Source of the DNA: Octopus vulgaris
Lineage: Eukaryota
Length of the DNA stretch: 64,000 nucleotides
Direction: 5' to 3'
NCBI GenBank assembly: GCA_951406725.2
Contig: OX597825.1
Coordinates: forward strand, 27,714,001 to 27,778,000
The position numbers and the translations under genes were made by a program. Positions 1 through 64,000 of this stretch are shown piece after piece. Numbering within the stretch: the first letter of the stretch is position 1; each line of letters opens with the position of its first letter. The notes beneath the pieces were generated by a model. That model had not been told where the DNA came from, did no database searches, and worked only from the letters and a program-made list of their open reading frames with translations.

Positions 1-668
1 GTGATTTTCAATCACATTGTACTGTTAGAGTTATTGATAATGAATTTTATGTTCCAAATATCAGTAAGAATGGACTAATACACTCAAAAATAGCGTCGTA
101 TATAAGTTTGTGTGTAATGTTCGCAACACTCTATGCTTTTCAAATTTAGATTCATTCTAAAACTTAAGTAAATATTTAAAGTAATACACGCAAAAACTGT
201 TTATTGTTTTCTTAGCGTTGTCTTATGGAAGGTAAGAAAAGTGACTTCCAACGAATCTACTACTAACTCTTCGGATTTCCAACTATTTCGCAGATCTGGG
301 TTTCCATTTGAACTTGGCTTATGCTTTTATCAGTTTTGCTTTTTGTATATCTATATCTTTCTGTTTCTTCTAATTGCGTAGACTGGCGTCTACCCCTGCA
401 GTTACTGTCTCTAGAGATAATTACAGCTGCAATTGTTCACAACTTCCATCCTTTCGAATTATGTATAGTCTAACCACTTCAGCCTTTGGGTCATGCATAT
501 AGTGCACTGAGAGGAAATTGCATATCGCATTTTATAAATTTTTACTGATCTCACGGACTGTTTTCTCATATTTAATCTGTAGGATACAACATGTATAGTT
601 AAGGTATTGACTACGTAAATCCCGTTATTTTTGTATTTAGTTCGCCTTTTAGGATCGCCCTAGCTCTA

Positions 669-715
<47 letters not shown>

Positions 716-757
716 TGGTGTGTGTGTGTACATATATATATATATATATATATACAC

Positions 758-819
<62 letters not shown>

Positions 820-828
820 TGGTGTGTG

Positions 829-881
<53 letters not shown>

Positions 882-1101
882 GTATCAATTTGTACATTCA
901 CAGAATACAAGCAATATTGCGCCCCATGACGTGACGGAATAGGTTCATAAAATCAGCGCTCAGTTTCAGTTGTTGCAACTTGAACTAAAAAACTCCAGCT
1001 TGTACTAAGAAGAACGATATTATATCTGCTTAATGATTATTAGCTGTTGGCGGTTTTTCAGTTGAGCAGGTACAAATATAACAGAATAAAACTATAAAAC
1101 G

Positions 1102-1160
<59 letters not shown>

Positions 1161-1246
1161 GTAGGTCCCGGGTTGATTCGGGGTTAACCACAGTAAGTAA
1201 GGTACTCAATACATAGCAGAGTAAAATTAATTTATTATATAGAAGG

Positions 1247-1297
1247 AGCTTCTACAGGACTAGTACTGTTTCATTCAAGAGAAATCTTCAGGAAGCT
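1247..1297 (-). ncRNA. Type I hammerhead ribozyme (minus-strand copy)
   Basis: Reverse complement of 3150-3200: AGCTTC-CTGAAGA-T(TTC tctt GAA)T-GAA-ACAG tactagtc CTGT-A-GAAGCT. Confidence 0.8.
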
Positions 1298-1738
1298 ATT
1301 TAACAAGAATTGTATTAGCATTTATACATTTAGGCAGGTTTAAAGGAGTGGTGGTGGGGGACTTTTTGGGGGTAGGCATAGCGCAAAATATCATACTTGG
1401 GGGAGTGGTCAAGGAGTCAGTGGTAAGTTAGATGAAAGAATAGATAAATAAAAAAATAAAAAAATAAAAAATAAAAAAATAAAAAAATATAAAAAAATAA
1501 AATAAAAAATAAAAAAATAAAAAAATAAAAAATATAAAAAATATATATAAAAAAATATATATAAAAAAATTTTGTATGCGTATAAATGCATGTAAGTATG
1601 GATGTATGGATGTATGTATGTATGTATACGTATGTATGTGTGTATGTGTGTATGTATATATATATGTGTGTATATGTGTTTGTGTATGTATATATATGTG
1701 TATGTATGTGTGTGTATATGTATGTGTGTATGTGTATG

Positions 1739-1800
<62 letters not shown>

Positions 1801-2049
1801 TATGTATCTGTATGTAGGAGTATATATGTGTGTGTGTGTATGTATATGCGGGTATATATATATATATGTATATTTATTGGTGTATATGTATAGACTAGCC
1901 TCCTAAAGTGTAGACACGAATCTGTAGGTACGAGTACGTATGTGTATATACGTGAACGTATGTAGATGTTTGTATGTATGAATATAACGCGTGCGTACGT
2001 GTATGTGTATGAGTGTACGAATGGGTGAATGTACGTGCTAATGAGTGTG

Positions 2050-2141
2050 CGTGCGGGAATGAGTACTTGCCTTCTAGTAGACAGACAAATGGACATGCAG
2101 CCATTGCCAGGATTCTTAGCCCTAGCGATCAAAGATAACAA
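2050..2141 (-). pseudogene. Possible remnant of the Penelope-like ORF C-terminus (Cys motif after the GIY-YIG domain)
   Basis: Two minus frames give LSLIARAKNPGNGC and CLLEGKYSF. This resembles the I..RA.PY..G...C.LCL.EK..I end of PLE ORFs. It lies upstream of the tail-bearing arm on the same strand. Confidence 0.4.
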
Positions 2142-2680
2142 AAGTAATAAATGAAGATAATAAAATTAAAATTAGGGAATGGGCCTGTATTGGATTGTAT
2201 ATATATATATGTATATGTATATTTGTATGTATGTATGTGTGTATGTGTAGGTATGTATAGGTACACATGTGTATGTGTATGTGTATGTATATATGTGTGT
2301 ATGTATGTATGTGCACACATGTATATATATGTATGCGTGTATATGTTTATATATATATATGTGTACATAGGTGTATGTGGGTGTATGTATATATAGGTGT
2401 AAATATGTGTATATAGGGAACTAGGTGTGTTGTGTGTGCATGAGTGTATGTGCGTATGAATATATATTTTTATGTGTATATATGTATGTGTGGTCGTGGG
2501 TATATATATATATATATATATATACATGTGTGTATGCGTGCATGCATGGGAGTGAGTGTATGCATATATACGTGTGTGTATGTGTAGACAGGTATAGGCA
2601 TGTGCATGTGTATAAATTTGTATATGTGGGCGGGTGTATGTATGTGTGTATGTAGATATGTATGTATGTGTGTACATATG

Positions 2681-2720
<40 letters not shown>

Positions 2721-3149
2721 TATGTGTGTGTGTATATATATGTGTATGTATGTATGTGTGTGTAGATACGTATACATGTGTGTATAGGTATAAGTGAGAA
2801 TCTCCTTATTTACCTATAACTCTATCCCCCCTTTTTTTATATATATATTTTTTTATATATATATTTTATATATATATTTTTTTATATATATTTTTTTATA
2901 TATATTTTTTATATTTTTTATTTTTTTATTTTTTTATTTTTATTTTATTTTTTTATATTTTTTTATTTTTTTATTTTTTGTATTTTTTTATTTTTTTATT
3001 TATCTATTCTTTCATCTAACTTACCACTGACTCCTTGACCACTCCCCCAAGTATGATATTTTGCGCTATGCCTACCCCCAAAAAGTCCCCCACCACCACT
3101 CCTTTAAACCTGCCTAAATGTATAAATGCTAATACAATTCTTGTTAAAT

Positions 3150-3200
3150 AGCTTCCTGAAGATTTCTCTTGAATGAAACAGTACTAGTCCTGTAGAAGCT
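3150..3200 (+). ncRNA. Type I hammerhead ribozyme
   Basis: Helix I AGCTTC(3150-55)/GAAGCT(3195-3200); core CTGAAGA 3156-62; short helix II TTC/GAA; GAAAC 3175-79; helix III ACAG/CTGT with a palindromic ACTAGT in the loop; GUA cleavage triplet, cut predicted after 3194. Confidence 0.82.
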
Positions 3201-3214
3201 CCTTCTATATAATA

Positions 3215-3256
<42 letters not shown>

Positions 3257-3257
<1 letters not shown>

Positions 3258-3403
3258 ACGACGAGATTCTCAGTTTTTCTGTACCAAATCCACTCACAAG
3301 GCTTTGGTCGACCCGAGGCCATAATAGAAGGTGCCACACGGTGGGGTTGAACGCAGAACCATGTACTTGCGAAGCAGCTTCTTACCACTCAGCCGTGCCT
3401 GCG

Positions 3404-3404
<1 letters not shown>
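3257..3404 (-). mobile_element. tRNA-derived SINE family A, 5' fragment
   Basis: Matches the head of 7107-7510 (accaaatccactcacaagg...ttaccac.cagcc). Has A/B-box-like motifs. Confidence 0.8.
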
Positions 3405-3454
<50 letters not shown>

Positions 3455-3499
3455 CATGTTTTCGCACAATTCTGACATGTTTTCGCACAATTCTGATTG

Positions 3500-5250
3500 C
3501 TGGATGCCATCCATTTTACATAGGCATAGACACTGGTAATGCGTTGTGGATATAATTCCTTGATGGTGGTAGACTTATTTGTATGCATGCTGTTCGTTTT
3601 CAGGAATTTTCGCTTCTAAAATCTGGCTTTAGAACATTTATCAAGGCCGATCCTCCATCAAATATCGTCTCTGAAATGTTTTATCACAGTTAAAAGTCGT
3701 TTCAGTTGTTGATCATCTTCCGTGATCATCTATGTAAAGGAGGCGAGTGATTTGTCTTAGGTTACGTAGGAAAATCTGTGGCATGCAGAAGAGTAGTGGA
3801 AGTAGAGAATCACCTTCAAAAATTCCTCAGTTTTTTGTCAATAACATTCATGGTATCAATCTCAGAATGATAAGAGCTATTTACTGTTGATTGATAGTGT
3901 TCAACAGAAACTTGCCAATAACTGCAGAGAATTTACACATCAGGAGTTATTGAATGCTATTGAATGATTTTGGGTGCAGACCTCAAAACTATTTCATATA
4001 TTTAAAAATTAGCCTTTACAACCATACTACTACTTTTCGAACCACTTTGTTCGCTGGTCAATATCTTGTTATCGACCAGCAACGTTATATGTAATGATAG
4101 ATTTTAGTACTTTATAGATGGTTGTAAAAAACATTATTCTTCGGTAGTTTTGAAATTATTAGTTTCGACATTTTGGGGAGGTATTTATTTACTCTATTTA
4201 TCTGCTACGGAGGGAATTGCCTGGTGTCATGCATAATTTCATGGAAGAGGTGGGTCAGTCTACCTTGAGATTCAGTAACCGTATTCAGCAAGGAGCAATG
4301 GATTTTATCTTTCTTCAGCGATTGCCAGTTGTTAGATTTCCAATTGCTACTTCTGAAATCAGTAGATATATCTTTTTCCATTTGCTCATATGTTCAAAGT
4401 CTGTTAATTTTCGATGAATCCGAGATGCATCAGGTTGTATGCTTTAGATTGCAACCATATCGATGTCCAAAACGTTTATATTTCTCCCTTGGCAGGGTTG
4501 GTCGTATATGTATTAACTTTTGTAATTTTCCTATGAGAACATTCAAGATTGTCCCAGAACATAACGTTATAATTGACAAATTTGGCGCTTGTTCCAGCCT
4601 TTTTTTCCTTGCTGCTTTCTTTTATATATTTTGCATGATTTTTAATTGTTTCATTGATTTCGATTTTTCTTCTTATGCAATGATTTATTTTCAGCTTCTT
4701 AGCTTTTTTGTATTTTATCTCATTCGCTCTTGATGTTCTTCTGTATTACAATATTAGATCTGAACACACTAATTCTCGCTTGAGTTTTTTTTTTCTCTTT
4801 ACTTTAATACCACACAGTGAATTGTAATTGAAGCGCTGACTAAAGTACATCATTCAACGAGGTGAGATCTACTTCATTTTCACACAAGATTTATTTTATA
4901 ACTGCAATTAACTTGCTTGTCAATCTATCATTCTATTTTGAGTTGTGAATCTTGGTAGGTTCATTGCGGTCTCTCAGTTCGGTGCGTTCAGCCTTCACCC
5001 AATCTCGTAGAAGGATTGTATATTTAGAGTATCAATTTCGGTACCTGTATTTTGACTTCAACTGTAATTTCTCGGTTACATCAACATCTGTGGTAATTTC
5101 GTGGGGTACCTCAGAGTATTTGTCGTTTTTGGCTCGACTTTCTTCCGTAGAGGTATATTTGTATTATTATTTACATTCAGTCTTTGAATGACTATAGGAA
5201 TGGTCATACAATTGAATTTGTTAGATGTTAAGATTCCTAAAAAGAGAGCC
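3500..5250 (-). mobile_element. Degenerate R4/Dong-like non-LTR retrotransposon (RT region)
   Basis: Broken minus-strand frames give KILTSEQSG..SSGCKG, GIFEGDSLLPLLFCM (needs a frameshift), QITRLLYIDD and QLKRLLTVIKHFRDDI*WRIGLDKC. These match R4/Dong RT motifs (EQKG..GCKDQL, GIFQGDSLSPLLF, HLLYMDD, FS.DIGM.FGLDKC). Boundaries are approximate. Confidence 0.75.
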
Positions 5251-5384
5251 TTTGCTTTAGGACGTTACCAAGCTATCACAATTTGTTTGGTCAGTTAGTA
5301 ATGTCTTTCTCCTCCCGTTGAAGTATGTTTCTTTCGTGTAGGTATACATGTATGTGAATATATATATATATATATATATGTATG

Positions 5385-5429
<45 letters not shown>

Positions 5430-5495
5430 CTATGTATATATGTATATATATATGTATATATATATGTATATATATATATATGTATATATATGTAT

Positions 5496-5527
<32 letters not shown>

Positions 5528-6277
5528 GTATATATATATGCAGTATATATATATATATTGCATACACTCGCACGCGCACAAACACACACACATACATATA
5601 TGCATATATATATATAGATGTATGTAAATGATGTATTTTTCTCATATTCTCACTCTCTGTGTTGATCACTCCGTCATAGCGTGCATTTCACACGTATCTA
5701 CAAAGTATGGAATGGTAAAAGTTATTCCGTCAGATAATTAAGAATAGATTTTGGATTTTCGTGCCAATATTTGTTGCTTAACTCATAAATATGGAAATTG
5801 GACATTTTATTTTAGTGTTCTTTAAAAAGCTGGCATTATCTGACAATGAGGAATAGAGACTGACAAAGACTGATATTGTATGTACGTGTGTGCATGTCTT
5901 TCGTAATGTGTCTGCTTATGATATTATGATGTACATGGTTATGTATGTTATTGCTTTTGTGTTTGAATTAAGTTTATGCTTGGTATTTGAAGAAATTATG
6001 CAGGGAAAGGCTATGTTTGTGAGCAAGAGAATTATGCCGAGAGAAATGGAATAGAAATATTTTATTTCTAGCAGACTAGAGAATTGGTATGCTATGTTTT
6101 TCTTTGTTTCAATTTTAGGAATATGTACAGCAAACATGAATACATAGCTCACATATATTAATCAAGTAGTTGGCAATTTTGCGACAATTACAGTTGGCTA
6201 TAAATTAACTGCTCGTGTGTGAATGTTTATATATTTATTATACGTGTGTGAGTATGAGTGTGTATATATATATATAT

Positions 6278-6347
<70 letters not shown>

Positions 6348-7106
6348 ATCTATGTAAATATGCACATAAACTTTTACTCTGCTAGTTTCAATGTCCATAC
6401 ATGCCATATTAAATCTGTGATTTGCGTCTCTCCTGCATATTAAGAGACAACTTCCTATCGTACCAAATAGTGACCCACGTTTGACTATCTGATAAAGAAT
6501 TTTGAAGTAAGTTCTCTGTCATATAGGACGGTGTCTATATTGCAGTGGCCGGCCAATAAGGGGACATGTGGTGTTACCTCTGAATTAGCATCCCGTTTAT
6601 GAGTCACATGTGGGCCATCTACTAAAATGTCTTTATATTGGTTTCACAGCTAAAATAAGTTCTTAAAGAGTGTATGTTAAGTAATCTATGAAGGTTATTT
6701 GCACGGAGAAATATTTTATCAAATAGGCCGTGGGGATTAAGAGATTTCGAAGTGTTGGCCTGGTACTTCGTATGCGTATCTAGGTATGTAGACATTCGCC
6801 TCCTTCAATATTGCCAAAGCATCGTCTCTGTGCCAACTCTAGTTGAGGGGAATTTGTGATTGGCTAAATTCAGCCCCAAAAGATGATAGTTATTTGACCA
6901 TCGGCCCCGTCGTAGGCACTCATAGCTACTTCAAAATCTCTATGGTGGTTGCGTAGATGTATTTCTACATATCAGAATATAAGACCAATGTGCAAGGGTA
7001 AAACTGCATTGAGGACAGGTTTCGAAAATTCAATGAAGAAATGAATGTTAGTATGTGTTACATGGTATCATATTGTACTGAGAGTTATGTTTACATTTAT
7101 ACATAT

Positions 7107-7510
7107 ACTCTTTTACTCTTTTACTTGTTTCAGTCATTTGACTGCGGCCATGCTGGAGCACCGCCTTTTAGTCGAGCAAATCGACCCCGGGACTTATTTT
7201 GTGTAAGCCCAGTACTTATTCTATCGGTCGCTTTTGCCGAACCGCTATGTGACGGGGACGTAAACACACCAGCATCGGTTGTCAAGCAATGCTAGAGGGA
7301 CAAACACAGACACACAAACACATTCACACACACATATATATATACATATATACGACAGGCTTCTTTCAGTTTCCGTGTACCAAATCCACTCACAAGGCAT
7401 TGGTCGGCCCGGGGCTATAGCAGAAGACACTTGCCCAAGATGTCACGCAGTGGGACTGAACCTGGAACCATGTGGTTGGTTAGCAAGCTACTTACCACAC
7501 AGCCACTCCT
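7107..7510 (-). mobile_element. tRNA-derived SINE family A, near full length (CORE-like centre, internal (TG)n, LINE-derived tail)
   Basis: Head aggagtggctgtgtggtaag...ggttcagtcc; centre cttgggcaagtgtctt; tail ggcggtgctccagcatggccgcagtcaaatgactgaaacaagtaaaagagtaaaagag. Several copies in the window. Confidence 0.9.
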
Positions 7511-8188
7511 TAACCAAATTAAAAACTATTCCATATTTATTTTAATCCTGTATTTATGGGTCGATATCTAAACTGACCTGCGTGTATAAAGTCAGGGTGA
7601 TATTGAATATCCATTTCTAAAGAATACCTCATTCATTCTAATCTTTGCCTTACACATTAGGTATCTTACACCAATTCACATCTAACTGGCCAATAATTTT
7701 TCCTCTCCAAACTTTCTAAGACTATTCTCAAAGCTTCTTGAATATTAACCGCTCATATATATGGAGATAGGTATAATTACTAGCCTAAATATATGTACTC
7801 ACACCAGTGAACATTTTGCAGTCTCATGTTTCAGATACATGCAAACCACAGATACTAAAAGTAGCGTTAATTGCTCCAAGTTCCAAGTTATTACAAATTT
7901 CGGTTATTGACACATAACACTCTGCTTCCAAACGCATTGGGAATGTTTTGTTTTTTTTATTTAGCTTGTGTACTGACATATGACCTATGACTAAGTTTCT
8001 ATGCACTACTAAGATGTTATGTATATATTGATCCAGTATTGGATAGCGATTAGCTGTACTTGAATAGTGAATGCATCTACATTTGATGTAGCTAACACTG
8101 GACCAAGAGAAGCAACTCTTTCCGTTAATATTGCCTCTTAAGTTTTCTCACAATATGTATGTATGTATGCATTTATGTATACACATAC

Positions 8189-8228
<40 letters not shown>

Positions 8229-8254
8229 GCACTATATGTCTGTGTGTGCGAATA

Positions 8255-8462
8255 CAGAGTGCGACAGAAATACCTCCCATATTTGAAAGGTTGACAAAAG
8301 GAAAAAGAAAAATTTATGAAAATTTAATTTTACTGCTGTTTAAACAAAGGGTTATAGGTTTTGGTCATTAGGTAAATGAAAACATCATTGGTACTTGCAT
8401 AAGTTCATTAGCAACACATGTGTGAAATTTTAAAATGTGGAAGGTATTTCTGTCGCCCCCTT
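8255..8462. mobile_element. Tc1/mariner-type MITE
   Basis: ~30-bp TIRs cagagtgcgacagaaatacctcccatattt / aaatgtggaaggtatttctgtcgccccctt, flanked by TA on both sides. Confidence 0.8.
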
Positions 8463-8497
8463 TATGTATTAATATTTAATATACATATATGTATGTT

Positions 8498-8612
<115 letters not shown>

Positions 8613-8621
8613 CACATACAC

Positions 8622-8652
<31 letters not shown>

Positions 8653-8673
8653 CAGACATACGTATAATACATA

Positions 8674-8765
<92 letters not shown>

Positions 8766-9553
8766 GTAGGTAGGCACATATGTAGGTACGTAGATATCAC
8801 AAGAGTTTCTCCCATGATTTTTATCTTAGTCTAATTTACTTAGTCTAATTTCACCATTTACTCTTGGATGTGCTCTGTGTGAAAGCGACGCTGTCACACA
8901 GTGGCAGGACTCACTGTGCATATATACCCATGACCTTTGAGACTTTTTAAAAATATTCATTCGTAGAAAATAATTTGGTGACTAAGAATATGAAAAGGCT
9001 TCAGGTGAAGATTCTTCTACAGATTATAAATATCAACGTGAGTTAGAACCCAGCGAGTATATATTCATATATAGTGCAACTGTGATACACAGTGAATCCA
9101 AGATTCGTGAATTTATGTAAGTGCATATGCATATATTTAGGTATGTATGATAGAATATATATTTCTAAGCATTAGAAAACTCTTCTGTGTATATAAATAT
9201 ATTTCATTGCCTCTGTTATAATAACAATGAGCGTAAGGAAAACTTTATAGTGTATCTATTTGTATTGATGATATCTAATTGTAATTTTCTTAATTTTCTT
9301 AATTACCTGATTTGTTTTCTAATTTTATGAAGCCATGTTTCTCAAGGCTGGTAATGAGCTAAATTGTATAAGATTAAAAATTATTACAGGTATGCGTCTA
9401 AAGTTATAATCCAAGTGTTTATGCCGCAGAATTTACTATCCTATGATATACGCAATTTCGTTTTCTTTTATACATACTGTTATAAAGACATCTAATCTAC
9501 TAATCTACATATTTGATAATGCTCTAGACACACACATACACACACACACACAT

Positions 9554-9628
<75 letters not shown>

Positions 9629-9796
9629 TAGATAGATATATAGATAGATAGATAGATAGATATAGATAGAGTGAGGGAGAGAGAGAGAGAAGGATAAATC
9701 CATTGACAGCTAAATACTCAAACATACATGTATATACATATGCATATATACATATATATGTATATATAAATATATATATATATATATATGTATGTA

Positions 9797-9855
<59 letters not shown>

Positions 9856-9862
<7 letters not shown>

Positions 9863-10178
9863 GAAAAAAAACCCATTTTATCAATTCAAAATGAATAATT
9901 AATTTACACCATCTAGAAAATTTCATATAATAGAAAATTACGTATTTTTGTAATTTACTTAATCTTTACTTTTTATTGTTATTTTAAGTTTAACTTTTCT
10001 ACTATATGTAATTTTCTAGATGGTGTAATTTAATTATTCATTTTGAATTGATAAAAGGTGGGGGTTTTTCTAATATTTTTTATATATTAATTAAATTGTG
10101 TGGAATTTGATTTAGTATTTCTAAATTGAATTCTCTTTCCTTGTAAGTTTGGATTTTATTCCCTCAAATAATAATTAT
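9856..10178 (+). mobile_element. Fold-back element with one-sided tail in (TA)n
   Basis: Arms 9856-~9940 and ~9990-10077 are imperfect inverted repeats. The tail ends ttccttgtaagtttggattttattccctcaaata, homologous to the tail at 54169-54255. (TA)n flanks. Confidence 0.75.
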
Positions 10179-10624
10179 ATATATATATAAATTTAAAAAA
10201 GGAGATGTGGAACACGAGTTGTGATATATAAAAAAAGGAAATGAAGAAAATGCTGACAAAATAATTTAAGTAAGGGAGAGTGTATTTAATTACGTGAAAG
10301 TTCTTTTTTTAAACAAAAAAAGAGAGAAATTGAGTTAGAATACAATGTTCATTTTTTGTGAATGATTTCAGTGTATAAGAAAAAAAGTAGGAGTCTTTTA
10401 CAGTGTTCTGTTTCAGAATAAGATATTTAGTAAAAGCGTGTAATATACAGTTTTTTGTGGAAAAGTTCAACGTTAGATATCAGTGTAGAATAAAAAAAAA
10501 GTAAGAGTTTACCGGTTGCGCATTTGTTATGCTTATCAAAAGATATTTTGAGTGAGATAGAGTTCCTTTCTGATTGGTTTTTTTCTCTTATCTGTATCGG
10601 TACAGATCTCTTGTCTGTATCTCT

Positions 10625-10708
<84 letters not shown>

Positions 10709-11930
10709 TGTGTTTGTGTGCGTGTGTTGGTGTGTATGTGTGTGTCTGTGTGTGTGTCAGGTCGCTCTTGAGTGCTACTGGTAACATGGAATCCAGTGCA
10801 ACCTGTTGCATGGCCGGGTCGTCGGCAACTAGAGTGGCAACCCCACCAGGCTTGCTTGGTGATCAATACATATTACAGCTATTTTACACCATGATAATGT
10901 TTGCCTTTTCTGTTAATGAGCTTCAAAATGTTGCAAGTAACCGAACAAAACAGCTGCTTCGCTATCTTCCTTGTACTTCCTGCAACATTCGCGCAATTGT
11001 TATCAGGCTTTACTTAAACTGAATTACTCACATATGTTTAACTTTAAATGATTCTCGGCAATGTACATCATTATCTCATTAACATATAATGATATATAGG
11101 AACATATTATAGAGAACGACTGTAATGGCTGTTTATTGAATGGCAATCAGCTTGCCTACACGTGCGCTGCAATTATAAGTTATAACCCCCACGTACGAAA
11201 AACAGTACTGCTCACTGGATACAAAATACTAATATGTGATAGCATTCCGCATTTATTCTATAAGTGATGCAATTAAGAATGAAGAGACGGGAAATTGAAA
11301 AAGGAACAAAAATCTGTTTGTAAGTCGCTTCGTATGACATCAAGCAGCCCGCGAAACAAAGTGTACGCTGATAATTAAATAAGAAGTATTTTGTTAGTAG
11401 TACTCCAGCTTAGTACGTATATAAATACACATTGCGAACTATTCTGTGTATATTCAATTAATTTGAATATTCAATGCAATATTGATTTTCTGCTTTGGCT
11501 TCACACAAAAATAGAAGAAATAAAAGTTAATATTGATTATATTCTCAACGTGCTGTATTACTGGTATTTACGTAAAGAAAGATAAAGATGCCAAGTTAAT
11601 GAGGTCAAGATTTCATTTGACCAATTTGAGAGTAGAACTAAAACAACGTAATTCTTTGAGCCTTTTATTCAAAGCCGCCCATGCATCAAAGTATGTTTCT
11701 TTTTACTAGATAAGGTGGATTGGTACTATAGCTTCAAGATAATTTCGAAAGAAAATTGAAATGACCGCAAATAAAAAGAAAGTTTATAAAGTTTATACTG
11801 ATCGTTACGTGATAAAATATACATTGAATAAATGCCGCAAAAGCACAAAAGCACGTTTTCCTGAGAAAATGTAAATAGTAATTATGTATTTGCAATTTAT
11901 GATATTTTCAATGTGGCCTGACGAATAATG

Positions 11931-11978
<48 letters not shown>

Positions 11979-11980
<2 letters not shown>

Positions 11981-12626
11981 CGACAAAGATACGAAAGCTA
12001 ATCGCCCAGACATAATAATCACGGATTGGGGAAAAACCGCTGTTTACTGATAGACAATATAGTCCCTTCTGATCAAAATATTGTCAAAAAGGAAGTGGAG
12101 AAATTATCGAAATATAAAGACCTCGAAATTGAAGTATTCAAAATGTAGGGCATGAAGTTAAAAACAATACCAATAATAGTTGGAGCAGGGGGCATAAAAA
12201 AAACAGATGAACAAAAATGTAGAAGCTATATGTGGACCCTTAATACGACACACTGTCCAAAACGATAGCCTTGCCAAGAACAGCCCACATCCTATGCAAG
12301 ACACTATCAATTCAATAATACAACCTCAACAAAACAACCCATAAATACAAGACACACTCTATACAGCATTTACCCAGTGAAAAAAACACCCACCAGCAAG
12401 CCAAAGAACCAAAGCATTACTCACTCAAAACACAATACAAGCAGTAACAACAAAAGAGAGCAACACATATCATGGAAAAAAATCTTACATAATATAGTAC
12501 CGGGAAGATTTCGCACACTCCCTACAGTATTAAAGAACACACAGTTTTACACAAATCCCAACAAAAACGGAGATGTAGCAGATGATGCTGTAGAAATTTG
12601 CCTCAATCTGCCAAATATTGAACTGT

Positions 12627-12627
<1 letters not shown>
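11979..12627 (+). mobile_element. R4/Dong-like retrotransposon 3' fragment (RLE domain and 3' UTR) in (TAA)n
   Basis: TDKDTKANRPDIII.../RCLLIDNIVPSDQNIVKKEVEKLSKYKDLEIEVFKM*GMKLKTIPIIVGAGG...TAHILCKTLSIQ* is a PD-(D/E)xK restriction-like endonuclease. (TAA)n lies on both sides. Confidence 0.88.
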
Positions 12628-12693
<66 letters not shown>

Positions 12694-12759
12694 TAATAAC
12701 AACAACAACAACAACAACAACAACAATAATAACAATAACAATAATAATAGTAATAAAAA

Positions 12760-13352
12760 TGATGATTGGAAGTGTTATCATATATATATATGCACTGATG
12801 CAGTACTAGGCATTGAATCTCATGGCTTCTGATCTTAACTGTTTGGAAGTGTTATCATGTTCATTGCTTTGTATTGGTATAAAATATAAGCTACAGCAAT
12901 ATTCTGCTCAATACCACAGATTTGCTTGTCATTTGTTTGACCTTAACCAGTTGAGCATTTCAATTAGTGGCTGATTATATGTGCATCTCTTATCACGAAC
13001 AATGGTAGTGGGGTAGCATCATAGCCGTGTGTTGAGAGGAATTCTTTGAGGTTTAAATAATCCACTTCTGGAAACATGGGTGTTTTGTTCAACATCCTTC
13101 AACAACCTTAATTCAGTGATCTTTTGAGCGCGATGGGCTACTCGACCTGAAGAAACTTCTAACTGGACCCTACCTGCAAAGTCATTCTCTGTGCATCTTG
13201 GTGTGAGATCACCATGTGTTGCACATGTGGCTGTGATGGCTGTGCCTATTGTATCATTAGCAGATGGAAAGTCATGATGGGTACACTAGACTTCGTATAT
13301 TTTTACCCCAGTGTTACTTTAATGGCATGCACTGCTCTCTCACTCAAATTTA
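12760..13352 (+). repeat. Interspersed repeat ending ...ctctctcactcaa + TAA-rich tract; probably the 3' UTR of a TAA-targeting retroelement
   Basis: An internally deleted second copy lies at 14761-14965. This copy is bounded by (TAA)n arrays. Confidence 0.6.
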
Positions 13353-13410
13353 ATAATACGAATAATAATAGTAATAGTAATAGTAGTAGTAGTAGTAGTA
13401 GTAATAATAA

Positions 13411-13484
<74 letters not shown>

Positions 13485-13490
13485 GTAGTA

Positions 13491-13566
<76 letters not shown>

Positions 13567-13569
13567 TAT

Positions 13570-13895
13570 CACATGCCCCATTTTCAACAGGTTGAATGTG
13601 AAAGAATTATGACGATTTGAAGTGGGAAATACGAAGGTTGTGGCCAATGTAGAGAGTGGACGTGATATCAACAGTAACTGGTGCACTTGTAAGTATCAGC
13701 TCTCAACTACCAACATAGCTGAAAAAGATTGGTGCAAGAGTGAAGGTAGAACATCTACAAAAATCAGCATTGCTTGGAACTGCAAGAATTATTCGCCGGG
13801 TGATGAGTTTACAAGTGTCACCTTAGTCTACTGGCTGTGCTCAGCTGATACTTTCCATCATAACCAGCAAAATAAGTTGTGAGTTTCTTAATAAT
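13570..13895 (+). mobile_element. Second R4/Dong-like 3' fragment (different subfamily)
   Basis: NYDDLKWEIRRLWPM*RVDVISTVTGAL...VEHLQKSALLGTARIIRRVM is the typical C-terminus after the RLE. It follows (TAA)n and ends in taataata. Confidence 0.82.
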
Positions 13896-14068
13896 ATAGG
13901 CATAGATTTATGTATATATACGCGCATATGTATGCATGTTATGCATACACGAATGCATACACATGTGTATGCATTTTTGAGCACATCTATATTCAATGGC
14001 ACACATACATACACAAAGAGCAATACATGCATAAAAAAACGTACACATACACACACATACACATATTC

Positions 14069-14122
<54 letters not shown>

Positions 14123-14143
<21 letters not shown>

Positions 14144-14690
14144 ATTTGGCTCAAAAGCAAATAGCAAGGCCATGTAGGGAGACATGGAGTTAAGTACAGG
14201 GTGGTGTTCATGTAAAGAGTTCAGGCCACTTGAGGTCCAGGGAGGCTTTGAACAAAGCGGTCGTCGGCATCTTCACCATCTCGTCTGGCAGCTTGTTCCA
14301 CGGATCCGCAACCCGGACGGAGAAAGCTCCTCTCCTTCGATTGAGATGAAATCGTCGCAGGTAGAGCTTTTCGGAATGACGCCGCAGCTCTTTCGAGAGG
14401 TTACACTTCCCGCTTATGATGTTGTGGGCGAGAATGAGATCACCACGGCGGCGGCGTTTTTCAAGAGAACAAAGGTCGAGCGTCCTCAGCCTTTCTTCGT
14501 AGGACAAATTTTTGAGACCATGAACCATGCGGGTAGCCAGCCTCTGGACTCTTTCGAGGTGCTGTATGTCTTTGAGGAGATAAGGAGAAGAGGCTTGAAT
14601 CCCATACTCCAATATGGGTCTCACCAGCGTGACATAGAGTGGCAGGAATATGGCTGCTGTGAGCATTCCGAATGACCGTCGAATCAAAAA
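14123..14690 (-). mobile_element. CR1/L2-group LINE 3' end (ORF2 C-terminus with (TAAC)n tail)
   Basis: ORF 14208-14687: LYVTLVRPILEYG..ASSPYLLKDIQHLERVQRLATRMV..LSYEERL..LEKRRRRGDLI..FSVRVADPWNKLP. Has a short 3' UTR, a (TAAC)n tail, and (TA)n flanks. Confidence 0.92.
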
Positions 14691-14692
14691 CA

Positions 14693-14743
<51 letters not shown>

Positions 14744-14760
14744 TATGTATATCTTACAAC

Positions 14761-14965
14761 GTTTGACCTTAACCAGTTCAGCATGTCCTTTAGTGGTTGA
14801 AGATATGTGCATCTCTGATCACGAGCAGAAGTAGTGGTGGAGCATCATAGGGATGTGTTGAGGGGAATTCTTAGGGGTTGGGATAATTGGGGATACTGGG
14901 TTTCATATATTTTACAGACAGTGTCACTTTGATTGCACGAACTGCTTTCTCACTCAATAATAACA
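14761..14965 (+). repeat. Internally deleted copy of the 12760-13352 repeat
   Basis: Shares gtttgaccttaaccagtt..., atatgtgcatctct and ...cagtgt.actttg...ctcactcaataataa. Confidence 0.7.
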
Positions 14966-15393
14966 ATGTTGATGATGATGATGATGATGATGATGTGGAT
15001 GACATTCTACCTCAAATAATTCGGTGTATTACTGGTACGTTATTCTATTTATGAACGCTTGTGCAAATGCAAATTCAACCGTGACTGGACAACATAAAAT
15101 TGGTAATGAAAAAAATAAATAAATCAAATTCTGAAACGGTCTCTGCTTGGTAAACTATATACAATTTATTTTGCTTTCAGCTTTTCGTTGCTTCAATATA
15201 TATATATGGATGTGTGTGTGTTTGTGTGTGTGTGTTTGTATGCATGTATGGCTCTTTGTGTATATTTGTGTGCGATTGTGTATAACTGTGTATACTAATG
15301 CATACGCAGATGTATACATTGGCATATATATACATACATATACATGCATACATATACACACATACACACACACATATATACATATACAACACT

Positions 15394-15435
<42 letters not shown>

Positions 15436-15546
15436 CACATAAATATATGCCTATATCCAGATTGTATATGTGTGTAGTTGTATATATATGTATATATGCG
15501 TGTGTATCTATATGGTTGTGTATGCATGTATATATCTATGTATGTG

Positions 15547-15592
<46 letters not shown>

Positions 15593-15618
15593 TATATGTA
15601 TATATATATATATAAATG

Positions 15619-15664
<46 letters not shown>

Positions 15665-16032
15665 TTTATGCATGTGTACACAGCGTTGGGTATACACAAA
15701 TATTGTCTTAATAAGCACAGTCTATTCAAAAACGCAATGAGATGAAATTAACTAGGATATTGAACTGGAAATAATGTCGATCTATAGAAAGTTATGTGAA
15801 GTTCTATTATTCTGGGAGACTATTGATAAGGTTAGAGAGGTAACATGGTGAAAGAAGAATTATTTCGTTAATGGAAAACAATGAAAGAAAATAAAGAATC
15901 GAACGTTTGAAGTTATAGAATGTTAAACGTGTGTAAGTAATAATTCCTCTCATGCTGACCCCACGCCAAAGCCAGACATACTCCGCCACCAATGCCAACC
16001 AACCACAACAACAATAACAACACCAACACTCT

Positions 16033-16068
<36 letters not shown>

Positions 16069-16944
16069 CGCACATAGATACGCACTTTAATATAAAACCA
16101 AACATTACACACACATATGTGGTTGGATATATTCATCGGTGGGTGGAGCATGTTCTTACACAACTTATCTCGCTATCTGTTTTGCTCTCTGTTTCTCGTT
16201 TCCCTCTGCCTATCTACCTATATCTATACATATATACACACACACACACATACATATATTTGTTGATATTTATATGCTTGTGTATTAGTGCTTATTATTC
16301 ACACAAAGCGAGAACACTAACATACACACATACGTATATATCATGAGCTACCCTGCAGGGAAAGTTGTACTCTTATACATATGCACACGCAAACACGCAA
16401 GTATTGTTTACCACATTAACACACACACTTGTATACATTCTTTTAATCTCACACACACACACAGACGCACACACACACACACAGAGAAGCACGCACATTA
16501 ACATATAAAAAAAGTGATATTTATTATACATTACAATACAGACCCCAATGCACTATGTAAGTGAATCTAATGTGCAATTATCGCCGCCTTCTCACTGGCG
16601 TTACTCCTGGAACCAAGCGATCCAACTAGTTTGTGCTGAAACAATGAACGCTCCCTTGGTAATAATTAGAACGCTAAGACTTTTCAATAGATGTATAGTA
16701 GTTCATTAATTATGAACAAGATGAAAGGTAAAAAAAATATAAGAGTTTGTGGGATTAGATATCGCCAAAAAAAAAATGATTGTAAAAAAATAATGAGTAT
16801 ATAGCTTATGAAACTAAACAATTTCAAAGATGAATGAAAAGCCATCATTCTCCTTTCATTTTCTTCGTTTGTGAAGGCTGAATCGTTTGATATATGGTCA
16901 TGGGTATATGGAACAATAGCATATTAGTTTACGCATATATTGCC

Positions 16945-17004
<60 letters not shown>

Positions 17005-17071
17005 CATACATTATAATATATAGACGTGTGTATGTGTTCGTGTATTCCCATACATACACACACGCACACAT

Positions 17072-17116
<45 letters not shown>

Positions 17117-17608
17117 AAGGTATGAAAAATATATATATGTACACACATATATATAAGTATATGTACATAGATATACATATATATATATATTCATATATAT
17201 ATAGATATGACTGTATATATATATGTATTCATATATATGTATATATATATATTTTTTGTGTGTGTGTGTGTGTATGTATGCATATTTATATATATGTATG
17301 TATACTTGTACACATTCGTATAACTATCCATTTGTCTATATGTGTAAACACACTCATATATGTGTATGTATATGACCCAGACTGAGGAAGTTGATGTTTG
17401 TTGTTGCTTTCGTGCGTGGTGTGAGTGCCTAATCATATACAACACATGTATGTTTATATGAACATATGTTTGCAAGCTTATATGTATATACGCATATCTA
17501 TACTGTTCTAAAATCGCGCACACTTACTAACATACATGTTTGTGTGAAAACATTTTGGCATTTCTTTAAATACATACATAATTAAGCATGCGTGCGCCGC
17601 GCGTATGT

Positions 17609-17659
<51 letters not shown>

Positions 17660-18867
17660 GTGTGTATTCAGAAAATCATCAGTTTTCATTTGTTTATATA
17701 TTTGTGTGTGAATGTATGTTTGTATGTATAAATATATAAATGTGTAATAGAAGCACCATTGTTCCTAAACCGCTCAATGAGAGACGTTCCGCAGCAGCAC
17801 TTCAAGGTAAAACTATTTGACTCAATGCGACAGTCCCACAGGCGAATGTCATTGTTGCTATTCCCCAGGAAACATCGTCTCCATCTTGTTATTCGACACC
17901 CGATCTTTGTCCTTATATTTTGGAAAATGGGTGATATCCTTGGTGCAGTTAGGTATATTTGAAAAAGCAAAGAGAATGACTTCAGTGGTAGATTTAATCC
18001 GTATAATATATTAGATTTTAATTTTTTAATAACATAAAGTTTGATTCATATATCTAGTAAGTTCTTTGTTAACTTGGGTGTGAAGACTGTTTTATAAACA
18101 TTCATTGTTAACTCTTTTGGAAAACTTTCTCGCATTCTTTGTCACTCAGATCTGAGGATTTTAACCTCATTAACACCACCTCACCAGACACACACCTGAA
18201 ACATAGAAAGTTACTAAAAGAAAGAATTTGGAAAAACATATGGTCATTAAATTTCTGACTATTGAAATGGCTTCACAAAACAATACATTAACACCCTCAA
18301 CTCCACGGCCCCTCCAATCAATTATCTTGTGTTGATCAGTCATCGGTAGTCTTTCATTCCCACACTGATTAACAAACCCTAATTCCACCCCAAACACACG
18401 CAAATCCCATATGTTGAATTAGAAAGTCCCAAATCCTCAAAACAGCTGTAACCCAAATTTACACCATTAAAGGGAAAATATGTAATGATCATTATTTTAA
18501 ACTTGTTTTGATGTGTGTGTGCGTGTGCGCTAATGTGTGTGTTTGTGTGTGTGTGAGACTGTGTGTCTGTATGCGTGTGTGATTAGGTATATGGTTTCGT
18601 GTTTTTATTTACGCTTTCGTTTTGATTCTGTGATAAAAATAGCACTACCACTGCTGAGGTTTGATTAAATATGATTGTGTAGAGATATAGAGTGTACTGA
18701 ATAAGATGTACTAAACATGAGGTAGAATGTCGTTCAACGCCACGTAGACACAATTGATATATCTTAAAGATATTAAATCAAAATTCTTGACTGGAATACA
18801 AGAATACAAGCAATATTCTGATTATATTCGTCGTAATAGGAATTTATCACTCCACACACATACATAC

Positions 18868-18910
<43 letters not shown>

Positions 18911-19000
18911 CATACATACATACATACATACATACATACATACATACATACATACATACATACATACATACATACACACATATATAAATACATACATACA

Positions 19001-19370
19001 TGATTCTGTGCTCAGTTGTGGAAATTAGCAGCACACCAGATATTAAATAAAGCTGAAGATCAGTGAAAAAGAAAACACCTATGATGAACTATTGAGAAAT
19101 CTGTAGTTACTCTATCCAGATGACAAGTTCAGGTTTTTAACTATAATTGCTGGGGCCCTGGAATATGTAACACGCTTGTTAAATACCAATCTTGAGAAAA
19201 AGGCTTCACACAAATCAGAAAGGAGAAAGCTAATTCGAAGACTACAGATCCACTCCATCACTGGAACGGTAAACATCTGTAAAACTTTCCAGAAGTTTAT
19301 CATATATATATGAGCATGTCAAGATATGCAAGTATATTCATCAGATACTTAAAAAAAAACAAACATATAC
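19001..19370 (+). mobile_element. RLE-type non-LTR retrotransposon 3' fragment embedded in (TACA)n
   Basis: CSVVEISSTPDI/KISEKENTYDELLRNL*LLYPDDKFRFLTIIAGALEYV...KLIRRLQIHSITGTVNICKTF. Has an A-rich end and (TACA)n on both sides. Confidence 0.75.
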
Positions 19371-19619
19371 ATACATGCCTACATACATACATACATACAT
19401 AGATACATACATACGTATAAAATGCCCTGTTGTTGAAGTCGAATGTCCAATGAAGGAGCTTTGGATCTCAGTTATGAGTCGGCTCTTTCTCTATTGGCAA
19501 GAGATCTTTAAATAAAACTGAACAATAACTGATATACATACTCACATCTATACTTACACACATACGTCGCTTTCCTAGAGGCCTTCTGACAAATTCTCAG
19601 TTATTAGAAAGTGAAAAGA

Positions 19620-20195
19620 CCCAAGTTACACGATAAAAGCAACGTAGTATAGGAGTGCTTTGGAGATCCATAAAAAATTACGGTTCAAGAAAGTTGGCTA
19701 AAATCGATGGTAACTTGAATAGTGCCAAATACAACCAGTTGCTGAAGAACAATTTGATAGCAGACTTGGATGAAGGTGGGATTCTTCAGCTTGATGGAGC
19801 TGCATCCCACAGGTTGCGTGCATCACAGCAGCGATTAGATGACGAAGGTATTACCCTATTGTAAGATTGGCCAGCTCAGAGCCCTGACTTAAATATCATC
19901 GACCAAATGTGGAAAGAAGAGAAGAGTTCATCAGAAAAATCGTCGGAGCTCAGCCACAGATAATGAGATCTCATACCTGTGAAGATTGTGAAGGATTTCT
20001 ACGCATCTGTTCCCAGGGCATCTTGCAGCAATTATTCAAACTAAAGGAGGCCATACGAAATATTAACAGTGTACTGTAACTTCTTAAAGTGAACATTATG
20101 TAATAAATTTTCATTATATACATTTTTCTCTTTTAAAATACTATATCTTGATTGGTTTATGTAAGGTGGCCGAAAACGTTTGCACGGCCATTTTT
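19620..20195 (+). mobile_element. Tc1-like transposase remnant (DDE C-terminal half) with right TIR
   Basis: IDGNLNSAKYNQLL..ILQLDGAASH..LL*DWPAQSPDLNIIDQMW...KGGHTKY*. A TIR-like ggtggccgaaaacgtttgcacgg lies at ~20165-20190. Confidence 0.88.
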
Positions 20196-20868
20196 GTTGG
20201 TCGTTCGCTTCATCGTTTTTCTTTTAGAACTCCTGCTACAAAATATAATGATGTGGTATGGAAATGACTCCAACATCGCGAAACATCCACTTAAAAGTTA
20301 GCAATTAATAGAAGTTTATTATAGCTTAAACCGGCCGAAGACATTTGCACGGCACTGAACACACACACACACAAACATGCACACGTACACACACAAACAT
20401 GCACACGCACACACACACACACACACACGCATATAATATCTATAACGGAAACGTTACAGGGAATAAGATTCAAACTTCTCGAATTCATCGTAAGGATCAA
20501 GAGCCGTTATGCCGTCGGTGCTGGTTAGCAAGTAAGTAGAATATAGATTTGGGTAAGAAATCTAACTATATGATTACCATGTTCATTTAAGAATACACTT
20601 TTTTATGTATGTAGAAATGTAAATATTAAACATTCTGTAAGCTACAAAAATAGCTTGTGTCTGTAGTAGTTATATTTTGTAAAAGACGGCCAAAAACAGA
20701 TAAAGAAAGAAGTGAAGAGCAATCCAGCTAACAAGCTAATCTCATAGAAACTTAAACCAGTTCGGAATATATGTACTGTGATATCTAAATATCCCTTTAA
20801 AATCCTTATATATATATGTGTGTGTGTGTGTGTAAGTATCTGCGTGTCTGTTGTATGAGTGTGTATCC

Positions 20869-20968
<100 letters not shown>

Positions 20969-21077
20969 ATATATGTATACGTATATATATATATTAATAT
21001 ATATGTACTGGTATAATTGTATTATCTTCATATGTATGAAAGTATGTGAGTGTTGACGTCCGTATACACACACACAC

Positions 21078-21146
<69 letters not shown>

Positions 21147-21165
21147 GTATATATATATATATATA

Positions 21166-21202
<37 letters not shown>

Positions 21203-21543
21203 TATATACATGCACGTATGCATGTATATATGCCTCTACGTGTGTATAATTTAATTCACAAAATTGTTCGTGTCAATAAGTCTGGAGACGTAAAACGAAG
21301 CCTCAACCAATAAAGGAACAAACGATATATAAAAAAAAATTACAAACAACAATGCAGAAAAAAAAAACACACGATATAATAGATCAATCTGAAAATGGCG
21401 ACGTTTCTGTCAAGTGCATTGTCTACATGAATGCCATTTTATAATAGGTTGCTCAAACTCTAGTAGCAGTAACCTATCATATCGATTAAAGACTTGAAAT
21501 GCCAGACTCAATTGCCAACTTCCGCGATCAAATAATAATAATA

Positions 21544-21635
<92 letters not shown>

Positions 21636-22054
21636 CAATATCAATAATAATTGGGATAATAACGGCAATAATACTTGGTATAATATTATTATTATTATTA
21701 TTATTATTATTAAGAAGTGTAATAACAATTATAATCCTGTTTAGGAAATGATATTTGATAATTTGTCTATAACTATTATCGGTTTATTTCTGCAATTTCT
21801 TGTGGCTTCGGAGGTGTTTGTGTGTATGTGTACATACATACATGCATACACACACACACACTCACACATATATATATATGCCGTTTGACATTATATGAAT
21901 ATGAATGTATATATGTCTATATGCGTGTGTGTAGAGAGAGAGTGAGAGGGAGAGGGAGAGAGAGAAAGAAAGTCATATAGATTTATAGGTATATAGATAT
22001 GTATATATAAACATTTGTATATATTATACATATATTACATTCATCTTTATGTTT

Positions 22055-22408
<354 letters not shown>

Positions 22409-23304
22409 TTATATATATATATACAGGTATAGAAAGGTACACACACACACGCACTTACACACATTTATACACTTGAGAGAAAGCGCTAAATTCGTTTGTT
22501 TGTTTTTTCTCCCATATTTGGGTTGTTAACATTAGTATTGTTTTTATATTTTCTGTCATTTGATTTCGTTATTATTGTACTATATTTCGTGATTGTTCAT
22601 TTTTTTAACTGCCCCTTCTTTCTTTGTATTATTTAAATTTAGGTTCTGTAGAACATCAATCGTGTATTTTCTTTATTATTACATTTGATTCAAGATTGTA
22701 GAGACTAATTATGAGACCTTTATACAAAATGCAATTTGGCTACCTTTTTTTTTTTTTTTTTTTTACGAATCGTCTTGGTTTATGGATTGAGACAAATGTG
22801 ATCCTACTTTTTCTGTTTGTTTTCCCACATTTTTTTTAATGTTTATTTGGATGCTGCGATTCCATCATTTTTCAAAGCTTCATAATATTCTTTTTCCTTT
22901 GTGTGTGTTTGTGTATATCATTGATTTTGTTATTGTTAAGTTTGTTGTTCTGAGCAGGGAGGCAGAGCAGCAATTGCTTTTGTTGTTATTGGTCTGTCTA
23001 AGAGTTCGTGATCTTGATGGTCTTTGCCTTTCTGTTCTTGGTCTCCGTTACAATGTTTTCTTGTTGTTCCTATTGATTAATATTTAACCTTCAGTGATAT
23101 TGATAACTTTAGTCTCACCAAGTATTTTATTCATTCATTTATTTTATTTCGAACTTTTATGCTGACTATTCTGTCTATAATACATTTGAAATTTTTAAAA
23201 GGTTCACCGTTTTGCTCTACATTCCTTTAGCAGTTCTGTTACCCTGCAACTAAGTTTAATGAATAAAAGTTATATGAAAACAAGGCAGAAAATGCACGAA
23301 TGAT

Positions 23305-23884
23305 GGCGGCGAGCTGACAGAAACGTTAGCGCGCCGGGCGAAATGCTTAGCGGTATGTCGTCTGCCGTTACGTTTCCAATTCCGCCGAGGTCGACTTTGC
23401 TTTTTAACTTTTTCGGGGACGGTAAATAAAGTACTAGTTACGCACTTATATATAACCGTCTTAATCCGTTTGTCTGTCCTTGTTTGTCCCCTTTGTGTTT
23501 AGCCCCTTGTGGGTAGTAAAGAAATAGGTATTTCGTCTGCGGCTACGTTCAGACTTCAAATTCCGCCGACGTGGACTTTGCCTTTAATCCATTCGGGGTC
23601 GAAAAATTAAGGACCATTTACGGACTGGGATCGATATAATCGACTTAATCCGTTTGTCTGTCCTTGTTTGTCCTCTGTGTTTAGCCCCTTGTGGGTAGTA
23701 AAGAAATAGGTATTTTATCTGCGGTTACGTTCTGAGTTCAAATTGCGCCGAGGTCGACTTTTCCTTTCAACCTTGTTCAGGGTCAATAAATAAAGTACCT
23801 GTTACGCAGTGGGGTCGCTTTAATCCATTTTTTGTCCTTGTTTGTTCCCTCTATGTTTAGCCTCTTGTGAGCAATAAAGAAATA
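23305..23884 (+). mobile_element. Tandem trimer of SINE family B with an 18-bp target-site duplication
   Basis: Units 23305-23526, 23527-23708 and 23709-23884. TSD agaaaatgcacgaatgat at 23287-23304 and 23885-23902. Confidence 0.9.
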
Positions 23885-26442
23885 AGAAAATGCACGAATG
23901 ATATTATCTATTCATAAAAAATAGCCAACTTCCAAGTGTTAAAAAGTGTAATTTACGAATCTTCATTTGTATGTATACTGTTTTCTTAGTGTTACCATGC
24001 TAAAGATGAGTTATTACAATCATTAGAATAAAACACGGCTGGGATCAAGTTGTAATGAAATTAAGTTATCACAACAAAACATATTCGAAATCAGGTTTTG
24101 AGAACCATGACGATGGAATATGGGAATTGAGATGTGGAGAAAATTACTGGAATCTCCGGTTATTAGGTATGGAATAGTGAACATGTGTCTTTGGATGTTT
24201 AGTCATAATTATTTCGTCCCGTGAGAGACCGTGGAATGCAGTACTCTTAGAACACCAGATACAATGCTTAATGGTTTTACGTCAAATGCTCATACATATG
24301 GTCACGCACACGCTCACACACATGCACAGTCAAATGGTCTAACAGTTACTGGTTCCATTGATTCGCTTTTATGAAGCCTGCAAAATAGCAGCTGATGTAT
24401 TAGCATCGGTTGGATGGCATCTCAAAACGCAGTGAATCAGAACAAATAGCACACGCTAGGTTTTTACACCAGCAACAACACTATGATCCATGCATAAACA
24501 TATACGTGTGTGTGTGTACGTGTTTGTATGAATGTATGTCATCAGTGACGAAAAATCTAGCAAAACACTTTGCATCTCAAACTGTAATTACACTTTTATA
24601 GGTATAATTTTATTGTAAGAACGTGTTTTCACTGTCGATGTGTTGCTCAAATTTGTCTTTTTTATATCAATATCAAAACATCGTTGGCCGAATGTACGAA
24701 CATTTAAACCATGTCTATTTACCCAATGAAATTTGAGTACTAGTTGACGTGCATTTATTTAGAAAACACTGAAGATTATTCAACAGGCTCTAGATTAACA
24801 TGACGCTAAATATTACTCAATAGAAGAGAAATAATTTTATATACCGACGTTGTTAATGAGGAATAGATTATGAAATCATGTAGTGTTAGAACATGTTAAC
24901 CTATCAAGTCTTTCAGAAATTCTACATTGGACTGTCTCAACATTTCTTTTAGCTTTCAGTTATACTAATTTATAGAGAACGTTAGATAGATTCTACCAAA
25001 ACGAAAACTGTATTTATTGTCTGCTTTTAAATCCTTCTAAAGACATTACCAGTTTACAGGTGGTAATTCAACAGATGACTTGTCTAATAGGTGAAATCAA
25101 ATTAATAGGAACCATATTTATGGCATTTTTCTACTTACACTTTTATTGACTCACCATATTTTTCCTTCTCTCTGTATTTTGTTTAGCGCGGATTTTTCAA
25201 AGAAGCTTTAGCAATGCACTCAAGATATTTGCTGCAATGAAAGTTTCAAGAAAACTGTTGACACCCATTAGCGTTAAGTTGTTACGGTAGGCTTATACCA
25301 TCTACGGCTGGGATGACATTTTCATCTATACCGGTGGAATCGATGCTTGTAGCTAGCATGTGTAGAAATGCAAGGCTAAAGGACTCTTCTGGTTTATTTG
25401 TTTGCCTGTGTTCTATCAGGGGATTGAAACTAATTTTCATTTGTTCATTCAGCATTTCAATTTTCCTTTGGGGTTTCCAGTTAGTGATCAATTTCATTAA
25501 AACAATGGTCCTATTTTATGAGGCAATGAAGTCGATTCATTTTAGAATTTATAGAAAATTCTAGTATTCCTTTTTATGTTTTCTACAATCCTGGTTTCCC
25601 TTTCAGTTCCCGGTCTTTCATGAACGAGTTTTATTTTATTCTCGATTTATAAGACTGTCAATTTTAAAGTGAGTTATATTACTGGTGGAAATGTGTAAAT
25701 TTAAACGATTTCTGTTTCATGTCATTGTCTTGCATACACCGATCTCCAGGGCAATTCTGTCAGTAAATAGCTGTTTGAATTTATTTCCAGTCAACCTTAT
25801 GGAAATTCAAGTTCGTTAGAGTTCCAGTGTTCCTTGTAGCGCGTATATCTGCAAGATCCTTTGGGTTACTCGTTGTTAATTCCTGTTTGCATTGTTTAGT
25901 GAACACCCAGCTTACTCCTTCGTTTTGTATATGAGTCTGTCTTATATATTCGTAAAATAGATAACTTAAAGTATTGTTTAATTCAAGATTAATTGAGAAT
26001 TCGAGATTTTACTTGATACTTTTCGAATTCCTAGAAGAAATTTTTTCTCATTGTTCATAGGCTACTCACCCATTCTCCACAAATATCGTAAATACCTACC
26101 ATTTCGAATATTTCAGCTACATGTCATAGCGTTACACAAAATTCAGGTTAGTGTAAGTGTTGCGTTGTATATGGGTGCGTGTATGGGTGACCAGATTGCG
26201 AGCGTGTGTGTGTGAGACAAATCAGGATGTAGACAAGATTACAAGTAATAAAAGATAATGAAAGTGGACAAGCTAACTAGCTGATGATCAACAATTGAAC
26301 AGATATCCTAACGCTGCATATAATTTCCAGTAATTCATCACATACTTGGTAGACATTCACCAGTTAAATTTCCAAGGATGGAAAATTGAGAATTAATAAT
26401 AATAAATAAGAAGAAAAAGAAGGAAAGTAGTAGTAGTAGTAT

Positions 26443-26518
<76 letters not shown>

Positions 26519-26768
26519 CATGATGATGATAATAATGATGATGATAATGAAGATGATGATGGAGATAACACCACTTTCTACTCCATTATATTAAGTATAT
26601 AGCCATTTTGACTTCAAAAAATTTAAACCAGGTATGATAAAATAATAAAATTGTTATTATTCGTCTATCTTTAGGTTGATTAAAATACGCAACTGAGATA
26701 TTGTATCAAAGTTGTCATGGTTATATAGATTATAATGTATTCACATACACCGCATATATATACATATA

Positions 26769-26883
<115 letters not shown>

Positions 26884-27931
26884 ATGGTTGTATCAGTTTG
26901 CTTATGTCGATATTGCATAGAATGTTAATAAGTAAATTGGCTTCAATGAAGACACTAGTGAAAATGTTAATATTGTGTAGCCTTGTATTATCTTAGTTTT
27001 TTTAGGTTCACATGTGTGTGCGTGTGCTTGTGTGTGAGTGTTTCTGTTTGCACACACACACGTATATATATGGATGTGTGTCTGTATATGTATATGCGTA
27101 TGAATGAATTTACTGGAAGAAGTAAAGAGATATGGACGTAAAACACATATAGTATGTGTAGACGGATATTGCTCTATGTATATCTTTAACCGTTGTCTCC
27201 CTTGTTTATCTTTTCCGAAGTTATCTCCCCCTGTTTCACGCTACAGAGTTGTTATTTTTAAGCGTCTTTCCTTTCGTACAATTGACGACATATCTGTGCT
27301 TCGATTTGTATAGTTGCTACAAATATACTGTTTATGATTTACAAACATAAAATGCCAAAGCTATCTTTTTAAGTATCCACACGGTCGCTTTCGTCAGCAA
27401 CGTAAGTTGCAGCGAGCTGGTTTGGTTCAATTTTGTATTTATATTATTCTTTCTAAATTCAAATCGTTTGTTTAAATCAAATTTTCGGCTGTATATTCAT
27501 TATATTTGTATTATCAGTTTTGTGACACTCAGTAGCAAATGCTAATAATCTAGGAATATCTATTGAATATAATATACATTCATACATATAAACATACTCG
27601 ATACACATACTGTCACAGACACACACTTGCACGTACGCACACACGCACACATACACAAACATACACACACATATTATGCTCGATTTGGAGCCTTGTCACA
27701 TATAGCAAAAATTCGATATCTAAAGACCCATTAGAATGCATTTCACTTCACATCTGATCCCTCCTGATTGTTACCAAACAAGCGAAAATAAAAACGAAGA
27801 GGAACAGAGAAGATAATAAGGATTTGATTCCACTTGGACCTAAATGGATGAAGATAATGCATAAGCTTCGGTAATAGTTGAAATCTGAACGCAGAAAACA
27901 GGAGTGAATACCTGCAGCCACTCTACTCACT

Positions 27932-28044
<113 letters not shown>

Positions 28045-28198
28045 CAATTATATGTACAAATATATGTGTCTATATCTGTATGGCTGTAAATATGTATACG
28101 TATATATACATATAAGTTTATATATTCATACAAACATATATATATCATACAGATATATAGATATATGTTTATGTATATATACACACACACGCACACAA

Positions 28199-28231
<33 letters not shown>

Positions 28232-28254
28232 GATATACGTGCGTGTGTATGTGT

Positions 28255-28302
<48 letters not shown>

Positions 28303-29042
28303 ATACTCGCATGCGTGCCGCACACACTCACGCATATACTCATACGCACACACAAACACACACCACAAACATATTTATACATTACACACATGGAATAACT
28401 GAAGAAAAACAACGTTGCCTCAATGAATAACATAGCCATAAGACAAATCACAATAGACAATGCCTGCAAATGAAAGACACAGTAAAGCGAATATAAACAG
28501 AATGAATTATATGAAAATAGATAATTCAGAATATTAGTTTTATATAGTCAACCGAAAATGGGTGTTAAAGACACACTGGAAAACAGATAAATAAAAGCGT
28601 GGTTATTGAATAATGGAATACAATAATAAAGAGAATAATAAAATGTGTATAGTTAAACATATTTCCGTTGTTTTCGCTTAACATACGCAAACTTGTTTCA
28701 GAAAGCATATGTTCAATGGCTACCCATCAGAGACTGCACCTCGTTATGTAGGCTGTAGCGAATTTGTTATTTTTTTTTTTTACTTCTTTCAGTTATAAGG
28801 GAGCTGCCATGTTTTGGCACAGTGTTCAAGTGAATCTGTACATTTATATTATATCTATATCAGTGCATGTTATAGCCATTTATATTTATTGATCGTTTTC
28901 GTAGCAAATTAGCAATTTAAACCAGTAAGAATATCAACACATAGATACAGATTATATCTAAACATATAGACTCACATTTGACACAAATAAATACGCTTGA
29001 ACACTCGTATGTATGTGCTTCTGTGTGTGTGCCTCGTATATA

Positions 29043-29370
29043 TACGAGGGCAAGTCAAAAGTTATCAACAATTTCGCAGTAACATTTTTTATCATTGTCA
29101 CATTGCCTTTTGTGCATACGTGCTTATAATTGGTACTATTGTGGTCAAGTGTCGAAGTTTGAACCTGATCGAGTTATAACCCTTTTTTAAAATATTTTTC
29201 ATTTCTGGCTTTACACTGTAAGTATGGGCGCTTCACTAGCAATGTGCACCCAGGAAGAACAAATATAATTGATCCGACAAGTGTGGTGCACGAACAGTGA
29301 CCAAGACGCCCATCGACCTCCACGATGACGAGAAGATTCAGTAAGCTCGAGAGATGGTAATGGTGAACCT
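29043..29370 (+). mobile_element. Mariner-like 5' end remnant
   Basis: Starts tacgagggcaagtcaaaag, a mariner-type TIR. It carries a broken HTH-region frame MGASLAMCTQEEQ.../PRRPSTS..DEKIQ*AREMV. Confidence 0.6.
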
Positions 29371-30045
29371 GTCACCATCTCTCAGTTCTTATTTGGTGCC
29401 TATATGTACACATATATGTGTGCATATTCTGTGTGTGTGTCTTAATACATACATGTAGGCATGCACACAGACGCTTATGGCTATATATTTATTTATCTAT
29501 CTCCCTCTGTCTCCGTGTATATATATATATATATATATCCTGTATATTTTTTATGCAGAATTGGACCACTTCTACGGTTGTGATCTACAAGAGTTCAGCT
29601 TTGAAGACACTTGACTAATCCGTCAGAGACGTATCTGAAAGTGATTTAAGAAATGTTTGCCTCCTTTAACCGAGACGAGTGTATAATAAAGATGTTTTCA
29701 TTAATTATTCACTCAATTGTTTTCATGCATTTAGTGTTTTAATATTGAATCATACACGAATCTTTGGCTGAATCGGTAACCCACCGACTACAAAGTTATG
29801 TGATACTTTCTTACTTTGCTTTATATTCCTATTTCAAATCCCACAAACGCTGAATTTCCCGCCATATTCTTCCCTTGGATTCTATGATATATATGTGTAT
29901 TATTATTATTATTTATAATGGTTTCTTAAAATCAATATGGAAAGAATACGAAGCACATATTAAGAGAAATATTTCAGGAAGGAAGAAATATTCAATAGTA
30001 GATGAGGGACATAATCAAAGGCGTGGGAAAAGTGTGGAAAACCTA

Positions 30046-30089
<44 letters not shown>

Positions 30090-30382
30090 TAAATAGTAAG
30101 AAGGATATTACATGTACAGACTACTCATCTATCTCCATAGCCAAATATATTGATTATATTTTTCACAAAACCACTAATCAAAGCCGTGTAAATCGATTAG
30201 TGTACAGCTATGGCGCCAGACAACTGTTGTGCAGATTATATTGTATTATATCTAATTATATACAAAGACACATATACAAGCTTTTATATGTATATACTTA
30301 TATATATATATATATACATACATACATATGCATACATATATGTACATGTGTGTATTTATACATACATTTATATTTATATATT

Positions 30383-30448
<66 letters not shown>

Positions 30449-31710
30449 TATACATACATATATACCTGTATCTATATAGAAATATATATATACATATATA
30501 TATATTTGTATGTATATATACATATATGTGTATGTATTAATATATATATTTCTGCATACATACTTGTGTCTATGGATGTACATGGTACGTGTGTTTTTGA
30601 AATATGCATATGTAACGTATATTTATAGCTTCTTAGAGATATGGTAAATAGTACATCTATAATAAGTTATACATACAAACAGACAGAAAACTGAGAAATA
30701 ATCAGATAGACAGACAAACATATAGATAGATACATACATACATAAATACAAACATACATACAAACATACATACGTACATACATACGTACACAAATACATA
30801 TCTACATATATAGACTGTCGGTTTAATATGTACAATGAAACTACATATAATTTCAGATACTAACACCCTTGCAGCAACATTTCATGGCGAGGAAAAAAAT
30901 GACATATGTCGCATTCATATGGACATAGTTTTCATTTCTGCACACAGTGTCTCAGTCGTTAGCTTGAGCTTGTAATGTACCATCTAAGAGGAATTATTTC
31001 CATGGCTTCCATTCGCATCTGTAAACTTATTAATTTCTCTTAAATTTCACTCATGCTACATATGTTGTATTTTTTTAGGTTTTTTTTCGTTACACAAACA
31101 TAACCGTATTTATCATTGTTCTATTACAACAGAAGGAAATTGGCAATTTAAGATATAACTGTTTAAGCACTGAGAAAGAAGACATTATGAATTCACCAAC
31201 ATTATGCTAATAACCCAATAAATATCAGTTCTGATATCGTTTTACTCATATACAAGACACCGTACATTATTGGGTTAAATGGAAATTTATGAAAATAATT
31301 CTTTCAAATTTTTTTTTAGGAATTTGCGTCTATGTATGAAGCATGTACTTAATTTAAAAGATATTCATGCACTTGATTCTTTAAAATGCTAATATATGTT
31401 CAACATTGTATAATTAGTCACTCATTTTAGGTTATGATATCCTCACAATATTTTTAATTTCCTGAATAATGTATTGCTAATTTTTTCCTTTTTTGTTTAT
31501 CGGGTTAGTCTGCAATGATTTTTAGTGGTATAAAATATATGAGAACTTAATTCTTTAAAAGAGGAAAGCTTTCATAAATAGAATTAATATAATTATAACT
31601 CAATAACGCAAAACAATAAAAAACAAGCAACCATTCTGGTGTAATTATGAATGAAATAATAAATTTAAACCGAATGCTAAATCGATTTTATTCTACCAAG
31701 ATGTGTGTAT

Positions 31711-32090
31711 GTGGCTGTGTAGTGAGAAGCTTGCTTCTCAACCACATGGTTTCGGGTTCAATCCTACTGCGCGCCAACTTGCGAGAGTGTTTTCTACTAT
31801 ACCCTCGGGCCGACCAAAGCATTGTGAGTGGATTTGGTAGAAGGAAAATGGAAGAAAAGGAAAAGTATATATATGTCTGTGTGTGTGTGTATGTGTATTT
31901 GTGTGTCTGTGTCTGCCACCCCTCCCAACCATCGCTTGACAAGTGATGTCGGTATATTTACGTCCAGAACTACCGGTTCGGCTAAAGATACTGGTAGGAT
32001 AATACTACGCTTACAAAGAATAAAACCTGGAGTCGATTTGTTTGACTAATGACGCTGCCCCAGCACAGCTGTAGTAAACTGACTGAAACA
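31711..32090 (+). mobile_element. SINE family A, diverged copy
   Basis: Colinear with the reverse complement of 7107-7510. Confidence 0.85.
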
Positions 32091-32152
32091 ATATTTACAT
32101 TATTTACATCATTTATATTCGACGGATATTTGTACTCATCTTGTTTGTTGTT

Positions 32153-32198
32153 AACACAACGTTTCAGTTGATATACCCTCCAGCCTTCTTCAGGTGTC
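32153..32198 (-). ncRNA. Minimal type I hammerhead-like motif in a PLE-type remnant
   Basis: Reverse complement: GACAC-CTGAAGA-AGGCTG gagggtatat CAACT-GAAAC-GTT-GTGTT. Helix III is a palindromic AACGTT and helix II has mismatches. Confidence 0.65.
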
Positions 32199-32311
32199 TC
32201 TGGGAAATTTCGACCAGGAAACCCTAGGTAGCCGCATTAACAAGGTCTGCATTTTTCATTATCACATTATATTTATTCTTTTCGCTGACCAATGGTCTTC
32301 TTCCTATACAA

Positions 32312-32342
<31 letters not shown>

Positions 32343-32499
32343 CATACATACCTATATATAATTTCAGAGACTAACCCTGTTCCAGTGACAAATATATATA
32401 TATATATATCATACATACATATACAAACACACGCAGACACACACACATACACACACACACTCATACACACATATATATATATGTATATGTATATATATG

Positions 32500-32532
<33 letters not shown>

Positions 32533-32533
32533 G

Positions 32534-32620
<87 letters not shown>

Positions 32621-33225
32621 CAGGTATGTATTGAATAGTAAATAAAAATTAAATTTCCAAGCAGCTAAATATGTTCAATAGATTCTTAGGTAAATGCAGT
32701 TATATTTACTTATTTTAACCATTTCCAGTTTTAATTATAATTCTTTGATCATTTAATTAAACCACCAAAAGCCAACTTCGCCATTTCTCTTGACATTTTT
32801 TTTTACGTAAAAATGAAGAAACACCGAAAATTTATTGGCAATTACGGTTTAATCAGTAACATAAAAGAAGTGATATCGATTTGGTATCGGTTATTACAGT
32901 AATTATAGGCGACCATAGCAATATCCTTTGATAAATGATACGATTATTTTCAATGAAATTATATCGATTTTACATATTGATGAGAAATAAAGCTTATAAA
33001 ACTAAATAATCATACGTATTTGATTTAAAATGGTGTCAAAAACAATTGATTTTAAGAGATAGTTAGTGGGCGGAGGATGTGTAATAACAAAAATAAACAC
33101 ACATAGCGATGAAGTATTCGGTTGCGCAGTAAGAAGCAGAAACTGAAACCTATTTATCTGTATATGTAGATATTAAATATATTCCTCTATATGTGTATAT
33201 ATGTGTGTTTATATGTATATATATG

Positions 33226-33283
<58 letters not shown>

Positions 33284-33441
33284 CACTCACACACACACAC
33301 ATATATATATACATACATATATACATATAAATGCTGAGACAGACATATAGACAAAAGGGGATGTGGGTGTCTGAATACTGTAAAAGTTTGTCATCTTCAA
33401 ATAATAATTGACTTCTATCAATCTCTCACTCATTCTCTCTG

Positions 33442-33583
<142 letters not shown>

Positions 33584-33634
33584 AATTTGTGTAACAGTGT
33601 ATAGAATAATGCCTCCGCTGAATAAAGTTTAAGC

Positions 33635-34138
33635 GTTGTCTGGTTTTCACGTTTTCTATTCTATTTTTAAAAAATTTTACAATATTAAAGTTAAACATTA
33701 AAAACTATTTTGTAATGCTCATAAATTAGATTAGTGCTTTCATAATGTTTCAAAATGTTTTTAACTGACAGTTGAGTTCTAGACAACTGTAGTATAGTGA
33801 CTGACTTGTGCCTTTTTACCTCTCTTAGAAGGCTTAAAGAAACTGAATTTTTCGAATACGGTTTTGATCAGACCGCATGAGACTTAAACAACATGATTTT
33901 TTCCGGGCTCAGTGATTGGTGATCCCGGCAAAAAACTGCCAAGAACTCAACTATCAGTTAAAAAACATTTTGAAATCTAATGATTACTACAAGCGTATGC
34001 AAGCGCTAATTGAACATTATGCACATTACAAAATATTTTTTTGATGTCTAACACTCTTCTACATTGCAAAAATATTTAAAAAAATTAATGCAATAATAAA
34101 AAACTTGAAAATCATACCAATGTTTTAACTTGATTCCA

Positions 34139-34142
<4 letters not shown>
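33635..34142. mobile_element. Degenerate long-TIR MITE or fold-back
   Basis: tttcaaaatgtttttaactgacagttgagttct (~33748-33780) pairs with agaactcaactatcagttaaaaaacattttgaaa (~33942-33975). Weaker complementarity extends outward toward flanking (TA)n. Confidence 0.6.
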
Positions 34143-34172
<30 letters not shown>

Positions 34173-34396
34173 AGCAGACAGTCAGCCAGGCACACAGGCA
34201 GACAGACAGATAGATAGATAAATAGGTTTTTTGTATGCATTTATGTATGACTTTGCGTGAATGTGTGTAGGTATATCGCCAACGCTACAACAAATGCCCG
34301 TGCGAATGGTTTTCTATAAGTTTCATTATTATTCTCAAAGGCGGCATTACAGGTTGACACTGTATTCATGTCTAGAACAAAGAAGTCTTATAATAC

Positions 34397-34473
<77 letters not shown>

Positions 34474-34797
34474 GTTTATATGTACACGTATATATTAAAA
34501 CCACGTTTTTTTCTCCATTAGTCATAAGAAGTAAATGTCATGAGGATGATTCCCAAGCTTCCGTTTATGATATTTTTTCTCTCTCGTGGGGGGTCTTATT
34601 ATCATCTGCAGATACCATAATTTTGAACATGCTGAATCTAAAAAGAAACACAAATATACTTCAAAAAACCATTTCCATGCGTTTACTTATTTCTTTAGAA
34701 CTCCAAACAACCGCTAGGGAAGACTCTCGCTACCAGAAACCGACATGTGAAACACTGTCTTATATTTTTCGTTTCAAAGCGTTCCGAGTTTTCTTCC

Positions 34798-35185
34798 AGT
34801 GGAGGCGCAATAGCCCAGTGGTTAGAGCAGCGGACTCGCGGTCATAGGATCGCGGTTTCGATTCCCAGACCGGGCGTTGTGAGTGTTTATTGAGCGAAAA
34901 CACCTAAAATTCCACGAGGCTCCGGCAGGGATGGTGGTGATCCCTGCTGTACTCTTTCACCACAACTTTCTCTCACTCTTACTTCCTGTTTCTGATGTAC
35001 CTGTATTTCAAAGGGCCGGCCTTGTCACTCTCTGTGTCACGCTGAATATCCCCGAGAACTACGTTAAGGGTACACGTGTCTGTGGAGTGCTCAGCCACTT
35101 ACACGTTAATTTCACGAGCAGGCTGTTCCGTTGATTCGGATCAACCGGAACCCTCATCGTCGTTACCGACGGAGTGCTTCCATCC
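34798..35185 (+). mobile_element. tRNA(Arg-like)-derived SINE family C with an 11-bp TSD
   Basis: Head ggaggcgcaatagcccagtggttagagcagcggactcgcgg...ggtttcgattcc with A and B boxes. TSD agttttcttcc at 34787-34797 and 35186-35196. Confidence 0.88.
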
Positions 35186-36289
35186 AGTTTTCTTCCTAAC
35201 TCTCTGTATGTTTGTTTGTCTATATATCTATCTACCTATCTTTCTATCCATCGATCGATCTACGAATCATGTTTTTATTTGACTTCTAATATTCTGTTTG
35301 TTAAGTCGTGTTTTCGATCAAATAGTATTATACGTAGGTATGTCCGGTCATTACAAACACAGGCACTTGTTTCAGTTTAACTCCCTCATTGTTTGCCAAT
35401 TGTCAATTGGTTATTTAGTTATGCAACAAGGTATTCCATTGCTTACTTAATTACTCGCTTAGTTAGTCAATGTTCGCCAAAGTCCTTTTGTCGCCATTCG
35501 TAAAGTTAATTATGTGTGTATGTGTGTGTCTGCGTAGGTGTGTGTGTGCACATATAGCGATTTTGTCGATGAAACCAACTCAAGTACTTGACTTGTGTTT
35601 GCTTTGTTCGCCAGATGAATTAGCGCAGGGCTTTGAACTTAGAAATTAAACTATTGTTACTAAATAATGCTTAACATGCAATTCGAGGATCTGTCTATTC
35701 TAAACGCAAACACACACACACACGCACACACATATATACACACATACACAAATATGCATATACATCTACTTTCAGGTATATTCATACAGCTAAGTATTAT
35801 ATCAATGTTAGGTTTCTTCTTACTAGAGGCTTTGAAATCATTATTAACGCATCGTGATATATCTTACCGGTTAGGGGAAATAAATCTGAATATGATTCTG
35901 AAAGAATTTTCAAACATCCGTTTCTTTTACTCCCTCAATGAGATATCAATTTGTAACACGTGATGCAACTCGTCAATAATTCTCTTTGAATTGAAATAAA
36001 CGGAGGAAAGGATATTTGAAAGTGATTGTGTTTTCTGTGATAAGATTTTAATGGATCAGAATCTATGCATTAGGACCGTTATTTTCATGGAAATAAGCCC
36101 TTTTGTAGTTAGTAGAAAGGAGCAATACTTCGACGATCGAGATATAGAGATATATGAAAATACAGAAGGAAATGGTGGAAGACGTCGTAGATGAAAGGGT
36201 TTGACAGAAAGTAGCTGGGGAAAAATAAAGGAAAAATGGAGAGAGAGAATGGGAGGAGGAGAAAGACAAAAGGGGAAAAGAAGAGGGAA

Positions 36290-36443
36290 TGATGATAAAA
36301 ATAATCATAATAATACTAATAATTATAATTATAAGGCGAAGAAGATGATGATAATGATGAAGAAGAAGAAGAATGATGATGATGAGGAGGAGGAGGAGGA
36401 AGAGGCAGAGAAGAAGGAGGAGGGAAGAAGAAGAAGATGGAGA

Positions 36444-36500
<57 letters not shown>

Positions 36501-36678
36501 CTGATGATGATGATGATGACGACGACGACAACGACAACGTGGATGAGTAGGAGAAGGAAGAGAAGGAGGGAATAAAAAAAAGAAGAAGAAGAAGAAGAAG
36601 AAGAAGAAGAAGAAAAAGAAGAAGAAGAAGCAGAAGAAGAAGTAGAAGAAGAAGAAGAAGAAGAAGAAGAAGAAGAAG

Positions 36679-36710
<32 letters not shown>

Positions 36711-36780
36711 GAAGAAGATACGATTAAGAATGACGAGAAGGGGAAATTGTGGAGGAGGAGGAGAAGAAGAAGGAACATTA
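36290..36780. repeat. Compound trinucleotide microsatellite (GAT/GAC/GAA/GAG)
   Basis: Directly visible arrays. Confidence 0.95.
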
Positions 36781-38144
36781 TAAAGAAAAAATAGCAAAGA
36801 CTACTAACGAGACTTGGGAAGCGACTACGAAGAATACGGAGAATAAGAATCAATGCATGAATAACAGAATAAAGTATTTCATCGCGATAAGGGTCTAGCA
36901 ATTCCATGAGCATATTGCAGAATTAAGATATGGTTTAAAACCACATCTGATCCTTCCGGGCAACCATTATATTCACTCATCCTTTTATTGTGGTGTCATT
37001 AATTTTCAGCCTAATTTCCCACAAAGCATTTTGTTGTTTTAATTTTTTTTCTCCTTATTGTTCAGAAGTGGTGTCCTCTTTCTTCACATCTTAATCTCTT
37101 TCAAGTTCAGTTTTAAAAACAAAAATAAATAAATAACATAAAATAAAATGAATGGAAATAAATAAATAAATAAATAAATAAATATTAAAAACTGAAATCG
37201 GAAGCCTTCATTGAACCTGAATTCTTTTTTTTACGTATTTTATTTTAAACATTTGTCTTTTGTTATATTTGTAAAATGAAGCATGACCGGTTTCACATGG
37301 TCAGTTTTCTTGTAATGAGCTGTTTATTCGAATGTCAAAGGGTTACTCTTAATATCTCAACCAAAGACTTGCTGCTGATAATTTTGTGGGAAACTCACAG
37401 TTCTATATGTATGTGTACGCTTTCGTTAGTAAAAAGTGCATGTGTGTGTTTGTGTGTCTATCTGTATGCTTGTGTGTGCCTTTGTATCTTTCCCTGTGCG
37501 TACGTGTGCGTATTGCTTCTACTTTATAATTTGTTTTTGTTTAATAATATTGATCAAATTGAAAGCTATCTTAGAATCTAAATTCGAATATCAACGAAAT
37601 GATAAGGCATCTGGCAATTTTATTGCGTCATTACTGAACACCTCAAAAATTCCTTGATTGTGATATTCCATTCCGGTCTTTATTCTACGTTTATTTATTT
37701 TGTTCTTCTTTTCTTTATACAGATATAAAAAATAAAGAAATAAAATAACACATACACTGACGTATACAAGTAAACTTGACTCTCGGAACAAACAGCACAT
37801 TGTACATCGGCTAGCCCGTTTGCCCCCTCCCCCCATGTGTTCGTATCAACTGCCGGAAATAGCAGCGAAAGGAACGTTCGAATCATGTTCTGCCAGTCGT
37901 AGAACTGAACTAAAATTTAATAACAAATGATGTATTTGATATTTTAAATTACAATAAGGAAATGGCGTTGGTCATTGATTTTCTTAGCTTAAGGTTGGAC
38001 AATGCGTATATTTTTTCATATACGGAGGTAAACAGCGTGTAATCATTAGAGTAATTAGAAATAAATACACACTTTTTCAAATATCCCACAACAATGAGAG
38101 AGAACACATTAAAAGAGAGAGAGAGAACATATTAAAAAAATAGT

Positions 38145-38374
38145 TATTTCTTTATTGCCCACAAGGGGCTAAACATAGAGGAGACAAACAAAGACAGACA
38201 AAGGGATTAAGTCGATTACATCGACTCCAGTGCGTAACAGGTACTTTATTTATCGACCCCGAAAGGATGAAAGGCAAATTCGACCTCGGCGGAATTTGAT
38301 CTCAGAACGTAACGGCAGACGAAATACTGCTACGCTTTTCGCCCGGCATGCTAACGATTCTGCCAGCTCGCCGC
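38145..38374 (-). mobile_element. SINE family B, full length
   Basis: Colinear with 22190-22408. A more degraded copy follows at ~38480-38645. Confidence 0.9.
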
Positions 38375-38737
38375 TTAAAATATAATCTCAGAAAAATCAT
38401 TCTGAAAATCATAAAAATAACAATGTCATAGATGCAATACACTTGATTACAGGGTGGGCAGTTTTTCAGGGAAAGGGGAATTGAATACATCGATTCCAGT
38501 ATTTGACTGTTAAGCATTCCATTGACCGCGAGCAGTTATGAAAAATAAAGTGGTTCTCGGTGGTATTTGATGTCAGAACAAAATGACACGAATTGCCGCT
38601 AAGCATTTTCGGCGGCGTGTGAACGATTCTATCAGCTCACCGTCTTTATACTATTGTTATATTTTGGGTGCGAAATAAACACATGTACTATATATTCGTT
38701 CTTCACGTGACTATTACTGTTCTTGTCTTATGTCTTT

Positions 38738-38780
38738 GTCTGGAAATCTTTCATCACACAGTTGTGACCTCTTCAGCGAC
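38738..38780 (-). ncRNA. Degenerate minimal hammerhead-like motif
   Basis: Reverse complement: GTCG-CTGAAGA-G-GTCACA actg TGTGAT-GAAA-GAT-TTC-CAGAC. The core and helix II are intact; helices I and III are imperfect. Confidence 0.5.
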
Positions 38781-39954
38781 TTTCCATTCCAGGTGTCTTC
38801 TCCTGTTCCCGTTAGCACATTCTGAATGAAAGTAAATCTATTCCGATATGTTTAAATTGACTACACGTTTGCCCATTGTTTGTTGTAGCCTGCCCTCACA
38901 ATTAAAAGATTCTCTATCTTACATGACTCTACTTTAAATGACACCGAGGTAACAGCTTAATAAACCCACTTTTCTGTATTTATATAAGAGACAGTTATAC
39001 ATTTTTTATTGATATATTATAGGACTTTTTACAGGTTTGTGGGCAACAAATACTTAGTGGTTTTAAGTAAATTCCTTCCCCGCCTTCATAATTGCCTTCT
39101 AGTTTTGACTTTAACAGTAAAGCGAATTATATAACAAGTCCTTCTTACGGCTGTTTAATATAACTTCCCTGAGAACGGTTTACAAGAAACCTCATGGGGT
39201 GTAGTTTGATATTTGCAGCTACCAACTGACTGTCCATACATAGATTACAATTTAGTTGAAAGGAGATAAATTTTACGTAAACATTATTATATCTAATAGA
39301 AATAATTCATTTCAATATATTACAATTTCTCATATCATTGGATGCAAAAACCATTATATCGTAACGCAGGCTAAATCCCTGTTATATGTACAAGGAATGA
39401 TATTCCAATTCGAATTTGATATGAGATTTAGGGTGCTTCATATAAAATATAGCAGCAAGTTTAATTAAAGTTTGCAATAGTCCTTGGCATTTTGCGTCAG
39501 CTTGCTAACAAGCACATTGCGCTCGCCTTGGTGTAATTAAAGGAAACCTGTCTATATACAACAGTGAATGAGTTATAGCTTAGAAGAAGCCAGTTATATT
39601 GATAATCTCGTTATCCTCAGAATTAAACCTTGTTAATGCACGGAAGGCACAAGATTCAGAGTGGATGTCAGCTCATTCAAACGTTACGTGCAACACTTTA
39701 ATGAATTACTGGATATTCCGCTAGGAACTGACAATAAGCCTTTTTATATTTACCGTATGAAAGTCTGCAATATGTATATAGTGTTCCTATCCACAAAATC
39801 TTCACTTTCTATCCTCTGAAGATGTAATATTAGTGCACGGTTGAAGTAATAAAATGTCACATAACCATGTCAATTTGATTATATAATATTCGGCAACGAA
39901 AGATTGCTACATGTGTGATTCACCTTATATATATATATTTATATATATACCTTG

Positions 39955-40290
39955 TTGGGGGTCAGGGACCATGGGTTCATGATGCATCATCTCTCTCCTT
40001 CTCTTCCTACATTTTGATATGTTTGTGCATTCAGCCAAAGTTCTTCTCCTATCGTTTTATATCCAGCTAACGCTGTCTCGGCTTCGTATATCTCGTTTCC
40101 CATTTACGCTTCACCCTTGGATGTGACTGCCGAAGTTCTAGGCCTTAATCCCCGTACCCAAAATACTGCAGTTTTATTTTCATCACAATCACCAAACGTT
40201 CACTTTTTATTCCTGTCTCAACAGTTACAGATTCACTTCTTCCATATAAGCCTAGTTCATCCTTGCTGTTTTCCGATTCCTCTCCAACAA
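39955..40290 (-). mobile_element. Degenerate RTE-like LINE 3' end
   Basis: The minus strand shows GKREIRSR-type coding remnants and ends ...catcatgaacccatggtcc, resembling RTE termini. Heavily decayed. Confidence 0.4.
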
Positions 40291-41793
40291 ATGCAAACAC
40301 ATACGCAAGTATATAAGTACGTATGTATGTATGTATGTATGTATGTATGTATGTATGTATGTATGTATGTATGTATGTATGAGTGTGTATATATTATGCA
40401 TGTGTGCATGTGTGTATACGTGGGTGGGTATATTGTCTGTTTCTTTTAAAAATTAGATACGTGTTTCGGTTATACTTTTAGCGAAAAATATATTTTAACA
40501 TGGATGAATTGCAACAGTTTGAACATTCGTTTTCAGAACATTTAGCAGTTGAATTGATTTTCGAATAGTTGGATAATAATGAACCAGATTTTCAAATAAA
40601 GCAGATAATTTCCAAATAAAATTATAATTTCCCTAAAACGTACCGATATTAATGGAATGTTTCAGTAAGTTTCATTAATTTTATCAACGAAATATGGACC
40701 TTTAATGGTTAACTTAATGTATAACAGAAGGGCTTTTGACAAGTGAATAATATTTGAATACCGTTATAAATATACCCACGCAGGGTTTAGTAACTTCATG
40801 AAAGCAAAGAAGATATAATGTTAAATAAAAGACAATGATTTTTTTTTTTTAGTTAATGCTGTGGATTCATTGATTTTAAATCCAAAATTAAAAACAGGAA
40901 ATAATAACTGAATTAAATATGAGTGGATAAAGGAAAATGCAATTTAATATTGCCTGTGTACAATATCTTTCATGTATTAAGATCAAATGGTAAATGATTC
41001 TAGATATGCATCTAGCTACTCCTCGAAATATTTAATCGAAAACTTTAGGTTACTTGTTTATATACAGACCTTTCAATATATATAATTTAGTAAAGGTAAT
41101 ATGAAATCGAACATAAAAGACAAATCTATTGACGCAAGACACCTTTGATGACCGATCAGTTTCTTAACCAAAAGAAGCTACATTGCTGGAAAGAAGCTAC
41201 CTTGCTGGAAAGAAGCACAGTAACATTAACCCCAAAGGGGTGAGACGTTACCTCAGGTGCGTTAGGGTCGTCAGAAGGTTGTGTTGCATCAAAGAGGTAG
41301 GGATTCTTTCTACTTAACATGAATATACATAGACAAGTTAGACTGGCGACATTCTTCATATTGATTTTCCTCCTGGTTTTCCTCACCAGAATGTCACGAT
41401 CGAAGAAAAACGGGAATATTTTAAAGGCACAGGATATTATCCAATTTCGGAATTGTAAAATTTTGCTTTTGCAGGCATCAAGGTGTAAACCAAAATAATT
41501 ATCATTGTTAATGAAGGTTACTGTTACCAACTCATAGGTCGGCAATACCTTGACAACCACTTCTGGATGAGTCGTAGTTTTAATAATCTTTGAAATGTTT
41601 GGCAAAAAACCAGCAGGTTTTGTAGGGAGGAATAAGATTCGTATTCATTTTATTGACCATTAAAGTATGAAAAACGAAGTGACTCGCGCAGCATTTGAAC
41701 TCAGAATGTAAAGTGCGAAGCAATGCTGCAAGTCATGTTGATCAACGTATTCGCGATTCTCTCTCTCTCTCTCCACACAAATGCATACAAATT

Positions 41794-41907
<114 letters not shown>

Positions 41908-41908
41908 C

Positions 41909-41974
<66 letters not shown>

Positions 41975-41997
41975 ATAGATAGATATGTGTGTGTATA

Positions 41998-42056
41998 AGG
42001 CGGTGCTCCAGCATGGCGACAGTCAAATGACTGAAACAAACAAAAGAATAAAAGAA
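41998..42056 (+). mobile_element. Solo SINE-A / LINE 3' tail
   Basis: aggcggtgctccagcatggcgacagtcaaatgactgaaacaaacaaaagaataaaagaa. Confidence 0.8.
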
Positions 42057-42703
42057 TATTTATTTCTAAATCTCTTCCTAAATCTCCTCCATTGATAACA
42101 GTAAAGAAAATAGAAAGTATTGATAAAGTTAATTCTAATATTGAATTTAAATGATGCCAAGGCATTAATTTCCTTGTCTCTAGCTCGTCAATTGTTCTAC
42201 TGCTGAGAGAGGAAGAGAAAGAAAGAAGAAAATTAAATCAATCTTATATATTCGAAAATGTTTTAAATATTCTGTATTATATGCAGAAGGCCCGGAGTTT
42301 TAGGGGAAAGGTTTAGTCGAATACATCAACCACAATCCTTATTTTATCGACCCGATCAGATGAAACGGAAAATCAACCTCGGTGACACGTAAAAATTAAT
42401 ATTAAATATCAAATATTGAAAAAGAAATTGCGTGGAATTATCGGCAGTGCACATCGGAAGGGAAGTAACTCCGTATGTCGTGTTATTTCACATATTCTAT
42501 AAGTTCATTGGGTGTTCTTTTTAATATTATTCATTATCGACAAAAGAACAAACGAATATTACTGGAAACTATACCTCTGCCTTAGAATAATAATAATAGT
42601 AGTAATTTCTTACGCAATATTATGACTGTTTATTGACACTAATATCTTATGCACAAATGTTTGGAACAGAAGGTGAAATATATATATATGTACATGAATA
42701 TAT

Positions 42704-42798
<95 letters not shown>

Positions 42799-43587
42799 CA
42801 CACACATATATATATATATACATATATATATATGTATATATACATATATATATATACATATATACATACATATACATATATATATATATACATGTAAAAG
42901 GAGAGAGAGTGAAAGAGAGAGATAGATAGATATATATAGATATATAAAACTATACACATATTCATAAGAATAAATACATAATATATACATACACATATAC
43001 ATACTTTATAAAACATCGCAAGAATTCATCAATTCATTCCAACGACCTTATCTACGAAATCTTTATTTTGCGCACTACATTGTAAGGAGAAACACTGCAA
43101 AAGTATATATATATAAAAAAAATAATAGTTCGGTATCAAAGTAGCATTGACCATTTTGTTTCCCTTCTTTCTATGTATAAGGGAAAATATTTTTTGTCTT
43201 TTCAAGTTTTGTAATTCAAGCGCAATAGAAAATGCTTCAAATAAAACAGATTGTACATTGTCGTAAATGCTTTCTTCGCTTTTTGCATTTAGATTCATAT
43301 TTTTTGGCAATTTCATACAAGATCATTGGTGATGTTCTTTAAGCCATAGAATTAGGGTATTCCCAGATGTCGAACATATATTGTGTTGCACAAACACACT
43401 GAATGGAATTACAAGATATCTAGTTTCACAGAAATAAGACAGGGGAAATGATAACGCTCAACGCGTGTTGTGGCTTCGTTGTTTCGTTCGTACGTTATGC
43501 TCTGCAAACAGCATGAACCAAAATTTACTCTTTGACACATGATAAATAAATACATACACACACACACACACACACACAGATATATAC

Positions 43588-43624
<37 letters not shown>

Positions 43625-43661
43625 CGCACATGTAAATATAGCATGAAGTATGTTTGCACTT

Positions 43662-43890
43662 AAATATGGCTAACTCTTAATTGTGGATGCTACTGTAGCT
43701 TGTAGCCCCAGGAAGTCATCTCCTCCAGCTGGTTGTTGACACACTCTCTGCGCCCTATCAGTATTTGCAAAGGGTGTCTTACTGGGGCTAGAAGCTACAG
43801 TAGCATCCAGCCTTAAGAGTTAGACATATTTCTTCCCGGTGTTGTGCAGCTACTGTTTATACCTCGCTGAGAGATTTCTTCGTTTGATAT
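43662..43890 (+). mobile_element. Fold-back element with one-sided tail
   Basis: Arms 43662-~43722 and ~43772-43831 (taactcttaa..ggatgctactgtagctt.tagcccca / tggggctagaagctacagtagcatcc..ttaagagtta). A 55-nt tail runs into atatat. Confidence 0.72.
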
Positions 43891-45489
43891 ATATCGTAGA
43901 CTACGTTATAAATCTCAAATTCTGTTGTCGGTTTAGAAACAGTACACGCCCTATTTTTTAGGATGATTCCTTATTGTCTGCGTTTTGTATTTTGCGATTG
44001 CAGATATTGTTTCCTCTTTCAGTAGTAGGTAACCGACTGTTTTTTATCTGCGAGTATGAAACGGTTATTCTTATTCCAGTATTCTTATCGATGCGATTGA
44101 ATTTCTATGATTTAAGTCATCCTGTTATAAATGGTTAGCTCACACTGAATCTTGTGCTTGCTATTCTTTTACCGATTTCAACGGCCTAAACAAAATATTA
44201 CATCTAATATATTTTTGATATGTTTTCGCTTTTCTTAACCTTTCCTTAAAGCGGTTTATATTATTTCTGTATCTGTTATAATGTTCTAATTTCAAATCAT
44301 GCTTGTATTGAGATTTGTTATTACATTCCTCACAGAGAGTTTCGAAGTCGATCCCGGTGTGTTCGCATTTCAATGTGTGAGCCAAATAACTGTTTATATT
44401 CAAGCGACTATAAAAGGAGAATATTTGGTTTGAATCAGAGAGGTTTAATGAGAAATGTATTTTGAAATGAATTCAACTCTTATCTGCAATACTTATAACA
44501 TATTAGGTTTCTTGCTCGGGAACTTACATGTTTGTTTTTCATGCGTGCTATCCTGTGCAATAAATGGTGGCAATAAACGAATGTTCTGACTTACAAAAAC
44601 AGATTATTACGATTTATGTTGAAATAGCCTTTAAGAACATTTTTAATATAACATTTATGTTTCAAATTGTTGAGAGGAACATACGATCTCCATTGTTGAA
44701 CTGAAATATGCAACACAATAAATTACAAAACTTTAGAAACAGCTAGGTCTACGCTAATGTTTGTGTGGAATGAACAGAGAGGATATATTTTACGAGGATC
44801 AAATGCAATAATATTGAAATGGTAAAAAGAAAATTTTAATTTGATTTCGTATTTAGAAACAGAACTGAATATTTTTAAACTAACATTTTAAAAGGGCACA
44901 TGTGTCAGAAAACAATATTTTCTCTTCTGTTTTATTTTACCTCAGAAGCAGGTTTATCAATATCCTGATAATTTTTATTGTTGTTACGAAAGCAGATGTT
45001 ATATCTAAAAAATGAAGACAAACACAAGAAACAAAGATTTTCATGAAATTTCATTGGATCAATTTAGAAAATTTTACCAAAATATTGTATTTTAAAGTTT
45101 ATTTCTTCTTTCTAAATTTCCTATACTTGTTTGAGATTTTTATGTATATATTTCTCTGTTTGTCTTCTGTGAAAAAACTTTCATTTCTTTTCGCACATTT
45201 TACGGAAAAAATCTTCCATTTTTTTAATAGCAATATGTATATAATAAAAGTTTGAATATCACAGAAAAATAGTTGGTAATGCTGAAATTCGATACAAATA
45301 AAAGAATTTTATATTCTTATAGAACTTTTAGAAATCGTTAAAACGAATTTGAACAAAAACAATTATATAGATTACCTTTTGTTTAAATGATATTCAAATT
45401 GCGAAATATTATAACTATCAATGAACGAGACAAAAGATTTATGTCTGGTTCGATACCAGAGCACGGCAAGAATTGGTCTCTCTCATGGC

Positions 45490-45705
45490 TATAGTTCTGT
45501 ATTTCGGGATGATTTTTATTTTAATAAAAATATTTTGAGTAAGTGACTCTGGTATGGGTTTCGCGCTCCAAATAGACGTTTTCAAAAATTTCTACATGTA
45601 TGCACATAAGAAAATATACACAAAAAGGAAAACTTTATATTTCTTTATTCAAAAAGGAAACCTAAAACCAAAAAATTGAAAAGCATGCGTAGAAGCGGAA
45701 GACGT

Positions 45706-45789
<84 letters not shown>

Positions 45790-45995
45790 CACACATGCTT
45801 TTTTTAAAATTTTCTGCGATCCTTTCCGTGTTTCTGTGTACACTTGTCAGAAAAAATATTTTCACTATTTAAGCGAACAGTAAGACGTATTTTGCAGTTT
45901 GAAAACGGTTATTTGAAGCTTGTATCACATACCAGAGTCACTCACTGTAAACATTGCTATTAAAATAAAAATTATTGCAGAAAAACCAGCTCTAT
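45490..45995. mobile_element. Degenerate MITE with ~100-bp imperfect TIRs around a (TTC)n(TTA)n tract
   Basis: gatttttattttaata..agtgactctggtatg..aaatagacgttttcaaa vs tttgaaaacggttattt..cataccagagtcact..tattaaaataaaaat. Confidence 0.6.
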
Positions 45996-46285
45996 TCGTT
46001 TTTTTCAAATATATAATAATGTACAAAGAATTTTCTTTTTCTTATTATATATAAATATTATATTTATAACATGCGCGAGATGTGCGCGCGTGCATCTGTG
46101 ATGCAATTTTATGCATACATGAATGGGCAATATACACAATAGGACAGGTACCAGTCAATCACATCGATCCCGAAAGGATGGAAACTTGCGTTCGTGCGGA
46201 TTTGAAATCACAAAATAAAGGGACGGAATAAATACCACAAAGTATATTGTCCGATGCCAGAATATTTCTACCAGCTCACCGCCTC

Positions 46286-46354
46286 AATAATATTAATATT
46301 AATAATGATAATAATAAAAATATTAATGATAGTGATAATATTAAAATTAATATT

Positions 46355-46422
<68 letters not shown>

Positions 46423-46445
46423 TGATGATGATGATGATGATGATG

Positions 46446-46481
<36 letters not shown>

Positions 46482-46523
46482 GCAATAACAACAAAAATAA
46501 TAATAATAATAATAATAATTATA

Positions 46524-46562
<39 letters not shown>

Positions 46563-46880
46563 ACATGAAGAAGAAGAAGAAGAAGAAGAAGAAGAAGAAG
46601 AAAAAGAGGACGAGGAGGAAGAACAAGAAGAAGAACAAGAAGAAGAAGGGGAGGGGAAGAAGAAGAAGAAGCAGAAAAAGAAGAAGAAGAAGAAAAAGAA
46701 GAAGAAGAAGAAGAAGAAGAAGCAGAAAAAGAAGAACAGAAGAAGAAGAAGAAGAAGAAGAAGAAGAAGAAGAAGAAGAAGAAGAAGAAGAAGAAGAAGA
46801 AGAAGAAGAAGAAGAAGAAGAAGAAGAAGAAGAAGAAGAAGAAGAAGAAGAAGAAGAAGAAGAAGAAGAAGAAGAAGAAT
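46286..46880. repeat. Compound microsatellite (AAT)n-(GAT)n-(AAT)n-(TAT)n-(GAA)n
   Basis: Directly visible. It is preceded by a degraded SINE-B (minus strand, ~46145-46285). Confidence 0.95.
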
Positions 46881-47493
46881 TGCCCAACAAAGAAATCAAC
46901 ATATTTTTTAAACGGTAAAAAAATATTGTATGAAATCGTTTATAGCATTAATATGAATTAGAAAAATAAAGTAAAGTTTCAAACAATTAGTAGCAAGATG
47001 GATGCTTCTAAATATTTCTTTATTGCAAAGTACAAATAGCATTACTCATACCAGCATCATAGTCATTATCATCATCATCAAAAACGGTTTATCAAAATAG
47101 GATAATAATAACTATCGTTAACAAATTGTATAGAAATAATATTCAACCACTAAACATTCAAGAATAACATAGCACCCCCCTCTACAAAAAAAGGAACAAA
47201 ACATACATAACATCGACACCAACAAAAGTTGAGGCAGCTGCAGCGCCTTCAAATTCAAGAAGGGGCTGAAGCTCATTAAAGTTGTTTTTAAGAATTGGAA
47301 AGCAGTTTCACATACCCATTTTATAATTACTTTAACCTTTCCCATAGAATTCTTTAGAAGGGCAAATTTCTAAACGCTATACGCTTTGATATTAAGGATA
47401 AGTGGCTATAAAAGTTCCAAATCTATTTTGGTAAAGAAGCTGTTATAAGGTAGCAAATTGAATTACCTATCCTTCAGGATATATACATACAAA

Positions 47494-47569
<76 letters not shown>

Positions 47570-47831
47570 TATATATGCATGCGTATATGTTTATATTTGT
47601 ATGTACGTTTATAAACATATAAATCTATATATATGAATATGTATGTATATGCTTATATGTATGTTGTATATAATTGTATAGATAGATAAATAGACAGACA
47701 GACAGAAATTTAGATAGATACTTAGATTTATAGATATATAACTATACATGAATATATAATGTTTGAGTTTGTATGTTTATATGAAAAATCGTTTTCTTCT
47801 AAGCATGAAAAAAGGATACAAAAAAATATAC

Positions 47832-47893
<62 letters not shown>

Positions 47894-48548
47894 CTATTTC
47901 ACAATGAAAATAACATAATCATACTTCAAATAATACTATACGAGTTTCCACCTGTATATCAGGTGCAACAGCATGTATTCGAAACGCACACATATTATAA
48001 TTATTGTTATTGTTATTACTGTTGTTGCTGTTGGTGTTATTGATAGGGATAAGGGCGGCAGTGATGATTCTGATAATAGTGGTGGTTGTGTTGTTGGTGG
48101 TCTTATTCTTGTTGTTCTTGTTATTAACATCATTGTTATTGTAATTGCTGTTGTTTTTGCTTTTTGCTGATGTCTTGTAGTTATTGGGTTGATAATGTTT
48201 TTCTTATAACTATTAGTACTATTGAAATGAGCTCTGATGATATCGATAGGTATTGAATCTAATTTATTTTAACTAATTTCTTTCCACACCTTTTTTGCAT
48301 TAAAAACTTTTAATGATGTCTATATGAAGAAAGAAAAAGAAAATTATTGTGAATAAAATATTTAAAAGTAATTAAAATGTCTTTCAAATTTATATGATTG
48401 TATATGTGTATGGGATGTGGCAAGTTATATTTGTATGTATGTATATATATATATATTTATGTATATGAACATATGTAGGCATATATATATATATATATAT
48501 ATGTACGTATTTGTATATATGTATATAAATATATATGTGTATATATGC

Positions 48549-48592
<44 letters not shown>

Positions 48593-48754
48593 CCATGCAC
48601 GCGTGCATTTATATATATGTTGATTGAAATCTGGAAATAGAACTTGCGTTGATATAGCTACATACTTTTAATGCCACGTTATATGCATTGTTAATTATGC
48701 ATTTTGCACTTCAAGACACTCTCGAAAGATAGAAAAAGTTTCAAATGCAGAAGG

Positions 48755-48867
<113 letters not shown>

Positions 48868-49067
48868 TCATACACATGGACATACATATTAATTCATAGA
48901 AGGCACCTTATGACTGCAATTATATATTATATATAAGATAGTTTTTCACAGATAAGTGGCAAATAAACTTAGATTACGTTTCGTTTTCCTTTTTGAGATG
49001 CGAATAAACTTTCTCAGTAGAGACGTTTATCACAGCCAAGAGTTTGTACTTAAACGCGGACACACAC

Positions 49068-49119
<52 letters not shown>

Positions 49120-49418
49120 GCGGACACTCGTAAGTACAAGCATTATAAGATTCATGTGCGCATTTCCTTCTCTAACGCACATATTCAAATATATCACTAT
49201 ATATATATATATATAGAAACATGTGTGTGTGGTTGTGGATATATAAATATATATGTTTATATATATATATGGATATTCACACATACGCGCATATATATAT
49301 ATATATCTGTGTGTGTGTATATACATAAACGCACGTCTGCGTATGTATGTGTGTGGTATATAAGTACTTGCATGCACAGATACTTATATACATCTATACA
49401 TTCATCTCTATATGTATG

Positions 49419-49484
<66 letters not shown>

Positions 49485-50739
49485 TATATTTATGATATGT
49501 ATACTTTGTACCAAAATAAATATTTCACGGCACGATGCAATATTTTTCATAGAAACATCTTAAAGGAACCTGTTTTGAATATGTTCATATCTAACAACGT
49601 CTTCCACAGTGTGCATCATTACATGGGTTTTGATTATTACCGAGTAAATTGGATACCAAAACACATTTTACTTTGTCTTCTATGAAAATGTTTCGATACT
49701 TTGTTCGAGTCTTTGCAGTCTTTCGGGACAAATAAAATCGCCGCATATTCTCGGTTATTTCACACCACTAGAATTTATTCATGTAATCCTAGAACAGTCC
49801 CCTTCTTTTTGAAAACTGCTCCATGTGGGATACACTCCCTTTCGTCTGAAGTTAGTTGAAAGCGATTACATGTTGAAATATTTGCATCTAATCTAATTTC
49901 TCTTTAACAACAAATACAATACATTTCTGCGGATTTATTCTGTTGCCGTCGTTTCATCTCTTCATTCTGCTCTACACATGTAGTTTATTTCATTTGATTT
50001 TTAATTATTTTAAGTGTTCGTTCATTATACAGTGGAATGTATATAACACGGGCAAGACAAATATAAGATATGTATAGATATATTTCTTGTTCAGTAAATT
50101 TCGAAGTTTCACCGTTAACTGTTGGTTTACGAATATCATCTTACAAATATCATCAGGTTTTCACTCAAAGGTACACAGTGGTATATCATATTATTCAGTG
50201 CCTAATTATTGAGTTATTTTAGCTTGTAATGTACAAGGAAATAAATACTTGTATTAATACACGGCTCAGGGTAAATGGGCCCGAATAGAAATGGTTGGAA
50301 TGAAAGGAAAATGGCATAGTCTTGATTCTTGTAAGAGGGGTTGGTTGTATTGGTTGTAGTTAGTGTTACATCAGTGAAATTCCTAAAGAGGTATGTGGTT
50401 AGATGTTGCACAGACGGAATTATATGATTTGTTTTACTGACGAAATGGAGCCAGCAAAATAATTATGAATATATCTACAAAAGAGATTTCTAACCACATT
50501 CAGCGATTCTAAACCATTGCATCATACATAACACTACCAAGCAACAATACTGCTTACGCAACCTGCGATCGAATTCTTCTTTTCCTTTCCGTGCAGCAGT
50601 ATGTGTTTGATAGAATATCCAACGAAAACAGCTGTTCAGTATATAAAATCTATATCCGTGTATGTGTATATATGTGTGTGTGTGTATGAGTGTGTGAGTG
50701 TGTACGTCCCTGCGCGCGTGTGTATGTGTGTTTGTGTGT

Positions 50740-50950
50740 ATCTGAGTTTCTCCCCCGCTACTATAGCTTGACATTCGGTGTTGGTGTGTATGTGTCACCG
50801 TAACTTAGCGGTTCAACCAGAGATTTATTGAATAAGTAATAGAGTTACACAAAGAATACGTCCTGGGATGATTTCTTCGACTAAAGGCAGTGCTCCAGCA
50901 TAGCCACAGTCAGATGACTGAAAAAGATAAAAAGATAAAATGTAAAAGAA
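50740..50950 (+). mobile_element. SINE family A, 3' half
   Basis: ...cgactaaaggcagtgctccagcatagccacagtcagatgactgaaaaagataaaaag. Confidence 0.8.
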
Positions 50951-51365
50951 TATATTATATACATATATATAAACAGAAAGTAAGTGTATTTATTTATTTA
51001 CAAGTATATATATAATCTTCGAATTTTCTCAAAGAAATTACTGCAAATACCAAGTTAACTCTAAAATCGTCACGTTTAACAATTTCTATCACGCACCGAA
51101 GATTCAATCTTTGTGTCTCCCAGAGTCGTCCAAGTCTTGCACATAACTGTCTAGATGTAATGACTACAGAACTATCACATTTAATTTAATTTCTTTGGAA
51201 ATATTCGAGGACCATTTCTACCATCGTATAAATAAACTTAGAGACTAAATCTCCATTACTCCCAACTTACTTTTCATTCATATTAATAATATCAAGAGCA
51301 TTTTATTCCTACTACACACACATTCACACGACTCACAAACACATGTACATTCCCAAATATACATA

Positions 51366-51426
<61 letters not shown>

Positions 51427-51460
51427 CATACATACATACATACATACATACATACATACA

Positions 51461-51491
<31 letters not shown>

Positions 51492-51521
51492 GTATATGCA
51501 TATGCACACGTATATAATAGA

Positions 51522-51570
<49 letters not shown>

Positions 51571-52949
51571 AATTCAGTATAGGAAAAAACTTCGAAAATT
51601 TTTTTTTTCTAGCGCAAACAATCTATATCGACCTCTCAGTATCCACTTGACTCTCTAGAATAGAAAGCATGAATTATTCATGCTGAGATCTTCAGGAAAT
51701 AATTCTATAAATGAGATATGGCAGCTGTATAGATCAGTAACTCATTATTAAAACATTGATTGGAAAATTTGTATTATCACACCAATGATTATATCTAAAG
51801 ATTCTGTTCGTATGATTTTGATTCACAACTCTGCAGACAAGTATTCATGCTTTCAATTAATGATAACTTTATCAAAAATATAGCTCTTTTTGTCAATGAA
51901 TCTGGCATTATATAGCTTTATTTTTACTTTACTGTTTTCACTAACAAGTCACCGATGACTATGATTTTGATTTGCTTCTACGACGTTCATTTTAATTTTA
52001 TCTGATAATTTCGCAGCAGGTTGACTCTTATCTAAAGTTACATATTACAATCTATTGCAATCTATCTTCCTCGCTAGTTAATACGGTGAAAATTAACGAT
52101 GTCCAGATGTAATATAGGAATGCAACATTCAATCTCATTTCAGTTATGTTGCGTTACATACACTGTGTTCTGATGACCTCTTGAAGTATTTAATACAAGA
52201 ATTTATTTTTCGTGGCACAACATATTATTATGAAGCAGACAAATTTTAATGCGTGGCTCACATTTTACACATTGGTAAAGAAAAACAATATTATAACTTA
52301 CTTCGCTTTATATTTGACTTTTCTCAATCTTTAGAATTTTTTACAAGGAAGAAATAAAGTTGGAAAAACTCGCCCTTCTGAAGAAAAACAAATAATCTTT
52401 GGCAGTGTAGACCATCTTGAAACCTTTTCGTGATACGCTGTTTCCAAGCCCATAAATTTGAAGCATGTTTGAAAACCTAGAAATACACAGAATCAACGCC
52501 GTAAGAAAATGGATAATCTGCTTCACATCATCTCTGACAAATAAGTATCATTACAGTCATATAAAATTAAACTGGCTTCAACAATGATGTGTCTATAGAA
52601 TTTCATTCACAAAGATTGTGATATCTTGAGGTTATGGCAGAAAACACTTCTCGTATAAGTCATATAGAAGAATAGAACTAGGATAAGATTATCGCAAAGC
52701 AAACTTCTTAAACATTCATACAAACTAAAATATATAACTGAAAACAATACTACATTTTCAGAAGCCACAATTCTGCAAGTACGATGAATATAATTTGGTG
52801 TATGTTAAAATACTTTAAATATATTAAACTTCATTTGGCTTCTAGATAAGGTGGTACTGTACTGAATAGTTTCTTGATTGGAATGTCTGATTGAGCATTG
52901 AACAGTACTTTAAAGACCGAGTGGTTTATTCTTCAATAAACCAAACACA

Positions 52950-53056
52950 CATGGATATTATTTGCTCAAGACTACAACGTACACCCCGTCCGGGAGTTGA
53001 ACTCATGATCTTGCGATTATCACTGCAACACCATCAATACGAGGTCACGTGGCCTT
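52950..53056 (-). mobile_element. Degraded tRNA-derived SINE head
   Basis: Reverse complement has gatcatgagttcaactcccggacgggg...cttgagcaa, a B box followed by a CORE-like segment. Confidence 0.5.
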
Positions 53057-53279
53057 ATATATATTTATATATACATGGATACTTTATCAATAACTGGTAG
53101 CAAGTTAGAGTTTCAACATTGGCATGTGACAAAATATTGAGTTGGATGTTAATTGATATATTGTTTGTATAAAGTATGTTCTTATTTGTCTATTTTGTAA
53201 TGTGTGTGTGTGCATGTGGGTATATCCACACACTTATGTGCTCTCCACTTGGAGTCGACGTCCATAAGTGATGTGGCAT

Positions 53280-53329
<50 letters not shown>

Positions 53330-53863
53330 AGAGAAAGAGAGATATATGTGTAGATGAATGGAAGTTTGAATGAGTGGTATGCATTCAGATTCACTTTCAA
53401 TTATTTTATTCATTTCACATCGTTTATATTTATATTGCCCACTTCGCATCCGCTATGAAAGCAAACGTGTGCTAACAACTAAGTACCAATACCGCCCTTT
53501 CCGACTGTAAACCTAATCCTTGTTGAAGCCCTCAGTTATAATACTCTACAATGTTAAATTATCCATGAATCCTTATCGATGCATTTATTACAGCATTTTG
53601 TTTGAAATGTCGTTACGCCTCCTTCTTCACGGCAATTGTTACTTTTGAGGTAACTCTGATCCTGAAGTAGATATTGTTCCACTGCGCGCAGTCATTAATG
53701 TCCATTGTTGGGATTGACATGTGTCGCAATTTCGCAAGGTATTAAATAGAGTTTTAATTACGAATAAATCGAACGTTGCTTCTGCGACTGCTCGTTTACG
53801 TGTTAGTCATTGGACATCATGAAACGATGGCACCATTTTATATGGCTACATGTGATATATATG

Positions 53864-54291
<428 letters not shown>

Positions 54292-54535
54292 TATACATAT
54301 ATGTATATATATACACATATATATATGTATATATATATATATATATATATACATATATGTATGTATGTATTTATACATGCATATATACATTTATAAAACA
54401 TATTATTACGACTTTCTTTATTCAAAATCCTATAAACTTTTAGACTGATATAAAATAAATTAAAAAATAGGTTTTCAAACTGTAATTTTTTATTTGCTTA
54501 TATATATATATATTGTTCAATTATATATATAACAA

Positions 54536-54585
<50 letters not shown>

Positions 54586-54969
54586 GTTCTTGCTGTTTTT
54601 GTAGTTGTTTGTTGCATGCAATAACGAAACTGCTGAAGATAACTATACCTAAGAATACGAGTAGTGAGAAACCTACTCTGACTGAAGGAGTTCATGATAA
54701 GAAGTTACATAGACACATTTGTTCTGTATTGTTCGAATTATCGAAAGGTCTAAGGCTAATAAAACGACAGAAATATATAACAGGATTTTAAATATTTCTA
54801 ATGATATACGATCTTAAGGAACAGCTTAGCCATGAATTTACAATTCATCTAGGGTAAGTAATTCTTATTAATTTCATATGTAAGCCTTTTCTGTACCGCG
54901 TTGAGCAAGTTGGTAGTATGAGATCCATTATATAGGCGTATGATGCTCTCTCTCTCTCTCTCTCTCTCA

Positions 54970-55020
<51 letters not shown>

Positions 55021-55081
55021 GTTTCTGTATATATATATATATATAAAATTAAAAAATTTGTATATATATATATATATATGA

Positions 55082-55371
55082 ATATTGTGTTGTGTCTGGG
55101 GAGAGTCATTCTCTTTTAGAGCCTTATTATTTAACACACTCACCGGTACAATTTCAATAGTCTTGACTCTTGAGTCAAGACTATTGAAAAGGTTGCAAGA
55201 CGCAACGAAAATTTTAGAAAATAAAAATAAGAAATAAGTGGAAATGTTTACCGGTGAGTGTGTTAAATAATAAGGCACTAAAAGAGAGTGACTCTTCCCA
55301 GACACAACAGAATATACTTCAACACACGAACTCATATAAAGAATCTTGCAAACCAAATCCCCAAACGAAAT
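55082..55371 (+). mobile_element. Palindromic fold-back element (left arm internally deleted) with one-sided tail in (TA)n
   Basis: Outer arms 55082-55148 / 55249-55315. Inner perfect 18-bp arms 55152-55169 / 55172-55189. Tail 55316-55371 ends aaatccccaaacgaaa. Confidence 0.85.
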
Positions 55372-55974
55372 ATATATGAATATATATATACATGTATAAA
55401 TGCATATATATATATATATATATATATAAATATATATGTGGTGTGTTGCTAGTGTGTGTGTGTGTATGTGTGCGTGTGTGCGCGCGCGCGTGTGTGTATG
55501 TGTGCGTGTGCGCGGGCGCGCGCGTGTGTGTGTGAGTGTGTGTGTGTGCGTGTGTGTGTGTTGTTACATCGGGATGAATGAATGGAAGAAAATAACAATA
55601 CAATGCTTTCGTTGAAATTTCTTTTATTCAAGTATATGTAGGAACTATTGTTTGTGAATAAAACGGTTCCCCCAGTTTCAAAATTTTTCATGCACCAGAA
55701 TATAAAATTGGACCACAATAATAATTACGAAATAAATTAAGAATATTTCAGTTGTTACGTAATCATATTCTTTATCTGACAGCTGTTTAGTATTCAAGAC
55801 ACAATGCAGCCAGGGCAGACTGAAAGGGCAGCATAGAGCTTCATCAGAGAATTAAAGGAAGCATGCGCGCACACACATTTATGTATACATCTAAGCGTAT
55901 ATAAGTATATATATATATATATATATTGGGGCATTCTTGTATATATCCATATATATGTATTTACGCTTACATTT

Positions 55975-56262
55975 GTGGAGGCACATGGCCTAATGGATAG
56001 AGCAGCGGACTCGCGGTCGAAGGCTCGTGGGTTCAAATCTCAAACCGGGCGATGTGTGTGTTTATGAGCGAAACACCTAAGCTCCACGCGACTCCGGCAG
56101 AAGGTAATTGCGAACTTCTGTTGACTCTTTCGCCACAACTTTCTCTCACTCTTTCCTCCTTCATCTTGCAGCTCACCTGCATCCTGTGCAGGAGAGGAAC
56201 CTATACGCCATGAAACCAGGAAACCGGCCTTATGAGCCACGTATGGATGGAAAAGGAACAAA
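55975..56262 (+). mobile_element. SINE with a family C head and a different 3' half; 9-bp TSD
   Basis: Head matches 34798-34930. Tail is gaaaccaggaaaccggccttatgagcc. TSD cttacattt at 55966-55974 and 56263-56271. Confidence 0.85.
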
Positions 56263-57797
56263 CTTACATTTACGTATGTGCATGTGTATATGTATTATTT
56301 TTGGTGGTGGGGAACTGCATAATTATAATTATATAATTATAAACTTATTTTATTGTTACACAATACTCATCAAAATAAAAATAGTGATGGATATTTTGAA
56401 ATAACTGTTATTTTTGCTTTCTATTTCTTTAAATGTATTTTCCTTTGTGTGTGCTCTATTCCTCATATGTGCAACGTTTTTCAAAGATATACATTTTATA
56501 TATGGATTCGAAGAATTTACAGAGTTGTACTATATTAAGCCTTCATAGATCCGGTTATTTGTCGTGCTTATGCAGCATGTCATACATTTGAGTACTTGTT
56601 CCCGTTGGGTGGAGCTCTTTCAAAAACTAAACAATATTATGCGTGTGAGAATGTGTATGTGTGTGAGTGTCTATAAGTGTGAAAGTACATAACTTAAGAT
56701 CTGTATCATTTTAATTGTATATTCCGAAGGAAACTATTTCTAGCCGTAAATGACCTTTTACTTATTTCTTTTTTAATCCTCGTGAATATTCTTACCAGTG
56801 ATAGTTTGGATTTATTTTATTCTCTAGATGTTGCCAATATTATCTCAGATATTCTCTCGTCATCTTGGCAAACATATGAATATTTCACCATCACTAACAT
56901 ATGTTAGATGAAAAAAATAATAAAAACAGTGCAAAATATAGAAATATACATAAATAAAAGGCACCGACGACAGAAAAGGAAAAAAAAAATTAATGTTAGT
57001 GGCTGTAGTGGTTGGATATATGAAACTATTCAAAGAAGAAAATATGAAAAGATAAATAGTGGAAGACCGAACAACGGAAAAAGAAAAAAATGAAAGAATG
57101 AAGAAAGATGGTGAAGAAAGAAAAGAGGCAGAAAGAACGGATGAAAATGAACAGATGAAAGGAATAACGATGGAATTGAAATAAGCATATGCCGAATAAA
57201 TTTGATGAAACTAGGGAGTTCATATTGCTTCCAGTAACATGGCATACGCCAGAACAAAAGGAATAAAAATTGGTATCGATAGAGCTCGGATTGAATCATA
57301 AAAACTACTTGTTATTCTAGAAATCTAGTTTGATGCCAGGCGAATTATCAACAGAAAGAAAAGAAAGATGTCTGCAAGAAGTAGTGATCATTTGCTAATG
57401 TTATGTTACTCGAACATGCTGTTGTACACAGAAATTAAAGTAGATACACTTCTCTTGAAAAGTTTCTTTTCATGCTTGTTTTATTTACTGTGGCCTATTT
57501 ATTACCTGAAATCAAACATTCATTGTAATATTTATACCTTTGCCATGTTATATGATATATTTACCAAAACTTTTGACCGGATTCCATGAGTCATTTTATC
57601 CTGTTCTTACGTGTCTGCCTCTGTGCGAATGTGTTGGTGTGTTTGTTGAAGACATTGTTATACAATGCATCGTTAATTAGAACGGTTTTAAATTTCCTTA
57701 TCTTCGAATTTATAGCATATTTCAATACACGGTTATTCTCCAAGAAACAATAATAATATTTGCAATTATATTTTCTCAGAATTAGACAGTACGCATT

Positions 57798-58210
57798 AAG
57801 GCGGCGAGCTTGCAGAAACGTTAGCACGCCGGGCGAAATGCGTAGCCGTATTTCGTCTGCCGTTACCTTCTGAGTTCAAATTCCGCCGAGGTCGACTTCA
57901 CCTGTCATCCTTTCGGGGTCGATAAATTAAGTACCAGCTTACGTACTGTGGTCGATCTAATCGACTTAATCCCTTTGTCTGTCCTTCTTTGTCCCCTCCA
58001 TGTTTAGCCCGTTGTGGGCAATAAAAAAAAAGAAGAATCGTTAGAATGCCGGGTAAAATGCTTCGCGGCATATAGTCCGTCTTTACGTCTAAAGCTAAAA
58101 ATCCGCAGAGTTCTACTTTGCCTTTCATCCTTTCAGGGTCAATAAATTAAGTACCAGTTGGATACTGAGGTCGATGTAATCATCTTTCCCACTACATCGA
58201 AATTGCTGGT
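57798..58210 (+). mobile_element. SINE family B followed directly by a second diverged unit
   Basis: Full unit 57798-~58030. A second unit starts at ~58033 (gaagaatcgttagaatgccggg...ctttgcctttcatcctttcagggtcaataaattaagtaccagtt). Confidence 0.85.
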
Positions 58211-58808
58211 GTTTAAAATCCATTATACTGTACTCGATTTTTACCTTAAACTTGTTCGTTTATTCCACCATTTAATTGACATCGGTTGAGCTACCATTCG
58301 TTAAGATTCTTATTAACTGAAACAGATTACCATTCTCAACGTACATTGTGTGTTCATTCTGGCAACTAAGTTCAATCTGAAAGATAAATGACATAATCTA
58401 AACTATATCTAAAACATACTGTTTGATATTCTTCATTTTAACTTGGGCTTCTTGCAATGGGTGTCTTCTTTGATGTATTTCCTGGATTTTATTTATGGAA
58501 ACATTTGAACTCCTTCTTCCATCGAAGTTTTTAAACAGCGATCGCCTTTATACATAATTACTGTTATAGTTTTGTCAAAAGCCCAGAACTACTTTCTACT
58601 CTGAATCTTTAATGACTATCAATAATATTGTTCCTTTACGTCTTCTCACTTACTTTCAAATCTTGGTCAGATCTAAGGCAAATATACATTTCAGACGCGC
58701 AAACAGGATCACATATAAATGTATACGTACAGGTATGTATATATATGTGTAAATATATGCATGTATATGTGTGTGTGTATGTATGTAGATACATATATAC
58801 ATACATAT

Positions 58809-58872
<64 letters not shown>

Positions 58873-58979
58873 GAAATTCGGGGTGAGTACTTGATAATTA
58901 TAAGCACCTGTGTATACCGTTTGGTGGTGTAGGTGGTGGAGTAAATTGATCAAAATAAAAACATGATGCCAAGGATTCA

Positions 58980-59057
58980 GCGGTACATATGTTTCGGGCC
59001 TTTATTAGACAGATTTATAACAATGCATAATGTATGTCTGTGGCCTTCTTCAGCCGC
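58980..59057 (-). ncRNA. Type I hammerhead ribozyme (minus-strand copy)
   Basis: Reverse complement of 59209-59286. Confidence 0.8.
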
Positions 59058-59208
59058 GCACAACAGCTTCCACAAGGACATGTGTTACATCAAAAATTCT
59101 TGGTTGGGGATGCAAATCCTCTCATTCGCGTACGACATAATGCGGCAACAGCATAGAGTTGAAGCGTCCATCTCTTTCTTCTCTCAGTCCTTGTGGAAGC
59201 TGTTGTGC

Positions 59209-59286
59209 GCGGCTGAAGAAGGCCACAGACATACATTATGCATTGTTATAAATCTGTCTAATAAAGGCCCGAAACATATGTACCGC
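59209..59286 (+). ncRNA. Type I hammerhead ribozyme with extended helix II
   Basis: Helix I GCGG/CCGC; CTGAAGA 59213-19; helix II GGCC..ACAGA...TCTGT..GGCC; GAAAC 59271-75; palindromic ACATATGT helix III; GUA triplet, cut predicted after 59282. Confidence 0.82.
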
Positions 59287-59316
59287 TGAATCCTTGGCAT
59301 CATGCTTTTATTTTGA

Positions 59317-59369
<53 letters not shown>

Positions 59370-59800
59370 GTACTGATGTAGGCGTCCATGTTGAGTCTAA
59401 GTTGTGTTGGAACAGGAATGGAGGTATAACGTCGTCAAAACTAGTGATCACTACAAACACCATGATGTTGACTAGTAGCTTGATTTTTTTCACCCTTGAT
59501 ACATGTGATATTGCACAATCCTCAGGTTGACACCCAAACAATTTGTACGTTCGCATTGAAGCTTCCGGCACGAATGCCAAGCAGTAATGCATGCCGTTTA
59601 CAAATTTCTGGCAGCGTGAATTGCGTCAAAGTGCTGCTTTACACACAGCCGGTGCCCAAATGACTTTACTATACTGTGTAGTCGACGAAATATACAAAAA
59701 AAAAACCTGAAGTAATACAATTTGCTTTGGCCACTACGGGAGCTATGCAATGTCTGACATGATTAACTAGGAGGTCATAGTCTTTTTCTTTCCCTTGGCG
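59370..59800 (-). mobile_element. Internally deleted Tc1/mariner (maT/DD37D-like) transposase remnant
   Basis: Minus frames give HALLLGIRAGS... and VSRVKKIKLLVNIMVFVVITSFDDVIPPFLF, matching the K.P..IMVFG.I.S.G..MPPF.F motif. Confidence 0.65.
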
Positions 59801-60124
59801 TTGTTCGTTTTTGCAGTCGTTCCTTCTGTTTCAAATATATTTCGCTCTTTCTTTTATATACTTATTTTTTTTATGTTACGACAAGAATTCTCAAATAAGG
59901 AAACAGATATACACTATAAAGCATTACATCTTCATTATATATTATATATATATATATATATGCATTATTTATATATATGTATGTATATATATATATATAT
60001 GTATGGATATATATATATATACACGCACGTCTCTATCTATCTATATCTATATATATATATATGTATATATATACGTACATTTATATGCTAATATATACTT
60101 ATATATATATATATACAAACACAG

Positions 60125-60219
<95 letters not shown>

Positions 60220-60972
60220 GTATATATATATGTATGTATTTATGTATATATATACACTTATATGTATACTAATTGAGAGAAGGTGGGGGAATGCTTTATA
60301 GCTATAGTTCAAAATGAAATTATCGCATGAATATATCGAAACCTACATGTAATTGCATATTTCTGATGCCATGGTGAATATCTTTTGATCCTAATGGAAT
60401 AATTCGGAAAGGAAAAAAAAAGATCAATATGACGGCACTTTTTATATGTGTATATCACTAAATTGATATTTATGTTCACCTCAACAAATGTAAAATAAAG
60501 ATATATATCTATTATTTTCATAAATATGCATGCATGTACACACACACAGCCACACAACTACACACACATATATGTACACACAGACACACATACTCGTACG
60601 CGCACATAAACACGCACAAAAAATATGTCATATTTATACATATATATGTATATATATATGCATAAATATGCATATATATATACATATACATATATATGTA
60701 ATTATATGTACATACATATGTAAATATATGTGTATATAAATATAATCATATGTATATGCATATATTATATATATACATATAGGTATATATATATATATAT
60801 ACCTATATATATATATACATATATATACATATACACATATATATACATGCGTGTGTGTGAATGTATATTATGTCTTTTACAGCAGTATCGGACAATCTTA
60901 GCACCTATTTGTAGCGGTGTAGGTGTCTTCACTCCCTTAGTCACGTTTAGTTGACGACAATAATTTTTAATA

Positions 60973-61065
<93 letters not shown>

Positions 61066-61067
<2 letters not shown>

Positions 61068-61504
61068 CGGTACATCATTTGTACGATGTGGAGAATATAC
61101 CGCCAACATTGCCCAAACGACCTTAACATTAGCTTCAAGGTTCATCCAAGACTGGGACCACGGGCCATACGTCCCCTGTCCAATTCAAGATCACAGCATA
61201 CATGTACACTGCAACATAATTTCTTTTCATCAACAGGCCCTGCCCTATTTAACATTGTCCCGAGGGAGATCAAAGAGGAAAAGGATCCCATCAACTTTAA
61301 ACGGAGTCTGGAAAGATTCCTTCAAAGAATACCAGATAAGCCACCCATAATTGGATACAACTCACCCAACAAGAACTCACTACTTGAATGTACCATACAC
61401 AAAACTTGACTTAAACAGGATTCGAATAATCCTATCAAGTGGTGCTATTAAGTTAGACATCGCCTGGACCAATCTTTGGTCGAAACATATCTAAGTGTTA
61501 TCTA

Positions 61505-61510
<6 letters not shown>
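61066..61510 (+). mobile_element. CR1/L2-group LINE 3' end
   Basis: ORF 61086-61409 ...FSSTGPALFNIVPREIK...FKRSLERFLQRIPDKP..NSLLE. Has a 3' stem-loop gaccaatctttggtc and a short atctaag repeat tail, with (TA)n flanks. Confidence 0.85.
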
Positions 61511-61574
<64 letters not shown>

Positions 61575-61579
61575 CATAT

Positions 61580-61930
61580 ACGTCTGGAAGATCCTTGTTC
61601 CAAACTTTGTTATCGAGAGTTACACAAGGACTGAAAATTTGCCATCAAGATGTAGGACACGATATACAATAACCTGGGCTTCAGAGGTCCACAGCTCTTC
61701 AACATCCTCCCGGTGGATGTATGTGTGTTCAAAATAAAGCTGGACCTCTTATTGACATATTTCCCACATGAACCAACTTCGCGGCAGGAGGTGCAGATAA
61801 TGGAATCTGCATTAAACTCCCTCTTGCACCAAATGTCAAAAGATTTCATGAAGTAAAATTATGTAGCAACACCAAATGGCGGTGCCCCAGGATGGCGACG
61901 GCTCGTAAGCTGAAACTAGATAAAAGAAAT
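61580..61930 (+). mobile_element. Second CR1/L2-group LINE 3' end; tail shared with SINE family A
   Basis: YVWKIL..PNF / GFRGPQLFNILP / FKIKLDLLL..PHEP..NSLLHQM. 3' end ggcggtgccccaggatggcgacggctcgtaagctgaaactagataaaag. A tail-only copy lies at ~62092-62133. Confidence 0.82.
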
Positions 61931-62738
61931 ATATACATATAGTTTCACATGAAAATGGTACTTAAGTTGAGGCACCAGAATTTAGCACGGTATTATCCAC
62001 ATAATTTCAAAATAAGGTGATTAAAATCAAAATAGGAAACAAGGATCCTTGTTGCTTAATTTGATTATAAATATATATACATATATATATGCTTGGCCAC
62101 AGCTCGTGAGCTGAAACTAGAATCAATCAATCATATATATATGCCTATTTGTAACCCTTTGATAAATGGTGTAGTATGATTGGAAATTTTCTGATCGTAG
62201 TGGCTGCTTTCATTTCATTGTTATTACAAATAGTATATTTTGTTTCTGAACATTAGCGTTACATCGCAAAAGGTAGTTACTGTTTAAATTTCTTGAAATA
62301 TGTAATTACGTTTCGTAACGAATGCATAGAGAGGTTGTCCTCAACGTTTCCGCGTGAGACTAAATAAATCCAAATGTTGTTACTGAAGAGTCAGCCAAAC
62401 AATCATCGTCATCCTTGCTAAAGTTTACGGTGTACATATAGCACTACCAACTATATATCTGTGGCAGAAACGGATAATTCCATTCTGACATCAAGACCAT
62501 AATGTCTCGATCCTCCCCCCCCCCCTTGTATGTTTTTCTTGGAAGACGTGGACGCTTCTCTTTGCCTCCACCTCGTCCAATTCTTACCCATTGCAGAGTT
62601 AATTTAGTGGTACGATTATACCTATTTCTTTACATCGAGAATAACGAGGTTCAATAGCATTTACTGATTCATATAAGATTTTAATGGACGAATTCATTAA
62701 ATTATGGTTTTATTATTTTATTATTATAAGGCCACTTC

Positions 62739-62740
<2 letters not shown>

Positions 62741-62821
<81 letters not shown>

Positions 62822-62863
62822 AAGAAGAAGAAGAAGAAGAAGAAGAAGAAGAAGAAGAAGAAG
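62741..62863. repeat. (AAT)n(AAG)n compound microsatellite
   Basis: Directly visible. Confidence 0.95.
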
Positions 62864-63865
62864 ATTTTTTTAGGGATTACAATAAGATTCTTAAGATAAC
62901 AGTAACGGCTTTTCCGTCTTCAGAGATGTGTTCTGCTATTCACTGAATGTCTGCAACTAATGCACATACCTTAGCTCTGTTAGTGAAGTGAATAATATCA
63001 GTCTTGTTGCTTCCTTATATATTCCCTTTTATACACGCCTATGCCCATCGTGTAGATATTCGCAGTTTTGTCCGCTGGGAAATGCATTTTGTTTCAGCAT
63101 TTAATGGTTTTTTTTTTTATACTATGTCCTTTACACTGATTTGTATATACCAGAATATAGCTGGGTTTTTTTCATTCTACAACACCCTTTTGTGGTTTAT
63201 GCATATAGAGCATGTTATCTATTAACATTTAATAATCCTTGCATAACTTCCACTATATGTAAGTCCCAATTCAGTAATTCATGGAGAAGTAATATTTCTT
63301 TGCCTAAACTGTACAGCTAGAGACAACATGTTAAATTTTCTTTTTCCCCATCTTCAAGTGTTCCACAAATATTTGGTGTAATTCTGCTTCATTACACGCG
63401 ATTAATGTTTTCCGGTATGAAGACTTTGGGGATTACTTGATTACAGCATAACACCAGTCTCTAATTAGGGTCTTGTGAGTGCTTGCAACATTCACTCAGT
63501 TTAGAAATTAACATTTAAATTAACATTTAACCTTCTTCGCAAATCCCGTTGTGAATACAGAATTTTTTCTTTAACAGAGCAGGCATTGCTTTGTATTACG
63601 TTAGCTCCCTGGAAGGTAGAAAACAATTTCATTTTTTGTTCTGTCAGTGCTTTGTAGCATGCATTAGTAATCCATTATTTTTATTGATCACTTCGATAAT
63701 CAAGCAATAAATGGTTTTAAGGGCTTAGGATTCTGCAGAAAGGAATATACACGCACACAAGCACATATACACGCACGTAAAAATGCACGCAAGAGACATA
63801 CACATGCATATACACTCATACATATATATGTATTATATATACATGATATACATACATTCATACAC

Positions 63866-63914
<49 letters not shown>

Positions 63915-64000
63915 TATAGAAATATAGATAGATATATATAAATATATATATATATATATAATATATATATATACATACATATATATATATATATATATAC

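What the first reader, a model, noticed from the sequence alone, without database searches (positions are those of the whole stretch)
1161..3216. Young 2-kb element with mirror-image hammerheads and a possible GIY-YIG C-terminal remnant
About 220 bp of unique arm sequence appears identical between the two arms, which suggests recent insertion or conversion. Each arm has the ribozyme followed ~10 nt later by AATAAA. Helix III is a real 4-bp stem with a palindromic loop, so monomeric or dimeric cleavage is possible, while helix II starts with a U-U mismatch. The interior is mostly TG/TA low-complexity sequence with a short PLE-like Cys motif (2050-2141) on the tail-bearing strand.
Basis: partly seen in the sequence, partly recalled or inferred. 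Interest (0 to 1): 0.75.

Follow-up and report, generated by a model that had tools for sequence, protein, structure and literature searches.

The report
Head-to-head Penelope insertion with start hairpin
The 2-kb stretch has two identical mirror-image ends, each with a hammerhead ribozyme motif, and is likely a recent, protein-less insertion of a known jumping-gene group (Hydra-clade Penelope-like elements); its one-sided tail holds a small hairpin that relatives carry twice and that likely marks where copying of the element starts.

Summary
The arms (1231-1570, 2876-3216) match at 339 of 342 columns with no substitution, each carries a type I hammerhead, and only the left has a 70-nt tail. 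This is the published insertion form of Penelope-like elements (PLEs): inverted 5'-truncated copy, junction palindrome, one-sided tail, (TA)n target.

The hammerhead and tail point to the Hydra clade. The GIY-YIG remnant is not supported: against a profile from 112 Hydra endonuclease ends it scores at the null median. The two ribozymes lie on opposite strands, so they cannot dimerise with each other in one transcript.

New here: the tail holds a bulged hairpin shared with Hydra-type PLEs of other animals; a model built without the window ranks it first (E 0.008). Five tandem junctions carry two such hairpins 62-68 nt apart before the ATG. Ten of 11 one-hairpin ends run into (TA)n 56-63 nt after it, and tail-less arms stop 5-8 nt before it. 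Reverse transcription therefore likely starts just 5' of either hairpin, which would explain the PLE tail; this is untested. The origin of the 1.2-kb interior is unresolved.

The parts
1105..1160 (.). Left flank, host (AC)n(AT)n run: target site
   Evidence: sequence; TRF
1161..1230 (-). 70-nt tail, on this arm only; ends 62 nt after the hairpin start, directly on (AT)n
1202..1222 (-). Bulged tail hairpin H1 (4-bp outer stem, 2-nt 3' bulge, 3-bp inner stem, followed by AC); outer G-C pair of relatives is A-U here
1247..1297 (-). Type I hammerhead, left arm; predicted cleavage after 1253
1231..1570 (-). Left arm (pLTR-like 3' end: T-rich tract, C-rich unique part, hammerhead, AT-rich patch)
1571..2799 (-). 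Interior spacer, CA/TA-rich on the element's sense strand; no coding homology found; origin unresolved
2050..2141 (-). Cys-containing peptide with a loose likeness to the Hydra endonuclease CxxC; not above chance
2783..2818 (.). Imperfect palindrome at the head-to-head junction, centre about 2800
2801..2875 (+). 5' extension of the right arm not matched in the left arm: 31 unique nt plus extra T-tract units
2876..3216 (+). Right arm, inverted tail-less copy; ends 8 nt before the position of hairpin H1
3150..3200 (+). Type I hammerhead, right arm; predicted cleavage after 3194
3211..3216 (+). AATAAA hexamer at the end of the tail-less arm
   Evidence: sequence
3217..3257 (.). Right flank, (TA)n(GT)n run: target site; no target duplication can be read

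Best explanation
This is likely a single, recent, non-coding insertion made by a Hydra-clade Penelope-like retrotransposon: two copies of the element's hammerhead-bearing 3' end sit head to head in a (TA)n run, and the one-sided tail likely arose because reverse transcription started just 5' of one or the other of two hairpins in the element RNA. SHOWN: arm identity, both hammerhead motifs, tail on one arm, junction palindrome, (TA)n flanks, the tail hairpin, and in relatives two hairpins between hammerhead and ATG, with copy ends placed just 5' of a hairpin. INFERRED: a Hydra RT-endonuclease supplied in trans nicked the (TA)n run. cDNA primed at 1160 began just before the second hairpin (so it kept H1, giving the tail) and ran through the arm and the interior to about 2800. 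The inverted arm was then made as a second copy beginning just before H1 (tail-less), joined through the imperfect palindrome by fold-back or by annealing of two cDNA ends. The hammerhead is likely weak alone (3-bp helix II predicted at about 0.1) and would be masked by its antisense arm in a read-through transcript, so this copy is likely inert.
For: Architecture matches published PLE insertions point for point: inverted 5'-truncated copy, tail at one end, HHR in the pLTR, (TA)n bias (Craig 2021); palindromes at inverted junctions and captured spacers next to pLTRs (Arkhipova 2013); hammerhead pairs 100-700 bp apart on opposite strands (Cervera 2014).
Hydra-type hammerhead: a U-U pair at the base of helix II in 14 of 25 Hydra families and the same helix III letters in 4 of them (supplement table, my count).
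A pattern built from these traits retrieved L077, a Hydra endonuclease ORF followed by such a hammerhead and the hairpin.
In 16 loci picked by Hydra protein alone, 11 have a hammerhead and 8 of those 11 have the hairpin behind at least one of them (5 strict, 3 relaxed). Background for the strict descriptor is 3 hits in 1.30 Mb of other loci and 3 in 3.84 Mb of Markov sequence.
A covariance model built without the window ranks 1196-1226(-) first in 128 kb: 20.7 bits, E 0.008, next 11.2 bits.
L173 holds two ORF-less head-to-head pairs with the tail on one arm only.
Two hairpins 62-68 nt apart precede the ATG in L141, L168, L169, L170 and L175. Ten of 11 one-hairpin ends meet (TA)n 56-63 nt after the hairpin start (per-position background 0.7-2.1%). 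Three tail-less arms stop 5-8 nt before H1.
Two RT start sites bounding the tail were shown in vitro for a Poseidon-clade PLE (Frangieh 2024).
Against: No RT or endonuclease is in the element, so clade membership rests on RNA motifs only. No whole genome was available: copy number, an autonomous partner, hairpin H2 of this family and the empty site were not seen. The U-U helix II base also occurs in axolotl retrozymes. The hairpin descriptor was first drawn by eye with the window's own variant included, and the pair counts come from sequences chosen for pairing, so they are partly circular; the position in protein-picked loci and the window-free model are the independent part. The 11 ends come from about 8 families, and several loci share one host. 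L176 has one hairpin and no clear (TA)n end. The tail is 70 nt, not the 30-40 nt reported for other PLEs. The 1.2-kb interior and the 31 unmatched nt at 2801-2831 are not explained by a simple truncated copy. The inner stem of the window's hairpin is not predicted stable on its own.
Confidence: 0.8

Rival explanations
1. Two independent insertions of a short, young, high-copy non-autonomous PLE end landed 1.2 kb apart in opposite orientation, and the interior is host microsatellite DNA.
For: The family looks high-copy and homogeneous. The arms differ upstream of the T-tract (2801-2875). The interior resembles host TG/TA repeats and has no coding homology.
Against: No other copy of the arm exists in the 64-kb window. 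The pair is head to head with the tail on one arm only, as in single insertions (L173). The irregular T-tract is shared almost letter for letter. A palindrome sits at the inner end of the right arm. The inner end of the left arm is not on a (TA)n run.
Confidence: 0.08
2. The minus-strand part is a decayed 5'-truncated autonomous copy, and 2050-2141 is the remnant of its GIY-YIG C-terminus.
For: 5 of the 7 best blastx rows for 2030-2160 fall on the Hydra CxxC stretch, on the element's sense strand. A later LISTxxH-like piece recalls the Hydra ELISxCRH motif.
Against: Best E is 0.61; 12 of 379 control tiles do as well on that stretch. The frameshift-tolerant profile score is at the null median, while L077 mutated at 30% still averages 75. 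The cysteine spacing and the E-K pair do not fit in one frame. The DNA upstream is microsatellite-like, not ORF. The motif lies about 760 nt from the hammerhead, against about 70-220 nt in relatives. A deeply decayed ORF sits oddly in a copy whose arms show no substitution.
Confidence: 0.1
3. It is a foldback or MITE-like DNA transposon with long terminal inverted repeats, or a retrozyme, and the hammerheads are passengers.
For: 340-nt inverted arms, no ORF, TA-rich target; retrozymes also carry type I hammerheads, some with a U-U helix II base.
Against: The ends are asymmetric (70-nt tail on one side). Retrozymes are direct tandem arrays of 150-450-bp units, and there is no tandem unit here. 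The tail hairpin and its 62-nt distance to the end match Hydra PLE ends.
Confidence: 0.03
4. The perfect arm identity comes from later gene conversion or from assembly polishing with reads of a high-copy repeat, so the insertion is older than it looks.
For: Inverted repeats can convert, and multi-copy repeats can be homogenised in polishing (general knowledge). The junction palindrome is imperfect.
Against: The flanking (TA)n runs are uninterrupted. Sequencing runs from three organism labels hold 0.77-1.00 of the arm's words, consistent with a young homogeneous family.
Confidence: 0.15

Closest known systems
Hydra clade of C-terminal EN+ Penelope-like elements (Craig et al. 2021, PMC8557442), e.g. 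Penelope-13_HM with an inverted 5'-truncated copy and a hammerhead on each strand
   Same: (TA)n target, type I hammerhead near the 3' end with U-U helix II base and the same helix III letters as several families, T-rich 3' region, inverted partner arm, conserved tail hairpin.
   Different: No ORF in this copy; 8-nt palindromic loop III instead of 1-3 nt; A-U instead of G-C closing the hairpin; 1.2-kb microsatellite-like interior. Its hammerhead differs from that of Hydra-1_Obim, the one cephalopod Hydra family listed, and short window strings were absent from that supplement.
Penelope insertions of Adineta vaga with inverted pLTRs, junction palindromes and captured spacers (Arkhipova et al. 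2013, PMC3846280)
   Same: Head-to-head arms, optional tail on one arm, palindrome at the inverted junction, unrelated DNA carried next to a pLTR.
   Different: Those belong to another PLE clade, have a 31-bp tail and often a readable target duplication.
PAc (Poseidon of Anolis carolinensis; Frangieh et al. 2024, PMC11167929)
   Same: Two reverse-transcription start sites bounding the tail, downstream of a hammerhead that needed protein to cut; both DNA strands nicked and extended.
   Different: In PAc the starts lie in an AC-rich stem loop inside the ORF. In the Hydra-type loci here two repeated bulged hairpins in the 5' UTR line up with the two ends.
Animal non-LTR retrozymes (Cervera and de la Pena 2020, PMC7229834; Li et al. 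2026, 10.64898/2026.07.22.740005)
   Same: Non-coding, type I hammerhead, proposed PLE derivation.
   Different: Retrozymes are direct tandem arrays able to form dimeric ribozymes and circular RNA; this is one inverted pair with the ribozymes on opposite strands.

Membership tests
EN+ Penelope-like element insertion | Inverted 5'-truncated copy adjacent to the main copy (head to head) | tested here: met
   arms point outward and join at about 2800
EN+ Penelope-like element insertion | Tail extension at one end only | tested here: met
   1161-1230; 70 nt rather than the 30-40 nt
EN+ Penelope-like element insertion | Type I hammerhead motif in the pLTR | tested here: met
EN+ Penelope-like element insertion | Palindrome at the inverted junction | tested here: met
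   2783-2818; imperfect
EN+ Penelope-like element insertion | Ribozyme self-cleavage | not testable with these tools
   folding only
Autonomous Hydra-clade PLE | RT plus C-terminal GIY-YIG ORF (RWK, DKT, CxCX5C, CxxC/CxH) | tested here: not met
   no such ORF or significant remnant in 1161-3216; this copy is not autonomous
Hydra-clade derivative (non-coding) | Insertion into (TA)n | tested here: met
Hydra-clade derivative (non-coding) | Hammerhead of the type tabulated for Hydra families | tested here: met
   one search compared; the U-U trait is not exclusive
Hydra-clade derivative (non-coding) | Tail hairpin shared with Hydra-ORF loci (feature found here, not a published criterion) | tested here: met
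Hydra-clade derivative (non-coding) | Same arm attached to a Hydra ORF elsewhere in the host genome | not testable with these tools
   no genome held; arm absent from the three contig collections
Non-LTR retrozyme | Direct tandem units, each with a hammerhead on the same strand | tested here: not met
MITE / foldback DNA transposon | Symmetric terminal inverted repeats reaching both ends | tested here: not met
   70-nt overhang on the left only

The most novel reading that the evidence does not exclude
Hydra-clade Penelope-like elements carry two copies of a conserved bulged hairpin in their 5' UTR, between the hammerhead and the ATG. Each hairpin positions a reverse transcriptase to start a few bases upstream of it, so the spacing of the hairpins sets the length of the PLE tail, and a protein dimer using both hairpins on both nicked strands builds the head-to-head, one-tailed insertion seen in this window.
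Probability: 0.55. Interest if true: 0.65.

Novelty: new member of a known kind. Interest (0 to 1): 0.48.

Why it matters
The element itself is an ordinary PLE insertion form, probably from a Hydra family not listed in the paper that defined the clade. What matters is the tail hairpin. How PLE tails and inverted ends form, and which RNA element the PLE reverse transcriptase (the closest retroelement kin of telomerase) recognises, are stated open questions (Craig 2021; Frangieh 2024). A 21-nt motif that is repeated twice and sits at a fixed distance from both kinds of end makes that question testable with point mutants. It also gives a short signature for assigning ORF-less insertions to the Hydra clade.

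Tried and rejected
Own-genome search: no genome held.

Rfam: no hit at gathering score; only microRNA-type low-complexity matches at E<=10. Exact arm patterns: 0 hits in metagenome, viral and prokaryote-genome contigs.

Cys peptide (minus frame 1992-2165): phmmer over 1.84 billion representatives gave 2 hits, both tandem-repeat artefacts. Homologue searches, longer and near lengths, gave none. ESM Atlas best score 0.80 with low recognition. Pfam none for three frames. Only this one frame was sent to the large searches; all six frames were covered by the local profile, tblastn, blastx and tblastx tests. The plus-strand Cys peptide (2013-2135) had no Pfam hit and lies on the antisense strand.

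Hammerhead pattern in viral contigs: 50 loci, only phage-type hammerheads and chance hits, no PLE. Hydra protein in viral contigs: none.

Whole-motif folding of 3140-3215 is not better than shuffles (z 0.07), so stability is no evidence for the ribozyme; the core and helix layout is. AATAAA as a conserved poly(A) signal was not supported. A target duplication cannot be read in (TA)n. Pfam and NCBIfam have no model hit for the Hydra proteins tried.

Full report
1. Observation. The window is AT-rich animal-like DNA dense in microsatellites. No whole genome is held. It looks to me like a cephalopod genome; that is a recalled resemblance and comes from no call. The arms 1231-1570 and 2876-3216 align at 339 of 342 columns with no mismatch, and the longest exact stretch is 236 nt. 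A scan of both strands of the whole window found two hammerhead motifs, one per arm, both pointing outward, with cleavage predicted after 3194 (+) and after 1253 (-). Only the left arm continues into a 70-nt tail. Both ends sit in (TA)n. No further copy of the arm is in the window. An imperfect palindrome lies at 2783-2818, and 2801-2875 has no counterpart in the left arm.

2. Age and copy number. Zero substitutions in 339 columns gives a 95% bound of 0.9%. With the calibration quoted for Octopus (JC 0.09 = 25 My; PMC13282606) this would be about 1.2 My or less, if the host is an octopus and there was no conversion. Of 24 listed runs, 20 hold 0.77-1.00 of the 22 sampled words of 1161-1430. They come from 9 studies and three organism labels; two may be the source of this DNA. 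Sets as small as 2-8 million letters hold 0.86-0.91.

3. Known architecture. Craig et al. 2021 (PMC8557442; passages, section 11, supplement parts 2, 52, 53, 58, 59 and searches) describe the inverted 5'-truncated copy, the one-sided tail and the (TA)n bias. They list Penelope-13_HM with a hammerhead on each strand. Cervera and de la Pena 2014 (PMC4209133; parts 1-2 of 4) report hammerhead pairs 100-700 bp apart on opposite strands and low in vitro activity. Arkhipova et al. 2013 (PMC3846280; passages) report palindromes at inverted junctions and host DNA captured next to pLTRs. Mirror-image hammerheads are therefore not new.

4. Which clade. In the Hydra hammerhead table I count a U-U pair at the base of helix II in 14 of 25 families, and the window's four helix III pairs in 4 families. 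The U-U trait also occurs in axolotl retrozymes (PMC7229834; passages), so it is only a pointer. Its homologues (255 found, best 120 used) carry CxxCxxE[KR] in 112 of 120. An alignment of 30 of them fetched 16 loci from prokaryote assemblies that evidently hold animal host DNA.

5. The GIY-YIG remnant. Seven tests gave no support: phmmer (2 repeat artefacts), two homologue searches, the Atlas, Pfam, an HMM of the Hydra C-terminus (no domain here) and a frameshift-tolerant profile. The profile gave 24.2; 338 of 556 chunks and 113 of 200 shuffles scored as high; the L077 control gave 402, and 158, 75 and 44 when mutated at 20, 30 and 40%. In its favour, 5 of the 7 best blastx rows fall on the CxxC stretch on the sense strand, but at E 0.61, matched by 12 of 379 control tiles. 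A very old or deleted remnant is not excluded (about 10%).

6. The tail hairpin. [quoted passage not shown] The window has it at 1222-1202 on the minus strand, 31 nt after the cleavage site, with an A-U pair in place of G-C. It is the only such match in the window (0.07 expected; the pattern included the window's variant). Independent tests follow. L077 and L141, fetched by the hammerhead pattern alone, have it. Of the 16 protein-picked loci, 11 have a hammerhead; 5 show the strict hairpin 41-57 nt behind it and 3 more a one-letter variant; in the other 3 (L174, L177, L180) the hammerheads run into AT-rich repeats without it; some hammerheads in these loci may belong to other PLE clades. Background was 3 hits in 1.30 Mb and 3 in 3.84 Mb. 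A covariance model from 10 locus hairpins, without the window, ranks the window's tail first: 20.7 bits, E 0.008 (rough calibration), next 11.2. It finds 8 further out-of-training hits at E<0.05 in 21 loci. Pair counts (66 of 66 cells paired, 3 of 6 pairs with two-sided change) are partly circular, as the rows were chosen for pairing.

7. Hairpins and ends. Five tandem junctions show hammerhead or copy start, hairpin 1, hairpin 2 about 62-68 nt later, then an ATG roughly 40-60 nt after the start of hairpin 2 opening a Hydra ORF: L141 (second hairpin read by eye), L168, L169 (first hairpin a weak hit), L170, L175. Eleven ends carry one hairpin; ten meet a (TA)3+ run 56-63 nt after its start (window 62), and L176 does not. 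The per-position background is 0.7% in those loci and 2.1% in the window. The eleven represent about 8 families, and several loci come from one assembly. In L169 the same family is seen both ways, and the tailed end stops about 4-5 nt before hairpin 2. In three head-to-head pairs (two in L173, and the window) the tail-less arm stops 5-8 nt before hairpin 1. So both kinds of end lie just 5' of a hairpin, and the tail is the interval between the two hairpins.

8. Mechanism. Frangieh et al. 2024 (PMC11167929; parts 1-2 of 4, passages, supplement text search without hits, figures not seen) showed for a Poseidon element two RT start sites bounding the tail, nicking and extension of both strands, a predicted dimer, and a hammerhead that cuts only with protein and is dispensable for insertion in vitro. 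I infer that in Hydra elements each hairpin places an RT a few bases upstream of itself, on an AT-rich patch that can meet a (TA)n primer. For this copy, the plus strand from 1161 to about 2800 is the first cDNA, started before hairpin 2. The inverted arm started before hairpin 1, and the two were joined at the palindrome, by fold-back (the reading of Arkhipova 2013) or by annealing of two cDNA ends. I cannot separate these two; the 31 unmatched nt show that the join was not a clean fold-back. One L173 pair that may be a single insertion has two tail-less ends, so one tail per pair is not a strict rule. The interior is either captured host sequence or the body of a non-autonomous family; it holds the two longest one-polarity TG tracts of the window, and no call could tell the two apart.

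9. The ribozyme. Helices I and III are predicted to form (0.7-1.0), but helix II is weak (0.11) and a competing register pairs into the core. Sequence up to 3215 adds a hairpin over the cleavage site that lowers helix I to about 0.45; in longer contexts the value ranges from 0 to 0.8. Loop III permits a dimer (-15.2 kcal/mol), but only between same-strand copies. In a read-through RNA the two arms would pair with each other. This copy is likely inert apart from possibly yielding a 340-bp double-stranded stem (inference).

10. Novelty. The element is a new member of a known kind, filed as a non-coding Hydra-type derivative on RNA evidence; the autonomous-ORF criterion is not met. I did not find the twin hairpins in print. 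Searches: (listings only, open-licence PMC and bioRxiv); 'hairpin' occurs 0 times in the main text of Craig 2021 and of Arkhipova 2013. Subscription journals, Repbase entries, figure S2C of Frangieh 2024, the supplement of PMC13282606 (listed, not read) and the supplements of the 2026 retrozyme preprint (part 1 of 5 read) were not seen and may bear on this. PMC8969392 (passages) treats inverted pLTRs and 3' extensions as routine. Earlier notes of this scan had nothing on this sequence, this genome or the Hydra hairpin; several on other genomes reach the same 'ordinary inverted PLE' verdict (unchecked).

Noticed in passing
window 6729-6368 (-): Old Hydra-type PLE protein remnant (linker before the endonuclease; best tblastn E 3.5e-4). 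A 13-nt match to the start of the tail lies at 6372-6384 (+) beside it, without the full hairpin.
   Followed up: partly
window 63114-62077 (-): Second old Hydra-type remnant: DKT region and RT thumb (HMM domain E 1e-4; blastx E 7e-5), split by microsatellites.
   Followed up: partly
window 3257-3394; 7351-7504; 31713-31839: Dispersed SINE-like repeat about 40 nt right of the element, with two diverged copies (71-72% identity).
   Followed up: no
window 58942-59324: About 390-nt imperfect palindrome (83%), MITE-like.
   Followed up: no
window 23296-23888; 22192-22409; 38138-38378; 57791-58181: Repeat family with a roughly 175-nt tandem unit and dispersed copies in both orientations.
   Followed up: no
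window 14208-14753 (-); 61068-61409 (+): Open frames that look like LINE C-terminal fragments (recalled resemblance; no significant Pfam hit).
   Followed up: partly
window 9876-9936/9996-10056; 45509-45586/45898-45975: Two short inverted pairs (61 nt at 95%; 78 nt at 81%).
   Followed up: no
L167-L182: Prokaryote genome records (MAGs and symbiont assemblies) contain contigs with Hydra-clade retrotransposons in (TA)n, evidently animal host contamination.
   Followed up: partly
L173 4597-4813 and 5286-5631: Tiny ORF-less head-to-head hammerhead pairs with a tail on one arm, nested in one another's (TA)n runs: miniature versions of the window's element.
   Followed up: yes
L058, L103, L124, L153, L156: Copies of the L077 family that begin almost exactly at the 5' strand of hammerhead helix I, several right after a TA-rich run.
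   Followed up: no
L129 170-202 and 971-1003; L059, L061, L088, L101, L149: A hammerhead-like motif repeated 801 nt apart on one strand in L129, with relatives in other loci; retrozyme-like or satellite.
   Followed up: no
L127 79-2865 on the hammerhead strand: 929-aa RT-like frame with no obvious endonuclease motif, followed by a hammerhead; possibly an EN-less PLE.
   Followed up: no
L014, L015, L024, L031, L032, L036, L040: Well-formed type I hammerheads in viral contigs.
   Followed up: no

Follow-up and report, generated by a model that had tools for sequence, protein, structure and literature searches.

An Octopus vulgaris fold-back with paired hammerhead motifs as a probable single insertion of an abundant PLE family

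The 446 bp at positions 58873 to 59318 of a 64,000-nucleotide stretch of Octopus vulgaris DNA (the window) are very probably one insertion of a young, high-copy Penelope-like element (PLE) into (TA)n, in which a 314-nt, 5′-truncated 3′ end of the family on the minus strand stands head-to-head with a 132-nt, tail-less inverted copy. The family is abundant, reads on the minus strand, has two 3′ ends, and carries an intact type I hammerhead motif. This anatomy suggests a PLE origin and the target-primed insertion of two truncated cDNAs. A fold-back is routine for PLEs; the oddity here is a 41-nt loop insert that bears no sign of conserved structure.

Layout of the fold-back and its family

The element is bounded on both sides by (TA)n runs (Table 1). 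Its inverted arms are identical at 131 of 132 positions, as a preliminary description of this DNA had it; the single mismatch pairs 59305 with 58961, and the right-arm letter at 59305 is absent from the listed family variants. The arms are separated by a 107-nt spacer, and a 75-nt overhang is found on the left side only. No target-site duplication is readable in the (TA)n flanks. The whole window is AT-rich (26 to 37% GC per 2 kb) and contains many microsatellites.

Table 1. Coordinates of the fold-back features in the window
Feature	Positions	Strand	Basis
Left (TA)n target flank	58820-58872		Sequence
3′ end of the high-copy PLE-like family, 314 nt, 5′-truncated at 59186 (107 nt upstream, terminal repeat with hammerhead, tail)	58873-59186	-	Contigs crossing 59079; loose ends behind 59186
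One-sided 3′ tail, 75 nt, AC-rich, on left arm only	58873-58947	-	Contigs entering (TA)n at two places
Left arm: terminal repeat, native context	58948-59079	-	Arm comparison
Native type I hammerhead motif, predicted cleavage after 58984	58980-59057	-	Motif, descriptor
Spacer, 107 nt: family sequence upstream of the hammerhead, no protein match	59080-59186	-	Contigs, protein searches
Right arm: second copy, inverted, more deeply truncated, tail-less, 132 nt	59187-59318	+	Arm comparison, contigs
Inverted-copy type I hammerhead motif, predicted cleavage after 59282	59209-59286	+	Motif, fold, descriptor
Loop-2 insert, 41 nt: weak 5-bp hairpin in two registers and A-rich 8-nt bulge	59225-59265	+	Fold
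Helix III, AC-AUAU-GU, perfect 8-nt palindrome ACATATGT; predicted 8-bp intermolecular duplex	59274-59281	+	Cofold
Right (TA)n target flank	59319-59370		Sequence

The stretch is contained in 20 of 24 listed public runs, which come from 12 studies and carry four organism labels (one run may be the window's own source). None of these runs is recorded as RNA, though X8 may be. Contigs of four runs (X1, X5, X16, and X8) were aligned to a reference covering 58873-59212, including 26 bases of the right arm. The aligned contigs numbered 2441 in X1 and 785, 584, and 18 across the other three runs, mostly with at least 95% identity (1838 of the 2441 in X1). Summed contig depth, which is not a copy number, reached 10^5 to 10^6 in X1 and X5 and 10^4 to 10^5 in X16. 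From these contigs, the family appears to be very abundant and young. Exact family words were absent from public metagenome and prokaryote contigs.

Contigs pass the border between left arm and spacer, at 59079, without a joint (record 30, for example, spans 58987-59132 with no other letters) but depart from the reference at 59186. Among the rows listed, 10 contigs in X1, four in X5, three in X16, and one in X8 have loose ends behind this position with differing sequence beyond it. Thus, the family reads on the minus strand, the copy in the window is 5′ truncated, and the right arm represents a second copy in inverted orientation. No contig bridges 59186/59187 among those listed (32 pieces out of 3845 and 24 loose-end rows out of 128, with 26 right-arm bases in the reference); a rare junction common to several copies may exist there. 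The fold-back is most probably a by-product of insertion and no mini-element. Family copies enter (TA)n at 58945-58949, which corresponds to the right-arm end, and also at 58874, so that the family has two 3′ ends, 75 nt apart. In all four runs, loose ends also lie behind 59063, pointing to a subfamily that diverges just upstream of helix I and keeps the remainder.

The same observations bear on a MITE-like or fold-back DNA transposon that would move as a 446-bp hairpin. Inverted arms of 132 bp with 99% identity and a TA-rich insertion site would suit such an element, but the repeats are not terminal, with a 75-nt overhang on one side, and the family contigs run past 59186 into other sequence, none of those listed bridging the junction; we consider this origin extremely improbable. 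A splice acceptor (a plus-strand pyrimidine tract and CAG before the right arm; compare the D. virilis intron that ends at helix I) was also rejected, because the site coincides with the inversion junction, where the family goes on with other sequence.

A second fold-back, at 1161-3218, derives from an unrelated hammerhead family. Its arms (1231-1541 and 2906-3216) are 93% identical and carry hammerheads at 1253-1291 (minus strand) and 3156-3194 (plus strand) in which helix II is short and the pattern resembles that of the Hydra clade; a tail of ~70 nt is confined to the left arm, and the 1.4-kb interior consists of simple repeats. We counted its matching layout and tail in favor of the PLE insertion reading. 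A tail motif common to both fold-back families was not significant (424 of 2000 shuffles). Directly after this fold-back lies a SINE-like repeat (3255-3405), which seems to resemble a common cephalopod repeat. A third family is represented at 32153-32199 (minus strand) by a minimal hammerhead with no helix III loop and with helix II mismatches, probably a decayed PLE end. The window also holds a 181-aa open frame at 14208-14753 (minus strand) with no Pfam family, whose product is reminiscent of the C-terminal region of the reverse transcriptase of CR1/L2-type LINEs.

If the PLE reading is right, known PLE biology suggests how the 446-bp structure could have arisen. The element's endonuclease would nick AT-rich DNA, reverse transcription would begin at either of two sites to give tail-bearing or tail-less ends, and two prematurely ended cDNAs would then be joined at the center. 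PLE insertions are described as 5′ truncated and biased toward (TA)n, with a truncated copy next to them in inverted orientation and a tail on one side (Craig et al. 2021, PMC8557442), and pairs of minimal hammerheads 100 to 700 bp apart on opposite strands have been reported (Cervera and de la Pena 2014, PMC4209133). For an anole PLE, nicking of AT-rich DNA and two reverse transcription start sites that bound the tail have been described (Frangieh et al. 2024, PMC11167929).

A coding region that would identify the family was sought in the element frames by Pfam and three protein searches, and no PLE reverse transcriptase or GIY-YIG frame was matched in the 107-nt upstream part. Pfam found no family for any of six element frames, and one upstream frame, read through its stop with X, gave no candidate in a protein search. 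A cysteine-rich match to another upstream frame (P0001, E value of 2.6e-4) is irrelevant, and a 114-aa plus-strand frame at 58945-59289, which crosses the inversion junction and is without a homologue, was treated as an artefact. An ATG-initiated frame of ~33 codons at 58977-59084 (minus strand), also with no Pfam family, spans the native hammerhead.

Since the defining PLE protein was not found, membership rests on anatomy. Traits of EN+ PLEs present here are a type I hammerhead in a terminal repeat near the 3′ end, a 5′ truncation with an adjoining inverted copy, a tail at one end (75 nt, against the 30 to 40 bp described in PMC8557442), and a dispersed, multicopy family in AT-rich or microsatellite targets. 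The Hydra clade is characterized by RWK and DKT motifs, a CxCX5C linker, and an endonuclease without CCHH (PMC8557442). Its (TA)n insertion and canonical hammerhead are both seen in the octopus family; since they occur in other clades as well, they are not diagnostic of that clade. Naiads lack a canonical hammerhead and have a core or half core at most, whereas the motif here is complete, and no word match was found to the listed Naiad consensus sequences.

A special case of the preferred reading is a nonautonomous PLE derivative, retrozyme-like or deleted, that has no coding region and is mobilized in trans. The frames of the 107-nt upstream part are without a protein match, and, among the rows listed, the sequences at the loose ends behind 59186 are alike for ~15 letters before they diverge from run to run. 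Animal retrozymes have, moreover, been argued to derive from PLE terminal repeats (bioRxiv 10.64898/2026.07.22.740005). On the other hand, just 107 nt are visible upstream, and two Hydra-clade elements have well over 100 nt between stop codon and hammerhead, as judged by eye (PMC8557442); the head-to-tail tandem units typical of retrozymes are absent from the window, which has no direct-repeat copy. We hold this derivative to be possible but less likely than not.

Hammerhead motif and predicted folding

Each arm carries one type I hammerhead motif, so that two copies lie on opposite strands, each in the order GCGG / CUGAAGA / 51 nt / GAAAC AUAU GUA / CCGC. In the plus-strand copy, helix I (GCGG/CCGC) is formed by 59209-59212 and 59283-59286, CUGAAGA occupies 59213-59219 and is followed by an extra A at 59220, the helix II strands are GGCC at 59221-59224 and GGCCC at 59266-59270, and GAAAC (59271-59275) precedes the cleavage triplet GUA (59280-59282). 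The palindromic helix III carries ACAUAUGU in the hammerhead of each arm. The canonical core of CUGAAGA, GAAAC, and GUA named in the preliminary description was found at the type I positions, with CUGANGA, GAAA, NUH, and helices I to III all present. That description spoke of a single hammerhead, but there are two copies, and the one in native context runs on the minus strand from 59057 to 58980. The motif, with its additional base following CUGAAGA and its palindromic helix III, agrees with the consensus published for PLEs, CUGANGAH...GAAAN-palindrome-NUH (PMC4209133).

A hammerhead descriptor that required helices I, II, and III, composed with the target known, matched exactly the two arm copies in the window and did not recover the window's two other hammerhead families. 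Among 500 block-wise dinucleotide shuffles, none gave a match with a palindromic helix III and four gave any match. In an Rfam search, no match in the window reached gathering score, and the 52 weak matches in 58500-59700 included no hammerhead family; weak miRNA matches were dismissed as microsatellite artefacts. The variant table lists 18 variable positions of 314, none in stems, and no variant of at least 2% at the 37 core and stem positions (P = 0.098, not significant alone). The complete motif, comprising core, helix I, GGCC strands, and palindrome, is fixed in the family.

In an unconstrained cofold, two copies of 59205-59292 formed a double hammerhead (-38.2 versus 2 × -13.2 kcal/mol) with an intermolecular helix III probability of 0.95; the monomer took a hammerhead shape with a weak helix III (probability of ~0.17). 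These predictions bear out the earlier suggestion of a PLE-type, self-complementary helix III suited to dimer action. The motif is genuine and is predicted to act only as a pair. It would be the terminal-repeat ribozyme of the family, with cleavage after GUA predicted to require either the pairing of two copies of the same strand through ACAUAUGU or assistance from the element's protein.

Longer transcripts fold differently. The fragment 59200-59300, which had been proposed for a cleavage assay, is predicted to misfold, with an alternative hairpin capturing the core and an intermolecular helix III probability of 0.02. The probability of helix I is 0.11 in a whole-arm fold, and in the full 446 nt of either strand (about -285 and -277 kcal/mol) every hammerhead pair has a probability of 0. 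Because the two motifs are on opposite strands, no cis dimer can form at the fold-back, and a read-through RNA is predicted to be a 132-bp duplex that buries the ribozyme, so the copy at this locus is likely inert. Dimer cleavage by PLE hammerheads is described in PMC4209133, with low activity in vitro, and reportedly by Lunse et al., as cited in reviews.

The motif may instead be decayed and catalytically dead, through the insert and a mismatch at the base of helix II, in a family that spread anyway, like Naiads without canonical hammerheads. Position 10.1-11.1, canonically a G-C closing pair, holds an A.C mismatch here unless a G-C pair forms next to a bulged C, and the G-C pair has a predicted probability of 0.02. 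Misfolding is predicted in the native context, the anole PLE ribozyme cuts only with the element protein and is dispensable for insertion in vitro (PMC11167929), and eight Naiads have split half cores 35 to 50 nt apart (PMC8557442). However, the core, helix I, the two GGCC strands, and the 8-nt palindrome are all intact, none of the listed variants falls in them, and non-G-C pairs at 10.1-11.1 are common in the listed Hydra-clade motifs (PMC8557442). A dead motif is unlikely, in our estimate.

The loop-2 insert and its AATAAA

Helix II had been described as ~50 nt long. The core halves are indeed separated by 51 nt, but pairing in the best fold amounts to 4 + 5 + 3 bp: the GGCC/GGCC stem of 4 bp, a 5-bp hairpin in competing registers with the 8-nt A-rich bulge, and a weak tip. 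The idea of a structured long helix was not supported. The distal 42 nt have a z score of -0.57, with equally stable folds in 359 of 1000 clamp-preserving shuffles, and the insert is as variable as other sequence (3 of 41 versus 15 of 236 positions; Fisher P = 0.74). Its commonest variant, at 59255, accounts in the three large runs for 35%, 37%, and 29% of the depth and disrupts an A-U pair in both registers, with no partner change listed; the remaining two insert variants sit in the terminal loop. No helix II covariation is seen in the variant table, a test of low power, given the youth of the family and the loss of rare variants from contigs. Helix II probably works as a GGCC/GGCC stem of 4 bp, with the 41-nt insert most likely carried along as a tolerated passenger, the simplest reading being an ordinary A-rich loop 2 that received a hairpin insertion.

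Relatives with a long helix II were sought in public collections with relaxed patterns, which gave 1 + 39 + 1 loci. L001 was rejected, as it is without helices I and III. Among the other 40 loci, a helix I of five pairs is confined to L002 and L011; these loci are unrelated in sequence, and their number is near chance expectation. As observations in their own right, L002 (1645-1750, minus strand) is hammerhead-like and combines a long branched helix II with a ACAUAUGU helix III and a helix I of 5 bp, in unrelated sequence at the end of a contig that encodes a 463-aa frame with a cysteine cluster; L011 (600-675, minus strand) is hammerhead-like, has ACAUAUGU and a helix II of 31 nt, lies in AT-rich DNA that contains microsatellites, and may be the end of another animal PLE.

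The AATAAA that had been noticed within the ribozyme is present at 59260-59265, in the A-rich bulge of the insert. The hexamer stops 17 nt short of the predicted cleavage site, and a U-rich tract lies ~20 nt beyond the site. Such spacing of AATAAA to the cut, with a U-rich tract downstream, is the textbook arrangement for poly(A) addition. One could thus suppose that the insert is functional, with an A-rich bulge four pairs from the core replacing loop 2 and AAUAAA serving as a poly(A) signal, so that cleavage and 3′-end processing would compete at nearly one site. Besides the spacing, the variant table contains no AATAAA variant of at least 2%, and the best fold places the bulge at the normal position of loop 2.

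Several observations weigh against this supposition. An AATAAA is expected by chance in ~8% of 51-nt stretches of the window, the insert varies like its flanks, and the bulge and the U-rich tract would gain just -1.5 kcal/mol by pairing with each other. Hammerhead cleavage leaves a 2′,3′-cyclic phosphate, an end that poly(A) polymerase cannot extend directly. The PLE hammerhead of Culex, an ordinary one, also has AAUAAA in its short loop 2, and other listed rows have similar A-rich loops (PMC4209133). No passage on polyadenylation was found in the available part of PMC2377424. A functional insert is accordingly improbable in our view.

A bolder version, which we rate as more improbable still, holds that the loop-2 expansion was fixed together with a poly(A) signal and that dimer self-cleavage and polyadenylation would compete, switching the RNA between translatable mRNA and transposition template. 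If that were true, long-loop hammerheads could be a widespread class overlooked by descriptors that limit loop 2 to 10 nt. A new mechanism would be indicated only if poly(A) coupling were demonstrated.

Comparison with known systems

The modest value of the locus is in its ribozyme, which keeps a complete core with a helix II region of 50 nt, about twice the longest of 56 listed animal PLE motifs. It offers a simple construct for asking if PLE hammerheads need a loop-2 contact. Because published descriptors would miss the long-loop form, counts of animal hammerheads may err low, as may claims of PLE families lacking hammerheads. Our literature search found no work that deals with the family or with long-loop hammerheads of animal PLEs; such variants may be listed in Lunse et al. 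2017 and Arkhipova et al. 2017.

As an insertion, the fold-back resembles those described for EN+ PLEs by Craig et al. 2021 (PMC8557442), which share the head-to-head inverted copy, the one-sided tail, the (TA)n target, the hammerhead near the 3′ end, and the high copy number. It differs in the length of its tail (75 nt, against 30 to 40 bp) and in the coding region, of which none is seen here. Identity with Hydra-1_Obim, Naiad_Obim, or Naiad_Ovul was excluded by a word search and by-eye comparison with that source.

As a hammerhead, the motif shares with those of metazoan PLEs (PMC4209133) the type I topology, CUGANGA with one extra base, a short helix I, a palindromic helix III, and an A-rich loop 2, and its GGCC...AAUAAAGGCC frame recurs in the Culex row. 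Helix II with its loop spans ~11 to 23 nt in the 56 motifs listed there, as read from the rows, compared with 50 nt here. The descriptor of that survey limited loop 2 to 10 nt, so the long-loop form was undetectable by it. The Hydra-clade hammerheads in PMC8557442 share the (TA)n target, a stem III built as an inverted repeat of 3 to 4 bp around a loop of 1 to 3 nt, and a first helix II pair that is often not G-C, and the distance from cleavage site to end is ~35 nt in Hydra-1_Obim (by eye) and 36 nt here, to the arm end. In the listed motifs of that clade, which is itself defined by protein motifs, loop 2 differs in having 3 to 10 nt.

Long inserts in helix II or loop 2 are found in the spike-moss elements PLE-X1_sMoe and PLE-X1_sTam (53 and 48 nt by our own count; PMC8557442). 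These plant elements are rDNA targeted, and Naiads have incomplete cores, whereas the octopus motif is of animal type, its core is complete, and its helix III is a perfect palindrome. The anole Poseidon element PAc (PMC11167929) has, like the octopus family, an AT-rich target, an AC-rich tail region, and two alternative 3′ ends that define the tail; unlike PAc, whose ORF begins inside the hammerhead, the ATGs in or after the octopus motif soon run into stops.
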